Source: Prasinococcaceae sp. CCMP 1430 (lineage: Eukaryota; Plantae; Prasinodermophyta). Taken from it: 64,000 nucleotides of DNA. The stretch is from assembly GCA_013416795.1 (NCBI GenBank), contig RQSC01000006.1, forward strand, positions 1 through 64,000. The letters are read 5' to 3'. Position numbers and translations under genes: made by a program. The number at the start of each line of letters is the position of its first letter. Positions within the stretch are counted from its first letter, which is position 1. Positions 1 through 64,000 of the stretch are shown one piece after another. The notes under the pieces were generated by a model. It did not search any database, was not told the origin of the DNA, and saw only the letters and a list, made by a program, of their open reading frames with translations.

Positions 1-185
1 CGTCGTCGCGCGCGCGCGCCCGCACACACCCTCGCGCGGACCCGCCCGGAGGTGCGCGCGCGCGCCGCTCATCGGCCGCCGGCCGGACCCCGATTCTGTT
101 AGTTATTTTTTGGCGCGCCGCCGCGTCGCCATTTCACGACCGCGAATTGCCCCCCTTCGACCCGCCTTGCGAATGCGAAAGAGTG

Positions 186-710
186 TCAGCATCGAATGCG
201 ACGGAAGGGCATTTGGACGCTCGAGCGGCGGCAATTGGCGCGCGGCGGATCGGGCGTGTGGCGCGCACACGCACGCGTGGCGCGCACACGCCCGGCGGGG
301 AGGGGCGCGCGCGCGCGGCGAATTCTCCGCGCCGGGGGTTCGGGCGAGGCCGAGAAGGAAGGCGCGGGGGCGGGAAGCCGCGGAAAGATATCCCCGAATT
401 GGAATCTCGCCGTGGATTTGCAGCGGGTGCGCCGCAGGGGGGGAAAGCGCGCCGGATGTGGGCGCGGGAGTGCGCACTCGCTGGTGCAGGCGCAGTGGGA
501 GGGGGGAAGGGAGTCGAGGTAGGCAACCACCGCCTTGCCGTCGCCCACAGTGAGCAGAGCCGCATCGAGGACGCAGTTGACGTCGGCGATCTTGTTGAAG
601 AGGTCGTCGCCAAGCGCCTCCTTGCGGGCAGCGGTGAGCCTGTCACGGTGGACGTGCATGCGCAGCTTGCGCTGCTGGGACTTGGCGAGCGCGACCACTT
701 TGGCGTGGTA
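186..710 (-). CDS. Orphan coding-like segment (exon or gene remnant), unknown function
   Basis: ORF 186..698 extends to YHAKVVALAKSQQRKLRMHVHRDRLTAARKEALGDDLFNKIADVNCVLDAALL with strongly GC3-biased codons. No in-frame ATG precedes it; an in-frame TAG (possible acceptor) lies at ~711. Confidence 0.4.
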   Translation of the reverse strand, partial: YHAKVVALAKSQQRKLRMHVHRDRLTAARKEALGDDLFNKIADVNCVLDAALLTVGDGKAVVAYLDSLPPSHCACTSECALPRPHPARFPPLRRTRCKSTARFQFGDIFPRLPAPAPSFSASPEPPARRIRRARAPLPAGRVRATRACARHTPDPPRANCRRSSVQMPFRRIRC

Positions 711-764
711 CTAACTATATTTGGGCTTTATCGTGGTGGCGACATCCAGCTGCGAGCACCGCGG

Positions 765-1079
765 TCAGTCGTTATCATCGTTGTGTCCGTCGACGTCGTA
801 CTCGCTGTCGCTCTCCTCGACGTATTCGTCGACGTATTCGTCGACACCCGAGTCGTACTCGCTGTCGCTCTCCTTGACGTATTCGTCGACGTCGTACTCG
901 CTGTCGTCGCCCCCGATGCCGTGATCGCCGCCGCCTCGCCCGGACCTGCCATGCGTGGCAGCCTCCATGCGCATGCCCATGCCGCCGAAGATGTCGTCGT
1001 CCAAGTAGCTGTCCTGCTCTTCCGGAAAGTCGTTGTCAGGATGATTTTTCAGTCGTCCGAGTCGTACTCCGAGCGGCAC
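765..1079 (-). other. Acidic D/E/Y-rich ORF segment with internal direct repeats (DSEYDVDEYVxESDSEYD)
   Basis: Three copies of gtcgtactcgctgtcg at ~797, ~853 and ~892; same reading frame as the ankyrin ORF. Confidence 0.35.
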
Positions 1080-1091
1080 TCCTCTTCCCGC

Positions 1092-2672
1092 TCACTCGTC
1101 ATTCGACTCATCGTACGGCAGCGGCGGCTGCGCGGCGCGCAGCAGGGCGACGACCTCGGCGTTGGGGCGTCTCGGCGTCTCGGCGATCTTGAGTGCCGTC
1201 AGGCCGGCATCCGTAGCAATGGTGACGTCGGCGCCCGCCTTGAGCAACGCTCGGACGCTGTCTGCGTGGCGTCCACGGGCCGCGAACATGAGCGCAGTCC
1301 AGCCGGCACGTGTGGTCTTGTCCGCGTCGGCGCGTGTGTCGAGCAGCGTCTTGACGCAGTCTGCGCTGCCATTTTTGGCCGCGAGCATCAGCGCAGTCCA
1401 TCCGTCCTCCTCGGCCTGTTCCGCGTCGGCGCCTGCGTCGAGCAACGCCTTGACGCAGTCAGTGAAGCCTTTGTCGGCCGCGAGCGTCAGCGCAGTCCAT
1501 CCGTCGTGGCCGCTAGCATGGCCCGCATCGGCGCCTGCGTCGAGCAGCGTCTTGACGCAGTCTGCGCTGCCATTTTGGGCCGCGAACATCAGCGCAGTCC
1601 AGCCATCACGCTTGGTCTTGTCCGTGTCGGCGCCTGCGTCGAGCAGCGTCTTGACGCAGTCAGTGAAGCCCTTGTCGGCCGCGATCATCAGCGCAGTCCT
1701 GCCATCGGTCCTGGTCTTGCCCGCGTCGGCGCCCGCCCCGAGCAACGTCTTGACGCAGTCAGTGAAGCCTTTGTCGGCCGCGAGCATCAGCGCAGTCCAG
1801 CCACCACGCTCGGCCTTGTCCGCGTCGGCGCCTGCGGCGAGCAGCGTCTTGACGCAGTCAGTGCGGCCATTTTGGGCCGCGAACATCAGCGCAGTCCAGC
1901 CAAAAAGGGTGGTCTTGTCCGCGTCGGCGCCCGCGTCGACCAATGTCTTGACGCAGTGGTCGTCGCCGAGTTCCACTGCCAAAATCAAGGCAGTCTTGCT
2001 GTCGTTGTCCACCTTGTTGGCGTCGGCGCCCGCCTCGAGCAGCAGCCGGAGGCAATCCGTACCTTCGCCAGAACCTACTACTGCCCATAACAACGGAGTC
2101 CAGCCTTTGCCGTCTGCTTGTTCCGTGTCGGCGCCCGCCTCAAGCAACAGCCGGAGGCGGTCGATGTCGCCAGCTCTGGCTGCGCGCGAGGTCGCGGGCA
2201 AGCCCAACGCGTCCATCGCGGCGAGCTCGCCCTCCGCCCGCGCCTCGCGCACGGCGGCAGCGCTGACACCCATCACCTGCGCCACCAGGAGCAGCGCCCG
2301 GCGCGCACGCTCGGCAGGCGCGGCGCGAGGGCCGTCGGCGCCGCTGCAGCCGTCCAAAGAGCCGCCGATGCGATGGCCGCTGCTTTTGCCTGCTGCACCG
2401 GCTCGGCGGCACTGGCGCCCGTCTTGCTCCCGCGGACACAGATACCTGCGACGATAGCGAGAACGCTCTCGCAGCCAAAAAAAGGCATTTGCCCGACTTA
2501 TGACTTCCTTCCGTATCGCGTCGCGATCCTCTTGCGCCTTGCGTAAGGCCGTAGTGTTGACGCTCACCGCTTGCACGGCCAGCAGCAGCACCTGGCGCGC
2601 GCTCTTCGCCGAAGCGAATACCGAGGGCCGCGGGTCGCCGCCGGCGCCGCTGCCGCTGCTGCCGCCCGCGGC
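1092..2672 (-). CDS. Ankyrin-repeat protein (~9-10 repeats); 5' end lost at gap n2673
   Basis: Repeated GxTALMxAAxxGxxDCVKxLLxAGADxD units with ~99-bp periodicity; probable intron ~2279-2447 (GTATCT...GCGCAG). Confidence 0.9.
   Translation of the reverse strand, partial: AAGGSSGSGAGGDPRPSVFASAKSARQVLLLAVQAVSVNTTALRKAQEDRDAIRKEVISRANAFFWLRERSRYRRRYLCPREQDGRQCRRAGAAGKSSGHRIGGSLDGCSGADGPRAAPAERARRALLLVAQVMGVSAAAVREARAEGELAAMDALGLPATSRAARAGDIDRLRLLLEAGADTEQADGKGWTPLLWAVVGSGEGTDCLRLLLEAGADANKVDNDSKTALILAVELGDDHCVKTLVDAGADADKTTLFGWTALMFAAQNGRTDCVKTLLAAGADADKAERGGWTALMLAADKGFTDCVKTLLGAGADAGKTRTDGRTALMIAADKGFTDCVKTLLDAGADTDKTKRDGWTALMFAAQNGSADCVKTLLDAGADAGHASGHDGWTALTLAADKGFTDCVKALLDAGADAEQAEEDGWTALMLAAKNGSADCVKTLLDTRADADKTTRAGWTALMFAARGRHADSVRALLKAGADVTIATDAGLTALKIAETPRRPNAEVVALLRAAQPPLPYDESNDE
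1200..2200 (-). repeat. ~99-bp tandem repeat array encoding the ankyrin repeats
   Basis: Near-identical gcgtcgagcagcgtcttgacgcagtc motifs recur about every 99-102 bp between ~1335 and ~1960. Confidence 0.85.
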
Positions 2673-2804
2673 NTCGCGGCGCGGGCGGGCCGCGCGAGCG
2701 CCGCCGCCGCGCGGCGCGGGCTTGCCCTACGGAGCTGACACGGATGCGCTCGTCTTCCTCCCCAACGCGCGCCCCACCCTCTCGCCCGCGGCGCGGTCCC
2801 TCAG

Positions 2805-3576
2805 GTGCTCGTGCTGGGCGGCATGGAGTTGCTGAGCTTCCTTGTGAATTTGCTTTTCGGCGGGTGGAAGAGCATCCCCGTCCGCGGCCGGCACCTGGAT
2901 GAGCTCTCGCCCAAGGACAAGGCATTCGTAGCGATCAACCGCCTGACGACGCTGGCGTTCATGCGCGCCTACGTGATTGGCGTGGCCGCGTCGTGCGAGC
3001 TCGGGCCGCTCACGCTTCGCAATACGGTGATCGCACTCCCCGCGCTCTACGCCGTGTACGACCTGTTCTACTCGCTCTTCCACCGCGCCCTGCACTTGCG
3101 CGCGGTGTACCCGTGGGTGCACAAGCACCACCACAGGCAGCTGGCGCCATCCAGGGGGAACACGGACGCGGTCAACGTGCACCCGGTGAGGAGGCGCTCC
3201 TGGCCGCGTGCCAACGCGAGCGCGAGCGCGAGCGCGCTCCCAAGTACCCGCTGCCCTCCCGCTGACCCAGTCTCCTGCACGCCCTCGGCAGTTCGAATTC
3301 GTGATGGGCGAGTACAACCACCTGCTCGCCGTGACGCTCGTGCCGGGCGTGCACGCGGTGACCGCCGCGGTTTTCATCATCCTCGGGGGCGTGCTCGCGA
3401 GCCTGAATCACACGCGCCACGACGTGCGCGTTGAGCCCGGCGTGTACGCGGTCAATGTGCACGACGTCCACCACCGCGTGCCCATGAGCAACTACGGCCA
3501 GTACACCATGCTCTGGGACCGGGTCATGGGCACGTACATACCGTACACCGAGCCGCCCGCCAAGAAAAAGATGTGA
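2805..3576 (+). CDS. Fatty acid hydroxylase / sterol desaturase superfamily membrane enzyme (5' exon missing at gap)
   Basis: His boxes FHRALH, HKHHH, LNH and HDVHH, plus NYGQYTMLWDRVMGT. Intron 3186-3291 (GTGAG...GCTGAC...GGCAG) joins ORFs 2805 and 3208; acceptor at 2804. Confidence 0.88.
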
Positions 3577-3832
3577 CCATAATGATTTTTTGACATACGT
3601 ACTGTACGTACTGCCTGTGCGCGCGCATGGCTCGTTTTCATCAGTCGAGGTTGGCCGCGGGCACGCGTGCATGCGCGCGCCACACGCGGCGCGCATGCGT
3701 GTCTGCGTGCGGTGATGGCGTAGCACTGCTGTTACGGGCGGCGCCTTTTTGCTGTGGCACCGCTTCTGCGCGAGCTCGCAGTCTGCCTTGGTCTGCGGGG
3801 GGGGCGGGGAGAAGAGCACCACGGACGGATTG

Positions 3833-6800
3833 CTACGTCTGAGTGTAGATGGGGTTGGCCATGCTCGACCAGCTCGGCGAGGGCACGCCGGTGGACGCCC
3901 CGCTCGCGCTCGTACTGTGCGTGGGCGCCCCGCCGTAAGAGGACGAGTTCGTCGGGCTCTCGATGTCAGCCAGACGCCTCTCGCCCTTCTCAAGCATGCT
4001 CTCCAGCGAGGCGAGCTGCTGCTCGATGGCAGTGAGCGTCGCAGCCTCGAGGCCTGGCACCGTGGGCTGGTCGGCGTCAACGTCCACAAGTGGCAGCGCA
4101 CTAAGGCTGGTCGACATCATCTCGGCCTTGAGCGCGCGCTCCTCTGCGAACTTGCGCGCCATGTTGGCGGCGTCGACCTCGCGGCGCAGTGCCTCCCGCT
4201 CCGCGCGCAGCCGATCCGACTCTGCGCCCGTGAGCATCTTGCCCCCCTGCGAGGAACCGCCAGCGCGCGTGGCCTCATCGAGCTGTCTTCGCAGCTCTTC
4301 GGCGTCCACGCGCAGCCGCGCGGCCTCGCGTTCGGCAGCGGCTGCGCGCATGCCTCGCGCCTCGGCGTCCGCAATGCGCTCCTCGATGGCGTCGTTCCAC
4401 ACGGACGCGCTGCCAGACGCGCCCGCCCGCTCGGACTGCAGGGAGGCCAGGGCGGCGGACGCCGCGCGCCGCGCAGCTTCGGCAGCCTCCGCGCGCTCGC
4501 GCTCGCGTCTTGCCTCCTCTGCGGCATCACGGGCGCCCACAAGCGCGCGATCGCGCGCCACCGTTGCAGCCTCGCAACGCTCGCGCTGGAGGGCGGCGTC
4601 CGCGAGCGCCTCCTCGCGCTGCGCAATGAGCAGGGCGGAATCGCGTCGGGACACGCCCGGCGACCCCGATGCCTCCTGTGTGCTGAGGCTCAAGCTCGCC
4701 TCCGCCGCAGCAGCTGATCTGGACGCCGCGAGGGCTTCTGCCTGCGCGCGAGCTACCTTCGCCGCCGCCAGCTCGGCCGCCATGGCCTCAATACGCATCT
4801 CAGCCTCAGTGGCCGCGACGGCCATCGCGTCCTTGGCCTGCGCCTCAACGAGTGCCGCGCGGCGCGCCTCGTCGAGCTGCTGGCGCAGGCGCTCGGCCAC
4901 GCCGCGCTGCTCGTTTGCCTCGGCAAGCGCAGCGCGCGCGCGCTGGCTCTCCGCCTCGGCGCTTGCGGAGCTGTTGCCGAGTGCGAGCGACGCCTCGCGC
5001 GCCGCCGCCGCTGCGTCGGTGCGCGCGGCGGCTGCCGCAAGTGCGGCTCGCGCGTCCGACGCGCGCACTGCCTCCTCGGCGGCCTCAAGCTTGGCACGCA
5101 ACGACGCAAGCTCAGACTCAGCCGTGTCGCGCTTTGCCTGAGCCTGCGCGGCACTCTGGCGGGCCGACGTGGCCTCGTCCTCGAGCGCGCGGGCGCGCGC
5201 GGCGGCGTTGTCCGCCTCAGTGCGCGCAGAGCGCAGCGCCTCGTCAGATGCCTGCCTGGCCGCCTGAGCGGTGCGTGCGGCCTCCGCGGAGGCGCCACCC
5301 GAGCGCTTGAGCACCTCAAGCTCTGCCTGCAGCCCGTTGAGCTCCGATGCCTTGGTGGCGAGCGTCAGTGTGGCCTTTGCTGCCTCGCTCTCGGCCTCGG
5401 CGCGCGCCTTGCTTGCATTGGCCACGCGCTGCGCCGCCTCCGCCTCGGCCACCTCGATGCGTCGCTCCAGCGAGTCACGCTCAGACTTAAGCTCGCTGCA
5501 CAAGGCTCTCGCTACCTCGAGTTCGCGCTCGACATCGACGGTGCGAGCGCGCTCAGCGGCAGTCTGAGCGGTCGCCTCGCGCCCTGCGGTCATGGCACGG
5601 TCCAAGCGCGTCTCTGATGCCTGCAGCTGCAAGCGGAGCGCGTCGGTTTCGGCCTTAGCATCGGCAACGCCTTGCGCGGAACGCCCCTCGGCCTTTGCGC
5701 GCTCCCTTCTAGTATCTGCGAGGAGTGCCTCGTGCTCGCGATCAAGGGCCTCGATCTCGCGAGCGAGCGCCTCCGCGCGCGCCTCGGCCATGACGACGCG
5801 CTCCTCCGCTGCCTGCACCTCGGTTAGACGCTGTTGCCGCGCGCGATCGAGATCCTTCGCCGCGGCATCGCGTGCTCGCGCCGATGCGGCAGCACTGCTC
5901 TCCGCAGCCTCCATGAGCGCGCGCACCTCCCTTTTGGCCTCCTCAAGCTTCACCGACACCTCGCGCAGTTGCCTCGCCGACTCCATGCCCTGGCGTTCGG
6001 CGGCCGCGCGCGCCGCGTCGGCCTGCCTGACCCGTGCGCGCCAGCCGTTCTCGTGATTCTCGCGAGCCTTGAGCGCCGAAAGCTCGCGATCCCCGTTGAT
6101 TGCCGCCGCGACGGCGCGCTCCGCGCGCTCGGCCTCGAGTGTTGCCGAGAGCTGCTTGCAGCGCAGCTGCAGCTCCTCCACCTCGCCCCCTGCTGAGACG
6201 ACGAGGTCCTGCCGCTCGTTGCGCTCAGTCGCGATTGCGCGCTCGGCGTCTTCGGCGCGCGCGAGAGCTTCTTCCGCCCGCTCCTCTGCTTCGCCGAGCA
6301 GCCGCGTGAGCATTTCGCGTTCCTCCTCTAGCAGCGCGAGCGACTCGTGCGTCGCCGCCTCGGCCGCGTCTGCCCCCGCGCGCTTGCCGGGAGAGACCGG
6401 TGCGTGCAGCGCGGGAGACGCCCCGACACCCATCGTCTCCTGCCGCTCGATGAGCTCCTGCATGGCCCCCACGCAGCGCTCGAGGTTGCTGAGCACCTCC
6501 CCCGGGGTGTCGTACGGCTCCTCGCTGGTGCCAGCGCGCACAGGCGTGCGGGCGCGCACGGGCGTGTGGGGTTCGTCGTACGTTGGCGCGGCGGTACCCG
6601 CGTCTGCTCCCGCTCCGCTGATGAGACCCATCATGCGAACCCCGCCGTAGCGCACGGCGAACTCGGCGAGGGCCAACGCAGCGAGCACGGCGCGATAGAG
6701 CGGCGTGCCTGCCGCGAGCGCCATGGACAGCGCCATCCCCGCCGCCTGCCCGCCCGGCATCACCTTCTCGAGCGCCGCAGCGCTCGCGAGCACTGCCACA

Positions 6801-6901
6801 TCGTCACCCACCTGAGGCGCCGCCACCGCCGCCGCCGCTGCCACGCCCTCGGAAGGCGCGGGCGCAGGCGCATCCGAGCCCTCGTCTTTGGTCACCGCCA
6901 T
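3833..6901 (-). CDS. Long Ala/Glu/Arg-rich coiled-coil protein (~1020 aa), family unassigned
   Basis: 1075-aa open frame with ATG at 6901 (MAVTKDEG) and heptad-like A/E/R composition over most of its length. Confidence 0.75.
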   Translation of the reverse strand: MAVTKDEGSDAPAPAPSEGVAAAAAVAAPQVGDDVAVLASAAALEKVMPGGQAAGMALSMALAAGTPLYRAVLAALALAEFAVRYGGVRMMGLISGAGADAGTAAPTYDEPHTPVRARTPVRAGTSEEPYDTPGEVLSNLERCVGAMQELIERQETMGVGASPALHAPVSPGKRAGADAAEAATHESLALLEEEREMLTRLLGEAEERAEEALARAEDAERAIATERNERQDLVVSAGGEVEELQLRCKQLSATLEAERAERAVAAAINGDRELSALKARENHENGWRARVRQADAARAAAERQGMESARQLREVSVKLEEAKREVRALMEAAESSAAASARARDAAAKDLDRARQQRLTEVQAAEERVVMAEARAEALAREIEALDREHEALLADTRRERAKAEGRSAQGVADAKAETDALRLQLQASETRLDRAMTAGREATAQTAAERARTVDVERELEVARALCSELKSERDSLERRIEVAEAEAAQRVANASKARAEAESEAAKATLTLATKASELNGLQAELEVLKRSGGASAEAARTAQAARQASDEALRSARTEADNAAARARALEDEATSARQSAAQAQAKRDTAESELASLRAKLEAAEEAVRASDARAALAAAAARTDAAAAAREASLALGNSSASAEAESQRARAALAEANEQRGVAERLRQQLDEARRAALVEAQAKDAMAVAATEAEMRIEAMAAELAAAKVARAQAEALAASRSAAAAEASLSLSTQEASGSPGVSRRDSALLIAQREEALADAALQRERCEAATVARDRALVGARDAAEEARRERERAEAAEAARRAASAALASLQSERAGASGSASVWNDAIEERIADAEARGMRAAAAEREAARLRVDAEELRRQLDEATRAGGSSQGGKMLTGAESDRLRAEREALRREVDAANMARKFAEERALKAEMMSTSLSALPLVDVDADQPTVPGLEAATLTAIEQQLASLESMLEKGERRLADIESPTNSSSYGGAPTHSTSASGASTGVPSPSWSSMANPIYTQT

Positions 6902-7507
6902 GGCGCTGAGCCGCGGTAATCTCACCTCCCGTCGCCCCACACACACCACTCCTACCCCCCCCCCGCCCTGCCCGGGCGCGCCGCTCTGCGGGCGCGCACT
7001 GGAGCGCACGCGCGCGCTGCCGCCCTCGCGCTCGAAACGACCTCTCTTCCGCTGCGGCACAAAAAAGCCGGTTGAATTGATTTTGACCTGCGGCGGTTCC
7101 CCGAGCGGGAAACCCGAAAACGGGCTCTCCCGCCGTTGCCGCGGCGCAGTCAGTCAAAATGCACCTGTTACGTCATAAAGTACTGCGAATTGTGTGTAAT
7201 GTAACCACGGGCGACTTTGCATGCGCGCGACGCCCAGGACGCGCAGCCGTTCCCCGAGCGCGCGCGCGGGCGCGCGCCACGCGTCGCGCTGCGACGGCGG
7301 TGCAGTCGAGCTCCCCTGTGCCACACACGCGCCCCCCCCCCCCTGTCGGCGCGGGGGGGCGAAGGGAGGAAGGGGGTGCGGGGAGAGAGGTAGAGGTAGG
7401 GACGAGGCTTCGGCGCGCGCGCGTGCGCTGCGCGCGCGCGCCGCGATGGGTGGCGATGGCGGGCGCGGAGGCGCGCGGCGAGCGCCGCGCGGCGGGGCGC
7501 GGCGGCG

Positions 7508-10500
7508 GTGGGGTGCGCGCGCGCGGTGTGCACGGCGCTGGTGCTGCTCGCGGCTGCGCTCGCAGCAGCCGCTGCGGGGACGCTGGCTGCGGACTGGCTG
7601 CGCGCGTCGCTCGCACCCGGCACGCCAAGAGCGCGGCGTGCCGTGGCGATCACACCGCGCGCAGTGACGAGCATGCCGCGCGCGGCAGGAGCAGCCGACG
7701 CCCACGTGCTGTGGGCAGGTACAGGAATGAGTGAGGGCGTCGACGTATTCGATGCCACCGGGGCCAGTGCGGGCGTCCCCACTGGTGTCGATGCCGACCA
7801 CCGAGGCGCCCTACTCGGGCCCGGAGGCGCTACCCAAGCCTTGGAAGCCAATGCGCACGGCAACTCCCTGGAGGCGCACGCCACAGCATGGACGGCCCTG
7901 CCCTCGATTGGCCCACTCGCACAAGAGTGGTCATTAAACGCGACCGATGCGCGCGCCCTGTGCGATGCCCTGCGCGCCGCTGCACCCGCACCCGGCGTGG
8001 TCTCGTGCGCGTACGAGGCGGGCTTTGTGAATCGTGTGCACACTTTCAACGCACGCCGCCAGGCGACGCGCCCTGCGTACGTGGTGGCGAGGCCAACAGC
8101 TCTGGGGGAGGCATCCGCGCTCATGCGCGCGCTGGCAGAAGAGGGCAGGCGCAGGCGGCGCACGCCCGGCGCCTACGATGGGCGGCTGCTCTCAATACGG
8201 AACGGCGGTCACAATCCGCGAGGAGCATCGCTCGCGCCTGTCGTCATCGACATGTCCGCAAACGCGCGCGCGCTGCTCGTGCCGGCGGCTGAGGTGCGCT
8301 CTGGCAATGGTGGGGAGGACACCGGCAGCAACAATCCGCGTCGTAGCGCCGCAGACGCAGGCGGTAGCACCAATCGTGCAAATAGCGTCGGTGATGCCGG
8401 AGATGGGCCCGTTCTGGAGGCTGGTGGTGGTTCGGTGTGGCGAGACGCGTACATAGCCATGGCGGGATCAGGGCGTGTAGTGGTCGGCGGTGGCTGCCCA
8501 GGCGTCGGCGTCGCGGGCCTCGTCGGCGGTGGGGGGATCGCGTGGCTGTCACGCGCACGCGGACTTGCCAGCGAGTCAGTATTGGCGTACGAAGTGGTGC
8601 TTCCTAACGGCACGGTCACGCGCGCGACGCCTGGCAGCGAGCTGCATCGCCGCCTAAGCGGTGGCAGCGGAGCGGGGCTTGGGCTCGTGTGGCGCCTCTG
8701 GCTGCGCACGCACGTGGCACCACCTGAGGAGAAGCTTCTCTACGCCGAGTTCGCGTGGCAGGCTAAGGGCGACGGGCTGGCGACCGTTGACCATGCTGCG
8801 GTCGCCCGGGGCGAGCACAGACAGGCGCGCACCGGGCTAATGCCATCCTCCCTGCTAGACGGCGTGGCGGCGACCGTGGAGGCGGCGTTCCTCGTCAGCA
8901 CCGCGGAGCCACGCGCGACAATAGCGATGGCGGTGTCGCGCCAGCAGTTGCTTTCGCACATCTTTTTCGGCGGCAGTGTCGCCGAGGGCACTGCGGCGTT
9001 CAACGCCACAGGCGTGAGCAGCGCATTCGCGAGAGTTGCCCGCGGCATGCGCGTGCGCACGCCGCTTGCAAAGCGAACAGGCACGGGCAGAGCTCGCCCA
9101 ATGTCCTCCATTGGCCCCGAGGACGTGCGTTCGGGCGTCGCTTACGGTGGCGGCTTGACCATCGCCCAGATCGCCAAGCGTGCTGACATGAACCAGGGGC
9201 AGGCGTGGTGGCGTTCGCTTTTCCTTGCCGGCCTGAGTGCGGATCAGCTCACCGCACACATCGTGCGGCTATCAGCATCGGCCCCTGATGATTGCGGTCT
9301 GCAGGTGGAGTTTGTCGGCGGTGCAATGGACCGCCCGCAGCACTCAATGTGGGGGCATGTTGGCGCCGAGGTTCTGCTGAGCATGCTGTGCGTGCGCGGC
9401 AGCGTGCTCAGTGGCGGCGCGGACAAGCGGCGCACGGGGAAGGCCGCGCTCTTTGGAGCCCAGGCGGCGGAGCGGTCATACGCTGCGCGCACAGAGCTGT
9501 GGATGGAGAGTGCGGCGACGTCGCTGGCGCAGCATGCCACTGGCAGGGCCTACGTGGGGTACCAGCATGACGCCGACACGCCCGAGGCGCTGTGGGGTGA
9601 GGAGGGCGCACGCGCGTTGCGTGAGCTGCGCGCTTCCTTGCAAGGCGCAGCCGAGGTGTTCGGGGATGAGCTCTCTGGCGCCAAGGGTCAAGGAGAGACC
9701 TCAGATCCCAGAGGGCACGATCCCAAGAGCGGCGAAGGGCGGGAGGTGGCGGTGGTGGTGGGTGGAACAGGCGTCGTCGGGGGGGCGACGGCCGTCGCTC
9801 TCTCTCGCTCGGGCTTACACGTGTTGGTCACCGGCTCGTCTCCGCGCAGTTGCGAGATGCATCGGGGGCGGAGCGAAAGCGGAGGCGACCGTGGTCGCGA
9901 CGGCCACAGCACGATGGACTGCGTCTTTGGTGACCTGTCAACACACCGAGGCGCAAACGCGCTCGCAGACGAAGTGGCTGCGCGTGTCGCGACGTCGGGG
10001 GGATGCCTGCGCGCGCTCGTGCTGTCAGCAGGGGCCGCACCCGCGGCGTTCACTGCAGACAACGACACGAATGCTCGCAGCACGACCTTCTCGGTGATGT
10101 ACGCTGGCCAGCTCCAACTGCTCGCGCGCTCGCTGGCGCCTTCTAATGTGCGCCAGCACATGCTCGCGTGGCCGTGGTGCGAACCCCACGAAACCAGCGG
10201 CGGCGGAGGACGCCCACATCCCTTCCCACCTCCGCGGTCGCGCGTGGTATTTGTCACGAGCGGCGCGGCCGAGGCCGCCACGACCGCGGGCGTCACGGAC
10301 TTGATTGAAGGCGCGAGCTTCGATATTCCTGCGTATGGCACCTCGATGAGCACATTGCTGGCAGAGGGTACCGGCGGGCAGGCCTATGCGGCCGCCTCGA
10401 AACTCAAGTACTTGACGGTGGCGGACGTGGCGCTTCGCTTGGCTGCCAGGGGCGGCGGAAGGTCGACCGTCGAGTTGGTCGCTGAGACGGCCGCCGGCAG

Positions 10501-10946
10501 CGTGAAAAGCAACACATCAGCAATGCTGCAAAAGTGGGACGAGGTGCGAGCGCGCGTGCACACGCGCGGGATTGCCTCCGGCCCCCAGAGCAGCGAGTCG
10601 TTAGGCGCGCCTTGTGCGACAATTCTGATGCTGATGATTGCGTGCCCGCGTGTGTGTTGCGGCATTACCATTGCCACTCTTGCAGGTTTCGCACCAGGTC
10701 GGGTGGAGGTCCGCGGAGCATTTGGCTGCGCCCTTGGTGGACGCAGCGCTCTCTCGTGGCAACTACCCCCCTTGGCTTGGGCCCCCCTTGCTTTCGTCGA
10801 TCGAGTGCAATGACGCAGAACTAGCACGCCGGGCCGCTGCAGTCGCAGGCATTGACCTCGACGAGTCCTTTGGCGACAGTCCCCTCAAGTGCAGCCGTCG
10901 TGTGGGAAAATTGCCCAAACCACACGTCGGGTCGACGCAGCCCTAG
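7508..10946 (+). CDS. Berberine-bridge-like FAD-linked oxidase fused to a C-terminal SDR (Rossmann) domain
   Basis: FAD_binding_4 motifs SIRNGGH, VIDMS, GGGCPGVGVAGLVGGGG and VLAYEVVLPNG; BBE-like YVGY...LWG; SDR motifs VVGGTGVVGGATA, LVLSAG, RVVFVTSG and YAAASK. Probable last intron 10544-10697 continues into VGWRSAEHLAAPLV to the stop at 10946. Start unresolved. Confidence 0.82.
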
Positions 10947-11202
10947 CAGTCACACGAGCAGGTGAGAGAGCAAGTGGCGGCGCGTGCCGGCCGGTAATAT
11001 CATTGTATCTATTGTATGCTTCTGCTGGGGTACGCGAGAGAAAGTGACTGCACGCTGGGAATGACACGTGGGATCACCAGAGACGCGCCCGCTGCGTCTC
11101 CGAAACGCATCTGCCAGTGTCCACCGCCCCGGTCGCAGTGGGCACATCGCACGCACATGTATTACGTAGTTCAAGTATGTTATTAGTCCGGTCACTGGCT
11201 AG

Positions 11203-12960
11203 CTAGGGCCTCGGCCTAGCTGCTCGGCCGTTCGCCTTGCTGCTCGAGTCGCTCGCGGCAAGAGACACCAGTGGAAGCTGCAATAGCCCCGCGGTTTCAT
11301 CATCAGCGCTGCTATCATCCTCGAAGGTCGACATTGCAACTGCCGCCTCTTTCTCGTCACCGAGCACCTCGCAATCGCCGTCAGCAGCAGAGATACCGTT
11401 GCGCGACGCCGCACGACTGAGCGCGCGGCCCACTTCGATCCGCTCGGCCGCTCGGTCGCACTCATGCTGCCAGTCGATGCGACAGACCATCACGCACACG
11501 CAAGCGCAGTGGAAAATGGTGCCCAACAACAGGCCACCCGCCAGACCGAGCACGCCCGCATTGGTGCGCCCGAAGGCGAGAGCGTACGCCACCGGCAGGC
11601 CAATCACCCAATAGGCTACAACGACGACGGGCGCGAGGTGGCTCTGCCTTCCAGCCCCGCGAAGGACGCCGGTGAGGATCACCGTCAGGCCATCGAAGAC
11701 AACGTAACCTTTTGGCGCGGTAAGTAGAGGTGCAGGGTCAGACTCAAGCGCAAGGGGCGCGCTGGGCGCGCGCTGCCCGCCTCAGAGCTCGCGCACGTAC
11801 AGGCAAGGATGAGAAACACGCCTGGCAGGAGCTCGCGCACGCCCTCTGAGGCGTTGAAGGCGCCTCCAATACTGTGTCGCAGGGCAGCGACGAGCGCGCC
11901 CACCGACAGCGTCGACACGAGCCCCAGGAGCGCAGCGGTCACGGAGGCCACCTTGGCCGCGTGTGCGTCGCCTTCGCCGAGGCGGTTCCCTACGCGCGCC
12001 GATCCTGCCATGGCAATGCCGATCGGAACCATGAAACACACCGAGTTGCACGTCTGGTTTATCGCCAGGGCGCTCACGGCGTCCTCCGCGTTGGGCAGGT
12101 AGCCACCGGCCAGCACCGCAGCTTCGCTGGCCCACCACTCGCTGATCATGACGACGCTCGGGAGCGCGAGCCTGCCGTACTCTCCCCAGCGCTGCAGCGA
12201 GCGGTACGACCAGCCGAGGAAGCCCTCTCTCGGCCACGTGCGATGAGGAGCGCTGAGCACGTCGCTCACGCGCAGGTAAAGCATGAGGCCGATCGCCGTG
12301 AGCCCCATCGTGCCTGAGTAGCAAGCGGCCGCAGCATCCAGACCGCCGTGCGCGCGAACGACAAGCAGGTAGTTGAGCAGTGGGTGCAAAAGCGCAGCGA
12401 CTGCCGACACGCGCAGCTGCGGCGTCATCACGCGCTGCGCGGTCAGAAACTGCGACACTGCCTGGATGACGGTATACGCGAAGAGGCCAGGCAGCAGCAA
12501 CGCAATGTACCGCCCCGCGGCACTTGCGAGCGCTTCCTCTTGCCCGACCGCCGTGAGTATTGGCCCCGCGTTGAGCCACAGGGCACCGATGGGCGCGCAG
12601 AGCAGCAGCATGACGAGCCAGCCGCGCTGCGCCCAGCGGCCGCATTCCTCGAATTCACGGGCGCCGAAGGCCTGCGAGACCACCGTCGGCAGCGCGTTGG
12701 CAGCGCCCACCACCATCGAGTTCCCCGAGACGTTTGCCAGCGACTGCGCAAGCGAGGCCGCGGCGAGCGCGCTCGCGCCGTTGGCAGCATGCGCGCGCGC
12801 GGCGAAGAGCAGAGACACGACCGTCGTGCAGCGGCTCAGAATCATGGACAGAGACGACTGAGCACACAGAAAGAGCTGCGCGCGGGCCTCCTCGCGCGCC
12901 TCGGCCACGCTCACGCCCAGGAGGAGGCCGCCGCCCGCCTCGCCGAGCTCGCCGCGGGCG
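11203..12960 (-). CDS. MATE family efflux transporter
   Basis: ASLAQSLANVSGNSMVVGAANALPTVVSQAFGA, MISEWWASE, GSARVGNRLG and GVLRGAGRQ. Intron 11709-11800 joins the two ORFs; 5' end uncertain near gap n13091. Confidence 0.92.
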
Positions 12961-13091
12961 GGGGGGCGGCGGCCGCGGCGGCCTCGGAAGGCGAATCGGA
13001 CTCGGGCTCGGACTCGGGCTCGGACGCGGGCGAGGTGGCGCTCGACCTCGACGCGGACCTCGACGACTGGGACGCGGCGCTGAGGGAGGAN

Positions 13092-14231
13092 CGCGGCGGC
13101 GCGCGTGTGCGCGCGGTGGCGCCGCCGCGCACGGGGGAGGAGGTCCTGGCGTCGCTCACGGACCGGCCGGCGCTCGCGGCAGCCGGCGTGGGATCGCTCT
13201 GCCTCGACTACCTGGCCACGGTGGCCACGTTCCCCAAGCCCGACGACAAGGCGCGCGCGTTGCGCGCCGAGGAGCAGGGCGGCGGCAACGCAGCCAACGC
13301 CGCAACGGCACTCGCGCGACTCGGCGTCGACGATGTGAGGCTGCTGGCCAAGCTGGCGGACGACGCGCCGGGAGGGGCGCTCATCGCGGAGCTCGAGCGT
13401 GACGGCGTCTCCACTGACCATGTCGTCGTTGCCAGTGGCTCCTCCAGCCCCTTCACGTACATCCTGGTCGACGCCGAGACGAACACGCGCACTTGCATTC
13501 ACACGGCGGGCGCACCGCTGGAGAGCGAAGAGGTCTCCGATACGGCCATCGCCGCACTGCTCGAGGGCGCCGCGGTCGCGTGGTCCGACGGCAGGCTCAC
13601 CGAGACAGCGCTCAGGGTCGCGCGCGCGGCCAGGCGAGCGGGAGTTCCCATGCTGTGCGAGGGCGAACGCATACGCGAGCCGCAAGCGCAGCTCGACGAG
13701 CTGCTCTCGCTGGCCGACGTCGTGGCGCTCTCGGAGGGCTATGCACGCGCGCGCGCCGCGCTCAAAGGCAGCGGCGACACCGCCGCTTGTGAGGCGCGCG
13801 CTCTGGCGTGGATGGCGTCGGCCTTGCCACGCGCGCGCTGGATCTCACAGTCGCGAGGTGCGCAAGGGGCGTTGCTCATCGAGCGGGCAGACGGCGAGGC
13901 GGGGGTGGACGAGGCCGCCGTCGAGAGTATGGTCACCGCGCTCATCGACGCCGACACGCCATTGCCACGGGCGGGCGAGCTTGCGGTAGCCGAATGCCCC
14001 GATACCGATACGCGCGTATGGCTCGCCCCTGCTGAGCTGCTCTCGGCTGACGAGCTGGTCGACACGACGGGCGCGGGCGACGCGTTCAACGGCGCTCTCG
14101 CCTACTCGCTCGCGCGCGGTTACGCGCCCGAGTGCGCGCTGCCGCTCGCCACCCACGTCGCCGCGCGCGCGTGCGGCGCGCTCGGCGCGCGCGCGGCGCT
14201 CCCCAGGGCGCCCTGTGTGGCAATCGGCTAG
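13092..14231 (+). CDS. PfkB/ribokinase-family carbohydrate kinase (5' end at gap)
   Basis: GGGNAANAATALARLG, FTYILVD and DTTGAGDAFNGA signature motifs. Confidence 0.93.
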   Translation, partial: RGGARVRAVAPPRTGEEVLASLTDRPALAAAGVGSLCLDYLATVATFPKPDDKARALRAEEQGGGNAANAATALARLGVDDVRLLAKLADDAPGGALIAELERDGVSTDHVVVASGSSSPFTYILVDAETNTRTCIHTAGAPLESEEVSDTAIAALLEGAAVAWSDGRLTETALRVARAARRAGVPMLCEGERIREPQAQLDELLSLADVVALSEGYARARAALKGSGDTAACEARALAWMASALPRARWISQSRGAQGALLIERADGEAGVDEAAVESMVTALIDADTPLPRAGELAVAECPDTDTRVWLAPAELLSADELVDTTGAGDAFNGALAYSLARGYAPECALPLATHVAARACGALGARAALPRAPCVAIG

Positions 14232-14573
14232 CTAGAGCTGTTGTGTGGGTGGATGGTGGTGGTGTGTGTGGGGGGGGTGGAGGCGCTAGCTCGCGGGATA
14301 GTCAGGGGGATGCATAGCGGCAGCAATCACTGGCCAGACATTCTTGGATTTAAAAAAAAAACCAGTGTGTGTTGTTGTTGCGGGCCAGCCGCTGCCATAG
14401 CGCGCGCGTCGCGCGGCAGGCCACCCGCGGCGGCGACAGCAGCGGGGGGCTGCTTGGGGTCAGCGAGTCCTGGGCGCGGTCCACGGCGTTGGGCGCGTGC
14501 GTCGCGCCGTTGGGGGCTGGGGACGGCCGCGGCGCGAGAACGCGCTGCACGAGTGTGCGCCGACGCGCTATTT

Positions 14574-16662
14574 GATGCAGCAAAGTCAACAGCCGTCTAT
14601 CTTCCTGCGACCTCCCTCAGATGCGCGGCCACCTGAGGGTAGAGGGACGGAGGGCTTGAAAAGGATGTTGAAGACGAGTGCAGTGATGGCGCTCTTGCTG
14701 GGCGTCCTGTGCGCTTCTTCCACCGTCGACGGGAAAGGTGATGTTGCTGCGCGCGCTCAGGGCGCACATGCCTCCCCCGGCCTGTGCCTGCGAGGGCACC
14801 GCCGCGGCGTGGCGGTCGATCAAGTCACGGTCCTGGGGCAGGTTGACAGAGACGAGGTGGCCGCCGCTGTGGTTGAGGAGGAAAAGGATGCTGCGGCTGC
14901 GGGGCAACGAGCCCACCGTTCTCCGAAGGAATTGACTAACCCGTCGGTGGTCGCTGTGCCGAAGTGGGTGCCGATAGCGCATCGGGCACACCCGCTCGCG
15001 CGATACTACATGTATTTTGCTCACCACCACCAATTGACCTCAGATACTGGCATCATGTGCGCGTGGGCGGAGCGTCCATCGGGCCCCTGGGTGCTACTCG
15101 ATCGCGGCGCGGGGGTCGGGCGTGGCGTGGTGCTCTCGCTTGCTGGTGCGAGGTCATTTTCGTCAAACGCATCGGATGCCAGGTCGTGGCAACCGGCACC
15201 GACGGAGGGCCAAAGGGGCGCGTGCGATGGCATCACCGAGGGCCTGGAGCTGAAAGCGACGTGGCACATTGCCTCTCCGCACGTCGTCGTTGACCACGCG
15301 CGCCGCCGCTTCATAATGCGCTTTCATGCAGGCACCATCCAGTACGGGCGGCCCAACGAGACGAAGCGGAGATGGACGATGGTACCTTCTTGCTCGGCTG
15401 GCGAGAGTGAGTACGTTCCGCATGGTGGGCATGGGGGCGGCCACCAGTGTACCCTGGAGGCGAGCAGTGCGGACGGCCTCGACTTTAATTATCAGGTGCA
15501 TCGCCAAGTCTTGGGACCATTTTACTTTTGGTCCGTGGACGGCATCCCCGGATCCCCGGGCGAGCTCGCGCTCGTGAAGGGAGGATTCTTACTTGCGCCA
15601 AACAACGCCTCGACTTCTGCCGAAGGCACGCCGACACTGCGGGAGTGTTTCTTGCCGTCGTTTCACCTCGCACACTCTGATCACATCATTGGCGGTCACG
15701 ACCTCCAACGACACGTGGCGGCGCGCCATGTCGCGGCGATGCCACTCGAGCAGATTCGCCAGGCTCGGCTGCCACCGGACTTGTGGAGCAATGTCCCTGG
15801 GAACGCCACCACAGTCGAGGATATCGAGGATCAGCTGGGAGCTCGGGTGATATCACACGCACCTGTGGGCGTGGACGGCTCGGCCCGCCCACTGGTGGGC
15901 GTTTTCTTCTCGCTGCAAATGGTCTCCGAGGAAGCGATCCTCTATTCTGTTATACGCCTGGCACCGCTGCGAGCAGAGCCTCCTTGGGAACCGCATGGTG
16001 CGTGTACCGGTTGTTTCATAGTCACGCGATGCTCTTGCGCTTCGGCTTTGCAGATGCTTGTATGACACGGGGGCGCTGACTATTCGCTGGCTATTCGCCC
16101 TCCGCGCGTGCGCGCCCATGCCGATCGACCGCCGCGAACATGAATAGAGGTAGTGGTACCACCATACGAGATCCTTGCGGCGAGGGAGGGGTACGAAGGC
16201 GGCCGCGAGAAGCCTCCGAAAGGGCTGTCAACGAGAGGGAGCGCAAAGCAGGGTCACGAGGTGCGTTGCTACGTAGCAGTGGCACAAGACGCCAGACGCG
16301 GCCCAGCTCCATGTCGCCCGCGTGCAGCGTCAGAGAGCGCGTCGCTGCACGCGACCTGCATTTTCCCTCCCCTCTCCGCGACTGCGCCGGCTGCATGTTG
16401 ACAGCGATCGGCGCGCGCACGTTGGTGCTTGATGGCCGTGCAGCTGCGCGATCCCTCCCCGTTCTATGATGTCCACACGGGAGACCTGTGGTTGTACTAT
16501 GTCGGGCGCGGTGAGAGATCGATCGAGGTCGCCAGGCTGGAATTGGTCGGCTGCGACACGATCGACCGCCAGGAACGCATCAGGCGGTCGAGCCGCTTTC
16601 TCGGCGCGATGGGATTCCCACCCCTCGCCGTCGCGCGGGGAGGGCGGGCACACGGACGATGA
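14574..16662 (+). CDS. Secreted or membrane-anchored five-bladed beta-propeller glycoside-hydrolase-like protein (bacterial-type)
   Basis: Hydrophobic N-terminus; motifs NPSVV, YYMYFAHHH, ERPSGPW, HIASPHVVVD, SSADGLDF and VFFS. Introns 15998-16147 and 16261-16443 join ILAAREGYEGG...GHE to LRDPSPFY...LYYVGRGERSIEVARL. Confidence 0.7.
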
Positions 16663-16970
16663 CCGCGCCGCGGCCCACGTCCACGGCGCTCGCTCCCCCC
16701 CCCCTTCCACCACGCGCGGTCGTGGCGCTCGTCGCGTCGCCTCGCCTCGTCACCATCCATCCCCGGAGCCAGTGCTCGCCGGCGGGACCGACCGCGAACT
16801 CCGGCGGACATCTTTAGGGTGAGTCTTCAGCTCCACCTCACGTGACCCCAGGAGGGTTCTAACTATTACGAACCCTGAAACCACACCTGACCCTATATTC
16901 GCCGCATCCCCGTCATGAACGGCTTGCTACCTGCCCTGCAAACAGCCCGAGCGCAGCTGCGCTGGCGAAC

Positions 16971-17041
16971 AAACCCTAATTCGAGGCTCGCCGTCGGCGG
17001 CGCACTTCGAGCAGCATGACGATTGGCGAGGCGCGCCAAAA
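16971..17041 (+). promoter_or_regulatory. Telo-box-like AAACCCTAA and E2F-like GCGCGCCAAAA upstream of the Fe-ADH-like gene
   Basis: AAACCCTAA at 16971-16979; GCGCGCCAAAA (reverse complement TTTTGGCGCGC) at 17031-17041. Motif match only. Confidence 0.35.
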
Positions 17042-17193
17042 GACGGTGTGGCGCGGCTTCTCCGTGGTTTAGGAGCCACTAGAAATGCTTTGATATATGG
17101 AGATGATTTTCGCGGAAGGAATTTCGGAGGGGTGGTTTCCGTCCCGACGGCACGCCCAAAAGCGCGCGCCCGCGTGGCGGCGGCGCGCGCGCG

Positions 17194-18738
17194 TTGCGTG
17201 CGTGCGCGGGTGCTGCGTGGGGGTGGTGGTGCCACACGGCGCGCTCGTGGGGGCGCGGAGCGGCGGCGGCGGCGGCGGTGGCGACCGACGGCGCGGGGTC
17301 GGCCCTCGAAGCCGCGACGGCACTGCCGCAGGACATCGCAGAGCTCAGCGTGTCGACGCTCGCGTCGTGCGGCGGCAAGGTCTCGTTCGGCCGTGGCGCC
17401 GCGACGGCGCTCATCAGCGAGTCCGTCGCATCGCTCGCTGCGCGGGGCGGTGCGGGCGCTGGCGGGGGGGAGGACACGCGTGTGCTCGTGGTGGCGGGGA
17501 AGGCAGATCGCTTCGCGAGCCGCGTGCAGGAGGAGCTGCTGCGCACGGGCGTCACCTCAGCCGTCTTCCACGTGGAAGACGAACCCTCCGCTGAAACAGT
17601 GCACGCGGTCGTCAAGGCGGCGGCCGACGTGCACGGCGGGCAGGCCGACGTCGTCGTTGGGGTTGGCGGCGGCGCTGCGATCGACGCAGCCAAGGCAGCA
17701 GGTACGCACGCACACGCTCACACGCACACATTACCGCTCACGCGTGCCACCGCCTCTGCGGGAACCCCTGCTCGCGGCGCTGACGCCATCTCTCTCTCGC
17801 ACAAACCCAAACCGACGACGACGGCACGCGCAGCGGCTCTGCTCGGAAATGGCGGCACGGAGGCGACTGCGTACGACTTCCTCTCGGGCGCCGACGGCCG
17901 CGGCCTGTCGCTTAGCCGTGCGTCGGTGCCATGCCTGGCGATCCCGACGACTGCATCGAGCGGCGCGGAGGCGACGGGCTCGGCCGTGCTGGGCGTCGGC
18001 GGTGACGACGGCGGCAAGGCGGTGATGCGCGCGGACGCGCTCGTGCCCGAGGTGGCGCTGGTAGACCCCGAGCTCACGTACGGCCTTCCTGAGGATCTGA
18101 CGGCTTCTGGGGGCGCCGCTGCGCTCGTGCGCTGCATCGAGGCGTACGTGGCGGGCGGCGATGGCGCGACATCGCTCACCGAGCCGCTCGCTCTCGCGGG
18201 CATCGAGCTCGGCGCCAGGTCGCTGCGGAGAGCGGTGCGAGGCGCCGCCACAGGGGTGGAGGACGAGGAGGCGCGCGAGGAAATGGCACTGTGTGCGCTC
18301 TACGCAGGGCTGGCGGGCGATAACGCGCCGCTCGGCGCCTCCCACGCGCTGGCGCGCGTGCTCGGCGGCATGCTGGGCGCGCCGCACGCGTCGCTTGCCG
18401 CCGCGCTCGCGCCGCTGTGCACGTACCAGGCCATGAAGCTGGCGCACACACGGATCGTGGACTTCGATGTGAAGGACTGCACGGCGGAGGAGGCGCTCAT
18501 GCGGCGCTACAAGCGCGTGGCCTTTGCGCTCACCGGCAACGAGAGCGCCTCGGAGGCTGACGGCGCCGGGGAGCTGTATGACCTCATCGACGACATGCCC
18601 ATCCCCACGCTGCGAGAGATGGGCCTCACGCGTGACATGTTCCCCGACGTCATCGAACAGGCCATGCAGACCGGCGCCATGGGCGCCATGACCGAGGACG
18701 ACCTCGCGCTCCTGCTCAAGGCATCCTTGTTCAGCTGA
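17194..18738 (+). CDS. Iron-containing alcohol dehydrogenase-family protein with degenerate metal site
   Basis: VGVGGGAAIDAAK, IPTTASSGAEAT, ALVDPELT and LGASHALARVLGG...PHA; intron 17702-17833. No clear in-frame ATG at the 5' end. Confidence 0.88.
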   Translation: MRACAGAAWGWWCHTARSWGRGAAAAAAVATDGAGSALEAATALPQDIAELSVSTLASCGGKVSFGRGAATALISESVASLAARGGAGAGGGEDTRVLVVAGKADRFASRVQEELLRTGVTSAVFHVEDEPSAETVHAVVKAAADVHGGQADVVVGVGGGAAIDAAKAAGTHAHAHTHTLPLTRATASAGTPARGADAISLSHKPKPTTTARAAALLGNGGTEATAYDFLSGADGRGLSLSRASVPCLAIPTTASSGAEATGSAVLGVGGDDGGKAVMRADALVPEVALVDPELTYGLPEDLTASGGAAALVRCIEAYVAGGDGATSLTEPLALAGIELGARSLRRAVRGAATGVEDEEAREEMALCALYAGLAGDNAPLGASHALARVLGGMLGAPHASLAAALAPLCTYQAMKLAHTRIVDFDVKDCTAEEALMRRYKRVAFALTGNESASEADGAGELYDLIDDMPIPTLREMGLTRDMFPDVIEQAMQTGAMGAMTEDDLALLLKASLFS

Positions 18739-18851
18739 AGTTGGAAGAAGTAGGGTGGGTGGGGTGGGGTGGGGCCGATCACAGGATAAAACACACATTC
18801 ACGCGCATATTATACTGCGTCGGCAGAGCCTACCTCCCTCGCCGCTCATTC

Positions 18852-19960
18852 TTACGAGGACTCGCCAGCCCCACGCTCGCGCTCGCTCCACCATGCGCTC
18901 AGCGACGCGCCTTGTGTCGAGTTGATCTTGACCAGAGGGCGCACGCGCTGCATGACGCTTTCGGCCTCCTCGGGTGACTGCACGAGCCCCTGCGCCAGCA
19001 TGCACGCTGCGAGCACCGTAGCGCTGCGGCCGTGGCCGTTTGCGCAGTGCACGAGCACTTCCCTGCCCGCCGCACGCTGCTCAGCCGCCCATTCCACCGC
19101 CTCGTCGAGCTGCGCCACGGTGGGCGCGCCGCAGTCATACACGGGCAAGCACAGATACGCGGGGCAATCCCACATGCGGCGCGGCAGCTCAGCGGTGCAG
19201 TCGAGCAACGCCGGCCGCGGCGGGCCGGTGTGCTCCTCCTCCTGCTCGAGGAGGGGCTCGGCGAGCGCACCGCCCTCGCTCGAGTCGGACGAGCCCGCGT
19301 TCCTTCGCCGGCCCAGCCCGGTGCCGCCGGGTTTGGCCGTCGCCTGACGCTGCCGCCCCGCCTCGTCCTGCGTGCCCTCCAGCGGCGGCGCGGGATTTTT
19401 CCCGCCAGGAGTGGCGTCGGCGCTGCTGGGCCACCCGCCTATGTACCAACCCTCTGCCACCTTGGTGAAGACGGGCTCCTGGTGGCGCCTGCGCCGCACC
19501 TCGCGCTTGAAGAGGTAGTACCTCGGCACGAGGATGTGCCACTGTGCGGGCAACCCGCCGTGCGAGCGCAGAACACGTCAGTGCCGAGGGCTCCACATGC
19601 GCGCAGGCAGCGAGGTTGGATGCGCGCAGGGGCGCCTGCAGGGTTTGACGCAGGGCGATGCGGCATGCACATGCGCAGAGCGTCCCTCGCGACGCTCACC
19701 TGCGCGAAGAGCGGGTAGCTCCACCATGAGAAGCTGCCGTCGGGCCGCTTCCCCATCCACGCAACGCTGCGCGGCCCCGAGCACGTTGCGGCGGCCACGG
19801 TCGCCGTTACCCATGTTGTGTGTGCCATTAGCAGCTTAAGCGCCATCGGCACGGCGTTTACGCGCCACACGGTGGCGGTCGCGACGGCTTCGCCCGCCGC
19901 CACCGCCGCCAGGATCTTGGTGAGCTTGCTCGTGCTGCCTCGGCGCTCCTGCGCGGCGAA
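18852..19960 (-). CDS. Dual-specificity phosphatase with membrane-associated N-terminus (YnbD-like)
   Basis: Catalytic loop VHCANGHGRS; GWYIGGWP, LDCTAELP and LPVYD; N-terminal GKRPDGSFSWWS; intron 19542-19699. First in-frame ATG at ~19846; true start uncertain. Confidence 0.88.
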
Positions 19961-20006
19961 CGCCCCGCCGCGCACAGCCGCGCGGCGCGGCCGCAGCTGC
20001 TGTGCG

Positions 20007-20945
20007 ATGTGCTCCACCGCGGCGGCGAGCGCCCGCTCGCTCTCCCAACCTCTCTTTGGAGCGCTCGACCCGCTCGAGGCGCTCCGAGAGCGTCTGGCGC
20101 GCGCTGTGCCCACCCCCCGCTCGCGCTCAACACCCCGCTCGAGAACTTTCGAGTTCACTAATTTTGGCAGTTTCGGCGAGGACGAGAGACGCGCCAGTGC
20201 GGGCGCCACACCAAGCGGGGTCCTGACGGAAGGACTCCGCCAGCCGGCCGGAGCGGCGGCGATGGGCGACGGGGCGGACGCGGGAGGCGGAGGCCGGTCC
20301 GTCGCCGCGCTGCTCGCGCGCGTGGACGCGCTGACAGCCGAGGACGGTCGCCTCAAGGCCGCTGAGGCTGCCGCCTCGAAGAGGAAGGCCGACGCCGAGC
20401 GGCGGGTCGAGGCTGCGCGCACTGAGACAGAGGAACTCAGGCGGCTCTCCGCCGAGGACACAGCGGCGGCGGAGGAGGGGCGCGAGCGCGCTGCGGCGGC
20501 TGTCGCGGCCCTGGAGGCCGCAAGGTCGTTCGCTGATGCGCTCGAGTCGCGCCGCGCTGAGGCATCCAAAGCCGCGACAAACGCGTGTGAGGCGCTGCGG
20601 CAGGAGAAGAGAAGGCAGATTGAGATGCTCGAGGCTTGGCAGCGTGACACCTTGAGGGATGGCCCTCGGATCCATGCGGCATCTGCACCCTCCGCACCCT
20701 TGGGTGACGCCACGGCGCGCGCGTGCGGCGCGACGGTCGCGTCCTCCCCAACGATGCCCGCATCGACGGTGCGCCGAGCGAATGAATTGGCGGTGCTGGC
20801 AAACAAGCTGACGGCTCTCCGTGTGCTCCTCAAGGAGCTAGGGGCCGAGCTTCAGGCACTTGCCGACCACAACGAGCTGCTCGAATGCGCGCTGCTGGAA
20901 CAGCGCGAGGTGCGCCGCACCTCCGGCACTGCTGTCCATGTTTAG
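20007..20945 (+). CDS. Coiled-coil protein, unknown function
   Basis: ATG at 20007 in ORF 19818..20945; E/A/R-rich helical segments such as ELAVLANKLTALRVLLKELGAELQALADHNELLE. Confidence 0.65.
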   Translation: MCSTAAASARSLSQPLFGALDPLEALRERLARAVPTPRSRSTPRSRTFEFTNFGSFGEDERRASAGATPSGVLTEGLRQPAGAAAMGDGADAGGGGRSVAALLARVDALTAEDGRLKAAEAAASKRKADAERRVEAARTETEELRRLSAEDTAAAEEGRERAAAAVAALEAARSFADALESRRAEASKAATNACEALRQEKRRQIEMLEAWQRDTLRDGPRIHAASAPSAPLGDATARACGATVASSPTMPASTVRRANELAVLANKLTALRVLLKELGAELQALADHNELLECALLEQREVRRTSGTAVHV

Positions 20946-21165
20946 GACAACGCGGCGCCACTGTCGCAGGCCTGCACGCGCACAGATAGAAAAGATGCCG
21001 CGGAGTGGAGCGCGCGCACAGACCTGCACGCTTCGGAGCATTCGCAGCCACGAATGGCCAGTCAATTTACAAGCGGAAAATCGTCCTCGCATCTCAATCC
21101 ATCGGGCGGCGTTGCCCTCGCCCTAGGGGCACCACCGCGTGTTCGCCCGCGTCGGGCCGATCCGG

Positions 21166-30514: not shown

Positions 30515-33334
30515 GGCAAGACGGTCGTCAAGGCCAAGCTGGGTGGGAGCAACAGCATGGTGTACGACGAGAAGGTGCGCGCGCGCAAGCCCGCGCGGCC
30601 GCGGCGGCGGCGGCGCGGACGCCAACGGGGCGTTTTCCGCGCCTGTTGAGCGCGCTCGCAGAGCCTGGCTGCGCCGCAGCCTCGTCGTCGAGCGGAGCGA
30701 AGCATCACGCGTACACAATGGCGACGCGTTCGAGGTGGCCCGCGCGCCAACTCTACGGGACGCGCGACGCTGCGGCGCCCCGCCCGCGTGCGCTGACGCG
30801 CCTGCTGCCGCTCGGCTCCGCAGCGCAAGATGTGGGTGGAGAAGGGCGCAAAGGGCGGCGGTGGCGACGCCGGCCCTAGCGACGACGACGCGTTGCCACC
30901 GCCACCGGTGCTCAAGCGCACATCATCCGCGCCCTCAACGTCTCCAACATCCCAGGGGGGCGACCACTCGTGGGGTGAGGCGGCCGGCAGCGCCAATGGG
31001 AACGGGAACGGGAGTGCCAGCGCCGGTCCGCCAAGCATGACGTCGTCCGCGTCGTCTGGGAACATGTACCGCGCTGCCGGTGGTGCGGGGCGGCGGCCGC
31101 GATACGCAGCGTCGCCATTTGCGCCAAAGGCCGCGGGTGCCACAAACGCAACCGGGGGGCCGAATGCGCTGCTTCCTGGGAGCGCTTTCGCAGTTGGTGG
31201 CGGTGCCAAGCCGGGCGTTGCGCCACCGACTTTCTTCGTGCCGGGCCCGGCGGCCGCAGCCGAGGCGGACGCCGGGGCGGGCCCTGCGCCGACGCCTGTA
31301 CCGGCCCCTGCGGCTTGGGCATCGACCGGGACTGCTGACGGCGACCAGCCCTACAGCAACGGAAACGGGTCGCTGGCGCGAGCGAGTGCCGGCGGCGAGC
31401 AGCCCATGGAGCCAACAGCAGCGCCCGAGACTGCGAGCGCTGTTGATGAGCAGCCAGCGCAATTCGAGCCGATAGTCGCACCTGAGACCCCCATGCAACA
31501 GCCTGTGGGGGGGCTCACGGCCAGCACGATCTCTGACTACGATCTCGCCCAGATCCAGCAAGTCGCCAACTTGGTGGCCGATACCACCCCCAACAAAGCC
31601 GCGAGGGCGCGGTCCGCTCAGACGCACGCGTCGCAAGAGGCCGACAACGAGGTGGAGGGGGCGCAGGAAGACGGCCAGGCAGCTGAGCCATTCGAGGGCG
31701 TGGCGGACGGGGCCTCTGTTGCCGAGAGCACCGGAGCTGCGTCGCAGCTGGCCCAAGGATGGGCCGAATACTACACGGAGGAGGGGCACCTGTACTACTA
31801 CAACGAACAGACGGGCGAATCCTCTTGGTACCCTCCGGAGGGGTTCCAGAGCCAGCAGACGCAGCAGTACAACAATGCAGCCTATGAGGAGGGCGGGGGG
31901 CAGCAGCAGGAGCAGCAGCAGGAGCAGCAGCAGGAGGAGCAAGGAGAGCAGGATCAACACCAGTACGACAACGCTGCCTTCGCGCCGTCGCCCGCGCAAG
32001 AGGAGGTTTCGGAGACGCTCGCGGGCGAGGCTGGCGTGGAGGTAGCCAATGCAAGCGTTGACGGGGGAGAGGAGACTGTGCAGGCAGGGCATGACTTGGA
32101 GCAGCAGGCGACTGCCCAAGTGCACGCCGACTCGACCGCGCGTGCGCCCGAGGAAGATGGCGCGGCGCACGTGCAAGGCGCGGTGGCAGGACAGCCTCGC
32201 GCGCGGCCGTTGACCGTCGACTTGTCCGAACAAGGAATGGGTCATATGGAGCAACAGCCTGGACCTCATGACGCGCACGGGCACTTCCCTCAGGTGGCTT
32301 TCACATCGCATCACAGCCGTGTGGACAGCAAGACCGAGATGGCGATGGATTTCTTCGAGAGCTTGAGCCCGAATTCCCAGGCGAGGCACGCGTCTCGCGG
32401 CTACGTGGGCGAGGTGGGCGCCGTCGCTGCTGTCGGCGCACTCGATGCGCCACAGGCCACGGTTGGTCAAGCAGCGGAGGAGACTGTCGATCCAGCCGCC
32501 GCACCCGCGGTTCCAGCTGTCACTGCGGATGCGCCAGCGGCGATGGTCGCACCTGCGGAGCATCAGGAGGCAGGCCAGGCTGATGTTGTCGCAGAGACGC
32601 CACCCGAGGATGGCGGGCCCGTTGCGGAGATGTCCGTCGGCGACGCCATCAACGCGCAAATCAGCGGCGCTGTCGGTTCAGCCCTCGATCCCCACGGAGT
32701 GGAGAGCGGCGCTCGCCGGCGGCTCGAGCTTGAGCAGCCGCTGCCTGCGCCTGCGCCTGCGGTGGCCACGGCAACGACTGCGCACGGTGCGGTCGACGAG
32801 CACGAAAGCCTCGCTGGTGCGGAGACGCGAGCCCGCGAGGCTGAGGCCCGTGCCGCAGCGCTCGAGGCGCAGGTGGCGGCGCTCAAGCTCGAGTGCGACA
32901 CTCACATCAAGCTGTGTGCTGCGGCTGCGCGCGAGCGCGATGATGCGCTGGCCGAGTGCGCCTCCGCGGCGGCGGCGGCGGCTGAGGCCGCCCGAGCTGA
33001 GACGCGTGCGGACGCTGACGAGGAGATGGAAGACCTGGTTGTGTGCCTCGGCCAGGAGGAGGAGAAAGTGTCTCGCCTTTCGGCAAAGCTTGCAGAGCTC
33101 GGCGTTGATGCGTACGAGCTCATCGCCGACCTCGACGTCATCACTCCGTCAGATGCAGGCGACGGCGCCGATGAGGGCGTGGACGGCTCAGCTGATGTGC
33201 ACCCCGGCACGGCCGAGGACGCGGCTGGCGTCGCCTCGCCGCTGACGCAAGCAATGTCCATGGCCGACGAGATCCCGGAGCCGCCCGCAGCGCTCCCGCT
33301 CCCGAACATGCCACCCGGCATGGTAGGGCCCTAA
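30515..33334 (+). CDS. Sec16-C-terminus-like region + WW domain + Uso1/p115 C-terminal coiled coil (5' part probably in gap)
   Basis: Exon 30515-30574 and intron 30575-30823 give KAKLGGSNSMVYDEKRKMWVEKG...ALPPPP; then RPRY and PTFFVP; WW domain GWAEYYTEEGHLYYYNEQTGESSWYPP; C-terminal EMEDLVVCLGQEEEKVSRLSAKLAELGVD; TGTAA at 33350. Confidence 0.75.
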
Positions 33335-33413
33335 GGTGGCCTGGCTCGCTGTAATAATGACGTTGCGTTTTGGCTGCTTTTACTGGCGCAGCTGCGGCAG
33401 TGCGCGCTTGCGT

Positions 33414-34316
33414 TCACTCGAGCAGGGCACGTTTCTGCCCCGGGTGCTGCGGGAGAGGCTGCGCCTGTTGGCCCCAGTACGAGTGTCTGTGCGGGTCGTG
33501 TTGGCGTTTCGTGACTCTCGTTTGGGCCGAATCTCTGGCAGCGCCGAAAGCGTTGGCCGGGCGCTCCGCGAGCGTCGTCGCCTTTGGCGCTGAGGCCGCT
33601 GCCAGCGCCGCGGCGAAGCGCGCACGCCTCCCGGCCTCTGATTCCGATTCCGGGGAGGGGTTGGTGGCTTCGACCTCCCCGCCCGTCTCGCTGGCCGAAT
33701 CGGCGCTATCCGGCACAGGGTCCTCCTCGTCGGTCGTGGCGGGCGCCGATGCGCCGGGTTGTGCGGCCCGGGTGGGCGGAGGCGTGGTCATCGCGTCCAT
33801 TGCCTCCTCGGCAGCAAACATCGACGACGTGATGCGCGCCAGGGTTTGCTCGAGCTCGAGCGCGCGCGCCTCCGCCGCATGGCGCAGGCGCCTCTCCTCG
33901 CGCAGCGCGTCCGACGTCCCCGTGAGAGGTGTCGCTGGCGTCGCGGGGGAGGCACCGCCGCCGGGCGTCGCTTGGACGCTCTCCCCGCCCCCACGCGCCT
34001 CCCCGCCCTGGCCGGGCGTTGCGGCCCGCTGGGCGCTCGGCGGGCCCTCGCTCATGCTTATTTCCCTTTCGAGGCGCATGCGCGCCGAGCGCTCCTCATC
34101 GAGCGCAGCCTCAGCCTCGGCGAGCTTCCGCCGCAGCTCGCCCGTGCGCGCGTGCATCTCCTCGAGCGCGCGCGCGGCCTGCTCGCCGGCGTCCTCGGTG
34201 CGGCGCAGGCGCTCGGCGCACGCAGAGTGACGCCCACAGGCGCCACGGCTGTGTGAATTCGAGAAAACAAGCCACGCCGCAGCGCGCGGGGATGCGCAGC
34301 GCAGCACCACCTGCAC
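33414..34316 (-). CDS. Coiled-coil/disordered coding region, gene boundaries uncertain
   Basis: LEEMHARTGELRRKLAEAEAALDEERSARMRLEREI and EERRLRHAAEARALELEQTL; no ATG, so probably a downstream exon. Confidence 0.55.
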   Translation of the reverse strand: MQVVLRCASPRAAAWLVFSNSHSRGACGRHSACAERLRRTEDAGEQAARALEEMHARTGELRRKLAEAEAALDEERSARMRLEREISMSEGPPSAQRAATPGQGGEARGGGESVQATPGGGASPATPATPLTGTSDALREERRLRHAAEARALELEQTLARITSSMFAAEEAMDAMTTPPPTRAAQPGASAPATTDEEDPVPDSADSASETGGEVEATNPSPESESEAGRRARFAAALAAASAPKATTLAERPANAFGAARDSAQTRVTKRQHDPHRHSYWGQQAQPLPQHPGQKRALLE

Positions 34317-34438
34317 ACACGTGGCTGGGGTCGCTGGAAGCTGTTGCGCACTGAGATGAAGGGGGTCGAGGGGGCAAAGGGCCCGGCGCTCGCCGCGTTG
34401 GCGCTGGGCCCTGACGATAAGTGAGTATTAGTACAGTA

Positions 34439-34960
34439 CTATACATGCGCGTAGCGGTTCTTGCCGCCGCGGAAGCTGCCTGCAACACCCAGCCCCACGT
34501 CAGTGCCGAGTTCGACCTCCAAATCTGCGTCCACTACACCCTGGGCGTCGGCGTTGCCATCCCAGCCCTGCTCGCCCAGCTCGAGGCCATTGTCGCGCGT
34601 GTCGAAGCCTGCATTGGCTGACGTGCCGCCCGAGCTCGAGCCGGATGAAGGTCGTGTATTGTCATGCACTTGCCGCGCGACAAAGATGGCGCTCGTGACC
34701 ACTGCAAGCACCACCAGGAGCACTATCACCGCACCAATCCACGGCACGCCCCCCATGAGGGGGGGAGGCGGCGCAGGCATCGGAGGTGGCGCGGAATTCG
34801 CTGGTGAGGGGGGTGGTACTGGTGGCACGGCTGGCTCTGGCGGAGGCGGGAGCGATACTACACCGGCGGCGAGCGCCAGCGCGTGTGGGCAGGGCGTTGG
34901 CGCGAGCACGGCGAGAGCGGCGGCCGCCGCCGCGGCGCGCGCGGCGGCGGCCCCGCGCAT
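34439..34960 (-). CDS. Predicted single-pass membrane protein with signal peptide and Pro-rich ectodomain
   Basis: MRGAAAARAAAAAAALAVLA signal, poly-Pro stretch, TM WIGAVIVLLVVLAVVTSAIFVA. Confidence 0.7.
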   Translation of the reverse strand: MRGAAAARAAAAAAALAVLAPTPCPHALALAAGVVSLPPPPEPAVPPVPPPSPANSAPPPMPAPPPPLMGGVPWIGAVIVLLVVLAVVTSAIFVARQVHDNTRPSSGSSSGGTSANAGFDTRDNGLELGEQGWDGNADAQGVVDADLEVELGTDVGLGVAGSFRGGKNRYAHV

Positions 34961-35247
34961 GGGGTTGACCGCGCGCAAGTCTGCTGCGTGTGGCGCAAGT
35001 GGTGTCCCTCGCGTATGCACACGCACGCACGGGGGGACGGCGCCGTACGCCCCCCAAGCCTGGACGTATCGAATTTTGCATGCGGACCCTAACCCTAACT
35101 GGGGAATTGCTGGCCCCGGGCGGCCAGCGCCCCATACTGTACTTCATGGTTGTCCTTGCCGTACTTACTGTACACGCTACGAGCGCGCGCACGCAGCTGT
35201 GCCTTCGCGTCGCATGCGCCGCGCTCGCGTGCGCACAATGGCCGCGC

Positions 35248-35559
35248 TCAGCCCTTCCAGATGCAGGCGGCCGTCGTGCCCGCTGCATAGACGTAGAGCA
35301 TGTTCTTGACCTCGTGCGTGACCTCGAACGCGAAGTTCTGTCCCACCACACAGTGCCACGGCGCGCCAAACTTCTTGTCCATCTGATCCTTGATAGACTT
35401 GGCGGCGAGCTCGTAGTTGTTGCCGTGTTTCTCGACGGCGCTGATGACGAACTCGACTGCCTCCACACGCATCTCCTCGATCATGTCGCTGTGCTTGACC
35501 AACGCGTACTTGGCCATCTTGAGGAAGGCCTCGCGATCAGCAGGAACGGTGTCCGCCAT
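35248..35559 (-). CDS. DNAL4: Axonemal dynein light chain 4 (LC8 family, DNAL4/LC10-type)
   Basis: LVKHSDMIEEMRVEA...AAKSIKDQMDKKFGAPWHCVVGQNFAFEVTHEVKNMLYVY...ACIWK; the THEVKN motif and terminal WK distinguish it from LC8. Confidence 0.88.
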   Translation of the reverse strand: MADTVPADREAFLKMAKYALVKHSDMIEEMRVEAVEFVISAVEKHGNNYELAAKSIKDQMDKKFGAPWHCVVGQNFAFEVTHEVKNMLYVYAAGTTAACIWKG

Positions 35560-36348
35560 GGTGGGCGGCGTCGGGACGTGTCAGGGATGGGATTTGTGCT
35601 ACTCCCAGGCCTAAAAAGCTGAGCTCGCCGCTCGCACTCGCGTCCGACCCCGTGCGTGCACCGCCACGCCGCCGCGTGCCGCCGCTGCGCCAACCTCCGC
35701 CGCCGAGCAGCCGCGTGCGAGAGCGGGCGAGCGGGCGCAGGCGCGCCAGGCGAGCCCAGGGCGCGCCGCCTGCTCTGTCGCAGGGCGCCGCGCCGCACGC
35801 CTGCGCCGCAGCCGCGCTGTGGCACTGTCCAGCGCGGCGTCCCCTCTCCCTGGCGCGCCCAGTGCTTCTCCCCGTTCCGGCCCACGTGCGCACCCCGCAT
35901 CCCCGCCCGGCCCACCTCCCCTCCCCGCTGGTCAGCGTGCCGCCAACGTGTATTCCGCCGAATCGTCCCTGCAGTTCGAATACATGCGTGCAAAACCAAA
36001 ACCGCGGAGCCGCGCGTGAAATTGCCGCGATCCCCGGGGGAACCCGATTCGGAGCACAGCGGCCGGGGGGCCAGGGAACAGCGCCGGGCGGAAATGGCAT
36101 GAGGGGAAAGGGGATAGGCCTTGCGCGGGGGAGGGGCGCAGCGCCGGCCGGCGCGCGTGCGCACTGGAAGGGCCTCTGGTGCCGGAGCGGGATGCACGCA
36201 GTGAGGTGTGGTGAGGCGGGCGGCGGGCCAAGGGCTGCCTCGCGGACAGCGTGGCTGAGCTCGTGTGGAGCTGAGGCGGCAGAGGTCGCGCAGGCGGCGG
36301 CCGCGCACCTCGGGCGTCGGAGGCGCACCGCGCGACGAAGGCGACGCC

Positions 36349-37637
36349 ATGGGCGACAGCCTGGCACAGCAGTACAAGGAATGCTGTGCCGAGCAGAGCG
36401 CGCGTGTGCTCGCTCCGATTTTGAGCGAGCTCGAGCGCGTGGACCGTAACGAGGTGCACGCCCTGCATGAGGTCAAGCTTGCGGGTAACACGCCGGAGAT
36501 GTTCGACGAGCGCGCGGGCGCAGCCGAGGCTGCGGCAGTCGCGAGCCTGCTGTGCAAAAGAAAAGATGTTGAGCTCCTCGACCTGAGCTACAACAAGGTG
36601 GACGATGAAGGCGCGGAGTCGCTGAGTGTGATGCTACGCGAGAACTCATCGCTTAAGGAGCTCAACTTATGCGGCAACCAAATTGGGCCCGGTGGATGCG
36701 CGGCGCTGTGCGCCGCACTCAGCAGCGAGGGTGGTGGTGGCGGGGGCATCCTCTTCATGGACCTGAGTTGCAACCCACTGGAAGACGACGGTGGGCGTGC
36801 GGTGGCAGAGATGCTGGAGTGCAACGACACGCTGCAGCTGCTCAATCTCTCCGACACCGAGCTTAGCATGCGCGCGCTTGTGTCTATCGTCGCGGCGCTC
36901 GGCAGCCCCAAGGCCACACTCAAGAGCATTGCGCTGGAGAATGCGCGCGTGCGCCGCCACGACGATGTGGCGCAGCACTTCGCTGCGGCGCTGGCGCGCA
37001 ACACAACGCTGCTGCACCTACGCATGGGGAAGCTTTCAATTGACGACAGCGGGCTCTCTACGCTGGTTGATTACGGCCTCGTGCGCAACGAGACGCTCAC
37101 CGTGCTCGACCTGCGCTGCAACCGCCTCACAAGCGCATGCGCGCCCGCACTGGAGAGGCTGCTCACACACTGTCCTTCGCTCGAGGAGCTCTGCCTGTCG
37201 AACAACCGCCTGGGCGACGGCGGCGCGGCCGCAATCGCAGCAGGTCTGCACCACAACACCAACCTCTCCTGGCTCGAGCTCTGCAACAACAGTGAGTAGG
37301 CGCGTGAGTGCACATCATACGTAGCCTTAGTACCCTGTGCGCACGTGCGCCCGGTGTGTCGATACGACGCATGCCATCTGACTCTATGCCTATCATTGCC
37401 GTGTGCCCGTCTCTTTGTGCAGGCATCAACGACCGGGGATTGTGTGAGCTGGCACTCTCGCTTGCCGAAGTTGAGACCAATGTGCAACACCTCGCCCTAT
37501 GGGGAAACGCCTTCGGGCAGATGGCTGCGAGGGCATTTGCGGCGGTGCTCGTCGACCTGGACCTCCGCACAGACTTCATCGTTTACGCAGACGAGGACGG
37601 AACCACCGTCCACGTGGCGAGGGGCGAGCTCTGCTGA
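36349..37637 (+). CDS. Ribonuclease-inhibitor-type LRR protein, LRRC34-like
   Basis: Repeated LxLxxNxI/L units (LDLSYNKV, LNLCGNQI, MDLSCNPL, LDLRCNRL, LCLSNNRL); intron 37292-37422; C-terminal LWGNAF...TDF; TGTAA at 37770. Confidence 0.8.
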
Positions 37638-37821
37638 GACCGGAGCATGTGCGTTGCCTGTGCCGAATTCGCCGCTGGCAGGCGCTCCTCGACACGTGCA
37701 AACCCTGCAAATGCACCCACGCGGCTCGTTGTGGGAAAAGCTCCCGCACTGAGCGTGCTCGCATTGCACTGTAAAATACATTTTCTCTCACTGCTGTTAC
37801 AGTACGCTGTGTGAACGCCAA

Positions 37822-38937
37822 TCACTCGAAGAAGGCATAGCCCATGTCGATTGAGCGCTCGAGGACGTCCTCGGCGGCCGGGAACGCCTCAACGTAGCGT
37901 GAACGCTTGCCCACCACCATGTCGCGGCGGTGCAGCGCAGCGCGAGCATTCCTCGCATCAGCGTTTGAGCGGAAGCGGACCAACGCGCTACCATTGCGCT
38001 TGCCGTTCACCAGCGGAATGTACACGTCGTCTGGTCGCGGTGGAGCGAAGCTCGCGTCCGCGTCGCCCCCGCTCGCCTCGTACGCGTCCGCAGCAGCCTC
38101 CGCCGCCCACTGGGCAATGGACGACCTATCAGCCTTGAATGGCAGCCCACGCAGCGACAGCATTTCTCCTGTGAAGTCCCCCGTCACCCGCTGCATCCAC
38201 GGCTGAAATGTGTGCCGCCACTCGTTCTGGAACTCTGAGGGTGCCGGTGGGACGGCCTCCGGGCCGACGAGCTCGGCGCGGAGCGCCTTGGACACGCGGC
38301 CACCCTTGGTTTTCTTCTCCTTCCCTCCGGCGGTCTCGACGTATGATTTGTAGCGCTGGACGGGACACTTGGACGGCACGGGGCCGATGATGCGCACAGG
38401 GATCTCGCGGATGTCGGCAACCTCAGCCGCCGCCCACAGCCGCCAGCACAGCCGCGGGGCGACGTAGTAGTTGCCGCTCTGCGAGTCCTCCCACACCTCA
38501 ATGGGCTCGCGGAAGCCGTAGCGTTGCAGCGAGTTCCGCTGCTTGGACATGCTCCTGCGGAAGTCGTCGTACTCCTCCATCGACTCGGGGCGCTCCATGG
38601 GCACCCACATGAGCATCTCTGGCGCGACCCATGTCGTCTTCTTGAGTGCCTTGGGAGCGATGCTGTGCTTGTTTCCGCGCTCGTCGACAACAGTCTTGCC
38701 CGTCGGGCGACTTGGCCGGCGCTTGGCGGCAGGAGCGGCGTAGCGACGCGCTTTCGCTTCCTCTCGCTCACTCCTCGCCGCGCCCGCCCGCCCCCCTGCC
38801 TCAGCACCTGGCGCGTCTGGTTGCGCAGCGGTGGAAACGCGCCGCGCCTGCCGCCTCGCAAGCCCGAACCCCCCGCCGCCTCTGACAGACGCGCGGTGCG
38901 CGTGCGCGCCGCGCGCTCCAGCCGCCGCGACTGCCAT
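37822..38937 (-). CDS. Transit-peptide protein with ParB/sulfiredoxin-like domain and C-terminal quasi-RRM
   Basis: A/R-rich N-terminus from ATG 38937; SLQRYGFREPIEVWED...YYVAPRLCWRLWAAAEVADIREIPVRII; LRGLPFKA...GKRNGSALVRF...RYVEAF; TGTAA on minus at 37797-37801. Confidence 0.72.
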   Translation of the reverse strand: MAVAAAGARGAHAHRASVRGGGGFGLARRQARRVSTAAQPDAPGAEAGGRAGAARSEREEAKARRYAAPAAKRRPSRPTGKTVVDERGNKHSIAPKALKKTTWVAPEMLMWVPMERPESMEEYDDFRRSMSKQRNSLQRYGFREPIEVWEDSQSGNYYVAPRLCWRLWAAAEVADIREIPVRIIGPVPSKCPVQRYKSYVETAGGKEKKTKGGRVSKALRAELVGPEAVPPAPSEFQNEWRHTFQPWMQRVTGDFTGEMLSLRGLPFKADRSSIAQWAAEAAADAYEASGGDADASFAPPRPDDVYIPLVNGKRNGSALVRFRSNADARNARAALHRRDMVVGKRSRYVEAFPAAEDVLERSIDMGYAFFE

Positions 38938-40012
38938 CCCGCGCCAATTCCCGCCCCGCTCCTTCTCCCTGCAGGCGCTCGCCTCTCCCGAGCCCCTCAC
39001 GCACCATACCGTGCGCTCCTCGGTAGGGTGCGCGCATAGGCTCGCTCCCGCTGATCGCCGGAACCCGAAAACGCGCCCCGGCAGAAAACAAAACGCATAC
39101 TGTAAAATGTCGAAATTACGATGGCTTTATCCGCCGTTTATTCGCGGTAGAGTACGTCAAATTACATCGCTTTTGCGCCCTGGCCGACCGCGCGGCTCCG
39201 CATTCGGGCGATGGGACCGCCGCGGCGCGCGCGCGCGGCCCCCGGCGAAAATAAAACGGAAATCGCACGGATTTTGATTTTGATTTGTGTGTGGAAAAAT
39301 AATCCGCGTGCGTCGCGCCCGGGAGTTCGGATCTTCCTTGGGGTCGCTTTTTTTTTGTGTGTGTGGCGACTTGCAGCGCGTGCGCGTGCTTTTTGGAGTC
39401 GTTGTCGGTTTCATCAGAAAAAAGATGCGCTCGGGCTTTTAGGAGCGGCCGTACATCGGTTCGCATGCGCCGCCGCAGCAAAGCGGCCAACGGCGGTTTG
39501 CGGCGCGCCACACCGCGGCTGCAGCTGCCGCCGCCGGGGCGGCGAGGGGCGCGGGCGGGCGGGGCGGTGCCGTGGGACGCCCGGCGTTGCACGTCCCACC
39601 TCCTGGGGCCACGCCCCTGCGCGCTGGCGCCGCGCGCTGTGTGCCGCGCCCCCTCGCGGCGCCGCGCCTTCCCCTCGCGCGCGAAATTCCTCCCGTCTGC
39701 CACTCGCACTCGTGCGCGCGTGCGTGCCGGGGGAAAAACGCCATGCATTCATTGCATCGGAGGCATGCAAGTTTGCCACGACCTGCGTGTTCTTCACTCC
39801 TCATTGCTCATCAGTCAGTGTTCGTTCGCGAGCCGCGTGAGAAGACGTCAGAATGCATGCGCAGGAGCGGCGCTGGCGGCGCCCCGTACGCGAAGAGGCG
39901 CGGCGCGGCGCGGTGCGCGCGCGCGAGGCGCGCGCGGCCGGGCGGGCCGGGCGGGGGCCTGGCGGAGGCGCTGCTGGGCGGCGGGCTGTCGGGAAACGAG
40001 TGACATGGGGGC

Positions 40013-41015
40013 CTATGTGCTGGGTCTTACGCCGCCGAGGACGGAGGCCAGCGTGGGCCACAGACACGGCGTGCGCTTCTTGTACGCCTTGTACTCCGCG
40101 TCGTCGCCCCAGCGCTTCTTCGCCGAGGCCTCGAGCAGCGGCACACCCGAGACGCGCGTGAGCAGGAAGTGGATGAAGAAGGGGCACGCCGACGCCGCCA
40201 CGGACGCGGGCAGCGGCAGAGCGGATGCCGCCGTGAGAAAGGCACCCCACCACAGGATGATTTCGCCAGCGTAGTTTGGATGCCTAGACCAAGCCCACAA
40301 GCCATGCGTGATGAACTTCTCCTTATTCTCGGGCACCCTGCGAAACGCCGACTTCTGCCCGTCGGCCACCGCCTCGACCAGCATGCCCGTAGCGTACAGA
40401 GCACCGCCGCCAATGGCGAGCACCTTAGCGAGCATACCGCGGGCCGCGAAGGTGCCCGCGAGCTCAGAGGCATCCGTGCTGTTCACCAGCAACATTGGCA
40501 GCGCGGTCACGAAAACCCACACAGCGCTGATAAGGAAGTACAGCAGGAGCATCAGAGGCCTGTCTCGCACGCGGCGAAAGCGTCTGTCCTCCCCATCGCG
40601 ACTTATGCGGCTCACGAGAAATGTTCCAAGGCGCAGCGTCCACAGCTGTGCGTCCGGTTTCCCGGTTCCAACGCACCACCGCGCGATAACACGGTGCTGT
40701 CAGCGAGGCTCTCGGCATCCGCATGCGGACGTCTTCTTTGAGCGCGCCCTTTTGCCGCGCTCATGCGTGCTCGCTGTGGCACGCGTGGGCGCGTCATCAA
40801 CGTACCGTGACCATGGCTGTACTTATTAGCTGCAGTGGCGCCGCCTTTCCGATGCCCCCGGCCCCATTGAGGGACACCGCCGCGGAGCACAGAAAAGCCA
40901 GGCTGCCAACACCATCGTACAGGCGCTCCGTCTTCGCGACAGCAGACACTGCCCAGCCCGCAAGGTGGACGAGCGCGTCAACGGCAAGCACGCCGACCAT
41001 GCCTTGCCGCGCCAT
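40013..41015 (-). CDS. DUF1295 / steroid 5-alpha-reductase-like membrane protein
   Basis: TERLYDGVGS, LWTLRLGTFLVSRI...EDRRF, EAVADGQK, GLWAWSRHPNYAGEI and SGVPLLE; intron 40646-40805. Confidence 0.9.
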
Positions 41016-41461
41016 GTACGCACCGCGCCCCTGGATTGCGCTCAGTGCACACGCGGCTGGGCCCACTCCAGCTCCACGCGCGCGACGCACAGCACGCGCC
41101 CGTCCCCGCCCGGCGCCGCGCCCGCCTCCAGCGCCGCTGCCCGCTGAGCTGCGCGCTGAGCGCATGCGCCGCCCGCCACCAGCGCCCCGCAGCGCCGCGC
41201 GCACCGGCACGCGTGGCTACAAGGCGCACAGGCGTGCGTGCGCGCCCCCAGGCCGNATGCGCGCGGGGCGTGCGGAGCGACTGCTGGGGGCAGCGGGCGG
41301 GGCCGCGCCGAGGGCCGGGCGGTCGGGTGTGGATTCGGCGGCGGGCTCGCTCGGGGCGAGCGGCGTGAGCGGCGGGGGCGCGCGGCTGGGGCGCGCGCGC
41401 GGGAGGGGTGGGGTGGGGGGGGCGCCGGACCGGCACGAGCGGGCAGCGTCTCCTGGCGGCC

Positions 41462-42880
41462 ATGGCGCTTGCTGCGCTCAGCGAGCGCAGGCTGGCAGCG
41501 ACGTGCGCGAGCGGCGGGAGGGGCAAAGTGCGCAGGCAAGGCAAGGGGCGCGGTGGGCGCGGGAAGGGTCGCGGTGGCCGCGGCGGTGGGCGGAGCAAGG
41601 GCCGTGGTGGCGGCAGCGGCTTCAAGCCGTCGACCCCGCTTGAGCCGCTCAAGGCGTCGCGGCCGCCCAAGGGTGAGCTCAATGAGGACCTCAGCCTGGT
41701 GGAAGGATCGGAGTACACCAATGTCGTCCACATGGTCACAACGCGCAGCGAGATCCTCGCGCCCGAGGAGATGGCTCGCCCGGCGTCTTGGTCAACCTTC
41801 GCCAATTCTGCTGCCGGTGTATGGGTGGGGTCAACAGCCGCGTTCAACCCGCAGACTGGCGAGTCCGAGGACTTGTACTCGCGCCAGCCCGAGGCGTTCA
41901 CGATCACCATCGACCGCGTGGACCCAGTGCGCATGGGCTCCGGGGACGATGCGCCTGCACAGGAGGCCGTCGTGCGCCACGTGCTAAGGGAGATCGAGGG
42001 CCGCCCCAAGAAGGGCGCGCGGGGGAATGACGACGCCGACGAGGAGCTCGACGAGGAGCCGGACGTGGAGAGCGAGGAGCTGAGTGATCTCATCCTCGAC
42101 GAGGAGCCTGGGCTGATCTTCTTCGAGGACGGGAGCTACTCGCGCGGTCCGCTGGTGCTCGGAGCTGACACGGGGCGGCCTGATGACATCCCCGACGCGC
42201 CGGCATTCGAGACGACGCTCGTGAATCAGGGGCACACGCGCGTGCGCGTCGCATCCACGCTCGAGCTCAGCGCCGACCAGAACAGCGAGCCGCTCGCCGG
42301 CAGTGACGCCGACGGAGACGGCGCGCTGACCATGATCCGCACGACCGTCGTTCTCGAGGAGTGGATGAAGCCCTCGAAAGATGGCCTCAGCGAGGATGAC
42401 GAGGAGGCGCTTGAGAAGCTCGCTCCTGAGGAGGGGGCGCTGTCAGCGGGCGACTACCTCAACCCTGAGAATGTGTGTGGGACGTGGAAGGTTTTTACCC
42501 GCACGGCGACCGTGCTACCGGCGAGCAGTGACAGCCTGGACCTCGTGGACCCCAGCGGCGCAGGCGGACCACCCAAGGTCGTGATCGCGTACTCCACGGA
42601 GGAGACCGAGGTGGAGCGCAAGCCCGAGCTCTCGAGCGAGGGCGACATCGCATTGTGGCTCACGAGCGGTGTGCACGTCACTTTGGACTTCGAGGGCAGC
42701 AACTTGTGCTACCGCGTCGGATGGACGGCGCTGGACGGCCAGCGGCTCGAGGTGACGCGCGTGTACGACGCCGACAGCTGTGAGCTCCTCGAGGTGCGGC
42801 ACACGGACGAGATCAAGGGGAGCTGGGTCGGGGGGCGCATGGAGTCCAACGAGTGGCTCATGAAGTCGCCGGGCAAGTAG
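41462..42880 (+). CDS. DUF3598-like plastid/cyanobacterial protein (beta-barrel)
   Basis: Basic Gly/Arg-rich leader; WSTFANSAAGVWVGSTAAF, FFEDGSYSRGP and WLTSGVHV. Family call from motif recall. Confidence 0.6.
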   Translation: MALAALSERRLAATCASGGRGKVRRQGKGRGGRGKGRGGRGGGRSKGRGGGSGFKPSTPLEPLKASRPPKGELNEDLSLVEGSEYTNVVHMVTTRSEILAPEEMARPASWSTFANSAAGVWVGSTAAFNPQTGESEDLYSRQPEAFTITIDRVDPVRMGSGDDAPAQEAVVRHVLREIEGRPKKGARGNDDADEELDEEPDVESEELSDLILDEEPGLIFFEDGSYSRGPLVLGADTGRPDDIPDAPAFETTLVNQGHTRVRVASTLELSADQNSEPLAGSDADGDGALTMIRTTVVLEEWMKPSKDGLSEDDEEALEKLAPEEGALSAGDYLNPENVCGTWKVFTRTATVLPASSDSLDLVDPSGAGGPPKVVIAYSTEETEVERKPELSSEGDIALWLTSGVHVTLDFEGSNLCYRVGWTALDGQRLEVTRVYDADSCELLEVRHTDEIKGSWVGGRMESNEWLMKSPGK

Positions 42881-42966
42881 ACGCCGCAGAGCGGTAGGAC
42901 AGGAGTGCCGTGCTAATAATATTATCTGGTCAGCGCTTGCTTTCTGTCGTTGCCGCGTTGGCCCCT

Positions 42967-43389
42967 CTAGTACATGTAGATGCCCATGGCGACCGCCACG
43001 GCAAAGATGGATTCGTTCGAGAACGTCTCCGTGGCGTACGCGTCCGTCGACGCGTCCCAGAAGCAGCGGCAGCCCATTTTCACGCCCTCTCCGCGTTGCT
43101 CGCCAATCACCACCTGCACCACGAACTTGTATCTGTCCAGCTTGGGCTCCATTTCGCGAAGGCGCACCCTACACGCGGCGGAGCGTCAGCGTCAAAAGCG
43201 CGCACGGCCTACCAAGCGCCGCTGCGAGTGCGTGCGGGGGCGCACCAACACAGACACGGGCAGCCAGGAACAGCAACGCTGGCACGATCGCCAGTGCACG
43301 CTGTCACACACACGAGGGCGCGACGTGACGAGCGCATGCGCCCCAAGTCTGCCGACGTCGCACAGATCGCCGCACGCACACGCAAATGA

Positions 43390-43420
<31 letters not shown>

Positions 43421-43689
43421 GAGGGGGAGAGGGGGTGAGAGAGTTGGGGGAAAGGCGGGCGGGGGGGGGAGGGGAGGGAGACGTACTTGATCTCATCCGC
43501 AATCTCCCTGGTCCAAACAGACGTATCGTCTGCAGAGTACTGCGCTCCTGTGAGCTTGGCAGCAAGCACCTCGCGCATGACCTCGCCCGCCTTGACCGGC
43601 CTGAACCTGCGCCCGTTCGCCGGCTCGACAGGGTGCGCGCCGGCCGTGCCCGCGGCGGGGACGGCCGCGGCGACCTCGGCGCCGGCCAT
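42967..43689 (-). CDS. TCTEX1D2: Tctex1-family dynein light chain (TCTEX1D2/Tctex2b type)
   Basis: RFRP...YS...TREIADEIK joined by intron 43169-43486 to DRYKFVVQVVIGEQRGEGVKMGCRCFWDASTD. Confidence 0.9.
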
Positions 43690-44069
43690 CGCTCTCGGAT
43701 GCAGGCGCGCTCGCCGAGCTGAAGCGCCGTCGTCGGCGGCGGCGGGGGTGTTGTCGGGGGAGGCGGGGTCGGAGGCGGCGGCGCGGCTGGCGCGTGCGAC
43801 CACGCGGGCGGTGGTGACGCGGGCGAAGGGGGGAGGTGCGTGTACGCGTGCGCGCCTGCGCGCGTGCGCGTGCGTGCGCGTGCGCATACGCGTGCGTGCG
43901 CGTGCGCATACGCGTGCGTGCGCATGCGCACTCGGACGCAGACCTGCCTCGCTCCCGCCCGCGCATCCTCTGACGCGCTCGAGCACGCGCATGTGCTAAT
44001 CGCGCGCTCGCACACGCGCACACACGCGCGCGTGCACGCGCGCATGCTTGGACTCACGCGCTCCCGCAG

Positions 44070-44616
44070 GCACGTGTCGGTGCTGTCCGTGGACGGCGAG
44101 GTGTACGCCATCGACTCCATCTGCTACCACGCGGGCGGGCCGCTCGCCGTGGGGGACATCGAGGACGTCAACGGGCACCCGTGCGTGCTCTGCCCGTGGC
44201 ACCACTACAAGGTGCGTGTGCGCGCCTGGGGGAGCGGGGAAGGGTGTGTGTGCTTGTGTGTGTGTGTGTGTGTTGGTGTATGTGTGTGTGTGCACCGACG
44301 CCGCCAGTGCTGTGCGCTCATACCATACGCGTCGCGCACACACACACACACACGCACACACACACGCATACGCGCGTGCCTGTACACACTTACTCACACA
44401 CGCGCAAAACGAATGCCCACGCACGCCCGTCCGCAGGTGTCAGTCCGCACGGGCGAGAAGTGGTACCAGGCGGCCAAGTTCGTCGACGGCAAGCTGGTGC
44501 CCAGCGGCTGGGAGAGCGTCGGCGTGCGACAGCGCACGCACGCCGCGCGCGTGGACGCGGACACCGGCGACGTGTGGGTGAGGCTGCGCCTCGAGGGGGA
44601 GGTGCAGAGCGACAAG
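44070..44616 (+). CDS. Soluble Rieske [2Fe-2S] protein, RFESD-like (5' and 3' ends unresolved)
   Basis: CYHAGGPL...GDIED...CPWH Rieske ligands; intron 44212-44436; TGEKWYQ and RQRTH. Confidence 0.88.
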
Positions 44617-44820
44617 GTCCGTTTTGGGGAGGAGGAGGCGCCGGCGTGCTTGTACGCACACCCTTCCTCCCTCTGCATCTACGCCGTTCTCTGTCTCCGC
44701 CTTCGCCTCTGACACCCGCGTGCTCGTGTGCATTCCCCACATCACACACACGCTCACGCGCGTACGCACACGTACACACACGCACGTACACCCATACACC
44801 ATGCGCGCGCGCGCACGCAC

Positions 44821-44957
44821 GCGCTCTCGTCCAACGACATCAAGGTACGCGCGCGCGTCTGCTTGCACACGCTCACGCACACACACTCACACACCGAGAA
44901 CACACACACACACACACCGACACACACACACACACACACATGCACACACACACACAC

Positions 44958-44988
<31 letters not shown>

Positions 44989-45942
44989 TCCGCTGACGCT
45001 TGCATTCGCGCACGCCCGCCGCCTTGGCGCCCACCAGAACGGCATGGCCATCGAGGTGGACGGCCAGCCGTGCCAGGTGGTGGAGTTCCTGCACGTCAAG
45101 CCCGGCAAGGGCTCGGCCTTCGTGCGCACCAAGCTGCGCAACTACGTCACCGGCACCTCGAAGGACCACACCTTCCGCGCGGGCGAGCCGCTCACCGCCG
45201 CGGACGTCGACCGCTCCGATCAGCAGTACTCGTACCCCGAGGTGAGAATGCGCGCGAGCGCGTATGCACACGCGCACGCGCACATACACACGCACGTGCA
45301 CGCACACATGCGCATGCACACACACACACACGTGTACGCACACACACATGTGTGTGTGTGCGTACACACGCGCACGTGCGCGCACTCGCACGCTGGGCGA
45401 CTCACACACGGACGCACACACGCGCACACGCAAACGTGCACACGCGCGCGCGCAGGGCGACACGTACGTCTTCATGAACATGGAAACCTTCGACGAGACG
45501 CGCCTCCCCACCGACTCGCTGGGCAGCGCCGTCGACTACCTCATCGAGGGGATGGACGTCTCGGTGCTCACGTGGAACGGCAAGGTCATCGGGGTGGACC
45601 TGCCCAACACGGTGCAGCTCGAGATCGCGGAGACCGAGCCGGGCGTCAAGGTGCGTTGGGTGGCGAGAGAAAAAGAGGCAGGAGTGGGCGTGTTTACGTG
45701 CGCATGCGTGCGCTGGCGAACTTAAGCACACCTACACGCACGCGTGCTCAGGATCTGACGCATGCATCACACACACACACACACATCTAACACGCAAACA
45801 GGGCAACTCGGCGACGGGCGCCGAGAAGGACGCCACGCTGGTCACCGGCAAGCGGCTGCGCGTGCCGCTCTTCCTCAACGAGGGCGACGTCGTCGAGGTG
45901 GACACGCGCGACGGCAAGTACCTCAAGCGCATCAGCTCGTGA
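44821..45942 (+). CDS. efp: Organellar (probably plastid) elongation factor P; transit-peptide exon not found
   Basis: SSNDIK|NGMAIEVDG...EFLHVKPGKGSAFVRTKLRNY; YVFMNMETFDE, PGVK|GNSA and VPLFLNEGD...VDTRDGKY; introns 44845-45037, 45242-45455 and 45651-45801. Confidence 0.93.
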
Positions 45943-46429
45943 GCGGCTCGGCCGGTGGCGCGCAGTAAGCATGCATGGATGGGGCTGTGCTTGGCTGTCC
46001 GGTGGGGTGTGCGCGCGTGCATGCGTCCGTCCGCGTGCATGCGTGCGCGCTTGTGCGTGTGCGTGCGTATGTGTGTGATTGCGCGTGCGGGCGTGTGCGT
46101 GAGAGCGCGCATCCGTGTGCCCGTGGGCGCATGCACGCGAGCACCCGAATGTACATGGAAGGACGACGGGAGGAATTACACAGCCTGAGCTGCGCTGAAG
46201 ATGTGCGAGCGTCGTAGGAAAGTCAATTCTTTGAGGCGAGATCGTTCCGTGTGAGTGTCATCAAGCGTTGTATCCGTTCATGCATCGTTGGTCGCTTGGC
46301 TCTCTCGCTTGGTGCCACGGAGTGTCGGTGGCGCTTGCAGTCTTGCATGTTGACATTTTGTAAACAAGTACGTGCATTGTGTCTGCAGCGACAACGTTGC
46401 ACTCAATGATTCTGGAAGTAGAGATCGAT

Positions 46430-47083
46430 CTACGGTCCGCGAGATGTGGAAGCGTGCGACCGCAGCACCTCAACGCAGCGCTCGTGGCCCTCGCTGTGGC
46501 CATCGCTTGCGTTCACGAGCGCGCGAGCCCAATCGACATCAGTCAAGCGCGGCCATTCCTGGCCGTCGTTCTTGCGCGCCTTGTCGACGTATCCGTCGTA
46601 TCCCCCAAGCAGTGTTGCATCGGCGCCGGCATCGAGCTTCTCGAGCAGCAGTTGCAAACAAGCATCCGAGTCATTCTCTGCAGCACATGCCATTGCACAC
46701 GGGTATTGAGCGTGAGTGAGAACATGGGTAACCCGGAGATGGTCCTCGCGAAGCAGATGCTGCAGCGCGTGAAGGCGTCCACTTTGTACGACATCCAGCA
46801 GGCACTCGTCATCAAGCAAAGCCGCGAGCTCGCGTGCCTCGGCACGGGCCTTGGCGACCTCGTCGGCATTCACGCCAACGGCTCGAGTAACGAGCAAGAG
46901 GGCTTGGCGCATCGTCTCGGCACGTGCCACCGTCGATGCCTCGGCGCCATTGGAGGCGCCTGCAGCCGCAGGCGCAGGCATGACATTCTCTTCTCGCGGC
47001 GCGACCGCAGAGTTCTCCCCCGTCCCGGGCGTGTCTCGACGCCGCGTCTTCCGCTCGCGCCCGCCCGCGTCACCGCTTGCCAT
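46430..47083 (-). CDS. Small protein with degenerate ankyrin-like repeats
   Basis: ATG 47083; LLDVVQSGRLHALQHLL, AMACAAENDSDACLQLLLE and ALVNASDGHSEGHERCVEVL. Confidence 0.55.
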   Translation of the reverse strand: MASGDAGGRERKTRRRDTPGTGENSAVAPREENVMPAPAAAGASNGAEASTVARAETMRQALLLVTRAVGVNADEVAKARAEARELAALLDDECLLDVVQSGRLHALQHLLREDHLRVTHVLTHAQYPCAMACAAENDSDACLQLLLEKLDAGADATLLGGYDGYVDKARKNDGQEWPRLTDVDWARALVNASDGHSEGHERCVEVLRSHASTSRGP

Positions 47084-47362
47084 CGCGGCCACCTGAGACG
47101 GGGCGATCGCACGCGTCGCGACGGGCCTGCGTCCGCCCCCGCCACCGCGCGCGTTCCCCGGCGCCTCGCGCCAGCGAGCGCCGGTTTTGGCCCGCCGCGA
47201 TTCCAGAACCCGCACGGCCGGCCACAGAATCCACCGCACGCGGGTGCCTGCCCAGGCGTATAGGTTTTGATGGGGTTTCGGTTCTGCTGTGGCGGCGCCG
47301 CGCCGCTCCAAGCCAGCCAGCGCGCGGTCCGATTTGACCACAGGTTGAAAAGTGTACACATG

Positions 47363-50314
47363 TTACATGCGCCCGCGCTTCTTGAAGAGCGCGTGGCGCT
47401 TCCTCTCCTTCTCCTTGCCCTTGTCGCCGCCAGTGCCGTACTCCATGTAGCGCATGCCCGCCCCGCCCGACAGGGCGGCCATATTGCCGACAGCGCGCCT
47501 GGCCTTGGGCGCCGGCTTCGCGGTTGCTGCGGCGAGCGCTCTGCCGCCCTGCTCGACGAGGTCGTCCGCCCCATGCGGGATGGTCTCGATGCCCGTCTCA
47601 TCGGCGCGCGCCGCGAGAAGCTTCTTCAGAACATCCGTCTCCATTTGCGACCCGGCGACTGCTCCAGACGAGGCCTCGCCCAGGTCGGTGATGACTTTGA
47701 AGGCGTAGCCCTGGTCGATGAGGAATTGCTGCCTGCGCGCCGAGTACACCATCTCTGCGGTGTCCTTCGACACAAGCGAGTAGAAGAAGGCGTTGTACTC
47801 GTCCTTGCGGGTGTTGGCCTTGGCGCGCAAGATGCGCCCCAGGCGCTGCGCCTCCTGCCGGCGGCTGCCCGCGTGCGACGAAATCTGGATGATGACGTTC
47901 GCCTCCGGGATGTCAATGGAGTTGTCACCCACCTTGGACAGGAAAATGGTGTTCACCTCGTTGGAGTGCTTGAAAGCGTACAGGATGCGGTTGCGCTCAT
48001 GCAGAGGCGTTGGGCCGTAGATGTACGGCTTGCGCATGGCTATGGCGTACTCCTTGAGGGCATAGACGTTGTCCGAAAAGACAATGACCTTGTCGCCGCA
48101 CTGCTGCTCGTGGTAGCGTACCAGGAACTCGGCTGCCGCGTACTTGTTGGGATTCATCACGTACAGGGCCTGCTGCAGTTGCGAGTACTCCTTGCTCATG
48201 TAGGCCCGGTAGAAACGCGGGGTCATCTCACACCAGACCTCGACACACTGCACGCGTGCGATGTACCCGTTCTCCTGGAGGTCGAGCCAGTTCGCCTCGT
48301 AGAGCTTTGGCCCGATGAGGAAGTTCAGGTCAGCGATGAGCTCATCCTCGCGCACGAGGGTGGCCGTGAGGCCCAGTTTGCAGTGCGCCTTCGTGATGCC
48401 AATCACCTTGCGGAACATGTGCGCGGGCACGACGTGCACCTCGTCCAGCACCATGAGGCCCCACTCGCGGCTGGTGATGGCCTCCATGACTTTCTGCGCT
48501 TCCTCGGACCGTCTGCCAGAGAAAGCGACCATGTTGTAGGTCGTGACGGTGACACCAGCGTCGCCCGTCCACATTTCCTTGCTCTCGCTGATAAAGCGGC
48601 TGATGTTCTTGTCTTGAATCGTGCTCCAGAGCTTGAACTGCATCCGCCACTGGTCCACGCTCACGCTGCTCGTGCATAGCACCAGGATGCTCTTGCGCAC
48701 GCGACACGCTGCCGCAACGCCCGTCAGCGACTTGCCGGCGCCGCACGGCAGCACGATGATGCCGGACCGAGCGCGCCCATTGCCAAACATCTTAGCGAGC
48801 GACTTCTCCTGGTACGGTCGGAGCTGAGCCATGGGCTTCAGGTCCATGTTGAGGTCCTTGTTTACGGTGTCGTTCTGGAAGTCGTACTCCTCCATCATGG
48901 GGTAGTTCAGCGCGCTCGGGAGGCAGCGCGCCTTCACGTGCTCGACCTCAGACGCCTCAATCTCGAAGCTGTGCATCTCGGCGGGCTGCGAAGGCTGTAC
49001 GACCGGCACGGCGGGCGGCACAGCCGCGTCCTGCGCTCCGGTGCCACCGACGCCCGGCCCCGCTTTACCGCCGGCTGCCCCCGCGGCGGCCTTGGCGGCG
49101 GCCTCGGCCTCGATTTCGGCTTGCTGCTCGTCGGTGATGAGCCCAGCAGCCGCCTCTCTAAGCGGCAATTGCGCAGGGGCAGCTGTCGTGAGGAACCCTC
49201 CCTCGGCATCGCCGAATGCCACCGCTGCATCGCCTGTCAACGATGCCGCGAGCGCCCCATCTACCTGCGCGCTCGCCCGGGCGGTCGGCGTGACCTCCTG
49301 CGCACGGTCGAGCTCCTCAAGCGGCATCACGCGTGCACCTCGGATGACGTCATCCTCCAGCAGCTTTCGGAGCACCTCTGGGTCCTCCGACTCGACGAAG
49401 AATTTGTTCTGTTTAAGTACGAGCTTGACTTTGCCATAGTTCTCCGTAGACTCTCGGATGAAGTCCACCACCTCGGCAGGGAGCTCATTCTTGCTCAGGC
49501 GGTTCAGCACGGTGATGATGGTGTGCGTCTCGAGGCCCACAGACACCGCCGCATACAGCGAGTGCGGTGTGAGCTTGTACTCGTGCATCGCCTCCGGCCG
49601 GCACACCGGCTCGGCGACAGCGATCATGAAGTCGTACGCCTGGCGGTACACGGCCGAGAACGTCTCCAAGAAGACGCGCCCGTCGCTGCACACCCACAGA
49701 GGCCTGTTCGCGTGGTCGGGCTTCAGCAACAGGCCAGAGAAGTTCTGAAAGCCCAGGAGCGCATCTTCGTCCTCGCCGTCGCTGATCATCTCCTCGCACT
49801 CGTCTAGGTGGCCGTCCTCGGCCTCCACGTCGGCATCGCCGAGTGGCGCCTCCTCTACGCCCAGCCCGCCAATGCGCGCCTTGGCGGCGGCATGCCGAAC
49901 TCGGCGCGCGCGCTCCTCGGCCTCCTTCTCCTCCTTTTCCTTCTTAGCCCGCATGGCCTCGCGGAACGCGGCCTTTGCGTCGCCTGCACCCGCTGTCTTC
50001 AGCTTGAGCGTGAGCTTCGGCCGCGCTGGGGCACCACCCTCGCCGGCCCGCGCGACGGGCGCCCCGCCCGGCAGCGCCCGCGCCGCAGCAGGTGCTCCCG
50101 CTTCGGGGGCAGCCTGCGCTGGCGGTTCCTCCGGCTCGCAGTCGGAGTCCTCCAGTCCCGCATCGTGGGCGCCATCGTCCCGGCCCTCCCCCCTCCCCTC
50201 TGCGATGGCTCCGCCCGCTTTGAGCTTGAGCCGCACACGCTTCACCGGCGCTCCTCCGCCGCCCGTGCCGCCGCCGTCGAGCGCGCGCTTGGTGCCCGCG
50301 CCGCCGCCGCCCAT
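47363..50314 (-). CDS. XPB: TFIIH helicase/translocase XPB (ERCC3/SSL2)
   Basis: LKPDHANRPLWV, YKLTPHSLYAA, LRPYQEKSL, VLPCGAGKS, DEVH, GLTATLVRED and GSRRQEAQRLGRILR; intronless from ATG 50314. Confidence 0.97.
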   Translation of the reverse strand: MGGGGAGTKRALDGGGTGGGGAPVKRVRLKLKAGGAIAEGRGEGRDDGAHDAGLEDSDCEPEEPPAQAAPEAGAPAAARALPGGAPVARAGEGGAPARPKLTLKLKTAGAGDAKAAFREAMRAKKEKEEKEAEERARRVRHAAAKARIGGLGVEEAPLGDADVEAEDGHLDECEEMISDGEDEDALLGFQNFSGLLLKPDHANRPLWVCSDGRVFLETFSAVYRQAYDFMIAVAEPVCRPEAMHEYKLTPHSLYAAVSVGLETHTIITVLNRLSKNELPAEVVDFIRESTENYGKVKLVLKQNKFFVESEDPEVLRKLLEDDVIRGARVMPLEELDRAQEVTPTARASAQVDGALAASLTGDAAVAFGDAEGGFLTTAAPAQLPLREAAAGLITDEQQAEIEAEAAAKAAAGAAGGKAGPGVGGTGAQDAAVPPAVPVVQPSQPAEMHSFEIEASEVEHVKARCLPSALNYPMMEEYDFQNDTVNKDLNMDLKPMAQLRPYQEKSLAKMFGNGRARSGIIVLPCGAGKSLTGVAAACRVRKSILVLCTSSVSVDQWRMQFKLWSTIQDKNISRFISESKEMWTGDAGVTVTTYNMVAFSGRRSEEAQKVMEAITSREWGLMVLDEVHVVPAHMFRKVIGITKAHCKLGLTATLVREDELIADLNFLIGPKLYEANWLDLQENGYIARVQCVEVWCEMTPRFYRAYMSKEYSQLQQALYVMNPNKYAAAEFLVRYHEQQCGDKVIVFSDNVYALKEYAIAMRKPYIYGPTPLHERNRILYAFKHSNEVNTIFLSKVGDNSIDIPEANVIIQISSHAGSRRQEAQRLGRILRAKANTRKDEYNAFFYSLVSKDTAEMVYSARRQQFLIDQGYAFKVITDLGEASSGAVAGSQMETDVLKKLLAARADETGIETIPHGADDLVEQGGRALAAATAKPAPKARRAVGNMAALSGGAGMRYMEYGTGGDKGKEKERKRHALFKKRGRM

Positions 50315-50833
50315 GCCGCGCGCTGGACAAACAGGACAAACACGCAGGCTCGTCGACGCCCCCACCCCCCACCCCCCCTGCCTCGTGGAGAGGGGGGGGC
50401 GAGGGCCGCGCCACGCGCGCCGTGTGGCGGCGCGCACCGCGCGAGCGCGCCCGCCGCCCGGCCCCGACCGCCGCCGCCGCCGCCGCCTCCCCGGGTCGTT
50501 TCCCAATTCGAGCGCCCGCTTCGACGCGACCGCTCGCGCGCGCGCGCCACCAAAAACCGAATCAAACGCCGGTACGACGCGGCGATGTGGCAGGGGAATT
50601 GAAGATCCAGAAGCTTCCTGTTGCTCGATTGAACCACACGGATTGACCTCACCTCAGCCACAGCTGGTGTTTCTCATGTCCTGGCTGACTGATCAGTGAT
50701 CATCGGTTCCATCAAGTTGCATGGCTCATGCCATGTCCTGACTCTCCCGTGTGTGGGTGTGAGCGGGAGCGGGCGCCGCGGCGCGCGCGCGCGATCGGCG
50801 CGGACGATCGGCCGCGGTTTCGCCCCGGCGGGG

Positions 50834-52840
50834 ATGGGATCCCGCCTGGTCGTGAGTGGGCCGACGCGCGTCAGCGGCGTTCGATGCCTGCGCTGCACCC
50901 CGCCTTGGGGCGAACCGCGCGCGCGAGCACGCCAGCGCTTGCTCGCCGCGATCTGCTGCGCGTGAGGCTGACGCGCGGCGCGCGCGGCCTCGTGTGCTCC
51001 CAGGTGGTCCTCGCGGCGTCCATCGTCAACAAGTCGGGCAAGGGTACGCGCGCGCGTGCGCGCCTCTGCGCGCATCTGCGCGCCGCCGCCGCCCTGGCCA
51101 CGGCGCCACACCGCATGCGAAGGCGCTATGCCCTCCAATGCTTTTCGCTTAGGGTTCGTTTTCGTATGCGGCCCAGGGGCGGGCGCCGCGAGCCGCGGTG
51201 TTGGCAGCGGTCGTGTCTGCGCGCGCAGTCTGCGCCCGGGCGTGACTGCGGCGCCCTGGCCGCATCCTTCTGACCCACGGCGCGCTGCTCACCCCTTCTT
51301 GCGCTGCGGAACAGCCCTGGTGAGCCGTCAGTTCGTGGACATGACGCGCATTCGCATCGAGGGGCTGCTCGCTGCCTTCCCCAAGCTCGTGGGGACGGGC
51401 AAGCAGCACACGTACGTCGAGACCGACAATGTGCGGTACGTGTACCAGCCGCTGGAGGGAATCTACCTGGTGCTGGTGACGAACAAGCAGTCCAACATCC
51501 TCGAGGACCTCGAGACGCTGCGCCTGCTGTCGAAGCTCGTGCCCGAGTACTGCGGCGCGTCCGACGAGGAGAGTGTTGTCGCTGGCGCCTTCGACCTCAT
51601 CTTCGCGTTCGACGAGGCGATCTCCATGGGGCTCAAGGAGAATGTCACCGTGCCGCAGGTGCACTCGTTTACTGAGATGGACTCTCACGAGGAGAAGCTG
51701 CACAAGATGATCCTCGAGTCCAAGGTCAACGAGACGCGCCAGCAGATGAAGGCGAAGGCGCTCGAGATCGACAAGTCCAAGGTGGAGCAGAAGCTGGGCG
51801 GCGGCATAGGCGGGATCGGCTCGCAGGGCATGGGGGGCAGCAACTTCAACACCGGGATGGAGGATCCGTTTGCGAGCATGGCGCCGCCTTCGCGGCCGCC
51901 GCCCATGGATTCGAGCTTCGGGGGTATGGGGGGGTCGGGCATGGGGGGCTCGCGTGGTGGGGGCAGCAGTGGCGGCGGGCGGGCGGCGCCCGCCAAGGGG
52001 CTCAAGCTTGGGGCGAAGAAAGGTGCCAACGCGTTCTTGGATGCGCTCAAGGCGGACACGGTGGACCTCGCGGCGGAGGAGGCCAGCACCGCCGGTGCTG
52101 TGGCTCCGCAGGACCCCATTTGCATCACGGTGCAGGAACACGTGTCGGTTGAGATGTCGCGCGACGGCGCACTCAACTCGATGGAGGTGCAGGGCACGAT
52201 GACGCTGGAGGTGAACAATGAGGACGAGGCGTGTGTGCGTGTGCACCTCGCGCAGGGCGAGGCGTGTGCCGGCTTCCAGATGAAGACGCATCCTAACATC
52301 GACAAGGCGCTCTTCAACGGGGAGGGCATCCTGGGCCTCAAGCAGCCCGACCGCCCCTTCCCTACTGGCACCGCGCTGGGCGTGCTGAAGTGGAGGAAGC
52401 AGACGCAGGACGAGTCTGAGGTGCCGCTGACCATCAACTGCTGGCCAAGCGTGAGCGGCTCGGAGACGTACGTGAACGTCGAGTATGAGAGCGATGGCAC
52501 TCGCGACCTGCACAACACAGTGATTGCCATTCCGATGCCACCGTGCCGCGACCCGCCCAACGTGACGCAGGTGGACGGCGACTACCGCTTCGACGCGCGC
52601 CAGGGGGTCCTGTTCTGGGACGTCGGCCTCGTGGATGCGAGCAACACGACGGGTTCGATGGAGATCGTCCTGGCCACCCAGGCGGACGAGTCATCCGTCT
52701 TCCCTATTCAGGTCAACTTCGACTCGGCGTCTACCTTCGTGGACCTTGCCGTCACGCAGGTGCTGTCGACGGCTGACGATACGCCCACCAAGTACGGTGG
52801 CTCCACGAAGGTGGTCGTCGACTCCTACGAGATCGTCTGA
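50834..52840 (+). CDS. ARCN1: Coatomer subunit delta (COPI)
   Basis: VVLAASIVNKSGK|ALVSRQFVDMTRIRIEGLLAAFPKL, SNILEDLETL, MDSHEE, KTHPNIDK and PLTINCWPS; introns ~50852-51003 and 51044-51314. Confidence 0.95.
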
Positions 52841-53339
52841 TGAGATGACCCGCGTTGGTGCGAAGACTAGCCATAGGCGCGCCCCCGTAAATGCCTCCGA
52901 GGGCAGCCATTGTTGATTATACCGACGTTGCGTTCGAAGCATATCTAGAGCCTTGCGTACATGAGCCCACGGCGCCCCTGGCTGGCTGGCCAGGTCAGAG
53001 CAGCGCAGGCCTAACGAAGCTGCACGTGCGACGATCGTGCGTACCATTCGGACCACGTACAGTACTGTACCTAGGTGTATAGAACCCCGGACGACGTCGA
53101 AATGATTTGGTTGGTGGCTCCGAATTGGCGTGCATGGACAGCGACGTTTTTTCGGTGGCTTTGCTGGCCCCACGCAGCATGCAGGCTGATGCAGCCCAGG
53201 CTGCTGCGGGCATGGCAGCGTGGCACCACTCAGCGCACATTCGCAGCGGCAGGGTGCTGTGCGCCACACTGCGCGCTCTCGAGGCTACGAACCCTGAGCG
53301 CACAGGGAGTTGGCGGACGAGGCGCGGCGCACGCGGGCC

Positions 53340-54092
53340 ATGCGCCGCGTCGCAACCGCTGCTGCCGCGAGCGCCGCAGAGGCCAGCAATGTAGTGAGGC
53401 GGGCGCTCAGAAGTGGCACGAACGTGGCGCTCGACGCGATCCTCGGGCGATGCACGACGGGCGCCTTCGACGCGGCGCGTGGCGTGCCCACGGAGGCGAT
53501 CCTGCGCGCAGCCGAGGCTGCGCGCTGGGCGCCCAACCACAAATTGAGCGAGCCTTTCACGCTGCGCTGGCTGAGCGACACGACACGGGCGCGAGTGTGC
53601 GACTTACACGAGGAAACCCTCCGAGCCGCAGGAAAGGGCGCGAAGACAATTGAGCGGAAGATGCGGCGATGGCGCGAGATTCCTGAGATGGTGGCAGTCA
53701 CGGTCGCGACAGAGGAGCCCAGGCAGGTGGACGGTGCAGTAGCAGAGCGCAAGGATGGCGACGATGGAGGTGACGCGCTTGGCGCCACGGCGGGGGAGGA
53801 GGCCTTCCGCGGCGCTTGTGGCCCGCTGCGGGCGCACGAGGATAGGATGTGCGCCGCGGCAGCAACGCAAAACTTTTTGGTGTCTCTCGCAGGGGAGGCT
53901 GAGCCAATATCATCCAAGTGGTCGACGGGTGCCGTGACGCGGACGCAGGCCTTCGCGGAGGCGTGCGGATACGACGTGCGAAGGGAGGTGTGCATCGCGT
54001 TGCTGCATGTGGGTTACGCCGAGGAAGGCTCCGCGCCGCGCCCGCGCCTGCGAAGGCGAAAGGTAGACGGCAATTTGCTGCGTCGCGTTTGA
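53340..54092 (+). CDS. Nitroreductase family protein (YdjA-like) with putative transit peptide
   Basis: ILGRCTTGAF, AARWAPNHKLSEPF, AAAATQNFLVSL, SKWSTG and LLHVGY. Confidence 0.82.
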   Translation: MRRVATAAAASAAEASNVVRRALRSGTNVALDAILGRCTTGAFDAARGVPTEAILRAAEAARWAPNHKLSEPFTLRWLSDTTRARVCDLHEETLRAAGKGAKTIERKMRRWREIPEMVAVTVATEEPRQVDGAVAERKDGDDGGDALGATAGEEAFRGACGPLRAHEDRMCAAAATQNFLVSLAGEAEPISSKWSTGAVTRTQAFAEACGYDVRREVCIALLHVGYAEEGSAPRPRLRRRKVDGNLLRRV

Positions 54093-54370
54093 GCACATGG
54101 AGATGTTTAACGTCCATCGCCAGGCACCATGCGGGCGGTGTCGGGTGAGGGGTTACTTAGTGGGGATGGCGCCTACGCGCCTCGCGGCGGAGATGGTTGC
54201 GCTCCCTTCGCTTGCGGTCGGACGTCTCTTGAGCATAGAACGCCCTGCATCAATGCGACCCAGGTACAGCCGTGCGCGAGAGAGACGTGTGGAGTGACAA
54301 CGTTTAGACAGTGTGCAGAGACATAATGCCCGCGCAAGGGGCACAGGCGCACATTGAACCAGCTGGAAAC

Positions 54371-55225
54371 TCACTCGGTCGGTGCTTCCGGACCACCCGG
54401 CACGACTATCACCGGATGGTGCAGGTTGTTCAGAAGGTAGTGCGAGACGCTGCCCAAGAAGAGCCTCTCGAGCCATGACTTGCCGGTTGAGCCGACGACG
54501 ACGCACTCTGCGTTGTAATCGTCAGCCACTTGCGACAGGACGTGGGCTGTGTCCTCGAAGGTCTGCTCTACGACGACGCTGATCTCCACGGGGAGGCCGC
54601 GCGCAACCAGAGGCTCGGCGAGACCTATGAGCAAATCCTCGTTGCGCTCGAGCGCCTCCTTGATGAGGTCTTCCCTGACCTCGAGCGGCAGGGCGGTCGG
54701 GGTGAGCCCCGGCCCCGGCCCAGCGAACTCGACCGCCACACTCGAACCGGCGATCGTCTCATCGTACGAGATCACGTGCGCGAGAAGGAACAGGTCGCCA
54801 TCGCGCGCTAGATTGTCCGCTGCCCACGTTACCGCATTCTTGCTTGCCTCCGAGCCATCGGCGGCAATGAGTACGTGCCTCAGCACCTTCTCGCGGTCGA
54901 GGATAGCTGCAGCCTCCGCCCCGCTTTCTTGCACTGTCGGGAGGTCAGCATTGTTCACGACGCTCCACCACAGGGTGTCAGTCAGGAGCTTTGAAGGGCG
55001 AAGCGCGAGATGGTGCTCTGCTGTGCCCTTGTCGGCGTCGGCTGATGCGGCACACGCGGCGAGCGAGCGCCTCGTGCAGCTCGCCGCCGCTCGCGTCCCT
55101 GAGGCGAAGTGTGCTGTCGAGAGGTGCGCGCGCACGCTGGCAGCGCCGCGGCAGCGCTGCACGGCGGCTGAGGCCACTCCGTTCAAGAGCGAAGACGCGC
55201 GCGCCGCTGAGACGGCCGACATCAT
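54371..55225 (-). CDS. Universal stress protein A-like with organellar transit peptide
   Basis: VLIAADGSEASKNAVTWA, LLAHV and VVVGSTGKSWLERLFLGSVSHYLL...PVIVV. Confidence 0.9.
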   Translation of the reverse strand: MMSAVSAARASSLLNGVASAAVQRCRGAASVRAHLSTAHFASGTRAAASCTRRSLAACAASADADKGTAEHHLALRPSKLLTDTLWWSVVNNADLPTVQESGAEAAAILDREKVLRHVLIAADGSEASKNAVTWAADNLARDGDLFLLAHVISYDETIAGSSVAVEFAGPGPGLTPTALPLEVREDLIKEALERNEDLLIGLAEPLVARGLPVEISVVVEQTFEDTAHVLSQVADDYNAECVVVGSTGKSWLERLFLGSVSHYLLNNLHHPVIVVPGGPEAPTE

Positions 55226-55652
55226 GCGTATTGCAACCGATCGTTCGAGCGTACGCAGAAACTCGAGTCCAGCAAAGCAAAGCGCACAAGCGCAGGCTCC
55301 CTGGGGCAGGGAAGGCCGGCGCGCTCGACGACTCCGCAGTCGTGTGGGGTTCCGGCGAGGATGTGCACGCGAACCGCGGGTGCGGGCGGTCCGGCGTATG
55401 GCGTGCGCGCGCGCGCCACGCACAAGGCACGAGGCAGCGCAGTCCCTGGACTGCGCAGCGCGCGCGCAGTACGCAGCGCAATTGCCGGAAAAATCTGCTG
55501 CGCCAAGTGTCAAAAACACAATGAGTCTTGATCTGTCTGCAGTGAAGCTGCTCGTGGCACGGCATTGCTCATCGCGACGCACGTTCTTCTCGAGCGTGCG
55601 GGCCACGTCAGCGCTCTGGCGGCGACCCGACATCGGAAGAGGGAATTTTTCC

Positions 55653-58050
55653 TTACAATTTCGCGTCGTGCGCTGGTCTGAGCAACACAGCAGTCGCCAC
55701 ACCTGCGGCGACGGCCCCACCGCGCGCGAGGGCGCGCAGCCATCGTCGGGACGACGGTCTCGAAGCAGCGCCAGAGCGCCTACCCGCCGCGCCTCCCGTG
55801 CTGTGCGGATCCTTCGCTTTGCTATGTCGCCGCCTCCGCCTGAACGGCGCGAGGGGCAGCAGAGCAGCCGCCTTGACAGCGCGCTGCGCCGCACCAGGGC
55901 TCGAGGCAGTCGCGCCAGCACCACGATGGCCATCACCACTGCCGCTACAAGCACTGTTGTGAGCACCTCGCGTCCCGCGGTCTTTAGCCCTCATGTCCAT
56001 CACAGTCTCGACCACAGCATCGCACAGCTTGGGTCGAACGCGCAGGATCTCGTCCCCCGAGTGTCGCCACGCGCGAGGGTGCACAGCGTTGGAGAGGAGC
56101 ATAACATACATGTTGCGATCCGGGTCAATCCACAGGCTTGTGCCGGTGTAGCCCGTATGTCCGAAGCTGCGAGCGGACAGGAGGCGTCCTGCAGCGCCCT
56201 TCGCGCGGTCCTTCGCTCGCGTCGCGACGTCGAATCCCAGCGCGAATGGCCTCGGGTTGTGGCGCGTGCGCGGCGCGGCGCGTGTGAAGAGCCGGGCAGT
56301 ATCCTGCCGCACCAGCGCCCCCGGTTGCCCGGCCAGGCTCGCGAGCATGGCTTTGGCAAATTTTCCAACGTCAGCGGCCGTTGAGAACAAGCCGGCGTGC
56401 CCAGCGACACCTCCCATCAAGTAGCATGTCGGGTCGTGGACCTCGCCCCACAGGAGGCGCCCACGGCGGGTATCGACCTCCGTTGGGACCACGCGTATCG
56501 AGGGGGCAGGTGGTGGCCCGTGCCCCGCTTTGACTTTTCGGAAGTGCGTGTCAAGCATGCCGAGAGGGTCGAAGATACGTTCGCGGCAGAAGCGCTCCAG
56601 CGACATGCCTGAGCACCGCTCAATCACAATTCCAATGACAATCATGGAGAGGTCCGAGTACACTGAGCGGTGACCCGGGGGGTAGCGCGGTGGCGCCTTC
56701 ATCACGGAGTCGAGCACGCGCTTGCGGGTAGCCTCGGGGTCGGGCAACGGAGGGCCCGTGTCACTTGCATCTGTGGCGGCATCACCATCTGTGCCCACGT
56801 CAGCTGCGCGCTCGGGCTGAGATTGCCCTGCCTGCTGCTCCGACGGCGTCGAGTGACCGCCATCGCCACCCGCGTCGCTGCAGAGCAAAGCAGGCGCAGG
56901 TTCTGCACTCAGCTTTGTGACCTTTGCCTCCGGAAACGCTGCAGGGTCAGCAGTGAAGCACTCCTTGAGCCCAGCGGTGTGCGTCAGGAGCTGGCGCACT
57001 GTGAGCGCGCCTTTCCCATTCGCGGCGAACTCGGGCACGTATTTGGCCACCGGTGCGTCGAGGCTGATTGCGCCTTCCTCGTGCAGCAGCATTACTGCGG
57101 GCACTGTTGCCATTGCCTTGGTGAGTGAGGCGACGTCCCAAAGCGAGTCGGCCGTCACTGGCAGACTGGACTCGAAGGTCATCGTGCCGAGCGCGAGGCG
57201 GGCGTCAGAGGGCTCCCCTGCGCCAGCGCCCATGCCCCACGCAGCCACCGCCCCTGGAAAAGCCTGCTTGGCGATGCCCTGCCAGAGGACCTCTGCTACG
57301 TACGGGTGCTCGCTCGCGTATGAGACCTCTCGTGTTGTCTCTCGCTCCGTCACGGAAACATTTGGCACAGGCACAGGCGGAGGGCTTTCAAGTTGCTCTG
57401 TGTGCTGTGTCTGTTGCAAGCGCGCAGGTTGGGTCAGTGCACGTGCGCGGCGCTCGCTGCTTGTTGCAGCCGCATGCCTTGGCGCCGCTACAGGGTGCCC
57501 TGCGCCTCCGGTAGCTACTGCAGGCGCCTGCTCCGTACCTCATACCCTTGACCCTGCCCATGCCGCGACGCCGCTGCGTGCTGCACGCCACCCTCCCTGC
57601 GCACCAGCATACTTGCAGGCATGCTGGCGACGCCCGCTCCGGGCGGCCGAGCGGCTGCGCAGCGGCGCTCGCTCCCGGCACAGAGCGCGCCCAAGCGCTG
57701 TGCGGCCGAGCGTGCTCCACTTCCGCCCGCCCGCCGCCGCGCGGCCACCTCCCCGCGCGCGCACACACACACACACTGCAGTGCCACCACGCCAGGCGGC
57801 AGTGTGGCACACACACACACAGGCACACACACAGGCACACGCACAGGCACACGCACACACGCCCGCGCACGCACAGCCGCCGCCGGCTCCCGGCACAGCC
57901 GCCGCACTCGTCTGTGGGGTCGCTCGTTGGGTGTCGAGCGCGCAGGTGCATCGCGCACGCACGGCACACTTTTAGGAACAAACCTGTGTCATATCTACCC
58001 ACGGGAGATGCCGCGGACGGGGAGAGTGAAACCGAACAAAACTGAGTCAT
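55653..58050 (-). CDS. Beta-lactamase/PBP-like serine hydrolase (AmiE/EstB-like)
   Basis: SxxK (ASLTK), LLTHTAGL, YSD, GEVHD, GGVAGHAGLFST and GHTGYTGTSLWIDP. Model: exon 58050-57970, exon 57748-57539, exon 57410-55653. Ends in AKL. Confidence 0.88.
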
Positions 58051-58604
58051 GTTTACCGACGGGAGATCGCGCGGGCGGGTGCAGCGCGGCGGGGTCGCTG
58101 CGAGTTTGTTGGGGCGCGGCGGCGAAGGGGCGCGCGGGCGCGCCACGCCGCAGGGCGCGAACCAGCGCCCGCACGCCTCGGCGGCCCCCCGCCGCCGGCA
58201 GCGCCCGCAGTGGCGGGAAGCGGGCGGCGAGCGCGCGCGTGGCGATGAAAAATCCCCCCGAGGTGGAGGGAAAACCAAATCCCATGCGCAAAAAAGAGGG
58301 TTCGCATCGCACGAGAGGGCGGGGCCGTTCCGAGGCACTCGAAGCATCCCGGTCCGTGCAAGAGCAGCGTTGGTGGACTGTACAGTGTACGTTTACATGT
58401 ACTGCACGCTCCTTCTGTGAACCCCAAATGCCGCAGCCCCAAACCTGCGGCCGCGCGCGCGCCCGGAACCACCTCGCGGGCCAGAGTGCGCGCCGCAGCG
58501 CGCCGCCAGCCCGCACAGCCCGGACTACTACGAGAGAGGGGAGGGGCACCCCGGATCACCCCGCGAGCGCCCTCGAGAGCACCGGCCGCGGCAGCGCGCA
58601 CGCG

Positions 58605-61100
58605 TTACCTTCGGCCAAAGCCACTCGGCTGGCCAAAGCCGCCGCTGGCCTGGCCGAAGCCGCCGCCGGTCTGGCCGAAGCCGCCGCCGGCCTGGCCGAA
58701 GCCGCCGCCGGCCTGGCCGAAGCCACCGGTGGCTTGACCGAAACCGCCGCCGGCCTGGCCAAAGCCCGCGCGACCGCCTCCACCGCCGAAGCCCGCACCG
58801 CCGCCTCCCCCGCCGAAGCCGCCTCCACCTCCCCCGCCGAAGCCGCCACCGCCTCCACCCCCGCCCCCGGGCGCCTGCTCGAGATCGTCCCTGTACTTGG
58901 ATGACTCGTCGGTCAAGGCCAGGCGCGAGCCCTCTGGTTCCTCAAGGTATTTCTTGTCGTCGAGGTACGCCGATAGCCGCGCAGCAAGCACAGAGGTTTC
59001 TGTGCCCTGCCCCGCAAGCTTCGGCACGAACTCGCCGCTGATGGTAGCGAAAAGGGCAATGGCATCGTCCTTGTACGCGCGCCAGAGTGCGTGCCCGCAC
59101 GATCGCAGGACGGCGAGCACCGCGTTGGCAACCTCGCGCTTCTGTGGCAGGGCGTTGAGAGCCGCGGCAAGCCAGCGCCAAGCATCCGCCGGCATCATGC
59201 CCTCATGCTTGCCAGTGGCCATCAACGCACCGTAGAACGACATCATGCCGTACACACGCGAACAAAAGTCGTCGGTGCTCTCAGTCGTACTTGCACCGTC
59301 CTCCCCCTCCGTGGTGCGGTAGCCCGCGGCTTTCAGGTACTCCTTTTCGGTCGCAAAGCGCTCCTCAGTGTACGGCACGTACAGCGGGATGGCAATCGGG
59401 CAGCGCGCGTGGAGGCGCGCTAGCACGATGGGTCCAAAGCCTGGGTTTTGAGCCGACACTCGTGCCACTAGCTCCGCCAAAGGGAAGGCGAACGACTCGA
59501 GCCGGCGCACCTGCTCCTCGGCCTGGACGAGCGCCTTGCCTGCAGACTGCAGCATCACGTAGGACTTATGCGCTGGACTCGGGGCGTGCTGGATCAGTTC
59601 GGAGAGAGCCTTCGTCTTGGATGCCACCTGCTCCTCCGTGCCGGTCAATTGCACAACGTGCTGGATGATGGCCTTGTCTATCTTGCGGCGCTCCATCTTG
59701 GCGGAAGCGTTTGCTTTGAGCGGCGCAGCAACCTCGTTTGCCTTGACCAGCGCTTCCCGCAGCGCACCCCGACGCGCCGCTGCGGCGTCACTGACCCGAT
59801 CCTCTGTCCCCTTGATCGCCTTGGGTGTCGGACCGTTGGCTGTTTCCTGTGCATGTTGTTGTTCTTGTTGTTGCTGCTGCTGCTGCTGAGCCTGTAACTG
59901 AGCCCGCTCCTGTTCGGCCTTCTCCGCTGCGGCCTTCTGCGCCTCATCCGCTGCTCGCTGGGCGGCCTGCACCTCTGCTCGTCGTTTCTCCTCACGCTCC
60001 TTTGCCTCTGCCTCCGCCTGGCGCGCTTTCGCCTCGGCCTCCGCTCGCTCTGCTTCGCGGGCAGCAGCGGCGGCAGCCTGCGCCTCCCGAGCCTTGAGGT
60101 CGTTCACCAGAGATGCTGCCCTGGCCTCGACCTGCCTTCTGTGCTCTTCGAGCATGCGCATGCGCTCGCTGCGCGCCGCGGCGCACGCGGCATTCAACCC
60201 TGCGGCGTCCTCCAGAACGACTTGCGCACCCAGCTCAGTCTCATTCGAAATGTCCTTGGATGCGCGCTCCTCTTCCTTCTGCGCCTCCTGCAGTTGCGTT
60301 TCAAGCACCCATGCCCATCGCCTCGAGCGCTCGCGCGCGAGTGCTGCCGCCTCGCTGGCGGTGCATTGCAAGGCAGCCTCAGCAGCATCGAGCGGTTCCG
60401 CAGGCGGCGCCTCGTACGCCTGCGCCGCCGTGACTGTGGTGCGAAGTGGTGATCGCCCAACGGACGCCGGTGCACCGGCGGAGTCCTCCTCCCCCTCGTC
60501 ATCCGAGTCGCTCGGAGCGCAAATTCGCACAGCCTCGGCCTCGCCTACTGCCGCCACCGCGAGCTCGCGCACAGCAAAGCCGAAGCCGTCGCTCGTGTTG
60601 CCGTCTTCATCGTCGAAGTCGAGGTCAGCGGGCGCGCAATACCTACCCTCCGTCGCCGGCCCATGCGGGGCGGTTTGGCCGAGCGTGCGCATCAGCAGCG
60701 CCGGCGACGCCGATGGTGCGGAGGAGGACCCCACGGTGCCGAGGGGCATAAGCGACGTGAGCGGCGAGATAGGGGTGAGCGGCGACATCGGCGTGCCGAT
60801 CCCCAGCTCCCCCGCGGCCGCCGCAGCGAGCCTCGCCCCCAGAGCGTCGATCGCTGGGCTGGTGGCGCCGGGGTCGCCGCCGGCGCGCACGGCGGTGGCG
60901 GTCGACGGCGAGCGCGCGGGCAAGGGCACGCTCACGCTCGCGTCGGGGGACCCATCCCCGCCGGCGGCGGCGCACGCCGCCGGCGCACGCAGCCGCGCGC
61001 CGTCTGACGGCGTCGACGTCGGCGGCTGCTGTGTGCCGACGCTGGCAGCACCGCTGCCACACCAGCCAGGGGGGGGGGGGAACATTCGTTTTGATCTCAA
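58605..61100 (-). CDS. GLE1: mRNA export factor GLE1 with C-terminal Gly/FG-repeat tail
   Basis: Coiled-coil middle; AFPLAELV, LARLHARCPIAIPLY, GYR...ESTDDFCSRVYGMMSFYGAL, AWRWLA and GHALWRAY. Start uncertain. Confidence 0.88.
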   Translation of the reverse strand: MRSKRMFPPPPGWCGSGAASVGTQQPPTSTPSDGARLRAPAACAAAGGDGSPDASVSVPLPARSPSTATAVRAGGDPGATSPAIDALGARLAAAAAGELGIGTPMSPLTPISPLTSLMPLGTVGSSSAPSASPALLMRTLGQTAPHGPATEGRYCAPADLDFDDEDGNTSDGFGFAVRELAVAAVGEAEAVRICAPSDSDDEGEEDSAGAPASVGRSPLRTTVTAAQAYEAPPAEPLDAAEAALQCTASEAAALARERSRRWAWVLETQLQEAQKEEERASKDISNETELGAQVVLEDAAGLNAACAAARSERMRMLEEHRRQVEARAASLVNDLKAREAQAAAAAAREAERAEAEAKARQAEAEAKEREEKRRAEVQAAQRAADEAQKAAAEKAEQERAQLQAQQQQQQQQEQQHAQETANGPTPKAIKGTEDRVSDAAAARRGALREALVKANEVAAPLKANASAKMERRKIDKAIIQHVVQLTGTEEQVASKTKALSELIQHAPSPAHKSYVMLQSAGKALVQAEEQVRRLESFAFPLAELVARVSAQNPGFGPIVLARLHARCPIAIPLYVPYTEERFATEKEYLKAAGYRTTEGEDGASTTESTDDFCSRVYGMMSFYGALMATGKHEGMMPADAWRWLAAALNALPQKREVANAVLAVLRSCGHALWRAYKDDAIALFATISGEFVPKLAGQGTETSVLAARLSAYLDDKKYLEEPEGSRLALTDESSKYRDDLEQAPGGGGGGGGGFGGGGGGGFGGGGGGAGFGGGGGRAGFGQAGGGFGQATGGFGQAGGGFGQAGGGFGQTGGGFGQASGGFGQPSGFGRR
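58630..58766 (-). repeat. 21-bp tandem repeat (~7 units) encoding GFGQAGG
   Basis: ggccgaagccgccgccggcct-type units repeated with few substitutions. Confidence 0.9.
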
Positions 61101-61749
61101 CGTCTCCGGCGCACGAAGACGGGGTCTGCGAACGTTCTAGACTCGAGAGAGCGGGAGAGAGAGACTGTCTGACTGACGTTGGCCTTGAATCATGATGAAT
61201 GAAACGCGGCGTGACGTGGGGACCGACCGACGCCATGGCGGTGGTGTCATTGATCGCCCGTGGGTAGGATCATACATGATACTGATGCTGCATTACCGCA
61301 GCAGCGTTTGCAATCATTTCTCGACTGGAGCCATTATGCCGACGCGATGCGCGGAGAGTCTCCCGCCGCCAGAGCGCGCCGCGGCGCGCCGCGGCATGCC
61401 GCGCCGCTCTCCCCCACCCCACGCCGCCCCACGCCACCGCCCCGGCGGGAGTGCACTGCCCTGTGTGTTTTGAATGAACTGTGTTGGGGTTTAGGTTCGA
61501 GGGTATTGTACACCGTACTGACAGTAAAGTTGGAGTTCTGCCATGTAGGGTTCGACGCAGCGCCGTTCCCCGAGGGTACGCATGCGCCGGCGCGGGCGCA
61601 GCTCGTGCCGCTCTGCGCGCTGTCCACACCCCTTGCGCGGCGCGGGGTGGCGGCAGTGGGTCTGCGCAGGGTGTCGGCGGGGGAGTTGGCCTGGGGAATC
61701 GCGGTGCGGTGTGGTTTGCCGCTTCTCGGTGTCGCTCGGGCCTGCAGCG

Positions 61750-63090
61750 ATGGCCGCGCCCTTTGCGCACGAGCAGCTCGACGCACTCGCGGCCGAGCGG
61801 CCCGGCTTTGCAGAGCTCATCGGCGCGGCGCTGCGTGCGATGCGGGGGCTGGGCGACGACGAGCTCAGACAAATGCTCGTGGACGCGATGGCACCGCCGC
61901 AGAGGGGCGTCGCGGCTGGCAAGGCACGGCTCCAACCGAGCCGCGAACAGCGAGGGATCACACCGGCACGTTCCGACAGCGCTGCCGCGTCCGCGCACGG
62001 CCACATTGCACCCCCCCCAGCAGCAGCAGCTGCCACGAGCGGTGCAGCAGCGCGGCCTGTACGCTTTACCCTGCGCTCTACTGCTGTTGACGAAGGTAGC
62101 AGCGAGGACGAGGAGGCCGCCGCAGCCGGAGATATCGGCGGCGGTGGCAGCGACAGCGACAGCGACGATGACAGCGATGGTGAATTCGAGTGGTTCGGTG
62201 TGCGTGCAGACTACGAACGCGAGCCCGGGGTCGCTGAGGCCCGCGCCGCCGTTGCTGCGATGTTTGGCGCAGCAGCGGACGCTGCTGAGGCACAAGCGGC
62301 TGGCAGGACCATGAGGGTATCAGCAGCCGCGCCAGAAGCTGTCGATGACGACGAATTCGTAGACATCGGCGCCTTGGCGGCATCGGCTGGGTCCTCCTCT
62401 GTTGACGACACGCCTGTGGAAGAAGGTCGAGCCCAGCCCGCAGACTCGGAGCGCCGTGGGGCGACAGATGGGTGTAGTAGCTCTGACGCTGTCGCAGAGA
62501 AGGCCCAGGCTCTCGCGAGTGGAGATGTACTTCGGCGCGTTCCTGACACCAAGGGCCTATTGTTGCCGGTGCAAGAGGAGGGTGGCACTGCCAATGGCAT
62601 TGTCGATGATGCTGGGGCTGGCAACAGCGCCGAGACTGGCGATGACAACGCACTCGAGCGCCTACGCACGCGAGCACAAGAAGCGACAGCCGCTGCAGAG
62701 GATGCATGGAAGCGCGTGCCTCGGACGACGCCGAGAACCACGGGCATCGGTGCTGGGATCGACGGGTACGCAAGGCTGAACGACGGTGGCAGCACGGGCG
62801 ACACTGGCGTGCTTGGCATGGCGGGCCTTAGCTTCGAGCCTAAGTTCAGCTCTGAGCGGCCGCCGTCGCTCGATGAGGCCTTCCTCCGCCAGATCGGTAA
62901 CAGCAGCGAGGCCGGTGACCAAGGTGCCACGAATGTGTTCGACGCATGCCCCCCGCCACCGATGTGGACCGACGGACCAGTTCTCACGGACGGGAACGCC
63001 GGTGACGAGCTGCCATTCTCGCGCGAGACCAACGACGCCCTCAAGAAGGCGCTCGCAGCCGTCGCGGCGCAGTACTCACCAAGGCGCTGA
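61750..63090 (+). CDS. Acidic, largely disordered protein of unknown function
   Basis: ATG 61750, ~446-aa open frame, helical N-terminus (LIGAALRAMRGLGDDELRQML) and SDSDSDDDSD tract; TGTAA at 63140. Confidence 0.65.
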   Translation: MAAPFAHEQLDALAAERPGFAELIGAALRAMRGLGDDELRQMLVDAMAPPQRGVAAGKARLQPSREQRGITPARSDSAAASAHGHIAPPPAAAAATSGAAARPVRFTLRSTAVDEGSSEDEEAAAAGDIGGGGSDSDSDDDSDGEFEWFGVRADYEREPGVAEARAAVAAMFGAAADAAEAQAAGRTMRVSAAAPEAVDDDEFVDIGALAASAGSSSVDDTPVEEGRAQPADSERRGATDGCSSSDAVAEKAQALASGDVLRRVPDTKGLLLPVQEEGGTANGIVDDAGAGNSAETGDDNALERLRTRAQEATAAAEDAWKRVPRTTPRTTGIGAGIDGYARLNDGGSTGDTGVLGMAGLSFEPKFSSERPPSLDEAFLRQIGNSSEAGDQGATNVFDACPPPPMWTDGPVLTDGNAGDELPFSRETNDALKKALAAVAAQYSPRR

Positions 63091-63170
63091 GTACATAGGC
63101 CTTGCCTGGAGAGCACACGCGCCCGTGCACTTCTACTACTGTAATTTGTATGTGTGGACAGCATCCTTTA

Positions 63171-64000
63171 TTACTTCGGCATGGCGCTTCCTTCTTCGTC
63201 ACGCCTGGTTGATTCCGGTGGTTTGACCCTCCCATACATCGAGAGCCCCTCCGGCGGCACCCACGCGGCCTGCTTGCGCACCGACACCGGCGAGTCCTTG
63301 GTAACCTTGCCGTACAGAGTGAGTCCCTCCGGTGCGACGAAGGGCTCCCGCATACTCGCTTCCGTGTACGCTGCCGCGTTGCGTTCTGAGCTCTTAAGCG
63401 GCGAAATGCCACGCGCGCCAACCGACGTGCGCATTGATGCGGGCAGTTTGGTGGCGTCGAAGTCACCCCCGAGCCATCTGTGCGGTGCCGGTTGTCGGAG
63501 GGTGCGTGCGATGTCCACAGTAGTCTCATGCGGCCCCAGGAAGAGCGAGCGTGACCCCTCGATGGATCGATCCACCATGGCAATCCTTTCAGTACCGCCA
63601 TCGGCCCTGCGCTTGATGGTGGTGAGGCCGACCGTGCGTGGGGCGTCGTGCAGGATGGTGCTTGTCTTGTCGAGGCCCTCCACCACGCGATCAGGCTTGT
63701 TGGGCATAGACGTGTTCATGTGGACCGTATCAACCACAATCTTGTCTGCCCACGCCTTCTCCTCAGCCTCCCTGGCTAGCCGCTGCTCTTCGGCCAGACC
63801 GTCGCCTGTCAAGTGCACCGACTTGAATTTCTCGGGGTCAAGTTCAAAGAGGTTGCCCATGGGTACTCGCACCTTGAAATCATCTGCGTAAGCAATCGTG
63901 CCCCCGCCACGCGAGATGGTGAGGTTATGTAGCTCGTTTTCCACCCACTCCTGCTCTAGTTCCTCCGCGCGCGCCGCAGAGGGCTTCTTGGGGCACAGGT
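63171..64000 (-). CDS. Unknown protein, 3' part (open to the window edge)
   Basis: The frame stays open from 64000 (LCPKKPSAARAEELEQEWVENELHNL...) to the stop at 63171. Confidence 0.6.
   Translation of the reverse strand, partial: LCPKKPSAARAEELEQEWVENELHNLTISRGGGTIAYADDFKVRVPMGNLFELDPEKFKSVHLTGDGLAEEQRLAREAEEKAWADKIVVDTVHMNTSMPNKPDRVVEGLDKTSTILHDAPRTVGLTTIKRRADGGTERIAMVDRSIEGSRSLFLGPHETTVDIARTLRQPAPHRWLGGDFDATKLPASMRTSVGARGISPLKSSERNAAAYTEASMREPFVAPEGLTLYGKVTKDSPVSVRKQAAWVPPEGLSMYGRVKPPESTRRDEEGSAMPK

What the first reader, a model, noticed from the sequence alone, without database searches (positions are those of the whole stretch)
30515..33334. Sec16 C-terminus + WW + Uso1/p115 C-terminus in one protein: a possible ER-exit/Golgi-tether hybrid
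The spliced motif KAKLG.SNSMVYDEKRKMWVEKG...ALPPPP, followed by R.RY and FFVP, matches my recollection of the conserved Sec16 (MAG5-type) C-terminal region. The same uninterrupted ORF then has a WW domain and ends with EDLVVCLGQEEEKVSRLSAKLAELGVD, typical of the plant golgin GC6/p115 tail. These are normally separate COPII-scaffold and tethering proteins; a fusion would physically couple budding to tethering.
Basis: partly seen in the sequence, partly recalled or inferred. Interest (0 to 1): 0.72.

Follow-up and report, generated by a model that had tools for sequence, protein, structure and literature searches.

The report
Sec16-tail, WW, p115-tail mosaic protein
A small green alga (Prasinoderma coloniale) has a stand-alone, mostly disordered protein built from the tail of the ER-exit scaffold Sec16, one WW domain and the tail of the Golgi tether p115; it contains neither protein's working core, so it is a new lineage-specific domain mosaic and not a fusion of the two machines.

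Summary
Window 30515-30574 and 30824-33334 are the last two exons of Prasinoderma coloniale gene PRCOL_00002082.

- **WW and p115 tail:** the ORF has a WW domain (37 bits) and a Uso1_p115_C region (38.6 bits). Both pass Pfam's cut-offs.
[quoted passage not shown] A profile of 32 real Sec16 tails scores it 30.2 bits (E 3.6e-5 at Z = 1e6; best unrelated decoy 10.9 bits). hhalign gives 96.5%, E 9e-10.

- There is no Sec16 central domain and no p115 head.
- In a related alga, genomic contigs and a spliced transcript-like contig show the gene starts at the CTR. An in-frame stop lies two codons before the ATG, and a divergent neighbour gene starts about 430 nt upstream.
- The missing 20-codon first exon lies in gap n30379.
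- An exhaustive search of 1.84 billion proteins found this architecture in only two clusters, both Prasinoderma-like.

The likely role is an ER-exit-site adaptor, which is inferred and not shown. The scan noted this same stretch once before (s1-371031). Read-level evidence could not be obtained.

The parts
29009..30049 (-). Neighbour gene, head-to-head: a Sec22-like longin R-SNARE in three exons (30049-29810, 29555-29400, 29296-29009).
   Evidence: The Pfam Longin domain hits the first-exon ORF. tblastn with the relative's Longin+Synaptobrevin protein from L003 gives 82-88% identity in three pieces. The name Sec22 comes from my knowledge of its N-terminal signature and was not tested.
30098..30378 (+). 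A 281-nt fragment of eukaryotic LSU rRNA that abuts the gap. It is probably a contig-end artefact and not part of the gene.
   Evidence: Rfam LSU_rRNA_eukarya, 235.8 bits, model positions 1703-1983, cut at both ends.
30379..30379 (.). Assembly gap (a single N). It hides exon 1 (20 codons, MAGGDGDAAQKAGFFSMFGG in the public model) and the 5' part of intron 1.
   Evidence: Exon 1 of P0002 is found nowhere in the window (tblastn). TARA contigs L007 and L008 match from 30380 on and carry 16-17 different bases to its left.
30380..30514 (+). The 3' end of intron 1, ending in the acceptor CGCAG.
   Evidence: Sequence. In relative L004 the homologous intron runs 5114-5972.
30515..30574 (+). Exon 2: GKTVVKAKLGGSNSMVYDEK, the first half of the Sec16 CTR core motif.
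   Evidence: It is 75% identical to the homologous exon in L002-L005.
30575..30823 (+). Intron 2 (249 nt, GT..AG, phase 0).
   Evidence: Sequence. The junction is present in the public model P0002. The homologous intron is removed in the spliced contig L006.
30824..33334 (+). Exon 3, 836 codons plus TAA. It holds the rest of the CTR, the WW domain, the disordered linkers and the p115-type tail.
30824..31249 (+). Remainder of the Sec16 CTR-like region: RKMWVEKG, ALPPPP (30890-30907), SSGNMY, RRPRYAASPF (31088-31120) and APPTFFVPGP (31220-31249).
   Evidence: Sec16-tail HMM and hhalign. It is collinear with stramenopile and fungal Sec16 tails. The blocks are invariant between P. coloniale and its relative.
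31541..31603 (+). Conserved block DLAQIQQVANLVADTTPNKAA of unknown role, predicted helical.
   Evidence: conserved. (helix at P0002 residues 278-294, low confidence).
31748..31837 (+). WW domain (GWAEYYTEEGHLYYYNEQTGESSWYPP).
   Evidence: Pfam WW, 37 bits. The nearest solved structures are PRPF40A/FBP11, WBP4 and TCERG1 WW domains. AF2 pLDDT is 73-78.
31867..32055 (+). An in-frame 189-nt stretch that the public model removes as an intron. It is probably coding: Q/E-rich, with two YxNAA[YF] motifs (31868-31888 and 31964-31984).
   Evidence: The homologous stretch and its motifs are kept in the relative's spliced contig and protein.
32312..32383 (+). Conserved block HSRVDSKTEMAMDFFESLSPNSQA. The core DFFESLS resembles an FFAT (VAP-binding) motif.
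   Evidence: It is nearly invariant between the two species. The FFAT reading comes from my knowledge of the EFFDAxE consensus and was not tested.
32816..33133 (+). p115/Uso1 C-terminal region: a roughly 100-residue helix ending in EDLVVCLGQEEEKVSRLSAKLAELGVD (33029-33109), followed by an acidic stretch.
   Evidence: Pfam Uso1_p115_C, 38.6 bits. It is 51% identical over 53 residues to the p115-like tail of P0126. AF2 predicts a helix at P0002 residues 636-735 with pLDDT 74-91.
33236..33331 (+). Conserved C-terminal peptide PL.QA...IP.PPA.LPLP, proline-rich. It is a possible ligand for a WW domain.
   Evidence: Conserved. The ligand idea is inference.

Best explanation
**What it is.** This is the 3' 2.8 kb of a real, expressed, stand-alone gene, PRCOL_00002082 of Prasinoderma coloniale. 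With the disputed 189 nt kept, the protein is about 876 residues. It is a lineage-specific mosaic with three short folded or motif modules strung on long disordered linkers:

1. At the very N-terminus, a copy of the whole Sec16 C-terminal conserved region (CTR).
2. One WW domain.
3. The last coiled-coil segment and conserved tail of p115/Uso1.

It lacks the Sec16 central domain and the p115 head. It is therefore neither a Sec16 nor a p115.

**Shown:**

- the three homologies;
- the gene start at the CTR in relatives;
- conservation of the modules across about 50% sequence divergence;
- restriction of the architecture to Prasinoderma-like algae.

**Inferred mechanism.** The CTR module docks the protein on Sec23 and/or Sec12 at ER exit sites, as the CTR does in yeast and human Sec16 (PMC3275590). 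The C-terminal helix dimerises. The p115-type tail and the WW domain recruit further partners: whatever binds the green-lineage p115 tail, and proline-rich COPII or tether proteins. The protein would then act as an adaptor or regulator at the ER-Golgi interface. It could also compete with Sec16 and p115 for their tail partners.

**Origin (inference).** Duplication and shuffling of the 3' ends of Sec16 and p115.
For: **Identity**
- The organism and gene come from the hit to EukProt PRCOL_00002082-RA, which is 100% identical over the shared parts.

**The three homologies**
- WW and Uso1_p115_C are both above Pfam's gathering scores. The same two domains are found in the relative P0161.
- For the CTR, the motif sits near the C-terminus of 32 Sec16 proteins from diatoms, fungi and insects.
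- The Sec16-tail HMM gives 30.2 bits (P0002) and 25.4 bits (P0161), against 10.9 bits for the best unrelated decoy.
- hhalign gives 96.5%, E 9e-10.
- The alignment is collinear and includes the terminal PPxF.(V)F.P element.

**Stand-alone gene**
- Pfam finds no Sec16 or p115-head domain.
- tblastn with a Sec16 central domain finds nothing in the window or in L001-L005.
- Exon 1 of the relative starts at ATG with TGA two codons upstream.
- The spliced contig L006 carries one 995-aa ORF with the same upstream stop. It is collinear with genomic L004 up to the divergent TPT gene.

**One gene, under selection**
- There is a single ORF in both species. Seven conserved blocks are separated by diverged linkers.
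- Against TARA variants that are 99.2% identical, 9-10 codons differ synonymously and 10-11 non-synonymously. By my rough count of sites that is a dN/dS of about 0.4.

**Expression**
- Marine metatranscriptome runs hold 25-70% of its sampled words.

**Rarity**
- phmmer over 1.84 billion representatives found the whole architecture only in P0002 and P0003.

**Structure**
- AF2 gives pLDDT below 50 for 646 of 813 residues. The ordered parts are a beta-hairpin on the YDEK.K.WV core, the WW domain and a 100-residue helix.

**CTR function**
- PMC3275590 reports that the CTR binds Sec12 and Sec23 and is essential in yeast.
Against: - No localisation or binding data exist, so the ER-exit-site role rests only on homology of short motifs.
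- The CTR match is to a low-complexity, proline-rich region. HMMER's default bias filter drops it, and it is seen only with --max.
- Exon 1 of P. coloniale itself is not in the window, so its start rests on the public model and on the relative.
- The transcript-like contig L006 also spans the neighbouring gene, so it is not a clean single-mRNA contig.
- Green plants are not known to have GM130 or giantin, the known partners of the p115 acidic tail (my knowledge). The tail's partner here is therefore unknown.
- I could not check whether P. coloniale has a canonical p115, or whether its canonical Sec16 keeps its own CTR.
Confidence: 0.72

Rival explanations
1. It is the 3' end of a full-length Sec16 gene whose central domain lies in or beyond gap n30379. 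That would make it a true Sec16-p115 fusion.
For: - An acceptor site sits at 30514/30515, and the upstream exon is missing from the window.
- In every Sec16 examined, the CTR sits at the C-terminus.
Against: - The public model adds only 20 residues and starts with Met.
- In the relative, the homologous Met is preceded by an in-frame stop, both in genomic DNA and in the spliced contig.
- In the relative, a divergent gene starts 430-1250 nt upstream.
- No central-domain signal is found in any fetched locus.
Confidence: 0.05
2. It works. The CTR end holds COPII (Sec23/Sec12) while the p115-type end engages the Golgi-side tethering machinery, so one molecule physically couples vesicle budding to tethering.
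For: - Both tail modules are real.
- They are separated by about 500 disordered residues plus a 100-residue helix that could span a distance.
- The gene sits head-to-head with a Sec22-like ER-Golgi SNARE in P. coloniale and in L003.
- The p115 acidic C-terminus is a partner-binding site in mammals (PMC2175190).
Against: - The p115 parts that are generally held to carry out tethering are absent. These are the Rab1-binding head and the SNARE-binding CC1; their roles are from my knowledge and from the abstract of PMC3696062.
- No Golgi-side receptor for the tail is known in the green lineage (my knowledge).
- The head-to-head neighbour is TPT, not SEC22, in L004 and L006.
Confidence: 0.15
3. It is a decaying by-product of partial duplications of Sec16 and p115 and has no function of its own.
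For: - Most of the protein is low-complexity and predicted disordered.
- Among near-identical TARA variants, non-synonymous changes are about as numerous as synonymous ones.
- One TARA variant (L008) has the ORF called in two pieces.
Against: - The intact ORF is kept in two species at about 50% identity, with all motif blocks invariant and only the linkers diverged.
- It is found in metatranscriptome runs and in a spliced contig.
Confidence: 0.06
4. It is a gene-model or assembly artefact in which two adjacent genes are read as one.
For: - The scaffold has a gap and an rRNA fragment just upstream.
- The public model contains a doubtful intron.
Against: - Exon 3 is one 2.5-kb open frame with no stop. 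It is identical in structure in four independent TARA contigs and in the relative.
- The CTR, the WW domain and the p115 tail all lie downstream of the gap, on one contig.
Confidence: 0.02

Closest known systems
Sec16 C-terminal conserved region (CTR) of fungal, animal and stramenopile Sec16 (for example Pichia and human Sec16A; PMC3275590)
   Same: The elements are the same and in the same order:
- an aromatic-Gly patch (GFFSMFGG against WFGGG);
- AKLG-x6-YDEK-x-K-x-WV;
- a PPPP run;
- an RRxRY element;
- the terminal PPxF.F.P.
   Different: - Here the CTR is at the N-terminus of an 850-1000-residue protein. In Sec16 it is at the C-terminus of a 1200-3600-residue protein.
- There is no central conserved domain.
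- Binding to Sec23 or Sec12 was not tested.
p115/Uso1 (plant GC6/MAG4) C-terminal region, Pfam PF04871
   Same: - The final coiled-coil segment and the motif DL(L/V)VCLGQEE.KV..L..KL.ELG.D, followed by acidic residues.
- 38.6 bits against PF04871.
- 51% identity over 53 residues to the p115-like tail of P0126.
   Different: - No armadillo head and no long CC1-CC4 rod.
- The motif is followed by about 65 further residues ending in a conserved proline-rich peptide. In p115 it lies at the extreme C-terminus.
WW-rich Sec16 proteins of diatoms (for example P0004 and P0014; NCBI names 'COPII vesicle coating [Fragilaria crotonensis]' and 'transport protein SEC16B [Seminavis robusta]')
   Same: - They combine WW domains with a Sec16 CTR in one protein.
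- Their WW units (YYYNE.TGESSW.PP) are the top hits of this protein's WW domain.
   Different: - They carry up to 15 or more WW units (15 in P0004) upstream of a genuine Sec16 central domain, with the CTR last.
- Here a single WW lies downstream of the CTR and there is no central domain.
- The high total scores come from summing many repeats, so no special kinship of the WW domains is shown.

Membership tests
Sec16 (COPII ER-exit-site scaffold) | Central conserved domain: the Sec13-binding blade plus the Sec23-binding TPR-like helices (Pfam PF12932 and PF12931). | tested here: not met
   - No such Pfam hit at E <= 10 in the 834-aa ORF or at E <= 0.01 in P0161.
- tblastn with the central domain of P0004 finds nothing in the window or in L001-L005.
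- There is no room upstream in the relatives.
Sec16 (COPII ER-exit-site scaffold) | C-terminal conserved region (CTR). | tested here: met
   - HMM of 32 Sec16 tails: 30.2 bits, E 3.6e-5 at Z = 1e6.
- hhalign: 96.5%, E 9e-10.
- Collinear alignment.
Sec16 (COPII ER-exit-site scaffold) | Binding of the CTR to Sec23 and/or Sec12, and localisation to ER exit sites. | not testable with these tools
   Needs pull-downs and imaging. The property is known for yeast and human CTRs (PMC3275590).
p115/Uso1 vesicle tether | N-terminal armadillo globular head (Pfam PF04869). | tested here: not met
   No Pfam hit. AF2 shows no folded domain of that size.
p115/Uso1 vesicle tether | Long coiled-coil rod (CC1-CC4). 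| tested here: not met
   Only one helix of about 100 residues is predicted (P0002 residues 636-735).
p115/Uso1 vesicle tether | C-terminal region (Pfam PF04871) with an acidic tail. | tested here: met
   38.6 bits against a cut-off of 28.4. The relative scores 38.9 bits. An acidic stretch follows the motif (33110-33230).
WW domain proteins | WW fold with two signature Trp residues and a terminal Pro. | tested here: met
   Pfam, 37 bits. PDB WW domains match at E 1.6e-7. AF2 predicts strands with pLDDT 73-78.

The most novel reading that the evidence does not exclude
Sec16 function is split in prasinodermophytes. The CTR, which is essential in yeasts, would be supplied in trans by this protein, either because the canonical WW-bearing Sec16 of P. 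coloniale has lost its own tail or in regulated competition with it. The CTR would be tied to a dimeric p115-type tail, so that Sec23/Sec12 engagement at ER exit sites is directly linked to the p115 partner network. That would be a natural separation-of-function allele of the CTR.
Probability: 0.15. Interest if true: 0.7.

Novelty: new variant of a known kind. Interest (0 to 1): 0.45.

Why it matters
- **A natural experiment on the Sec16 CTR.** The CTR is essential in yeast, but its mechanism is poorly understood because it has only been seen attached to the giant Sec16 scaffold. Here it occurs on its own. This shows that the roughly 150-residue tail can be kept by selection without the central domain. 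It also offers a small, tractable protein for asking what the tail binds.
- **A handle on the p115 tail.** The pairing with the conserved green-lineage p115 tail, whose partner is unknown, gives a handle on that question too.
- **Limits.** It remains one lineage-restricted, mostly disordered protein with no functional data. It does not merge the two machines as first proposed.

Tried and rejected
1. **Read-level check of splicing and the 5' end.** The look-up of sequencing runs worked.
   - searched 30098-30378 only.
   - One search was a local tblastn of neighbour proteins with the whole window file as subject.
2. **Looking for exon 1 in the window**. It is absent.
3. **The search for homologous proteins with the N-terminal 175 residues**. 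It returned only self hits. The tool needs shared 5-mers and candidates of 0.55-1.75 times the query length, so this says little.
4. **ESM Atlas look-alikes of the N-terminus**. Scores were 0.85-0.86 to unnamed clusters, which is uninformative.
5. **A degenerate DNA pattern for KLG-x6-YDEK-x-K-x-W over JGI metagenome contigs**. The four hits were all AT-rich chance matches with stops in frame. It did not recover even L006's sample. I therefore could not reach the canonical Sec16 of Prasinoderma.
6. **Default hmmsearch with the Sec16-tail profile** missed P0002 because of the bias filter. Running with --max recovered it.
7. **A special kinship of the WW domain with the diatom Sec16 WW arrays.** I considered this and rejected it. 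Per-domain identity of about 50-58% is matched by many unrelated WW proteins.
8. **Literature.** No paper mentions Prasinoderma coloniale together with Sec16, and none was found describing WW-bearing Sec16.
Full report
**Where and what.** The window is 67% G+C. The 834-aa ORF at 30830-33334 is 100% identical over its shared parts to EukProt protein PRCOL_00002082-RA of Prasinoderma coloniale (P0002, 813 aa).
- Exon 30515-30574 encodes GKTVVKAKLGGSNSMVYDEK.
- A 249-nt GT..AG phase-0 intron follows.
- Exon 30824-33334 begins RKMWVEKG and contains ALPPPP, RRPRY and PPTFFVPGP.

**WW and p115 tail.** Pfam gives WW (residues 307-336 of the ORF, E 3.3e-9, 37.0 bits, cut-off 26.9). It also gives Uso1_p115_C (663-768, E 1.5e-9, 38.6 bits, cut-off 28.4). 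The motif EDLVVCLGQEEEKVSRLSAKLAELGVD is 51% identical over 53 residues to the tail of P0126. I read P0126 as a plant p115/GC6-like protein from its sequence; its only Pfam hit is Uso1_p115_C. The other C-terminal hits of the exhaustive search are short proteins that also match PF04871.

**Sec16 tail.** Pfam has no model for the extreme C-terminus of Sec16, so I needed real sequences.
- The top WW hit, P0004, turned out to be a diatom-type Sec16 with 15 WW domains plus PF12931.
- Searching with its central domain returned 65 Sec16 proteins from diatoms, fungi and arthropods, plus one lizard entry.
- Thirty-two of them carry [YFW]D..K.W[VIL] 110-213 residues from their C-terminus, in contexts such as WFGGGKKE...PIRAKLGE.SSFVYDPELKRWVNKK...TPPPP.
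- The P. coloniale protein reads AGFFSMFGGGKTVVKAKLGGSNSMVYDEKRKMWVEKG...ALPPPP.

A profile built only from those 32 tails gave these results:
- It found nine further Sec16 proteins that were not used to build it.
- It then scored P0002 at 30.2 bits (E 3.6e-5 at Z = 1e6; residues 10-153) and the relative P0161 at 25.4 bits.
- The next row, 11.9 bits, was the window's own exon-2 frame. The best unrelated decoy among 484 window ORFs and the other fetched proteins scored 10.9 bits.
- The match needs --max, because the default bias filter drops it.

hhalign between the two-sequence Prasinoderma alignment and 19 Sec16 tails gives 96.5% probability, E 9e-10. The alignment is collinear to the end. 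APPTFFVPGP lines up with the PPPTFAVFQPKP-type element that closes stramenopile Sec16 proteins. RRPRYA.SPF resembles GARRYADP of P0191, although MAFFT did not put the two in register. So the first 150 or so residues are a copy of the whole Sec16 tail and not just a chance motif.

**Not a truncated Sec16.** Exon 1 of the public model (MAGGDGDAAQKAGFFSMFGG) is nowhere in the window.
- Left of the single-N gap at 30379 lies a 281-nt piece of LSU rRNA (235.8 bits). Beyond that is the start of a Sec22-like gene on the other strand.
- Near-identical TARA contigs L007 and L008 match the window from 30380 and carry 16-17 different bases to its left.
- The scaffold is therefore broken exactly here.

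A related alga has the same gene at about 48-50% protein identity (P0003, P0161, P0162), and its contigs are informative:
- Genomic contigs L002-L004 have exon 1 as ATG GCG GAC..., encoding MADGTGDGDAQQPRGWFGFGG.
- A TGA lies two codons upstream, and the donor is GTGCGT.
- Contig L006 matches genomic L004 except that both introns are precisely removed. It carries one 995-aa ORF with the same upstream stop.
- In L004 and L006 a divergent triose-phosphate-translocator-family gene begins about 430 nt upstream. In L003 a Sec22-like gene begins 1250 nt upstream.
- tblastn with a Sec16 central domain finds nothing in the window or in L001-L005.

The protein therefore begins at the CTR.

**One protein, conserved in modules.** The alignment of the two species shows invariant blocks separated by diverged linkers:
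- the CTR elements;
- DLAQIQQ.A.LVA.TTPNKAA;
- the WW domain;
- YxNAA[YF] motifs;
- DSKTE.AMDFFESLSP.SQA;
- GARRRLELE plus the coiled coil and p115 motif;
- a terminal PL.QA...IP.PPA.LPLP peptide.

AF2 with this shallow alignment gives these results:
- It predicts 646 of 813 residues below pLDDT 50.
- A beta-hairpin sits on MVYDEKRKMWVE.
- The WW domain has pLDDT 73-78.
- A 100-residue helix covers residues 636-735 (pLDDT 74-91).

The 189-nt intron that the public model removes (31867-32055) is in frame. It holds the conserved YxNAA[YF] motifs, and the homologous stretch is retained in the relative's spliced contig. It is probably coding.

**Expression and selection.**
- Marine metatranscriptome runs hold 25-70% of the sampled words of the ORF.
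- Against TARA variants, 9-10 codons differ synonymously and 10-11 non-synonymously. By a rough count of sites this is a dN/dS near 0.4.
- The read-laying step failed on a filter, so I have no read-level evidence for P. coloniale itself.

**Distribution.** phmmer of exon 3 against 1.84 billion representatives found whole-length relatives only in P0002 and P0003. All other hits cover the WW domain or the p115 tail alone.

**Mechanism.** According to PMC3275590, the Sec16 CTR binds the cytosolic domain of Sec12 in Pichia and human. It also binds Sec23 in yeast and mammals, and it is essential in yeast. The acidic C-terminus of mammalian p115 binds GM130 and giantin (PMC2175190 abstract).
- By homology, the N-terminus of this protein should dock on Sec23 or Sec12 at ER exit sites.
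- The helix should dimerise.
- The tail and the WW domain should recruit further partners. The WW domain is closest to the PRPF40A/FBP11, WBP4 and TCERG1 types.
- The conserved C-terminal PPA.LPLP peptide is a possible WW ligand. The DFFESLS block looks like an FFAT motif. Both ideas are untested and come from my knowledge.

The protein lacks the Sec16 central domain and the p115 head and rod. For that reason I read it as an adaptor or competitor at the ER-Golgi interface, not a scaffold-tether fusion.

**Rule-bound omissions.**
For spliced queries I used the public model P0002.

**Verdict.** This is a new, lineage-restricted domain architecture made of known modules. Its interest is moderate.

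Noticed in passing
window 30098-30378: A 281-nt fragment of eukaryotic LSU rRNA (model positions 1703-1983, 235.8 bits) sits between the Sec22-like gene's start and gap n30379. It is probably a contig-end misjoin.
   Followed up: partly
P0004, P0014, P0166-P0196 (proteins): Diatom-type Sec16 proteins carry large arrays of WW domains upstream of the Sec16 central domain (15 in P0004). An unchecked note of this scan (s1-371029) reports four WW domains in the P. coloniale Sec16 as well. I found no paper describing WW-bearing Sec16.
   Followed up: partly
window 31867-32055: The public gene model PRCOL_00002082-RA removes this in-frame 189-nt stretch as an intron. It encodes conserved YxNAA[YF] motifs, and the relative's spliced contig keeps the homologous stretch. 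The intron is probably a mis-prediction.
   Followed up: yes
window 32312-32383: The block DSKTEMAMDFFESLSP is nearly invariant between species. Its core DFFESLS resembles an FFAT (VAP-binding) motif, which would give an ER anchor.
   Followed up: no
window 34223-34224; L001 from 3498, L007 from 3861: Three TARA contigs that are 99.2% identical to the window from 30380 or 30727 onward all diverge completely from it after 34223, inside the minus-strand ORF 33414-34316. This is either a structural difference or a misassembly.
   Followed up: partly
L003 1-4983 versus L004 1-4863: The two contigs of the related alga are 99.5% identical from 187 nt upstream of the start codon onward, but they have different upstream neighbours. 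L003 has a Sec22-like gene, as in the window. L004 and L006 have a TPT-family transporter. One contig may be chimeric, or the strains differ.
   Followed up: partly
window 33414-34316 (minus strand): A 300-aa ORF convergent with the gene has no Pfam hit. It is also called in the TARA contigs.
   Followed up: no

Follow-up and report, generated by a model that had tools for sequence, protein, structure and literature searches.

A transcribed, lineage-restricted green algal protein that probably joins a very diverged ParB/sulfiredoxin-like domain to a C-terminal quasi-RRM

Among the domains of the ParB/sulfiredoxin (Srx) fold, those known are DNA-clamp CTPases, nucleases, small-molecule kinases and sulfiredoxin, which acts in peroxiredoxin repair. 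To our knowledge, no protein has been described in which such a domain is joined to an RNA-recognition motif (RRM). The quasi-RRM (qRRM) proteins, a group that includes hnRNP F/H, GRSF1, ESRP and RBM12, are mostly nuclear or cytosolic. In hnRNP F the residues of qRRM1 and qRRM2 that contact RNA are R16/W20, R52 and R81/Y82/F86, and R16 and W20 of qRRM1 shift upon G-tract binding (PMC1540728). GRSF1 is mitochondrial (PMC8348895). The gene analyzed here lies in a stretch of 64,000 nucleotides (the window) and encodes a protein in which we recognize a leader, a probable ParB/Srx-like domain, a linker and a single C-terminal qRRM. Its features are listed below, with the evidence for each in parentheses.

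37822..38937, minus strand: complete intronless CDS, 371 aa plus TGA (ORF list, sequence, 99%- and 61%-identical clusters, colinear RNA contigs)
38746..38937, minus strand: leader, aa 1-64, a candidate organelle-targeting peptide (composition, low conservation, dN/dS ~0.6)
38653..38745, minus strand: conserved N-terminal extension with RY.AP...TVVD.RG.KHS..KAL, aa 65-95 (60% identical between orthologues)
38380..38652, minus strand: probable ParB/Srx-like (ParB_N-like) domain, aa 96-186 (predicted secondary structure: strand, long helix, two strands, helix, strand)
38434..38457, minus strand: PRLCWRLW, aa 161-168, at the site of ParB GERRWR and Srx GGCHR (C164, W165, R166, L167 and W168 invariant)
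38164..38379, minus strand: conserved linker, aa 187-258, SKALR.ELVGP.AVPPAPSE...EWRHT..PW..RV.G.FTG (60% identity to the orthologue, dN/dS ~0.27)
37825..38163, minus strand: quasi-RRM of hnRNP F/H, GRSF1, ESRP and RBM12 type, aa 259-371 (phmmer, qRRM alignment, PDB matches)
38137..38151, minus strand: RGLPF, aa 263-267, qRRM signature in the strand 1-helix 1 loop (invariant in the qRRM alignment)
37882..37899, minus strand: RYVEAF, aa 347-352, qRRM hairpin and strand 4 signature (RY.E.F nearly invariant in the qRRM alignment)
37797..37801, minus strand: TGTAA, candidate green-algal poly(A) signal, 21 nt past the stop (sequence; end of RNA contig X16 at 37791)

The CDS runs from the first ATG at 38937 to the TGA stop at 37824-37822, and an in-frame GTG upstream at 39000 would extend the product to 392 aa. 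Cluster P0001 is 99% identical to the 371-aa protein, while the orthologue, represented by cluster P0002/P0017 and TARA Oceans scaffold L001, shares 61% identity over the full length and 64% across aa 65-371, where dN is 0.29 and dS 0.98 (dN/dS ~0.3); aa 65-371 are under purifying selection. Contigs from RNA libraries (three marine metatranscriptomes and one culture-type run) are colinear with 37791-38996 and contain no joints, which shows that the gene is transcribed and has no introns. UGUAA serves as a poly(A) signal in chlorophytes, and the TGTAA past the stop lies just ahead of the X16 end. The gene is thus real, transcribed and conserved, and more than a chance ORF. All strings quoted in the original prediction were found in this ORF, including the Ala/Arg/Gly leader, SLQRYGFREPIEVW...YYVAPRLCWRLWAAAEVADIREIPVRII at aa 136-184 and LRGLPF...GSALVRF...RYVEAF at aa 262-352. 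The host is a GC-rich marine green picoalga, with a GC content of ~67% in the window and of roughly 67-70% in the genome.

Word-index protein searches with the whole protein and with aa 88-200 returned its own two clusters and nothing else. Two metagenome scans yielded no further orthologues, so that the orthologue alignment is two species deep, and the ESM Atlas gave no usable match to the whole-protein query. Two matches in a search of 1.84 billion proteins (P0024 and P0025) were discarded as repeat-driven junk. The best explanation, which as a whole has our fair though not strong confidence, is a lineage-restricted, nucleus-encoded protein of a prasinodermophyte green alga, present in two closely related species-level clusters only.

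Sequence comparison gives good support to a quasi-RRM of hnRNP F/H type at the C-terminus, as originally predicted. In a phmmer search of 1.84 billion representatives the sole significant distant relatives were P0026 (E 1.6e-5) and P0027 (E 4.5e-4), each of which carries several qRRMs of hnRNP F/H and ESRP type, and single qRRMs of P0026 (qRRM3 and qRRM4) are 38-40% identical to the domain (alignment A8). The best match in a PDB sequence search was RBM12 (E 0.0037), and 11 of the 15 weak matches there were of qRRM type (ESRP1, GRSF1 and hnRNP H also among them). Pfam RRM_1 gave E 0.0023 and 18.2 bits, under its cutoff of 20.7 bits; the homologues carry the precomputed Pfam label PF28441 (RRM_11), a family on which no paper was found in the literature. 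The RGLPF and RYVEAF motifs are identical in both orthologues and fall into the corresponding motif columns when aligned with eight qRRMs. Both RNP motifs are non-canonical: LSLRGL puts Ser261 at RNP2 position 2, and RNGSALVRF puts Ser317 and Leu319 at the aromatic positions of RNP1. The domain further contains a 14-20 aa insertion past helix 1 and a conserved, helix-like C-terminal tail. In alignment A8 the counterparts of the hnRNP F contacts are R263/F267, K313/R314 and R347/Y348/F352, and from this analogy we infer a specificity for G-tracts.

Upstream of the qRRM, neither the linker (Pfam and PDB) nor the aa 65-95 extension (Pfam) matches a family in the collections searched, and the middle domain between them resembles ParB_N through several weak matches. 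ParB_N is found in 26 of its 30 ESM-feature neighbours, one neighbour being a "putative sulfiredoxin" cluster, and the sole PHROG match is a ParB-like nuclease (E 0.39). By tblastn, the plasmid matches in the frame of the annotated gene are Pfam-confirmed ParB_N proteins in both cases, as is one of three distinct annotated phage matches. These have E values of 0.1, 0.7 and 3 and fall on the same segment, where the proteins of Persicobacter pPP4 (ParB, L003), Marinobacter pD15-8W (ParB/KorB-like, L004) and Leptospira phage LE1 (ParB-like, L005) show 30-36% identity across 53-69 residues. Plasmid match H8 (Haladaptatus, E 0.01) was rejected; it does not share the reading frame of the annotated gene, whose protein has neither similarity nor a ParB_N domain. 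The ParB_N sequences used for hhalign, HMM and AF2 were the best weak matches of this same query, which inflates the statistics of single comparisons and makes the AF2 fold partly circular; read within this limit, hhalign against three separate ParB_N subfamilies scored 19.5, 21.2 and 22.3, each above all 60 column-shuffled controls, with a probability of 94-95% against Pfam-confirmed ParB_N alignments and of 95% for the combined profile. The orthologue, which had no part in choosing the ParB set, scored 13.3 bits, whereas 3000 shuffles reached 7.1 at most; with the Clostridia ParB_N subfamily on its own the score was 2.0 bits, a value reached by 66 of 3000 shuffles. Broadening of the ParB_N profile through genome and viral contig scans brought in close relatives of the seeds alone, and the last word-index search five proteins.

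The same region could instead be a lineage-specific domain unrelated to ParB/Srx, with the G.REPI.VW ... YYV ... EIPVR likeness due to chance or convergence; the gene product would then simply be an RNA-binding protein with one qRRM and an N-terminal domain peculiar to its lineage. Consistent with such a domain, Pfam ParB_N gave no match up to E 10, whether the query was the orthologue, the full-length protein or the middle domain on its own, the NCBIfam and PADLOC profiles did not match the middle domain up to E 10 either, PDB sequence searches, likewise up to E 10, with a single sequence and with a profile returned neither ParB nor Srx, and tblastn with the domain of the orthologue returned no ParB. 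The unbiased E values are at best 0.1-3 (tblastn) and 0.39 (PHROG), and the GxxR motif that defines the family is missing. AF2 on the full-length protein with the orthologues-only alignment reached a pLDDT of 34, and the sole confident model was obtained with ParB_N sequences as seeds of the alignment. (The composite full-length alignment, which included ParB and qRRM fragments, was not used for folding because MAFFT had misplaced the ParB fragments onto the RRM.) Against an unrelated domain, three different methods and databases yield weak matches that all belong to ParB_N and share one register along 50-70 residues; each of the three subfamilies, taken on its own, scores above the shuffled controls in hhalign; and a helix, two strands and a second helix can already be seen at aa 120-173 in the low-confidence AF2 model built without ParB rows. 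We consider an unrelated domain unlikely, and the middle domain is probably a very diverged member of the ParB/Srx fold, as judged from convergent weak sequence evidence and the ParB_N-seeded AF2 model. The fold given in the original prediction is thus retained in so far as the weak matches converge in one register and a seeded model exists, but the curated profiles and the PDB sequence searches did not bear it out.

The segment PRLCWRLW reads PRKCWRLW in the orthologue, and the Gly of the GxxR motif is missing in both. At this position canonical ParB has GERRWRA. No GxxR motif, which marks the N-terminus of the second helix in ParB (GERRxRA) and Srx (GGCHR), was found in either segment, and the F-[GS]-G-C-H-R active site of sulfiredoxin was likewise not found: the Gly-Gly pair and the His are missing, and only Cys164 and Arg166 resemble it. 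Neither a ParB_C nor an HTH family was detected with Pfam. Cys164 (38446-38448) is the sole conserved Cys of the middle domain, and the earlier claim that it sits where Srx has the Cys of GCHR holds to within one residue, but an exact equivalence was not confirmed, BLASTP, hhalign and MAFFT giving three different registers. The AF2 model has the start of the helix at aa 165.

It had also been suggested that the protein could be redox- or nucleotide-regulated. The ParB/Srx-like domain would then be a Cys164 redox module of sulfiredoxin type, or an NTP switch of ParB-CTPase type, that gates RNA binding by the qRRM. Neither FGGCHR nor GERRxRA is found, no Gly is present, Trp stands for His, BLASTP and MAFFT place Leu167 (not Arg166) in the invariant Arg column and Cys164 in the Gly column, and there is no sequence-level match in PDB to Srx or ParB. 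This suggestion is weakened accordingly, and we regard a catalytic or switching domain of either type as improbable. From the sequence we infer a non-catalytic domain; activity as an NTPase, nuclease or sulfinic-acid reductase is less likely. In its fullest form, for which we see a very slight chance, a working switch would act in an algal organelle through nucleotide at a re-invented Cys164/Trp165/Arg166 site or through Cys164 redox chemistry, gating self-association and hence RNA capture by the qRRM. Prasinoderma mitochondrial LSU rRNA has unusual trans-spliced introns (PMC3873408), and a speculative candidate role within this same form of the switch would be aid to those introns.

The leader consists to 73% of Ala, Gly, Arg, Ser and Pro, with its first acidic residue at position 41. 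Against the orthologue it is 39% identical and rich in indels, and RNA contigs carry an in-frame CCG indel polymorphism at 38872 within it. Judged by leader composition alone, targeting to a plastid or mitochondrion is the reading toward which we lean. Ala/Arg/Gly-rich stretches are common in a genome of ~67-70% GC, which weighs against taking the leader as a targeting peptide. The protein may instead be nuclear or cytosolic like other hnRNP F/H-type proteins, its N-terminus being low-complexity sequence of the kind that a GC-rich genome produces. A window of ~67% GC favours Ala/Gly/Arg codons, similar N-termini are found on other, unverified ORFs of the window, and the usual residence of known qRRM proteins agrees with such a location. 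On the other side, acidic residues are absent up to aa 40 here and up to aa 49 in the orthologue, whereas CDC45, Uso1 and an LRR gene, the Pfam-verified nuclear or cytosolic genes of the same window, have them within the first 6 aa. The leader has diverged in sequence but kept its composition, and conservation starts sharply at aa 65. Organellar precedents are found in both families, namely GRSF1 and plant Srx, which in PDB entry 6ky4 is named "chloroplastic/mitochondrial"; no plastid qRRM family was found in the literature. We therefore hold a nuclear or cytosolic location to be possible but rather doubtful, and it touches location alone, being compatible with both domain assignments.

The pairing of a ParB/Srx-like domain with a qRRM was found in two close relatives only, across every search run, and no protein combining ParB/Srx with an RRM was found in the literature; the novelty claimed for this architecture has so far withstood the word-index, 1.84 billion-protein, metagenome and literature searches. 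We propose, with somewhat better than even confidence in the explanation as a whole, a four-part protein consisting of a leader, a diverged ParB/Srx-fold domain, a linker and one C-terminal quasi-RRM. The fast-evolving Ala/Arg/Gly leader would probably direct it to a plastid or mitochondrion. The protein as a whole would most likely function by binding RNA. If it behaves as in hnRNP F and GRSF1, the qRRM would use its loops (Arg263/Phe267, Lys313/Arg314 and Arg347/Tyr348/Phe352) to hold single-stranded G-rich RNA, the beta-sheet having no RNP aromatics. The degenerate ParB-like domain, which would have lost the phosphate-binding/catalytic GxxR motif of its family, is most likely a non-catalytic partner in self-association or in protein or nucleic-acid binding, and might thereby give the single RRM avidity or localization.

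If the fold assignment is true, a degenerate version of the ParB/Srx fold has been recruited to an RNA-binding protein that is eukaryotic and probably organellar, and a natural single-qRRM protein exists in an early-branching green lineage. Were the domain a working switch, it would be the first relative of the ParB clamp and sulfiredoxin family to act on RNA. The reach of the finding is limited to two closely related species-level clusters in which the catalytic motif is gone.

Compared with the ParB_N (PF02195) proteins of the plasmids and phage named above, the likeness covers helix 1, G.REP[IV].V, the strand 2-strand 3 hairpin, the next helix and EIP.R, with the predicted secondary structure in the same order. 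The differences are PR[LK]CWRLW in place of DGHNR/GE(S/H)R (GxxR), a 10-residue insertion in helix 1, and a linker and RRM, in a eukaryote, where ParB continues with an HTH DNA-binding domain. Sulfiredoxin (Arabidopsis chloroplast/mitochondrial Srx, 6ky4; human Srx, 1xw3) has FGGCHR, which is not present here, the register of the Cys being uncertain by one residue; there is no sequence-level match to it, and an RNA-binding domain is not part of Srx. With the qRRMs of hnRNP F/H, GRSF1, ESRP1/2 and RBM12 the domain shares the RGLP[WFY] loop, a G.(R/K)..G..-V-F strand 3 without the RNP1 aromatics, and the RY[IV]E.F hairpin and strand 4, and hnRNP F qRRM1 and qRRM2 likewise have a helix-like C-terminal tail (PMC1540728). 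It differs in the insertion past helix 1, in GSA/GAA for GEA in strand 3 and in Ser for His ahead of RY. The proteins of this group carry at least three qRRMs, whereas here a single one is joined to a non-RRM N-terminal module with a targeting-like leader. GRSF1, the mitochondrial G-rich sequence factor, contains three qRRMs but lacks a ParB-like domain; it acts on organellar RNA and, for the protein described here, whose organellar location is putative, can serve as a functional parallel to a qRRM targeted to an organelle.

The gene under study is carried by the minus strand, where the following features were read from the sequence:

38937 to 37822, minus strand: ORF of 371 aa, with first ATG at 38937 and stop codon TGA at 37824-37822
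21 nt past the stop codon, minus strand: TGTAA

The region 37791-38996 is covered colinearly and with zero joints by RNA-library contigs (three marine metatranscriptome runs plus one 904-nt contig from a 2015 run); the ORF is thus confirmed as a transcribed, intronless gene. At 38872, one metatranscriptome contig has an extra in-frame CCG, giving the leader one more Gly; this agrees with P0004, a cluster member of 372 aa, and reveals that leader length is naturally polymorphic. The GC content of the window is about 64-74% (69.8% is published for the Prasinoderma coloniale genome, PMC7455551), and ordinary eukaryotic genes are found in it, i.e. those for CDC45, a MutL homologue, a WW/Uso1 protein, an RNI-type LRR protein, DUF1295 and EF-P. 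In the EF-P ORF (44624-45790, plus strand), a leader of ~130 aa that includes a (Thr-His)n run precedes a bacterial-type KOW domain (EFP_N, E 2.6e-22); the product is a candidate for an EF-P targeted to an organelle. Between the MutL-like and WW/Uso1 ORFs, distant from any full rDNA unit in the window, an isolated segment of 296 nt (29964-30259, plus strand) matches eukaryotic LSU rRNA (Rfam RF02543, 122.8 bits, model positions 1504-1864).

Only two clusters of close homologues were found by word-index search: P0001 (99% identity, same species) and P0002 (61% identity, 431-458 aa), the latter encoded on the TARA Oceans scaffold L001 and referred to here as the orthologue. A phmmer search against 1.84 billion representatives added just four proteins, P0024-P0027. 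P0024 and P0025 were rejected as false, repeat-driven matches; P0026 (E 1.6e-5) and P0027 (E 4.5e-4) are multi-domain proteins built of hnRNP F/H- and ESRP-type quasi-RRMs (qRRMs) and matched aa 259-362. Two metagenome scans yielded no additional orthologues. Between the window protein and the orthologue, aa 65-371 are 64% identical with dN 0.29 and dS 0.98, so that both halves of the mature protein are under purifying selection; aa 1-64 are 39% identical with many indels and dN/dS of about 0.6. The orthologue's neighbours on L001 (1821-7985: guanylate cyclase, dynein light chain, LRR protein, HIT/DcpS protein) overlap only in part with those at 36265-40615 of the window (LRR, DUF1295), so local synteny has been rearranged between the species.

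The leader (aa 1-64) consists of 73% Ala/Gly/Arg/Ser/Pro and 18.8% Arg+Lys, with the first acidic residue at position 41; that of the orthologue is longer, has the same composition, and contains no acidic residue before position 50. In CDC45, Uso1/WW and LRR, Pfam-verified nuclear or cytosolic proteins of the same window, acidic residues appear by positions 3-6. The leader is plausibly a plastid or mitochondrial targeting peptide, as judged by composition alone in a GC-rich genome, and on balance we favor an organellar location.

The C-terminal domain (aa 259-371) can be assigned by its sequence to the quasi-RRMs, as originally predicted. It is 24-40% identical to the eight qRRMs of P0026 and P0027, with which it shares RGLPF, G(K/R)xxG..-V-F and RY(V/I)E.F, and when searched alone against the PDB it matched RBM12 (E 0.0037), ESRP1, GRSF1, hnRNP H/H' and fly AT27789p. 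The only precomputed annotation of the homologues is PF28441 RRM_11; Pfam RRM_1 scored 18.2 bits, short of its cutoff of 20.7 bits, as expected for qRRMs. The residues of hnRNP F qRRM1 that shift upon G-tract binding, R16, W20, R52, R75, H80, R81, Y82 and F86 (PMC1540728), have as counterparts R263, F267, K313/R314, R337/R338, S346, R347, Y348 and F352, and the classical RNP2/RNP1 aromatic positions are occupied by Ser261, Ser317 and Leu319. Also among the qRRM-type matches was PDB 9g6k chain Lz ("mL182" of a Toxoplasma gondii mitoribosome entry, PMC11652630), at E 0.27 with the domain alone and 5.9e-19 with A8, a profile of this domain and those of P0026 and P0027. This mitoribosomal protein is a precedent for organellar rRNA bearing proteins of qRRM-like type; the text of PMC11652630 names neither mL182 nor RRM.

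The ParB/sulfiredoxin (Srx) fold predicted for the middle domain (aa ~96-186) found no match even at E 10 in Pfam, NCBIfam and PADLOC, or in the PDB when either the sequence by itself or a two-species profile was searched, but weak signals agree on it in one register. In a protein-language-model feature search (aa 88-200; top score 0.93), 26 of the 30 named clusters carried ParB_N (PF02195) and one cluster was a cyanobacterial "putative sulfiredoxin"; the sole PHROG family matched was "ParB-like partition nuclease" (E 0.39). Among four tblastn matches in 7.3 Gb of plasmids, two carry a ParB N-terminal-domain annotation that Pfam confirms (Persicobacter, E 0.1; Marinobacter, E 0.7), the best-scoring one is spurious and out of frame, and the fourth falls where no gene is annotated; one of three distinct annotated phage matches is a ParB-like protein (E 3). 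Since ParB_N makes up a tiny share of these databases, such enrichment is, by rough estimate, very unlikely to arise by chance. The alignments of the three ParB proteins cover one common stretch, its elements in a constant order (end of helix 1, G.REP(I/V).V, hairpin, next helix, EIP.R) with 30-54% identity across 24-69 residues, and the orthologue aligns likewise, although tblastn with the orthologue alone retrieved no ParB. With ParB_N sets, the two-species alignment gave an hhalign probability of 94-95%, and a local HMM of 17 ParB_N sequences gave 25.3 bits for the window domain and 13.3 bits for the orthologue (shuffle maximum 6-7, n=3000); as the ParB sequences were the query's own best weak matches, such single-comparison statistics are optimistic. 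Taken separately, three ParB_N subfamilies scored 19.5, 21.2 and 22.3 in hhalign, each above 60 of 60 column-shuffled controls; in the HMM test, the Clostridia subfamily alone gave 2.0 bits. AF2 with orthologues only failed to give a usable model (pLDDT 34), which nevertheless showed helix 120-139, strands 146-150 and 157-161, and helix 162-173. With ParB_N rows included in the alignment (A7), pLDDT rose to 77, a model showing compatibility with the ParB/Srx fold and, given those rows, no independent proof of it. We consider it probable that the domain has this fold.

At the start of the second helix, canonical ParB has GERRWRA, the plasmid relatives DGHNRWR or GE(S/H)R, and Srx GGCHR. Both orthologues have PR(L/K)CWRLWAAAE, without Gly. 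In the BLASTP register the Gly pairs with Cys164 and the invariant Arg with Leu167; extending this register along GERRWRA pairs the first Arg with Arg166. The gaps fall elsewhere in the hhalign and MAFFT alignments, and in the AF2 model the helix begins at residue 165, Cys164 being its N-cap. The proposed placement of the Cys at the catalytic position of Srx is therefore correct to within one residue and, as an exact equivalence, tentative. PR(L/K)CWRLW as a whole departs from the family motif GxxR, and a Pfam search found no HTH after the middle domain. We conclude that this domain is apparently a degenerate ParB/Srx module; a role in binding or self-association is more likely for it than NTPase, nuclease or sulfinic-acid reductase activity. 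With the motif lost and the Gly absent, the Srx-like or NTP-gated chemistry suggested earlier is unlikely; a new site might conceivably have arisen around the conserved Cys-Trp-Arg.

Our literature search found no paper on a fusion of a ParB/Srx domain with an RRM, and no ESM Atlas cluster near the middle domain carries an RRM, in keeping with the original view that no described protein combines the two. Compared with known qRRMs, the C-terminal domain occurs in one copy only, has 14-20 aa inserted after helix 1, and reads GSA/GAA in place of GEA. Both parts of the protein are of known kinds; the novelty lies in how they are combined, in the lost motif, and in a distribution confined to one small algal lineage.

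What the first reader, a model, noticed from the sequence alone, without database searches (positions are those of the whole stretch)
58395..58880. Gle1 carries its own FG-nucleoporin-like tail
Directly after the Gle1 CTD, in frame, are ~11 FG motifs (poly-Gly-FG, then 7x GFGQ from a 21-bp repeat). Gle1 normally lacks FG repeats and is docked by the FG nucleoporin Nup42/hCG1. A built-in FG tail could replace or mimic that partner and feed Mex67/NXF1-bound mRNPs to the Dbp5 remodelling site. A strong donor (AG|GTAACG) at the stop and an acceptor at ~58447 would add RFGAAAFG...M*, ending in TGTAA.
Basis: partly seen in the sequence, partly recalled or inferred. Interest (0 to 1): 0.72.

Follow-up and report, generated by a model that had tools for sequence, protein, structure and literature searches.

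The report
Gle1 gene with FG-repeat tail
The mRNA-export factor Gle1 of the green picoalga Prasinoderma coloniale continues past its normal end into a ~90-residue glycine-rich tail with 11 FG motifs, which evolves like coding sequence and is very rare among Gle1 proteins, but the published gene model splices it out and no RNA data were available to decide.

Summary
ORF 58605-61100 is a Gle1 protein (Pfam GLE1, E 9e-41). It runs in frame into a 91-residue tail with 54 Gly and 11 Phe, every Phe in GFG. The tail is built from 21-bp and 24-bp tandem repeats and ends in GFGRR-stop.

Among the 150 best Gle1 representatives, only the two Prasinoderma-clade clusters carry an FG tail. Green-algal Gle1 normally ends at ...SSYxRA.

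A 69%-identical sister lineage keeps a Gly/aromatic tail with the same GFGRR-stop end. All five nucleotide differences in the last six codons are synonymous, and the downstream DNA is unalignable. Fourteen natural variants keep the frame (9-12 FG).

Two complications:
The sister stop has no GT, the acceptor AG is missing in 3 of 7 contigs, and the mini-exon carries a 7-nt indel.
- The published model PRCOL_00001147-RA removes the whole tail with a 452-nt intron that uses the same acceptor.

Diatoms encode Gle1 + FG repeats + two CCCH fingers (Nup42-like) as one ORF, which supports the functional logic. Whether Prasinoderma has Nup42 could not be tested.

The parts
58605..61100 (-). Gle1 open reading frame, 831 codons from a mechanical TTG start. 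The true start is uncertain: first ATG at 61085, or an upstream ATG at 61396 shared with relatives.
   Evidence: P0193 (the published P. coloniale model) is 100% identical to the window over its residues 22-695.
58881..59783 (-). Gle1 C-terminal domain, the Dbp5/LOS4-activating fold (residues 440-740).
   Evidence: Pfam GLE1 E 9e-41. Human GLE1 PDB 6B4F E 2e-19. AlphaFold2 pLDDT above 90 over residues 1-~300 of this fragment.
58608..58880 (-). Gly-rich tail of 91 aa with 11 FG motifs, ending GFGRR.
   Evidence: pLDDT below 50 with no secondary structure. Conserved in the sister lineage. 14 natural variants carry 9-12 FG.
58629..58766 (.). 21-bp tandem repeat x6.6 encoding GGGFGQ(A/T) units.
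   Evidence: Copy number is polymorphic among metagenome haplotypes.
58769..58863 (.). 24-bp tandem repeat x3.8 encoding GGGGGG(G/A)F-type poly-Gly-FG units.
   Evidence: One haplotype (L012/P0204) lacks one 24-bp unit.
58605..58607 (-). Stop codon TAA after GFGRR. It overlaps a GT (AG|GTAACG).
   Evidence: The sister lineage has CGA TAG at the same place, with no GT.
58445..58896 (-). 452-nt intron of the published model PRCOL_00001147-RA (donor AA|GTACAG, acceptor CAG|G), which would delete the whole tail. Disputed here.
   Evidence: P0193 ends ...DESSK-FGAAAFGVHRRSVQYM. Against it: codon-level conservation just past the donor and at the tail end, and the acceptor is missing in L002, L008 and L009.
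58445..58608 (-). Not supported.
58393..58397 (-). TGTAA, a likely polyadenylation signal about 210 nt after the stop.
   Evidence: CATGTAA is kept in all seven contigs that reach it while the flanks carry indels.

Best explanation
The window carries the Gle1 gene of Prasinoderma coloniale. A canonical Gle1 (coiled-coil N-terminal half plus the helical C-terminal domain that activates the DEAD-box helicase Dbp5/LOS4) is extended beyond the usual green-lineage C-terminus (...PEG..L..TDxSS(K)YR) by a translated, intrinsically disordered tail. The tail is almost uncharged and very dense in FG: 11 GFG in about 75 residues, roughly one per 7 residues. It ends in a conserved GFGRR-COOH. The tail grows and shrinks by slippage of 21- and 24-bp repeats, while the FG cores and the terminal motif are held by selection. 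Inferred function: it places a cohesive FG domain in cis on Gle1 at the cytoplasmic mRNA-export platform. Nup42/hCG1 normally does this in trans, by docking its FG repeats onto the Gle1 C-terminal domain through its Gle1-binding motif. The tail would either capture Mex67/NXF1-type receptor-bound mRNPs next to the Dbp5 activation site or partition Gle1 into the FG phase. Shown: the ORF, the composition, the predicted disorder, the lineage restriction and the coding-type conservation. Inferred: translation in the major mRNA isoform, nuclear-pore localisation, receptor binding, and any replacement of Nup42.
For: Gle1 identity. Tail anatomy and non-random FG content. Disorder: pLDDT below 50 over fragment residues 312-392. 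Lineage restriction: of the 150 best representatives among 1.84 billion proteins, only the P0002 cluster (Prasinoderma clade; the window's own cluster is represented by P0001) has an FG tail. 107 representatives with a complete C-terminal domain have a median tail length of 0 and end ...SSYxRA. Named members include Bathycoccus, Auxenochlorella, Mesotaenium, Closterium and angiosperms. Coding-type conservation against the sister lineage (L001, 69% aa identity): just past the annotated donor the codons read Y (synonymous), R/T, D/E, D/E, L (synonymous), E. The last six codons, G F G R R stop, differ at 5 nucleotides and all changes are synonymous. The 600 nt downstream show no colinear similarity. 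Population data: 14 protein variants have tails of 80-101 aa and 9-12 FG, and all end GFGRR. Indels in the tail are 21- or 24-nt units. F codons show synonymous changes only, and spacers change. The short downstream stretch carries 1-nt and 7-nt indels. Functional logic: Lin et al. 2018 (PMC5998080) state that the Nup42 Gle1-binding motif anchors FG repeats proximal to Gle1. Diatom proteins P0003 and P0004 are single ORFs of Gle1 + FG repeats + two CCCH fingers. Their C-terminal part is nearest to Nup42-family clusters by language-model features, at score 0.83, which is a lead only.
Against: The published annotation PRCOL_00001147-RA (P0193) removes the entire tail with a GT..AG intron, and the annotation pipeline used transcript evidence (PMC7455551). 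No RNA reads were available, and no transcript-derived protein fragments were found. In-frame indels are expected from repeat units of 21 and 24 bp whether or not the region is coding. The sister-lineage tail has only 4 FG, plus WG and RGG motifs, so what is conserved may be Gly/aromatic low complexity rather than FG as such. The FG spacing (about 7 aa) is much tighter than in typical FG nucleoporins. No Pfam family matches the tail. The presence or absence of Nup42 in this genome is unknown.
Confidence: 0.5

Rival explanations
1. The published gene model is right. A 452-nt intron (58896 to 58445) is removed from most or all mRNA, so the mature Gle1 ends ...DESSK-FGAAAFGVHRRSVQYM and has no FG tail. 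The open frame through the repeat would then be a by-product of GC richness and 3n repeat units. A softer version is alternative splicing giving tail-plus and tail-minus isoforms, as human Gle1A and Gle1B differ at the C-terminus.
For: P0193 (EukProt P. coloniale, PRCOL_00001147-RA) has exactly this junction and is otherwise 100% identical to the window. MAKER was run with PASA/Bridger transcripts. GT and AG are present. From base composition at ~68% GC I estimate about a 14% chance of 91 stop-free codons (my own arithmetic, not a tool result). Human GLE1 has C-terminal splice isoforms with different pore targeting (PMC2172758, abstract).
Against: The donor cuts between K and Y, yet Y-x-[DE]-[DE]-L-E just after it is conserved with synonymous changes in the sister lineage, and the Y matches the canonical ...SSYxRA end of green-algal Gle1. 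AlphaFold places a terminal helix across this point. GFGRR-stop is conserved by synonymous changes only, while flanking non-coding DNA is unalignable. The acceptor AG is replaced by CCGCG in 3 of 7 natural contigs whose tail ORF is intact. The donor lacks G at +5 and G at -1. Gene predictors commonly turn masked low-complexity repeats into introns (general knowledge, not tested here).
Confidence: 0.2
2. The tail is translated but is not nucleoporin-like. It is a Gly/aromatic (RGG/FG/WG) low-complexity domain of the kind found on RNA-binding proteins and helicase cofactors. It would promote RNA binding, Gle1 self-association or condensate (stress-granule) partitioning rather than binding to transport receptors.
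For: The sister-lineage tail contains GRGGWG, GGRGWG and AGRGTGG alongside only 4 FG. Gly makes up 59% of the window tail and the period is 7 aa. GGFGQ resembles [G/S]Y[G/S]Q motifs of prion-like domains (general knowledge). Gle1 has documented roles in self-association and stress granules (PMC7864074, abstract).
Against: The window tail has only 3 Arg and no RGG. All 11 aromatic residues are Phe in GFG. F codons change only synonymously in the population. Gle1 sits at the pore next to FG repeats in other eukaryotes, and diatoms fuse it to a clearly nucleoporin-type PSPFG/GGFGQ region.
Confidence: 0.2
3. The tail is translated but functionally neutral: a slippage-driven low-complexity expansion tolerated at a permissive C-terminus of a protein in a 68% GC genome.
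For: Tandem 21- and 24-bp repeats with copy-number polymorphism. Spacer residues vary freely. Eudicot GLE1 proteins carry unrelated Tyr/Gln/His-rich C-terminal tails, so this end tolerates additions. Another scan note reports an FG-like tail on Nup188 in the same genome (s1-381943, unchecked).
Against: The tail persists across lineages whose non-coding DNA is unalignable, with a conserved terminal motif reached by synonymous changes. F is invariant in 14 variants. No comparable FG cluster occurs elsewhere in the 64-kb window in any frame.
Confidence: 0.07
4. One reading: a 164-nt intron starting at the stop (AG|GTAACG) is spliced to the CAG|G acceptor at 58446/58445, extending the tail by RFGAAAFGVHRRSVQYM.
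For: Donor and acceptor motifs exist, and the joined frame reads two more FG before a stop inside ATGTAA. The published model uses the same acceptor.
Against: The sister lineage stops at the same residue with CGA TAG and no GT. The acceptor AG is absent in L002, L008 and L009. The mini-exon has a 7-nt insertion in L004, a 3-nt insertion in L011 and substitutions in L008/L009. Diatom Gle1-FG fusions also end in ...PRR.
Confidence: 0.03

Closest known systems
[quoted passage not shown]
   Same: FG repeats are held directly next to the Gle1 C-terminal domain, which activates Dbp5/DDX19. Lin et al. 2018 (PMC5998080) say explicitly that the Nup42 Gle1-binding motif anchors FG repeats proximal to Gle1.
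   Different: Here the FG stretch is part of the Gle1 polypeptide. It has no CCCH finger and no Gle1-binding motif, is only about 90 aa long, is 59% Gly, and has one FG per 7 residues. It is not a Nup42 family member.
Diatom Gle1-FG-CCCH fusion proteins (P0003, P0004 = Thalassiosira profunda KAL9187286.1, P0214), found here
   Same: The Gle1 domain is followed in the same ORF by an FG-rich disordered region that includes GGFGQ-type units, and these proteins also end in ...FGGPRR.
   Different: The diatom tails are about 370-400 aa, mostly PSPFG/NPFG type, and contain two C-x7/8-C-x5-C-x3-H fingers (Nup42-like). Their Gle1 domains are only about 25% identical to the window's, so the two fusions are probably independent.
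Human GLE1A / GLE1B C-terminal splice isoforms
   Same: Alternative 3' splicing changes the Gle1 C-terminus and, with it, the link to the FG nucleoporin hCG1/Nup42 and to the pore (PMC2172758). The conflict between the unspliced ORF and the published spliced model could reflect a similar switch.
   Different: In human the variable segment is a folded Nup42-binding part of the domain, not an FG repeat. No isoform data exist for Prasinoderma.
Canonical green-lineage GLE1 (Arabidopsis GLE1/LOS4 system; Bathycoccus, Auxenochlorella, Mesotaenium orthologues)
   Same: The same C-terminal domain at 32-39% identity, and the same ...EPEG..(M/L)P..D.SS.. end motif.
   Different: These proteins stop 3-5 residues after SS (..Y[DN]RA). 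Eudicots add 14-25 residues rich in Tyr/Gln/His/Arg. None has FG repeats.

Membership tests
Gle1 (PF07817, mRNA export factor / Dbp5 activator) | GLE1 domain detectable by profile above the curated threshold | tested here: met
   140.2 bits against a cut-off of 24, E 9.2e-41, residues 455-687.
Gle1 (PF07817, mRNA export factor / Dbp5 activator) | All-helical C-terminal domain fold related to solved Gle1 structures | tested here: met
   phmmer to human GLE1 6B4F/7TBL, E 2e-19. The AlphaFold2 model has mean pLDDT above 90 over the domain and is all helical. No structural superposition was run.
Gle1 (PF07817, mRNA export factor / Dbp5 activator) | Orthology with green-lineage GLE1 (best hits are GLE1 of green algae and plants) | tested here: met
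   The top representatives are named GLE1 in Bathycoccus, Auxenochlorella, Mesotaenium, Closterium and angiosperms.
Gle1 (PF07817, mRNA export factor / Dbp5 activator) | Stimulates Dbp5/LOS4 ATPase, with or without InsP6 | not testable with these tools
   Biochemical assay needed.
FG-nucleoporin domain (functional class) | Multiple FG motifs in a low-complexity, low-charge segment | tested here: met
   11 FG in 91 aa, with 3 R and 1 E as the only charged residues. The spacing of about 7 aa is atypically dense.
FG-nucleoporin domain (functional class) | Intrinsic disorder | tested here: met
   pLDDT 35-46 and no secondary structure over the tail. This is a prediction only.
FG-nucleoporin domain (functional class) | Match to a curated FG-repeat family | tested here: not met
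   No Pfam hit for the tail even at E up to 10. No usable ESM Atlas hit.
FG-nucleoporin domain (functional class) | Located at the pore and binds nuclear transport receptors through Phe | not testable with these tools
   Pore location is inferred only from Gle1's known location in yeast, human and plants.
Nup42 / hCG1 / Amo1 | N-terminal CCCH zinc finger (zf-CCCH_4 / Amo1_N) | tested here: not met
   Only GLE1 is found in the window protein. The diatom fusions do have two CCCH fingers.
Nup42 / hCG1 / Amo1 | C-terminal Gle1-binding motif (NUP42_C) | tested here: inconclusive
   No hit, but the local Pfam copy may lack PF27899, which was seen only in the Atlas listing. A cis fusion would not need this motif.
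Nup42 / hCG1 / Amo1 | A separate Nup42 gene present or absent in the P. coloniale genome | not testable with these tools
   No whole-genome or proteome search of this organism was available. Findings look-ups for Nup42 and CCCH were blank.

The most novel reading that the evidence does not exclude
Covalent attachment of an FG domain to Gle1 has arisen at least twice: in Prasinodermophyta as a minimal Gly-FG tail, and in diatoms as a full Gle1::Nup42-like fusion with CCCH fingers. This would be a natural Rosetta-stone fusion showing that the core job of Nup42 is to hold FG repeats beside the Dbp5 activator. In Prasinoderma the tail may have replaced Nup42 altogether, possibly switched on and off by the 452-nt alternative intron.
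Probability: 0.25. Interest if true: 0.7.

Novelty: new variant of a known kind. Interest (0 to 1): 0.5.

Why it matters
Structural work concluded that Nup42 both stabilises Gle1 and anchors FG repeats next to it, but the importance of that proximity is hard to isolate genetically. Natural proteins in which the FG repeats are part of Gle1 itself give a direct, testable argument that proximity is the selected property, and they offer a minimal system for asking what FG repeats contribute to the last step of mRNA export. The case is also a practical warning: the public gene model of P. coloniale deletes a conserved low-complexity coding segment, or else reveals an isoform switch. This kind of region is systematically lost in annotations of GC-rich algae.

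Tried and rejected
2. Transcript-derived protein fragments (for example MMETSP). A search with the last 231 residues found none.
3. Word-index searches restricted to the Gle1 domain found only the two Prasinoderma-clade clusters. The broad picture therefore rests on the exhaustive HMMER search, of which only the best 150 of 665 hits could be inspected. FG tails among the weaker hits, such as the diatoms, are under-sampled.
4. JGI metagenome scan.
5. Findings look-ups for Nup42, nucleoporin and CCCH in this genome were blank.
6. Literature searches for a natural Gle1-FG or Gle1-Nup42 fusion found nothing in the held library.
7. The ESM Atlas gave no usable hit for the tail.
8. Pfam gave nothing for the tail or for the ORFs downstream of the sister-lineage gene.
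9. The spliced product was examined only through the database protein P0193, by reference.
10. I did not derive a splice-site consensus for this genome, so splice-site strength is judged only against the general GTRAGT/YAG pattern.
Full report
WHAT IS THERE

The feature lies on the minus strand. The mechanical ORF 58605..61100 (-) has 831 codons. It carries a Pfam GLE1 domain at residues 455-687 (E 9.2e-41) and matches the human GLE1 C-terminal domain in PDB 6B4F/7TBL (E 2e-19).

After ...EEPEGSRLALTDESSKYRDDL the frame continues for 91 residues (window 58608-58880). These comprise 54 Gly, 11 Phe, 8 Gln, 8 Ala, 3 Arg, and 2 each of Pro, Thr and Ser, plus 1 Glu. Every Phe sits in GFG and seven are GFGQ. 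The protein ends in GFGRR, followed by TAA.

- Shuffling the tail residues gives a mean of 6.5 FG, and 0.2% of shuffles reach 11.
- Tandem Repeats Finder reports a 21-bp unit x6.6 (58629-58766) and a 24-bp unit x3.8 (58769-58863).
- A six-frame scan of the whole 64-kb window finds no other stop-free 90-aa stretch with even 4 FG. This is therefore not a generic by-product of the 62-74% GC composition.
- An AlphaFold2 model built on 71 Gle1 sequences gives pLDDT above 90 for the helical domain. The tail scores 35-46 with no secondary structure.

WHOSE GENE IT IS

The EukProt protein PRCOL_00001147-RA of Prasinoderma coloniale (P0193) is 100% identical to the window from its residue 22 to 695. 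This fits an earlier scan note that named this organism. The window is therefore P. coloniale or a near-identical strain.

IS THE TAIL USUAL FOR GLE1?

It is not. An exhaustive HMMER search with the domain alone, against 1.84 billion representatives, gave 665 hits, of which the best 150 were listed. I projected the end of the domain onto each hit.

- The 107 hits with a complete domain have a median tail length of zero. They end in the motif ...EPEGR.MP..D.SSY.RA.
- Named members include Bathycoccus prasinos, Auxenochlorella, Mesotaenium, Closterium, Amborella, Nymphaea and several eudicots.
- Only the P0002 cluster has an FG tail. The window's own 90% cluster, represented by P0001, has one too.
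- Eudicot GLE1 proteins carry a different, short (14-25 aa) Tyr/Gln/His/Arg-rich tail.

The FG tail is thus a lineage-specific addition at exactly the canonical C-terminus (alignment).

IS IT CODING? COMPARATIVE EVIDENCE

I relied on relatives instead.

(a) Sister lineage. P0002 comes from TARA metagenome contig L001 and is 69% identical in the domain.
- It has a 63-residue Gly-rich tail with WG, RGG and four FG motifs, and the same end, GFGRR-stop.
- At codon level, the residues just after DESS(K/Q) read Y (TAC/TAT, synonymous), R/T, D/E, D/E, L (CTC/CTT, synonymous), E.
- The last six codons (G F G R R stop) differ at five nucleotides. All five changes are synonymous, counting TAA to TAG.
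- At this distance the 600 nt downstream show no colinear similarity, whereas the domain aligns at 72.6%.

(b) Population variants. Fourteen distinct protein variants of the P. coloniale cluster, mostly from TARA metagenomes, have tails of 80-101 residues and 9-12 FG, and all end in GFGRR.
- In nine DNA haplotypes every tail length is a multiple of three.
- The two changes in F codons are synonymous. Six replacements fall at other tail positions: four in Q/A/T/I spacer residues and two in the S/G residues just before FG.
- The caveat is that unit lengths of 21 and 24 bp make in-frame indels likely in any case.
- By contrast, the roughly 250 nt after the stop carry 1-nt, 7-nt and 3-nt indels among the same contigs.

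Together this argues that the tail, and in particular its first residues and its GFGRR end, are under protein-level selection.

The motifs exist: AG|GTAACG at the stop, CAG|G at 58446/58445, and the reading RFGAAAFGVHRRSVQYM-stop. Their use is not supported.
- The sister lineage stops at the same residue with CGA TAG and no GT.
- The acceptor AG is replaced by CCGCG in L002, L008 and L009. It is present in the window, L003, L004 and L011.
- The mini-exon has a 7-nt insertion in L004, a 3-nt insertion in L011 and substitutions in L008/L009.
- TGTAA at 58393-58397 (-) is kept in all of these contigs and lies about 210 nt after the stop. That fits a polyadenylation signal in an ordinary 3' UTR.

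THE PUBLISHED MODEL REMOVES THE TAIL

P0193 ends ...LTDESSK-FGAAAFGVHRRSVQYM. This requires a 452-nt intron from AA|GTACAG (58896/58895) to the same CAG|G acceptor. The annotation used MAKER with PASA/Bridger transcripts, AUGUSTUS and GeneMark (PMC7455551), so it cannot be dismissed.

Several points count against it as the main form:
- The donor cuts just before the conserved Y. This Y matches the Y of the canonical SSYxRA end and is conserved synonymously in the sister lineage.
- The model predicts a helix across that point.
- The acceptor is missing in three natural contigs whose tail ORF is intact.
- The donor lacks the usual G at -1 and at +5.

A plausible origin of the annotated intron is a predictor bridging a masked tandem repeat. 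This is general experience and was not tested here. An alternative-isoform reading is also possible and would echo human GLE1A/B (PMC2172758). I put about 0.2 on the spliced form being the main product.

THE DIATOM LEAD

The first word search also pulled out P0003 and P0004 (Thalassiosira profunda KAL9187286.1).
- They have a Gle1 domain, then about 370-400 residues of PSPFG/NPFG/GGFGQ repeats, with two C-x7/8-C-x5-C-x3-H fingers embedded (Pfam zf-CCCH_4 and zf-CCCH, E 1e-17 to 1e-21).
- They end in ...NPFGGPRR.
- On a 1.45-Mb contig and on a 3.6-kb contig the whole protein is one uninterrupted ORF.
- By language-model features this C-terminal part is nearest to clusters carrying Amo1_N, zf-CCCH_4 and NUP42_C, that is, the Nup42 family. 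The score is 0.83, a lead rather than a test.

CCCH finger plus FG repeats is the Nup42/hCG1 architecture (general knowledge). These proteins therefore look like Gle1::Nup42-type fusions. Their Gle1 domains are only about 25% identical to the window's, so the two cases are probably independent. I found no description of either in the held literature.

HOW IT MOST LIKELY WORKS

[quoted passage not shown] The Prasinoderma tail would achieve that proximity covalently.
- It is uncharged and Gly/Gln/Ala/Thr-spaced, like cohesive FG domains.
- It could hold Mex67/NXF1-bound mRNPs at the site where Gle1 activates Dbp5/LOS4, or it could partition Gle1 into the FG phase.

This function is an inference. 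The sister tail's RGG/WG content and the very tight 7-residue period leave room for a more generic Gly/aromatic condensate or RNA-binding role. Whether Nup42 is absent from the genome could not be tested with the tools available.

VERDICT

It is a lineage-specific variant of Gle1 with a selected FG-rich tail ending in GFGRR. The extra exon is rejected. The conflict with the published spliced model is unresolved for lack of RNA data. The Nup42-mimic idea is plausible, is supported by an independent diatom fusion, and is untested. I file it as a new variant of a known kind, with interest 0.5.

PROCEDURE NOTES

The joined spliced sequence was neither built nor searched; only the database protein P0193 was used, by reference.

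Noticed in passing
L007:3001-6279 (+), L006:179-3481 (+); proteins P0003, P0004, P0214: Diatom genes (Thalassiosira profunda and relatives) encode Gle1 + about 400 aa of FG repeats + two CCCH zinc fingers as one uninterrupted ORF. This looks like a natural Gle1::Nup42-like fusion, and I found no description of it in the held literature.
   Followed up: partly
C-termini of the window protein, P0002, P0003 and P0004: All Gle1-FG proteins found end in Arg-Arg after a last FG (GFGRR, GFGGFGRR, NPFGGPRR), although the green and diatom Gle1 domains are only about 25% identical. Canonical green Gle1 ends ..Y(D/N)RA. The meaning of the terminal RR is unexplained.
   Followed up: no
window 60915-61396 (-) compared with L002:2990-3100: The 5' end of the gene differs from the 98% relative and from the published protein. 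After a shared ATGCCGCGGCGCGCCGCGGCGCGC, the window has about 450 nt where L002 has about 85 nt. The N-terminal peptide MEFEEVQTPPSVGG... of P0193/P0001 is not encoded anywhere in the window. Possible causes are a structural variant, an insertion or an assembly difference, so the true start codon in the window is uncertain.
   Followed up: partly
P0059, P0061, P0071, P0085, P0087, P0075, P0090 (eudicot GLE1): Eudicot GLE1 proteins carry a 14-25 residue Tyr/Gln/His/Asn/Arg-rich C-terminal tail that is absent in Amborella, Nymphaea and green algae. This is a second, different aromatic low-complexity addition at the same end of Gle1.
   Followed up: partly
L001:5239-5499 (+): In the sister lineage an 85-codon ORF starts with ATG immediately after the Gle1 TAG stop and lies in the same frame. 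It has no Pfam match and no counterpart downstream of the window gene.
   Followed up: partly
window 55653-55657 (-) and 58393-58397 (-): TGTAA occurs only 19 times in 64 kb, which is about the chance level. Even so, it sits at or just after the ends of both neighbouring minus-strand genes and overlaps the stop of the 55653-57419 ORF. This fits the green-algal polyadenylation signal.
   Followed up: no
window 57760-57860: A (CA)n/CACAGG microsatellite lies in the intergenic region downstream of Gle1. Several metagenome contigs of the relatives end about 460 nt after the Gle1 stop, and I did not check whether this lies near the microsatellite.
   Followed up: no
same genome, another piece (scan note s1-381943): Another first-stage note reports Nup188 with an N-terminal FG-repeat tail in this genome. 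If real, scaffold or accessory pore proteins of Prasinoderma may carry FG add-ons more generally. I did not check this.
   Followed up: no
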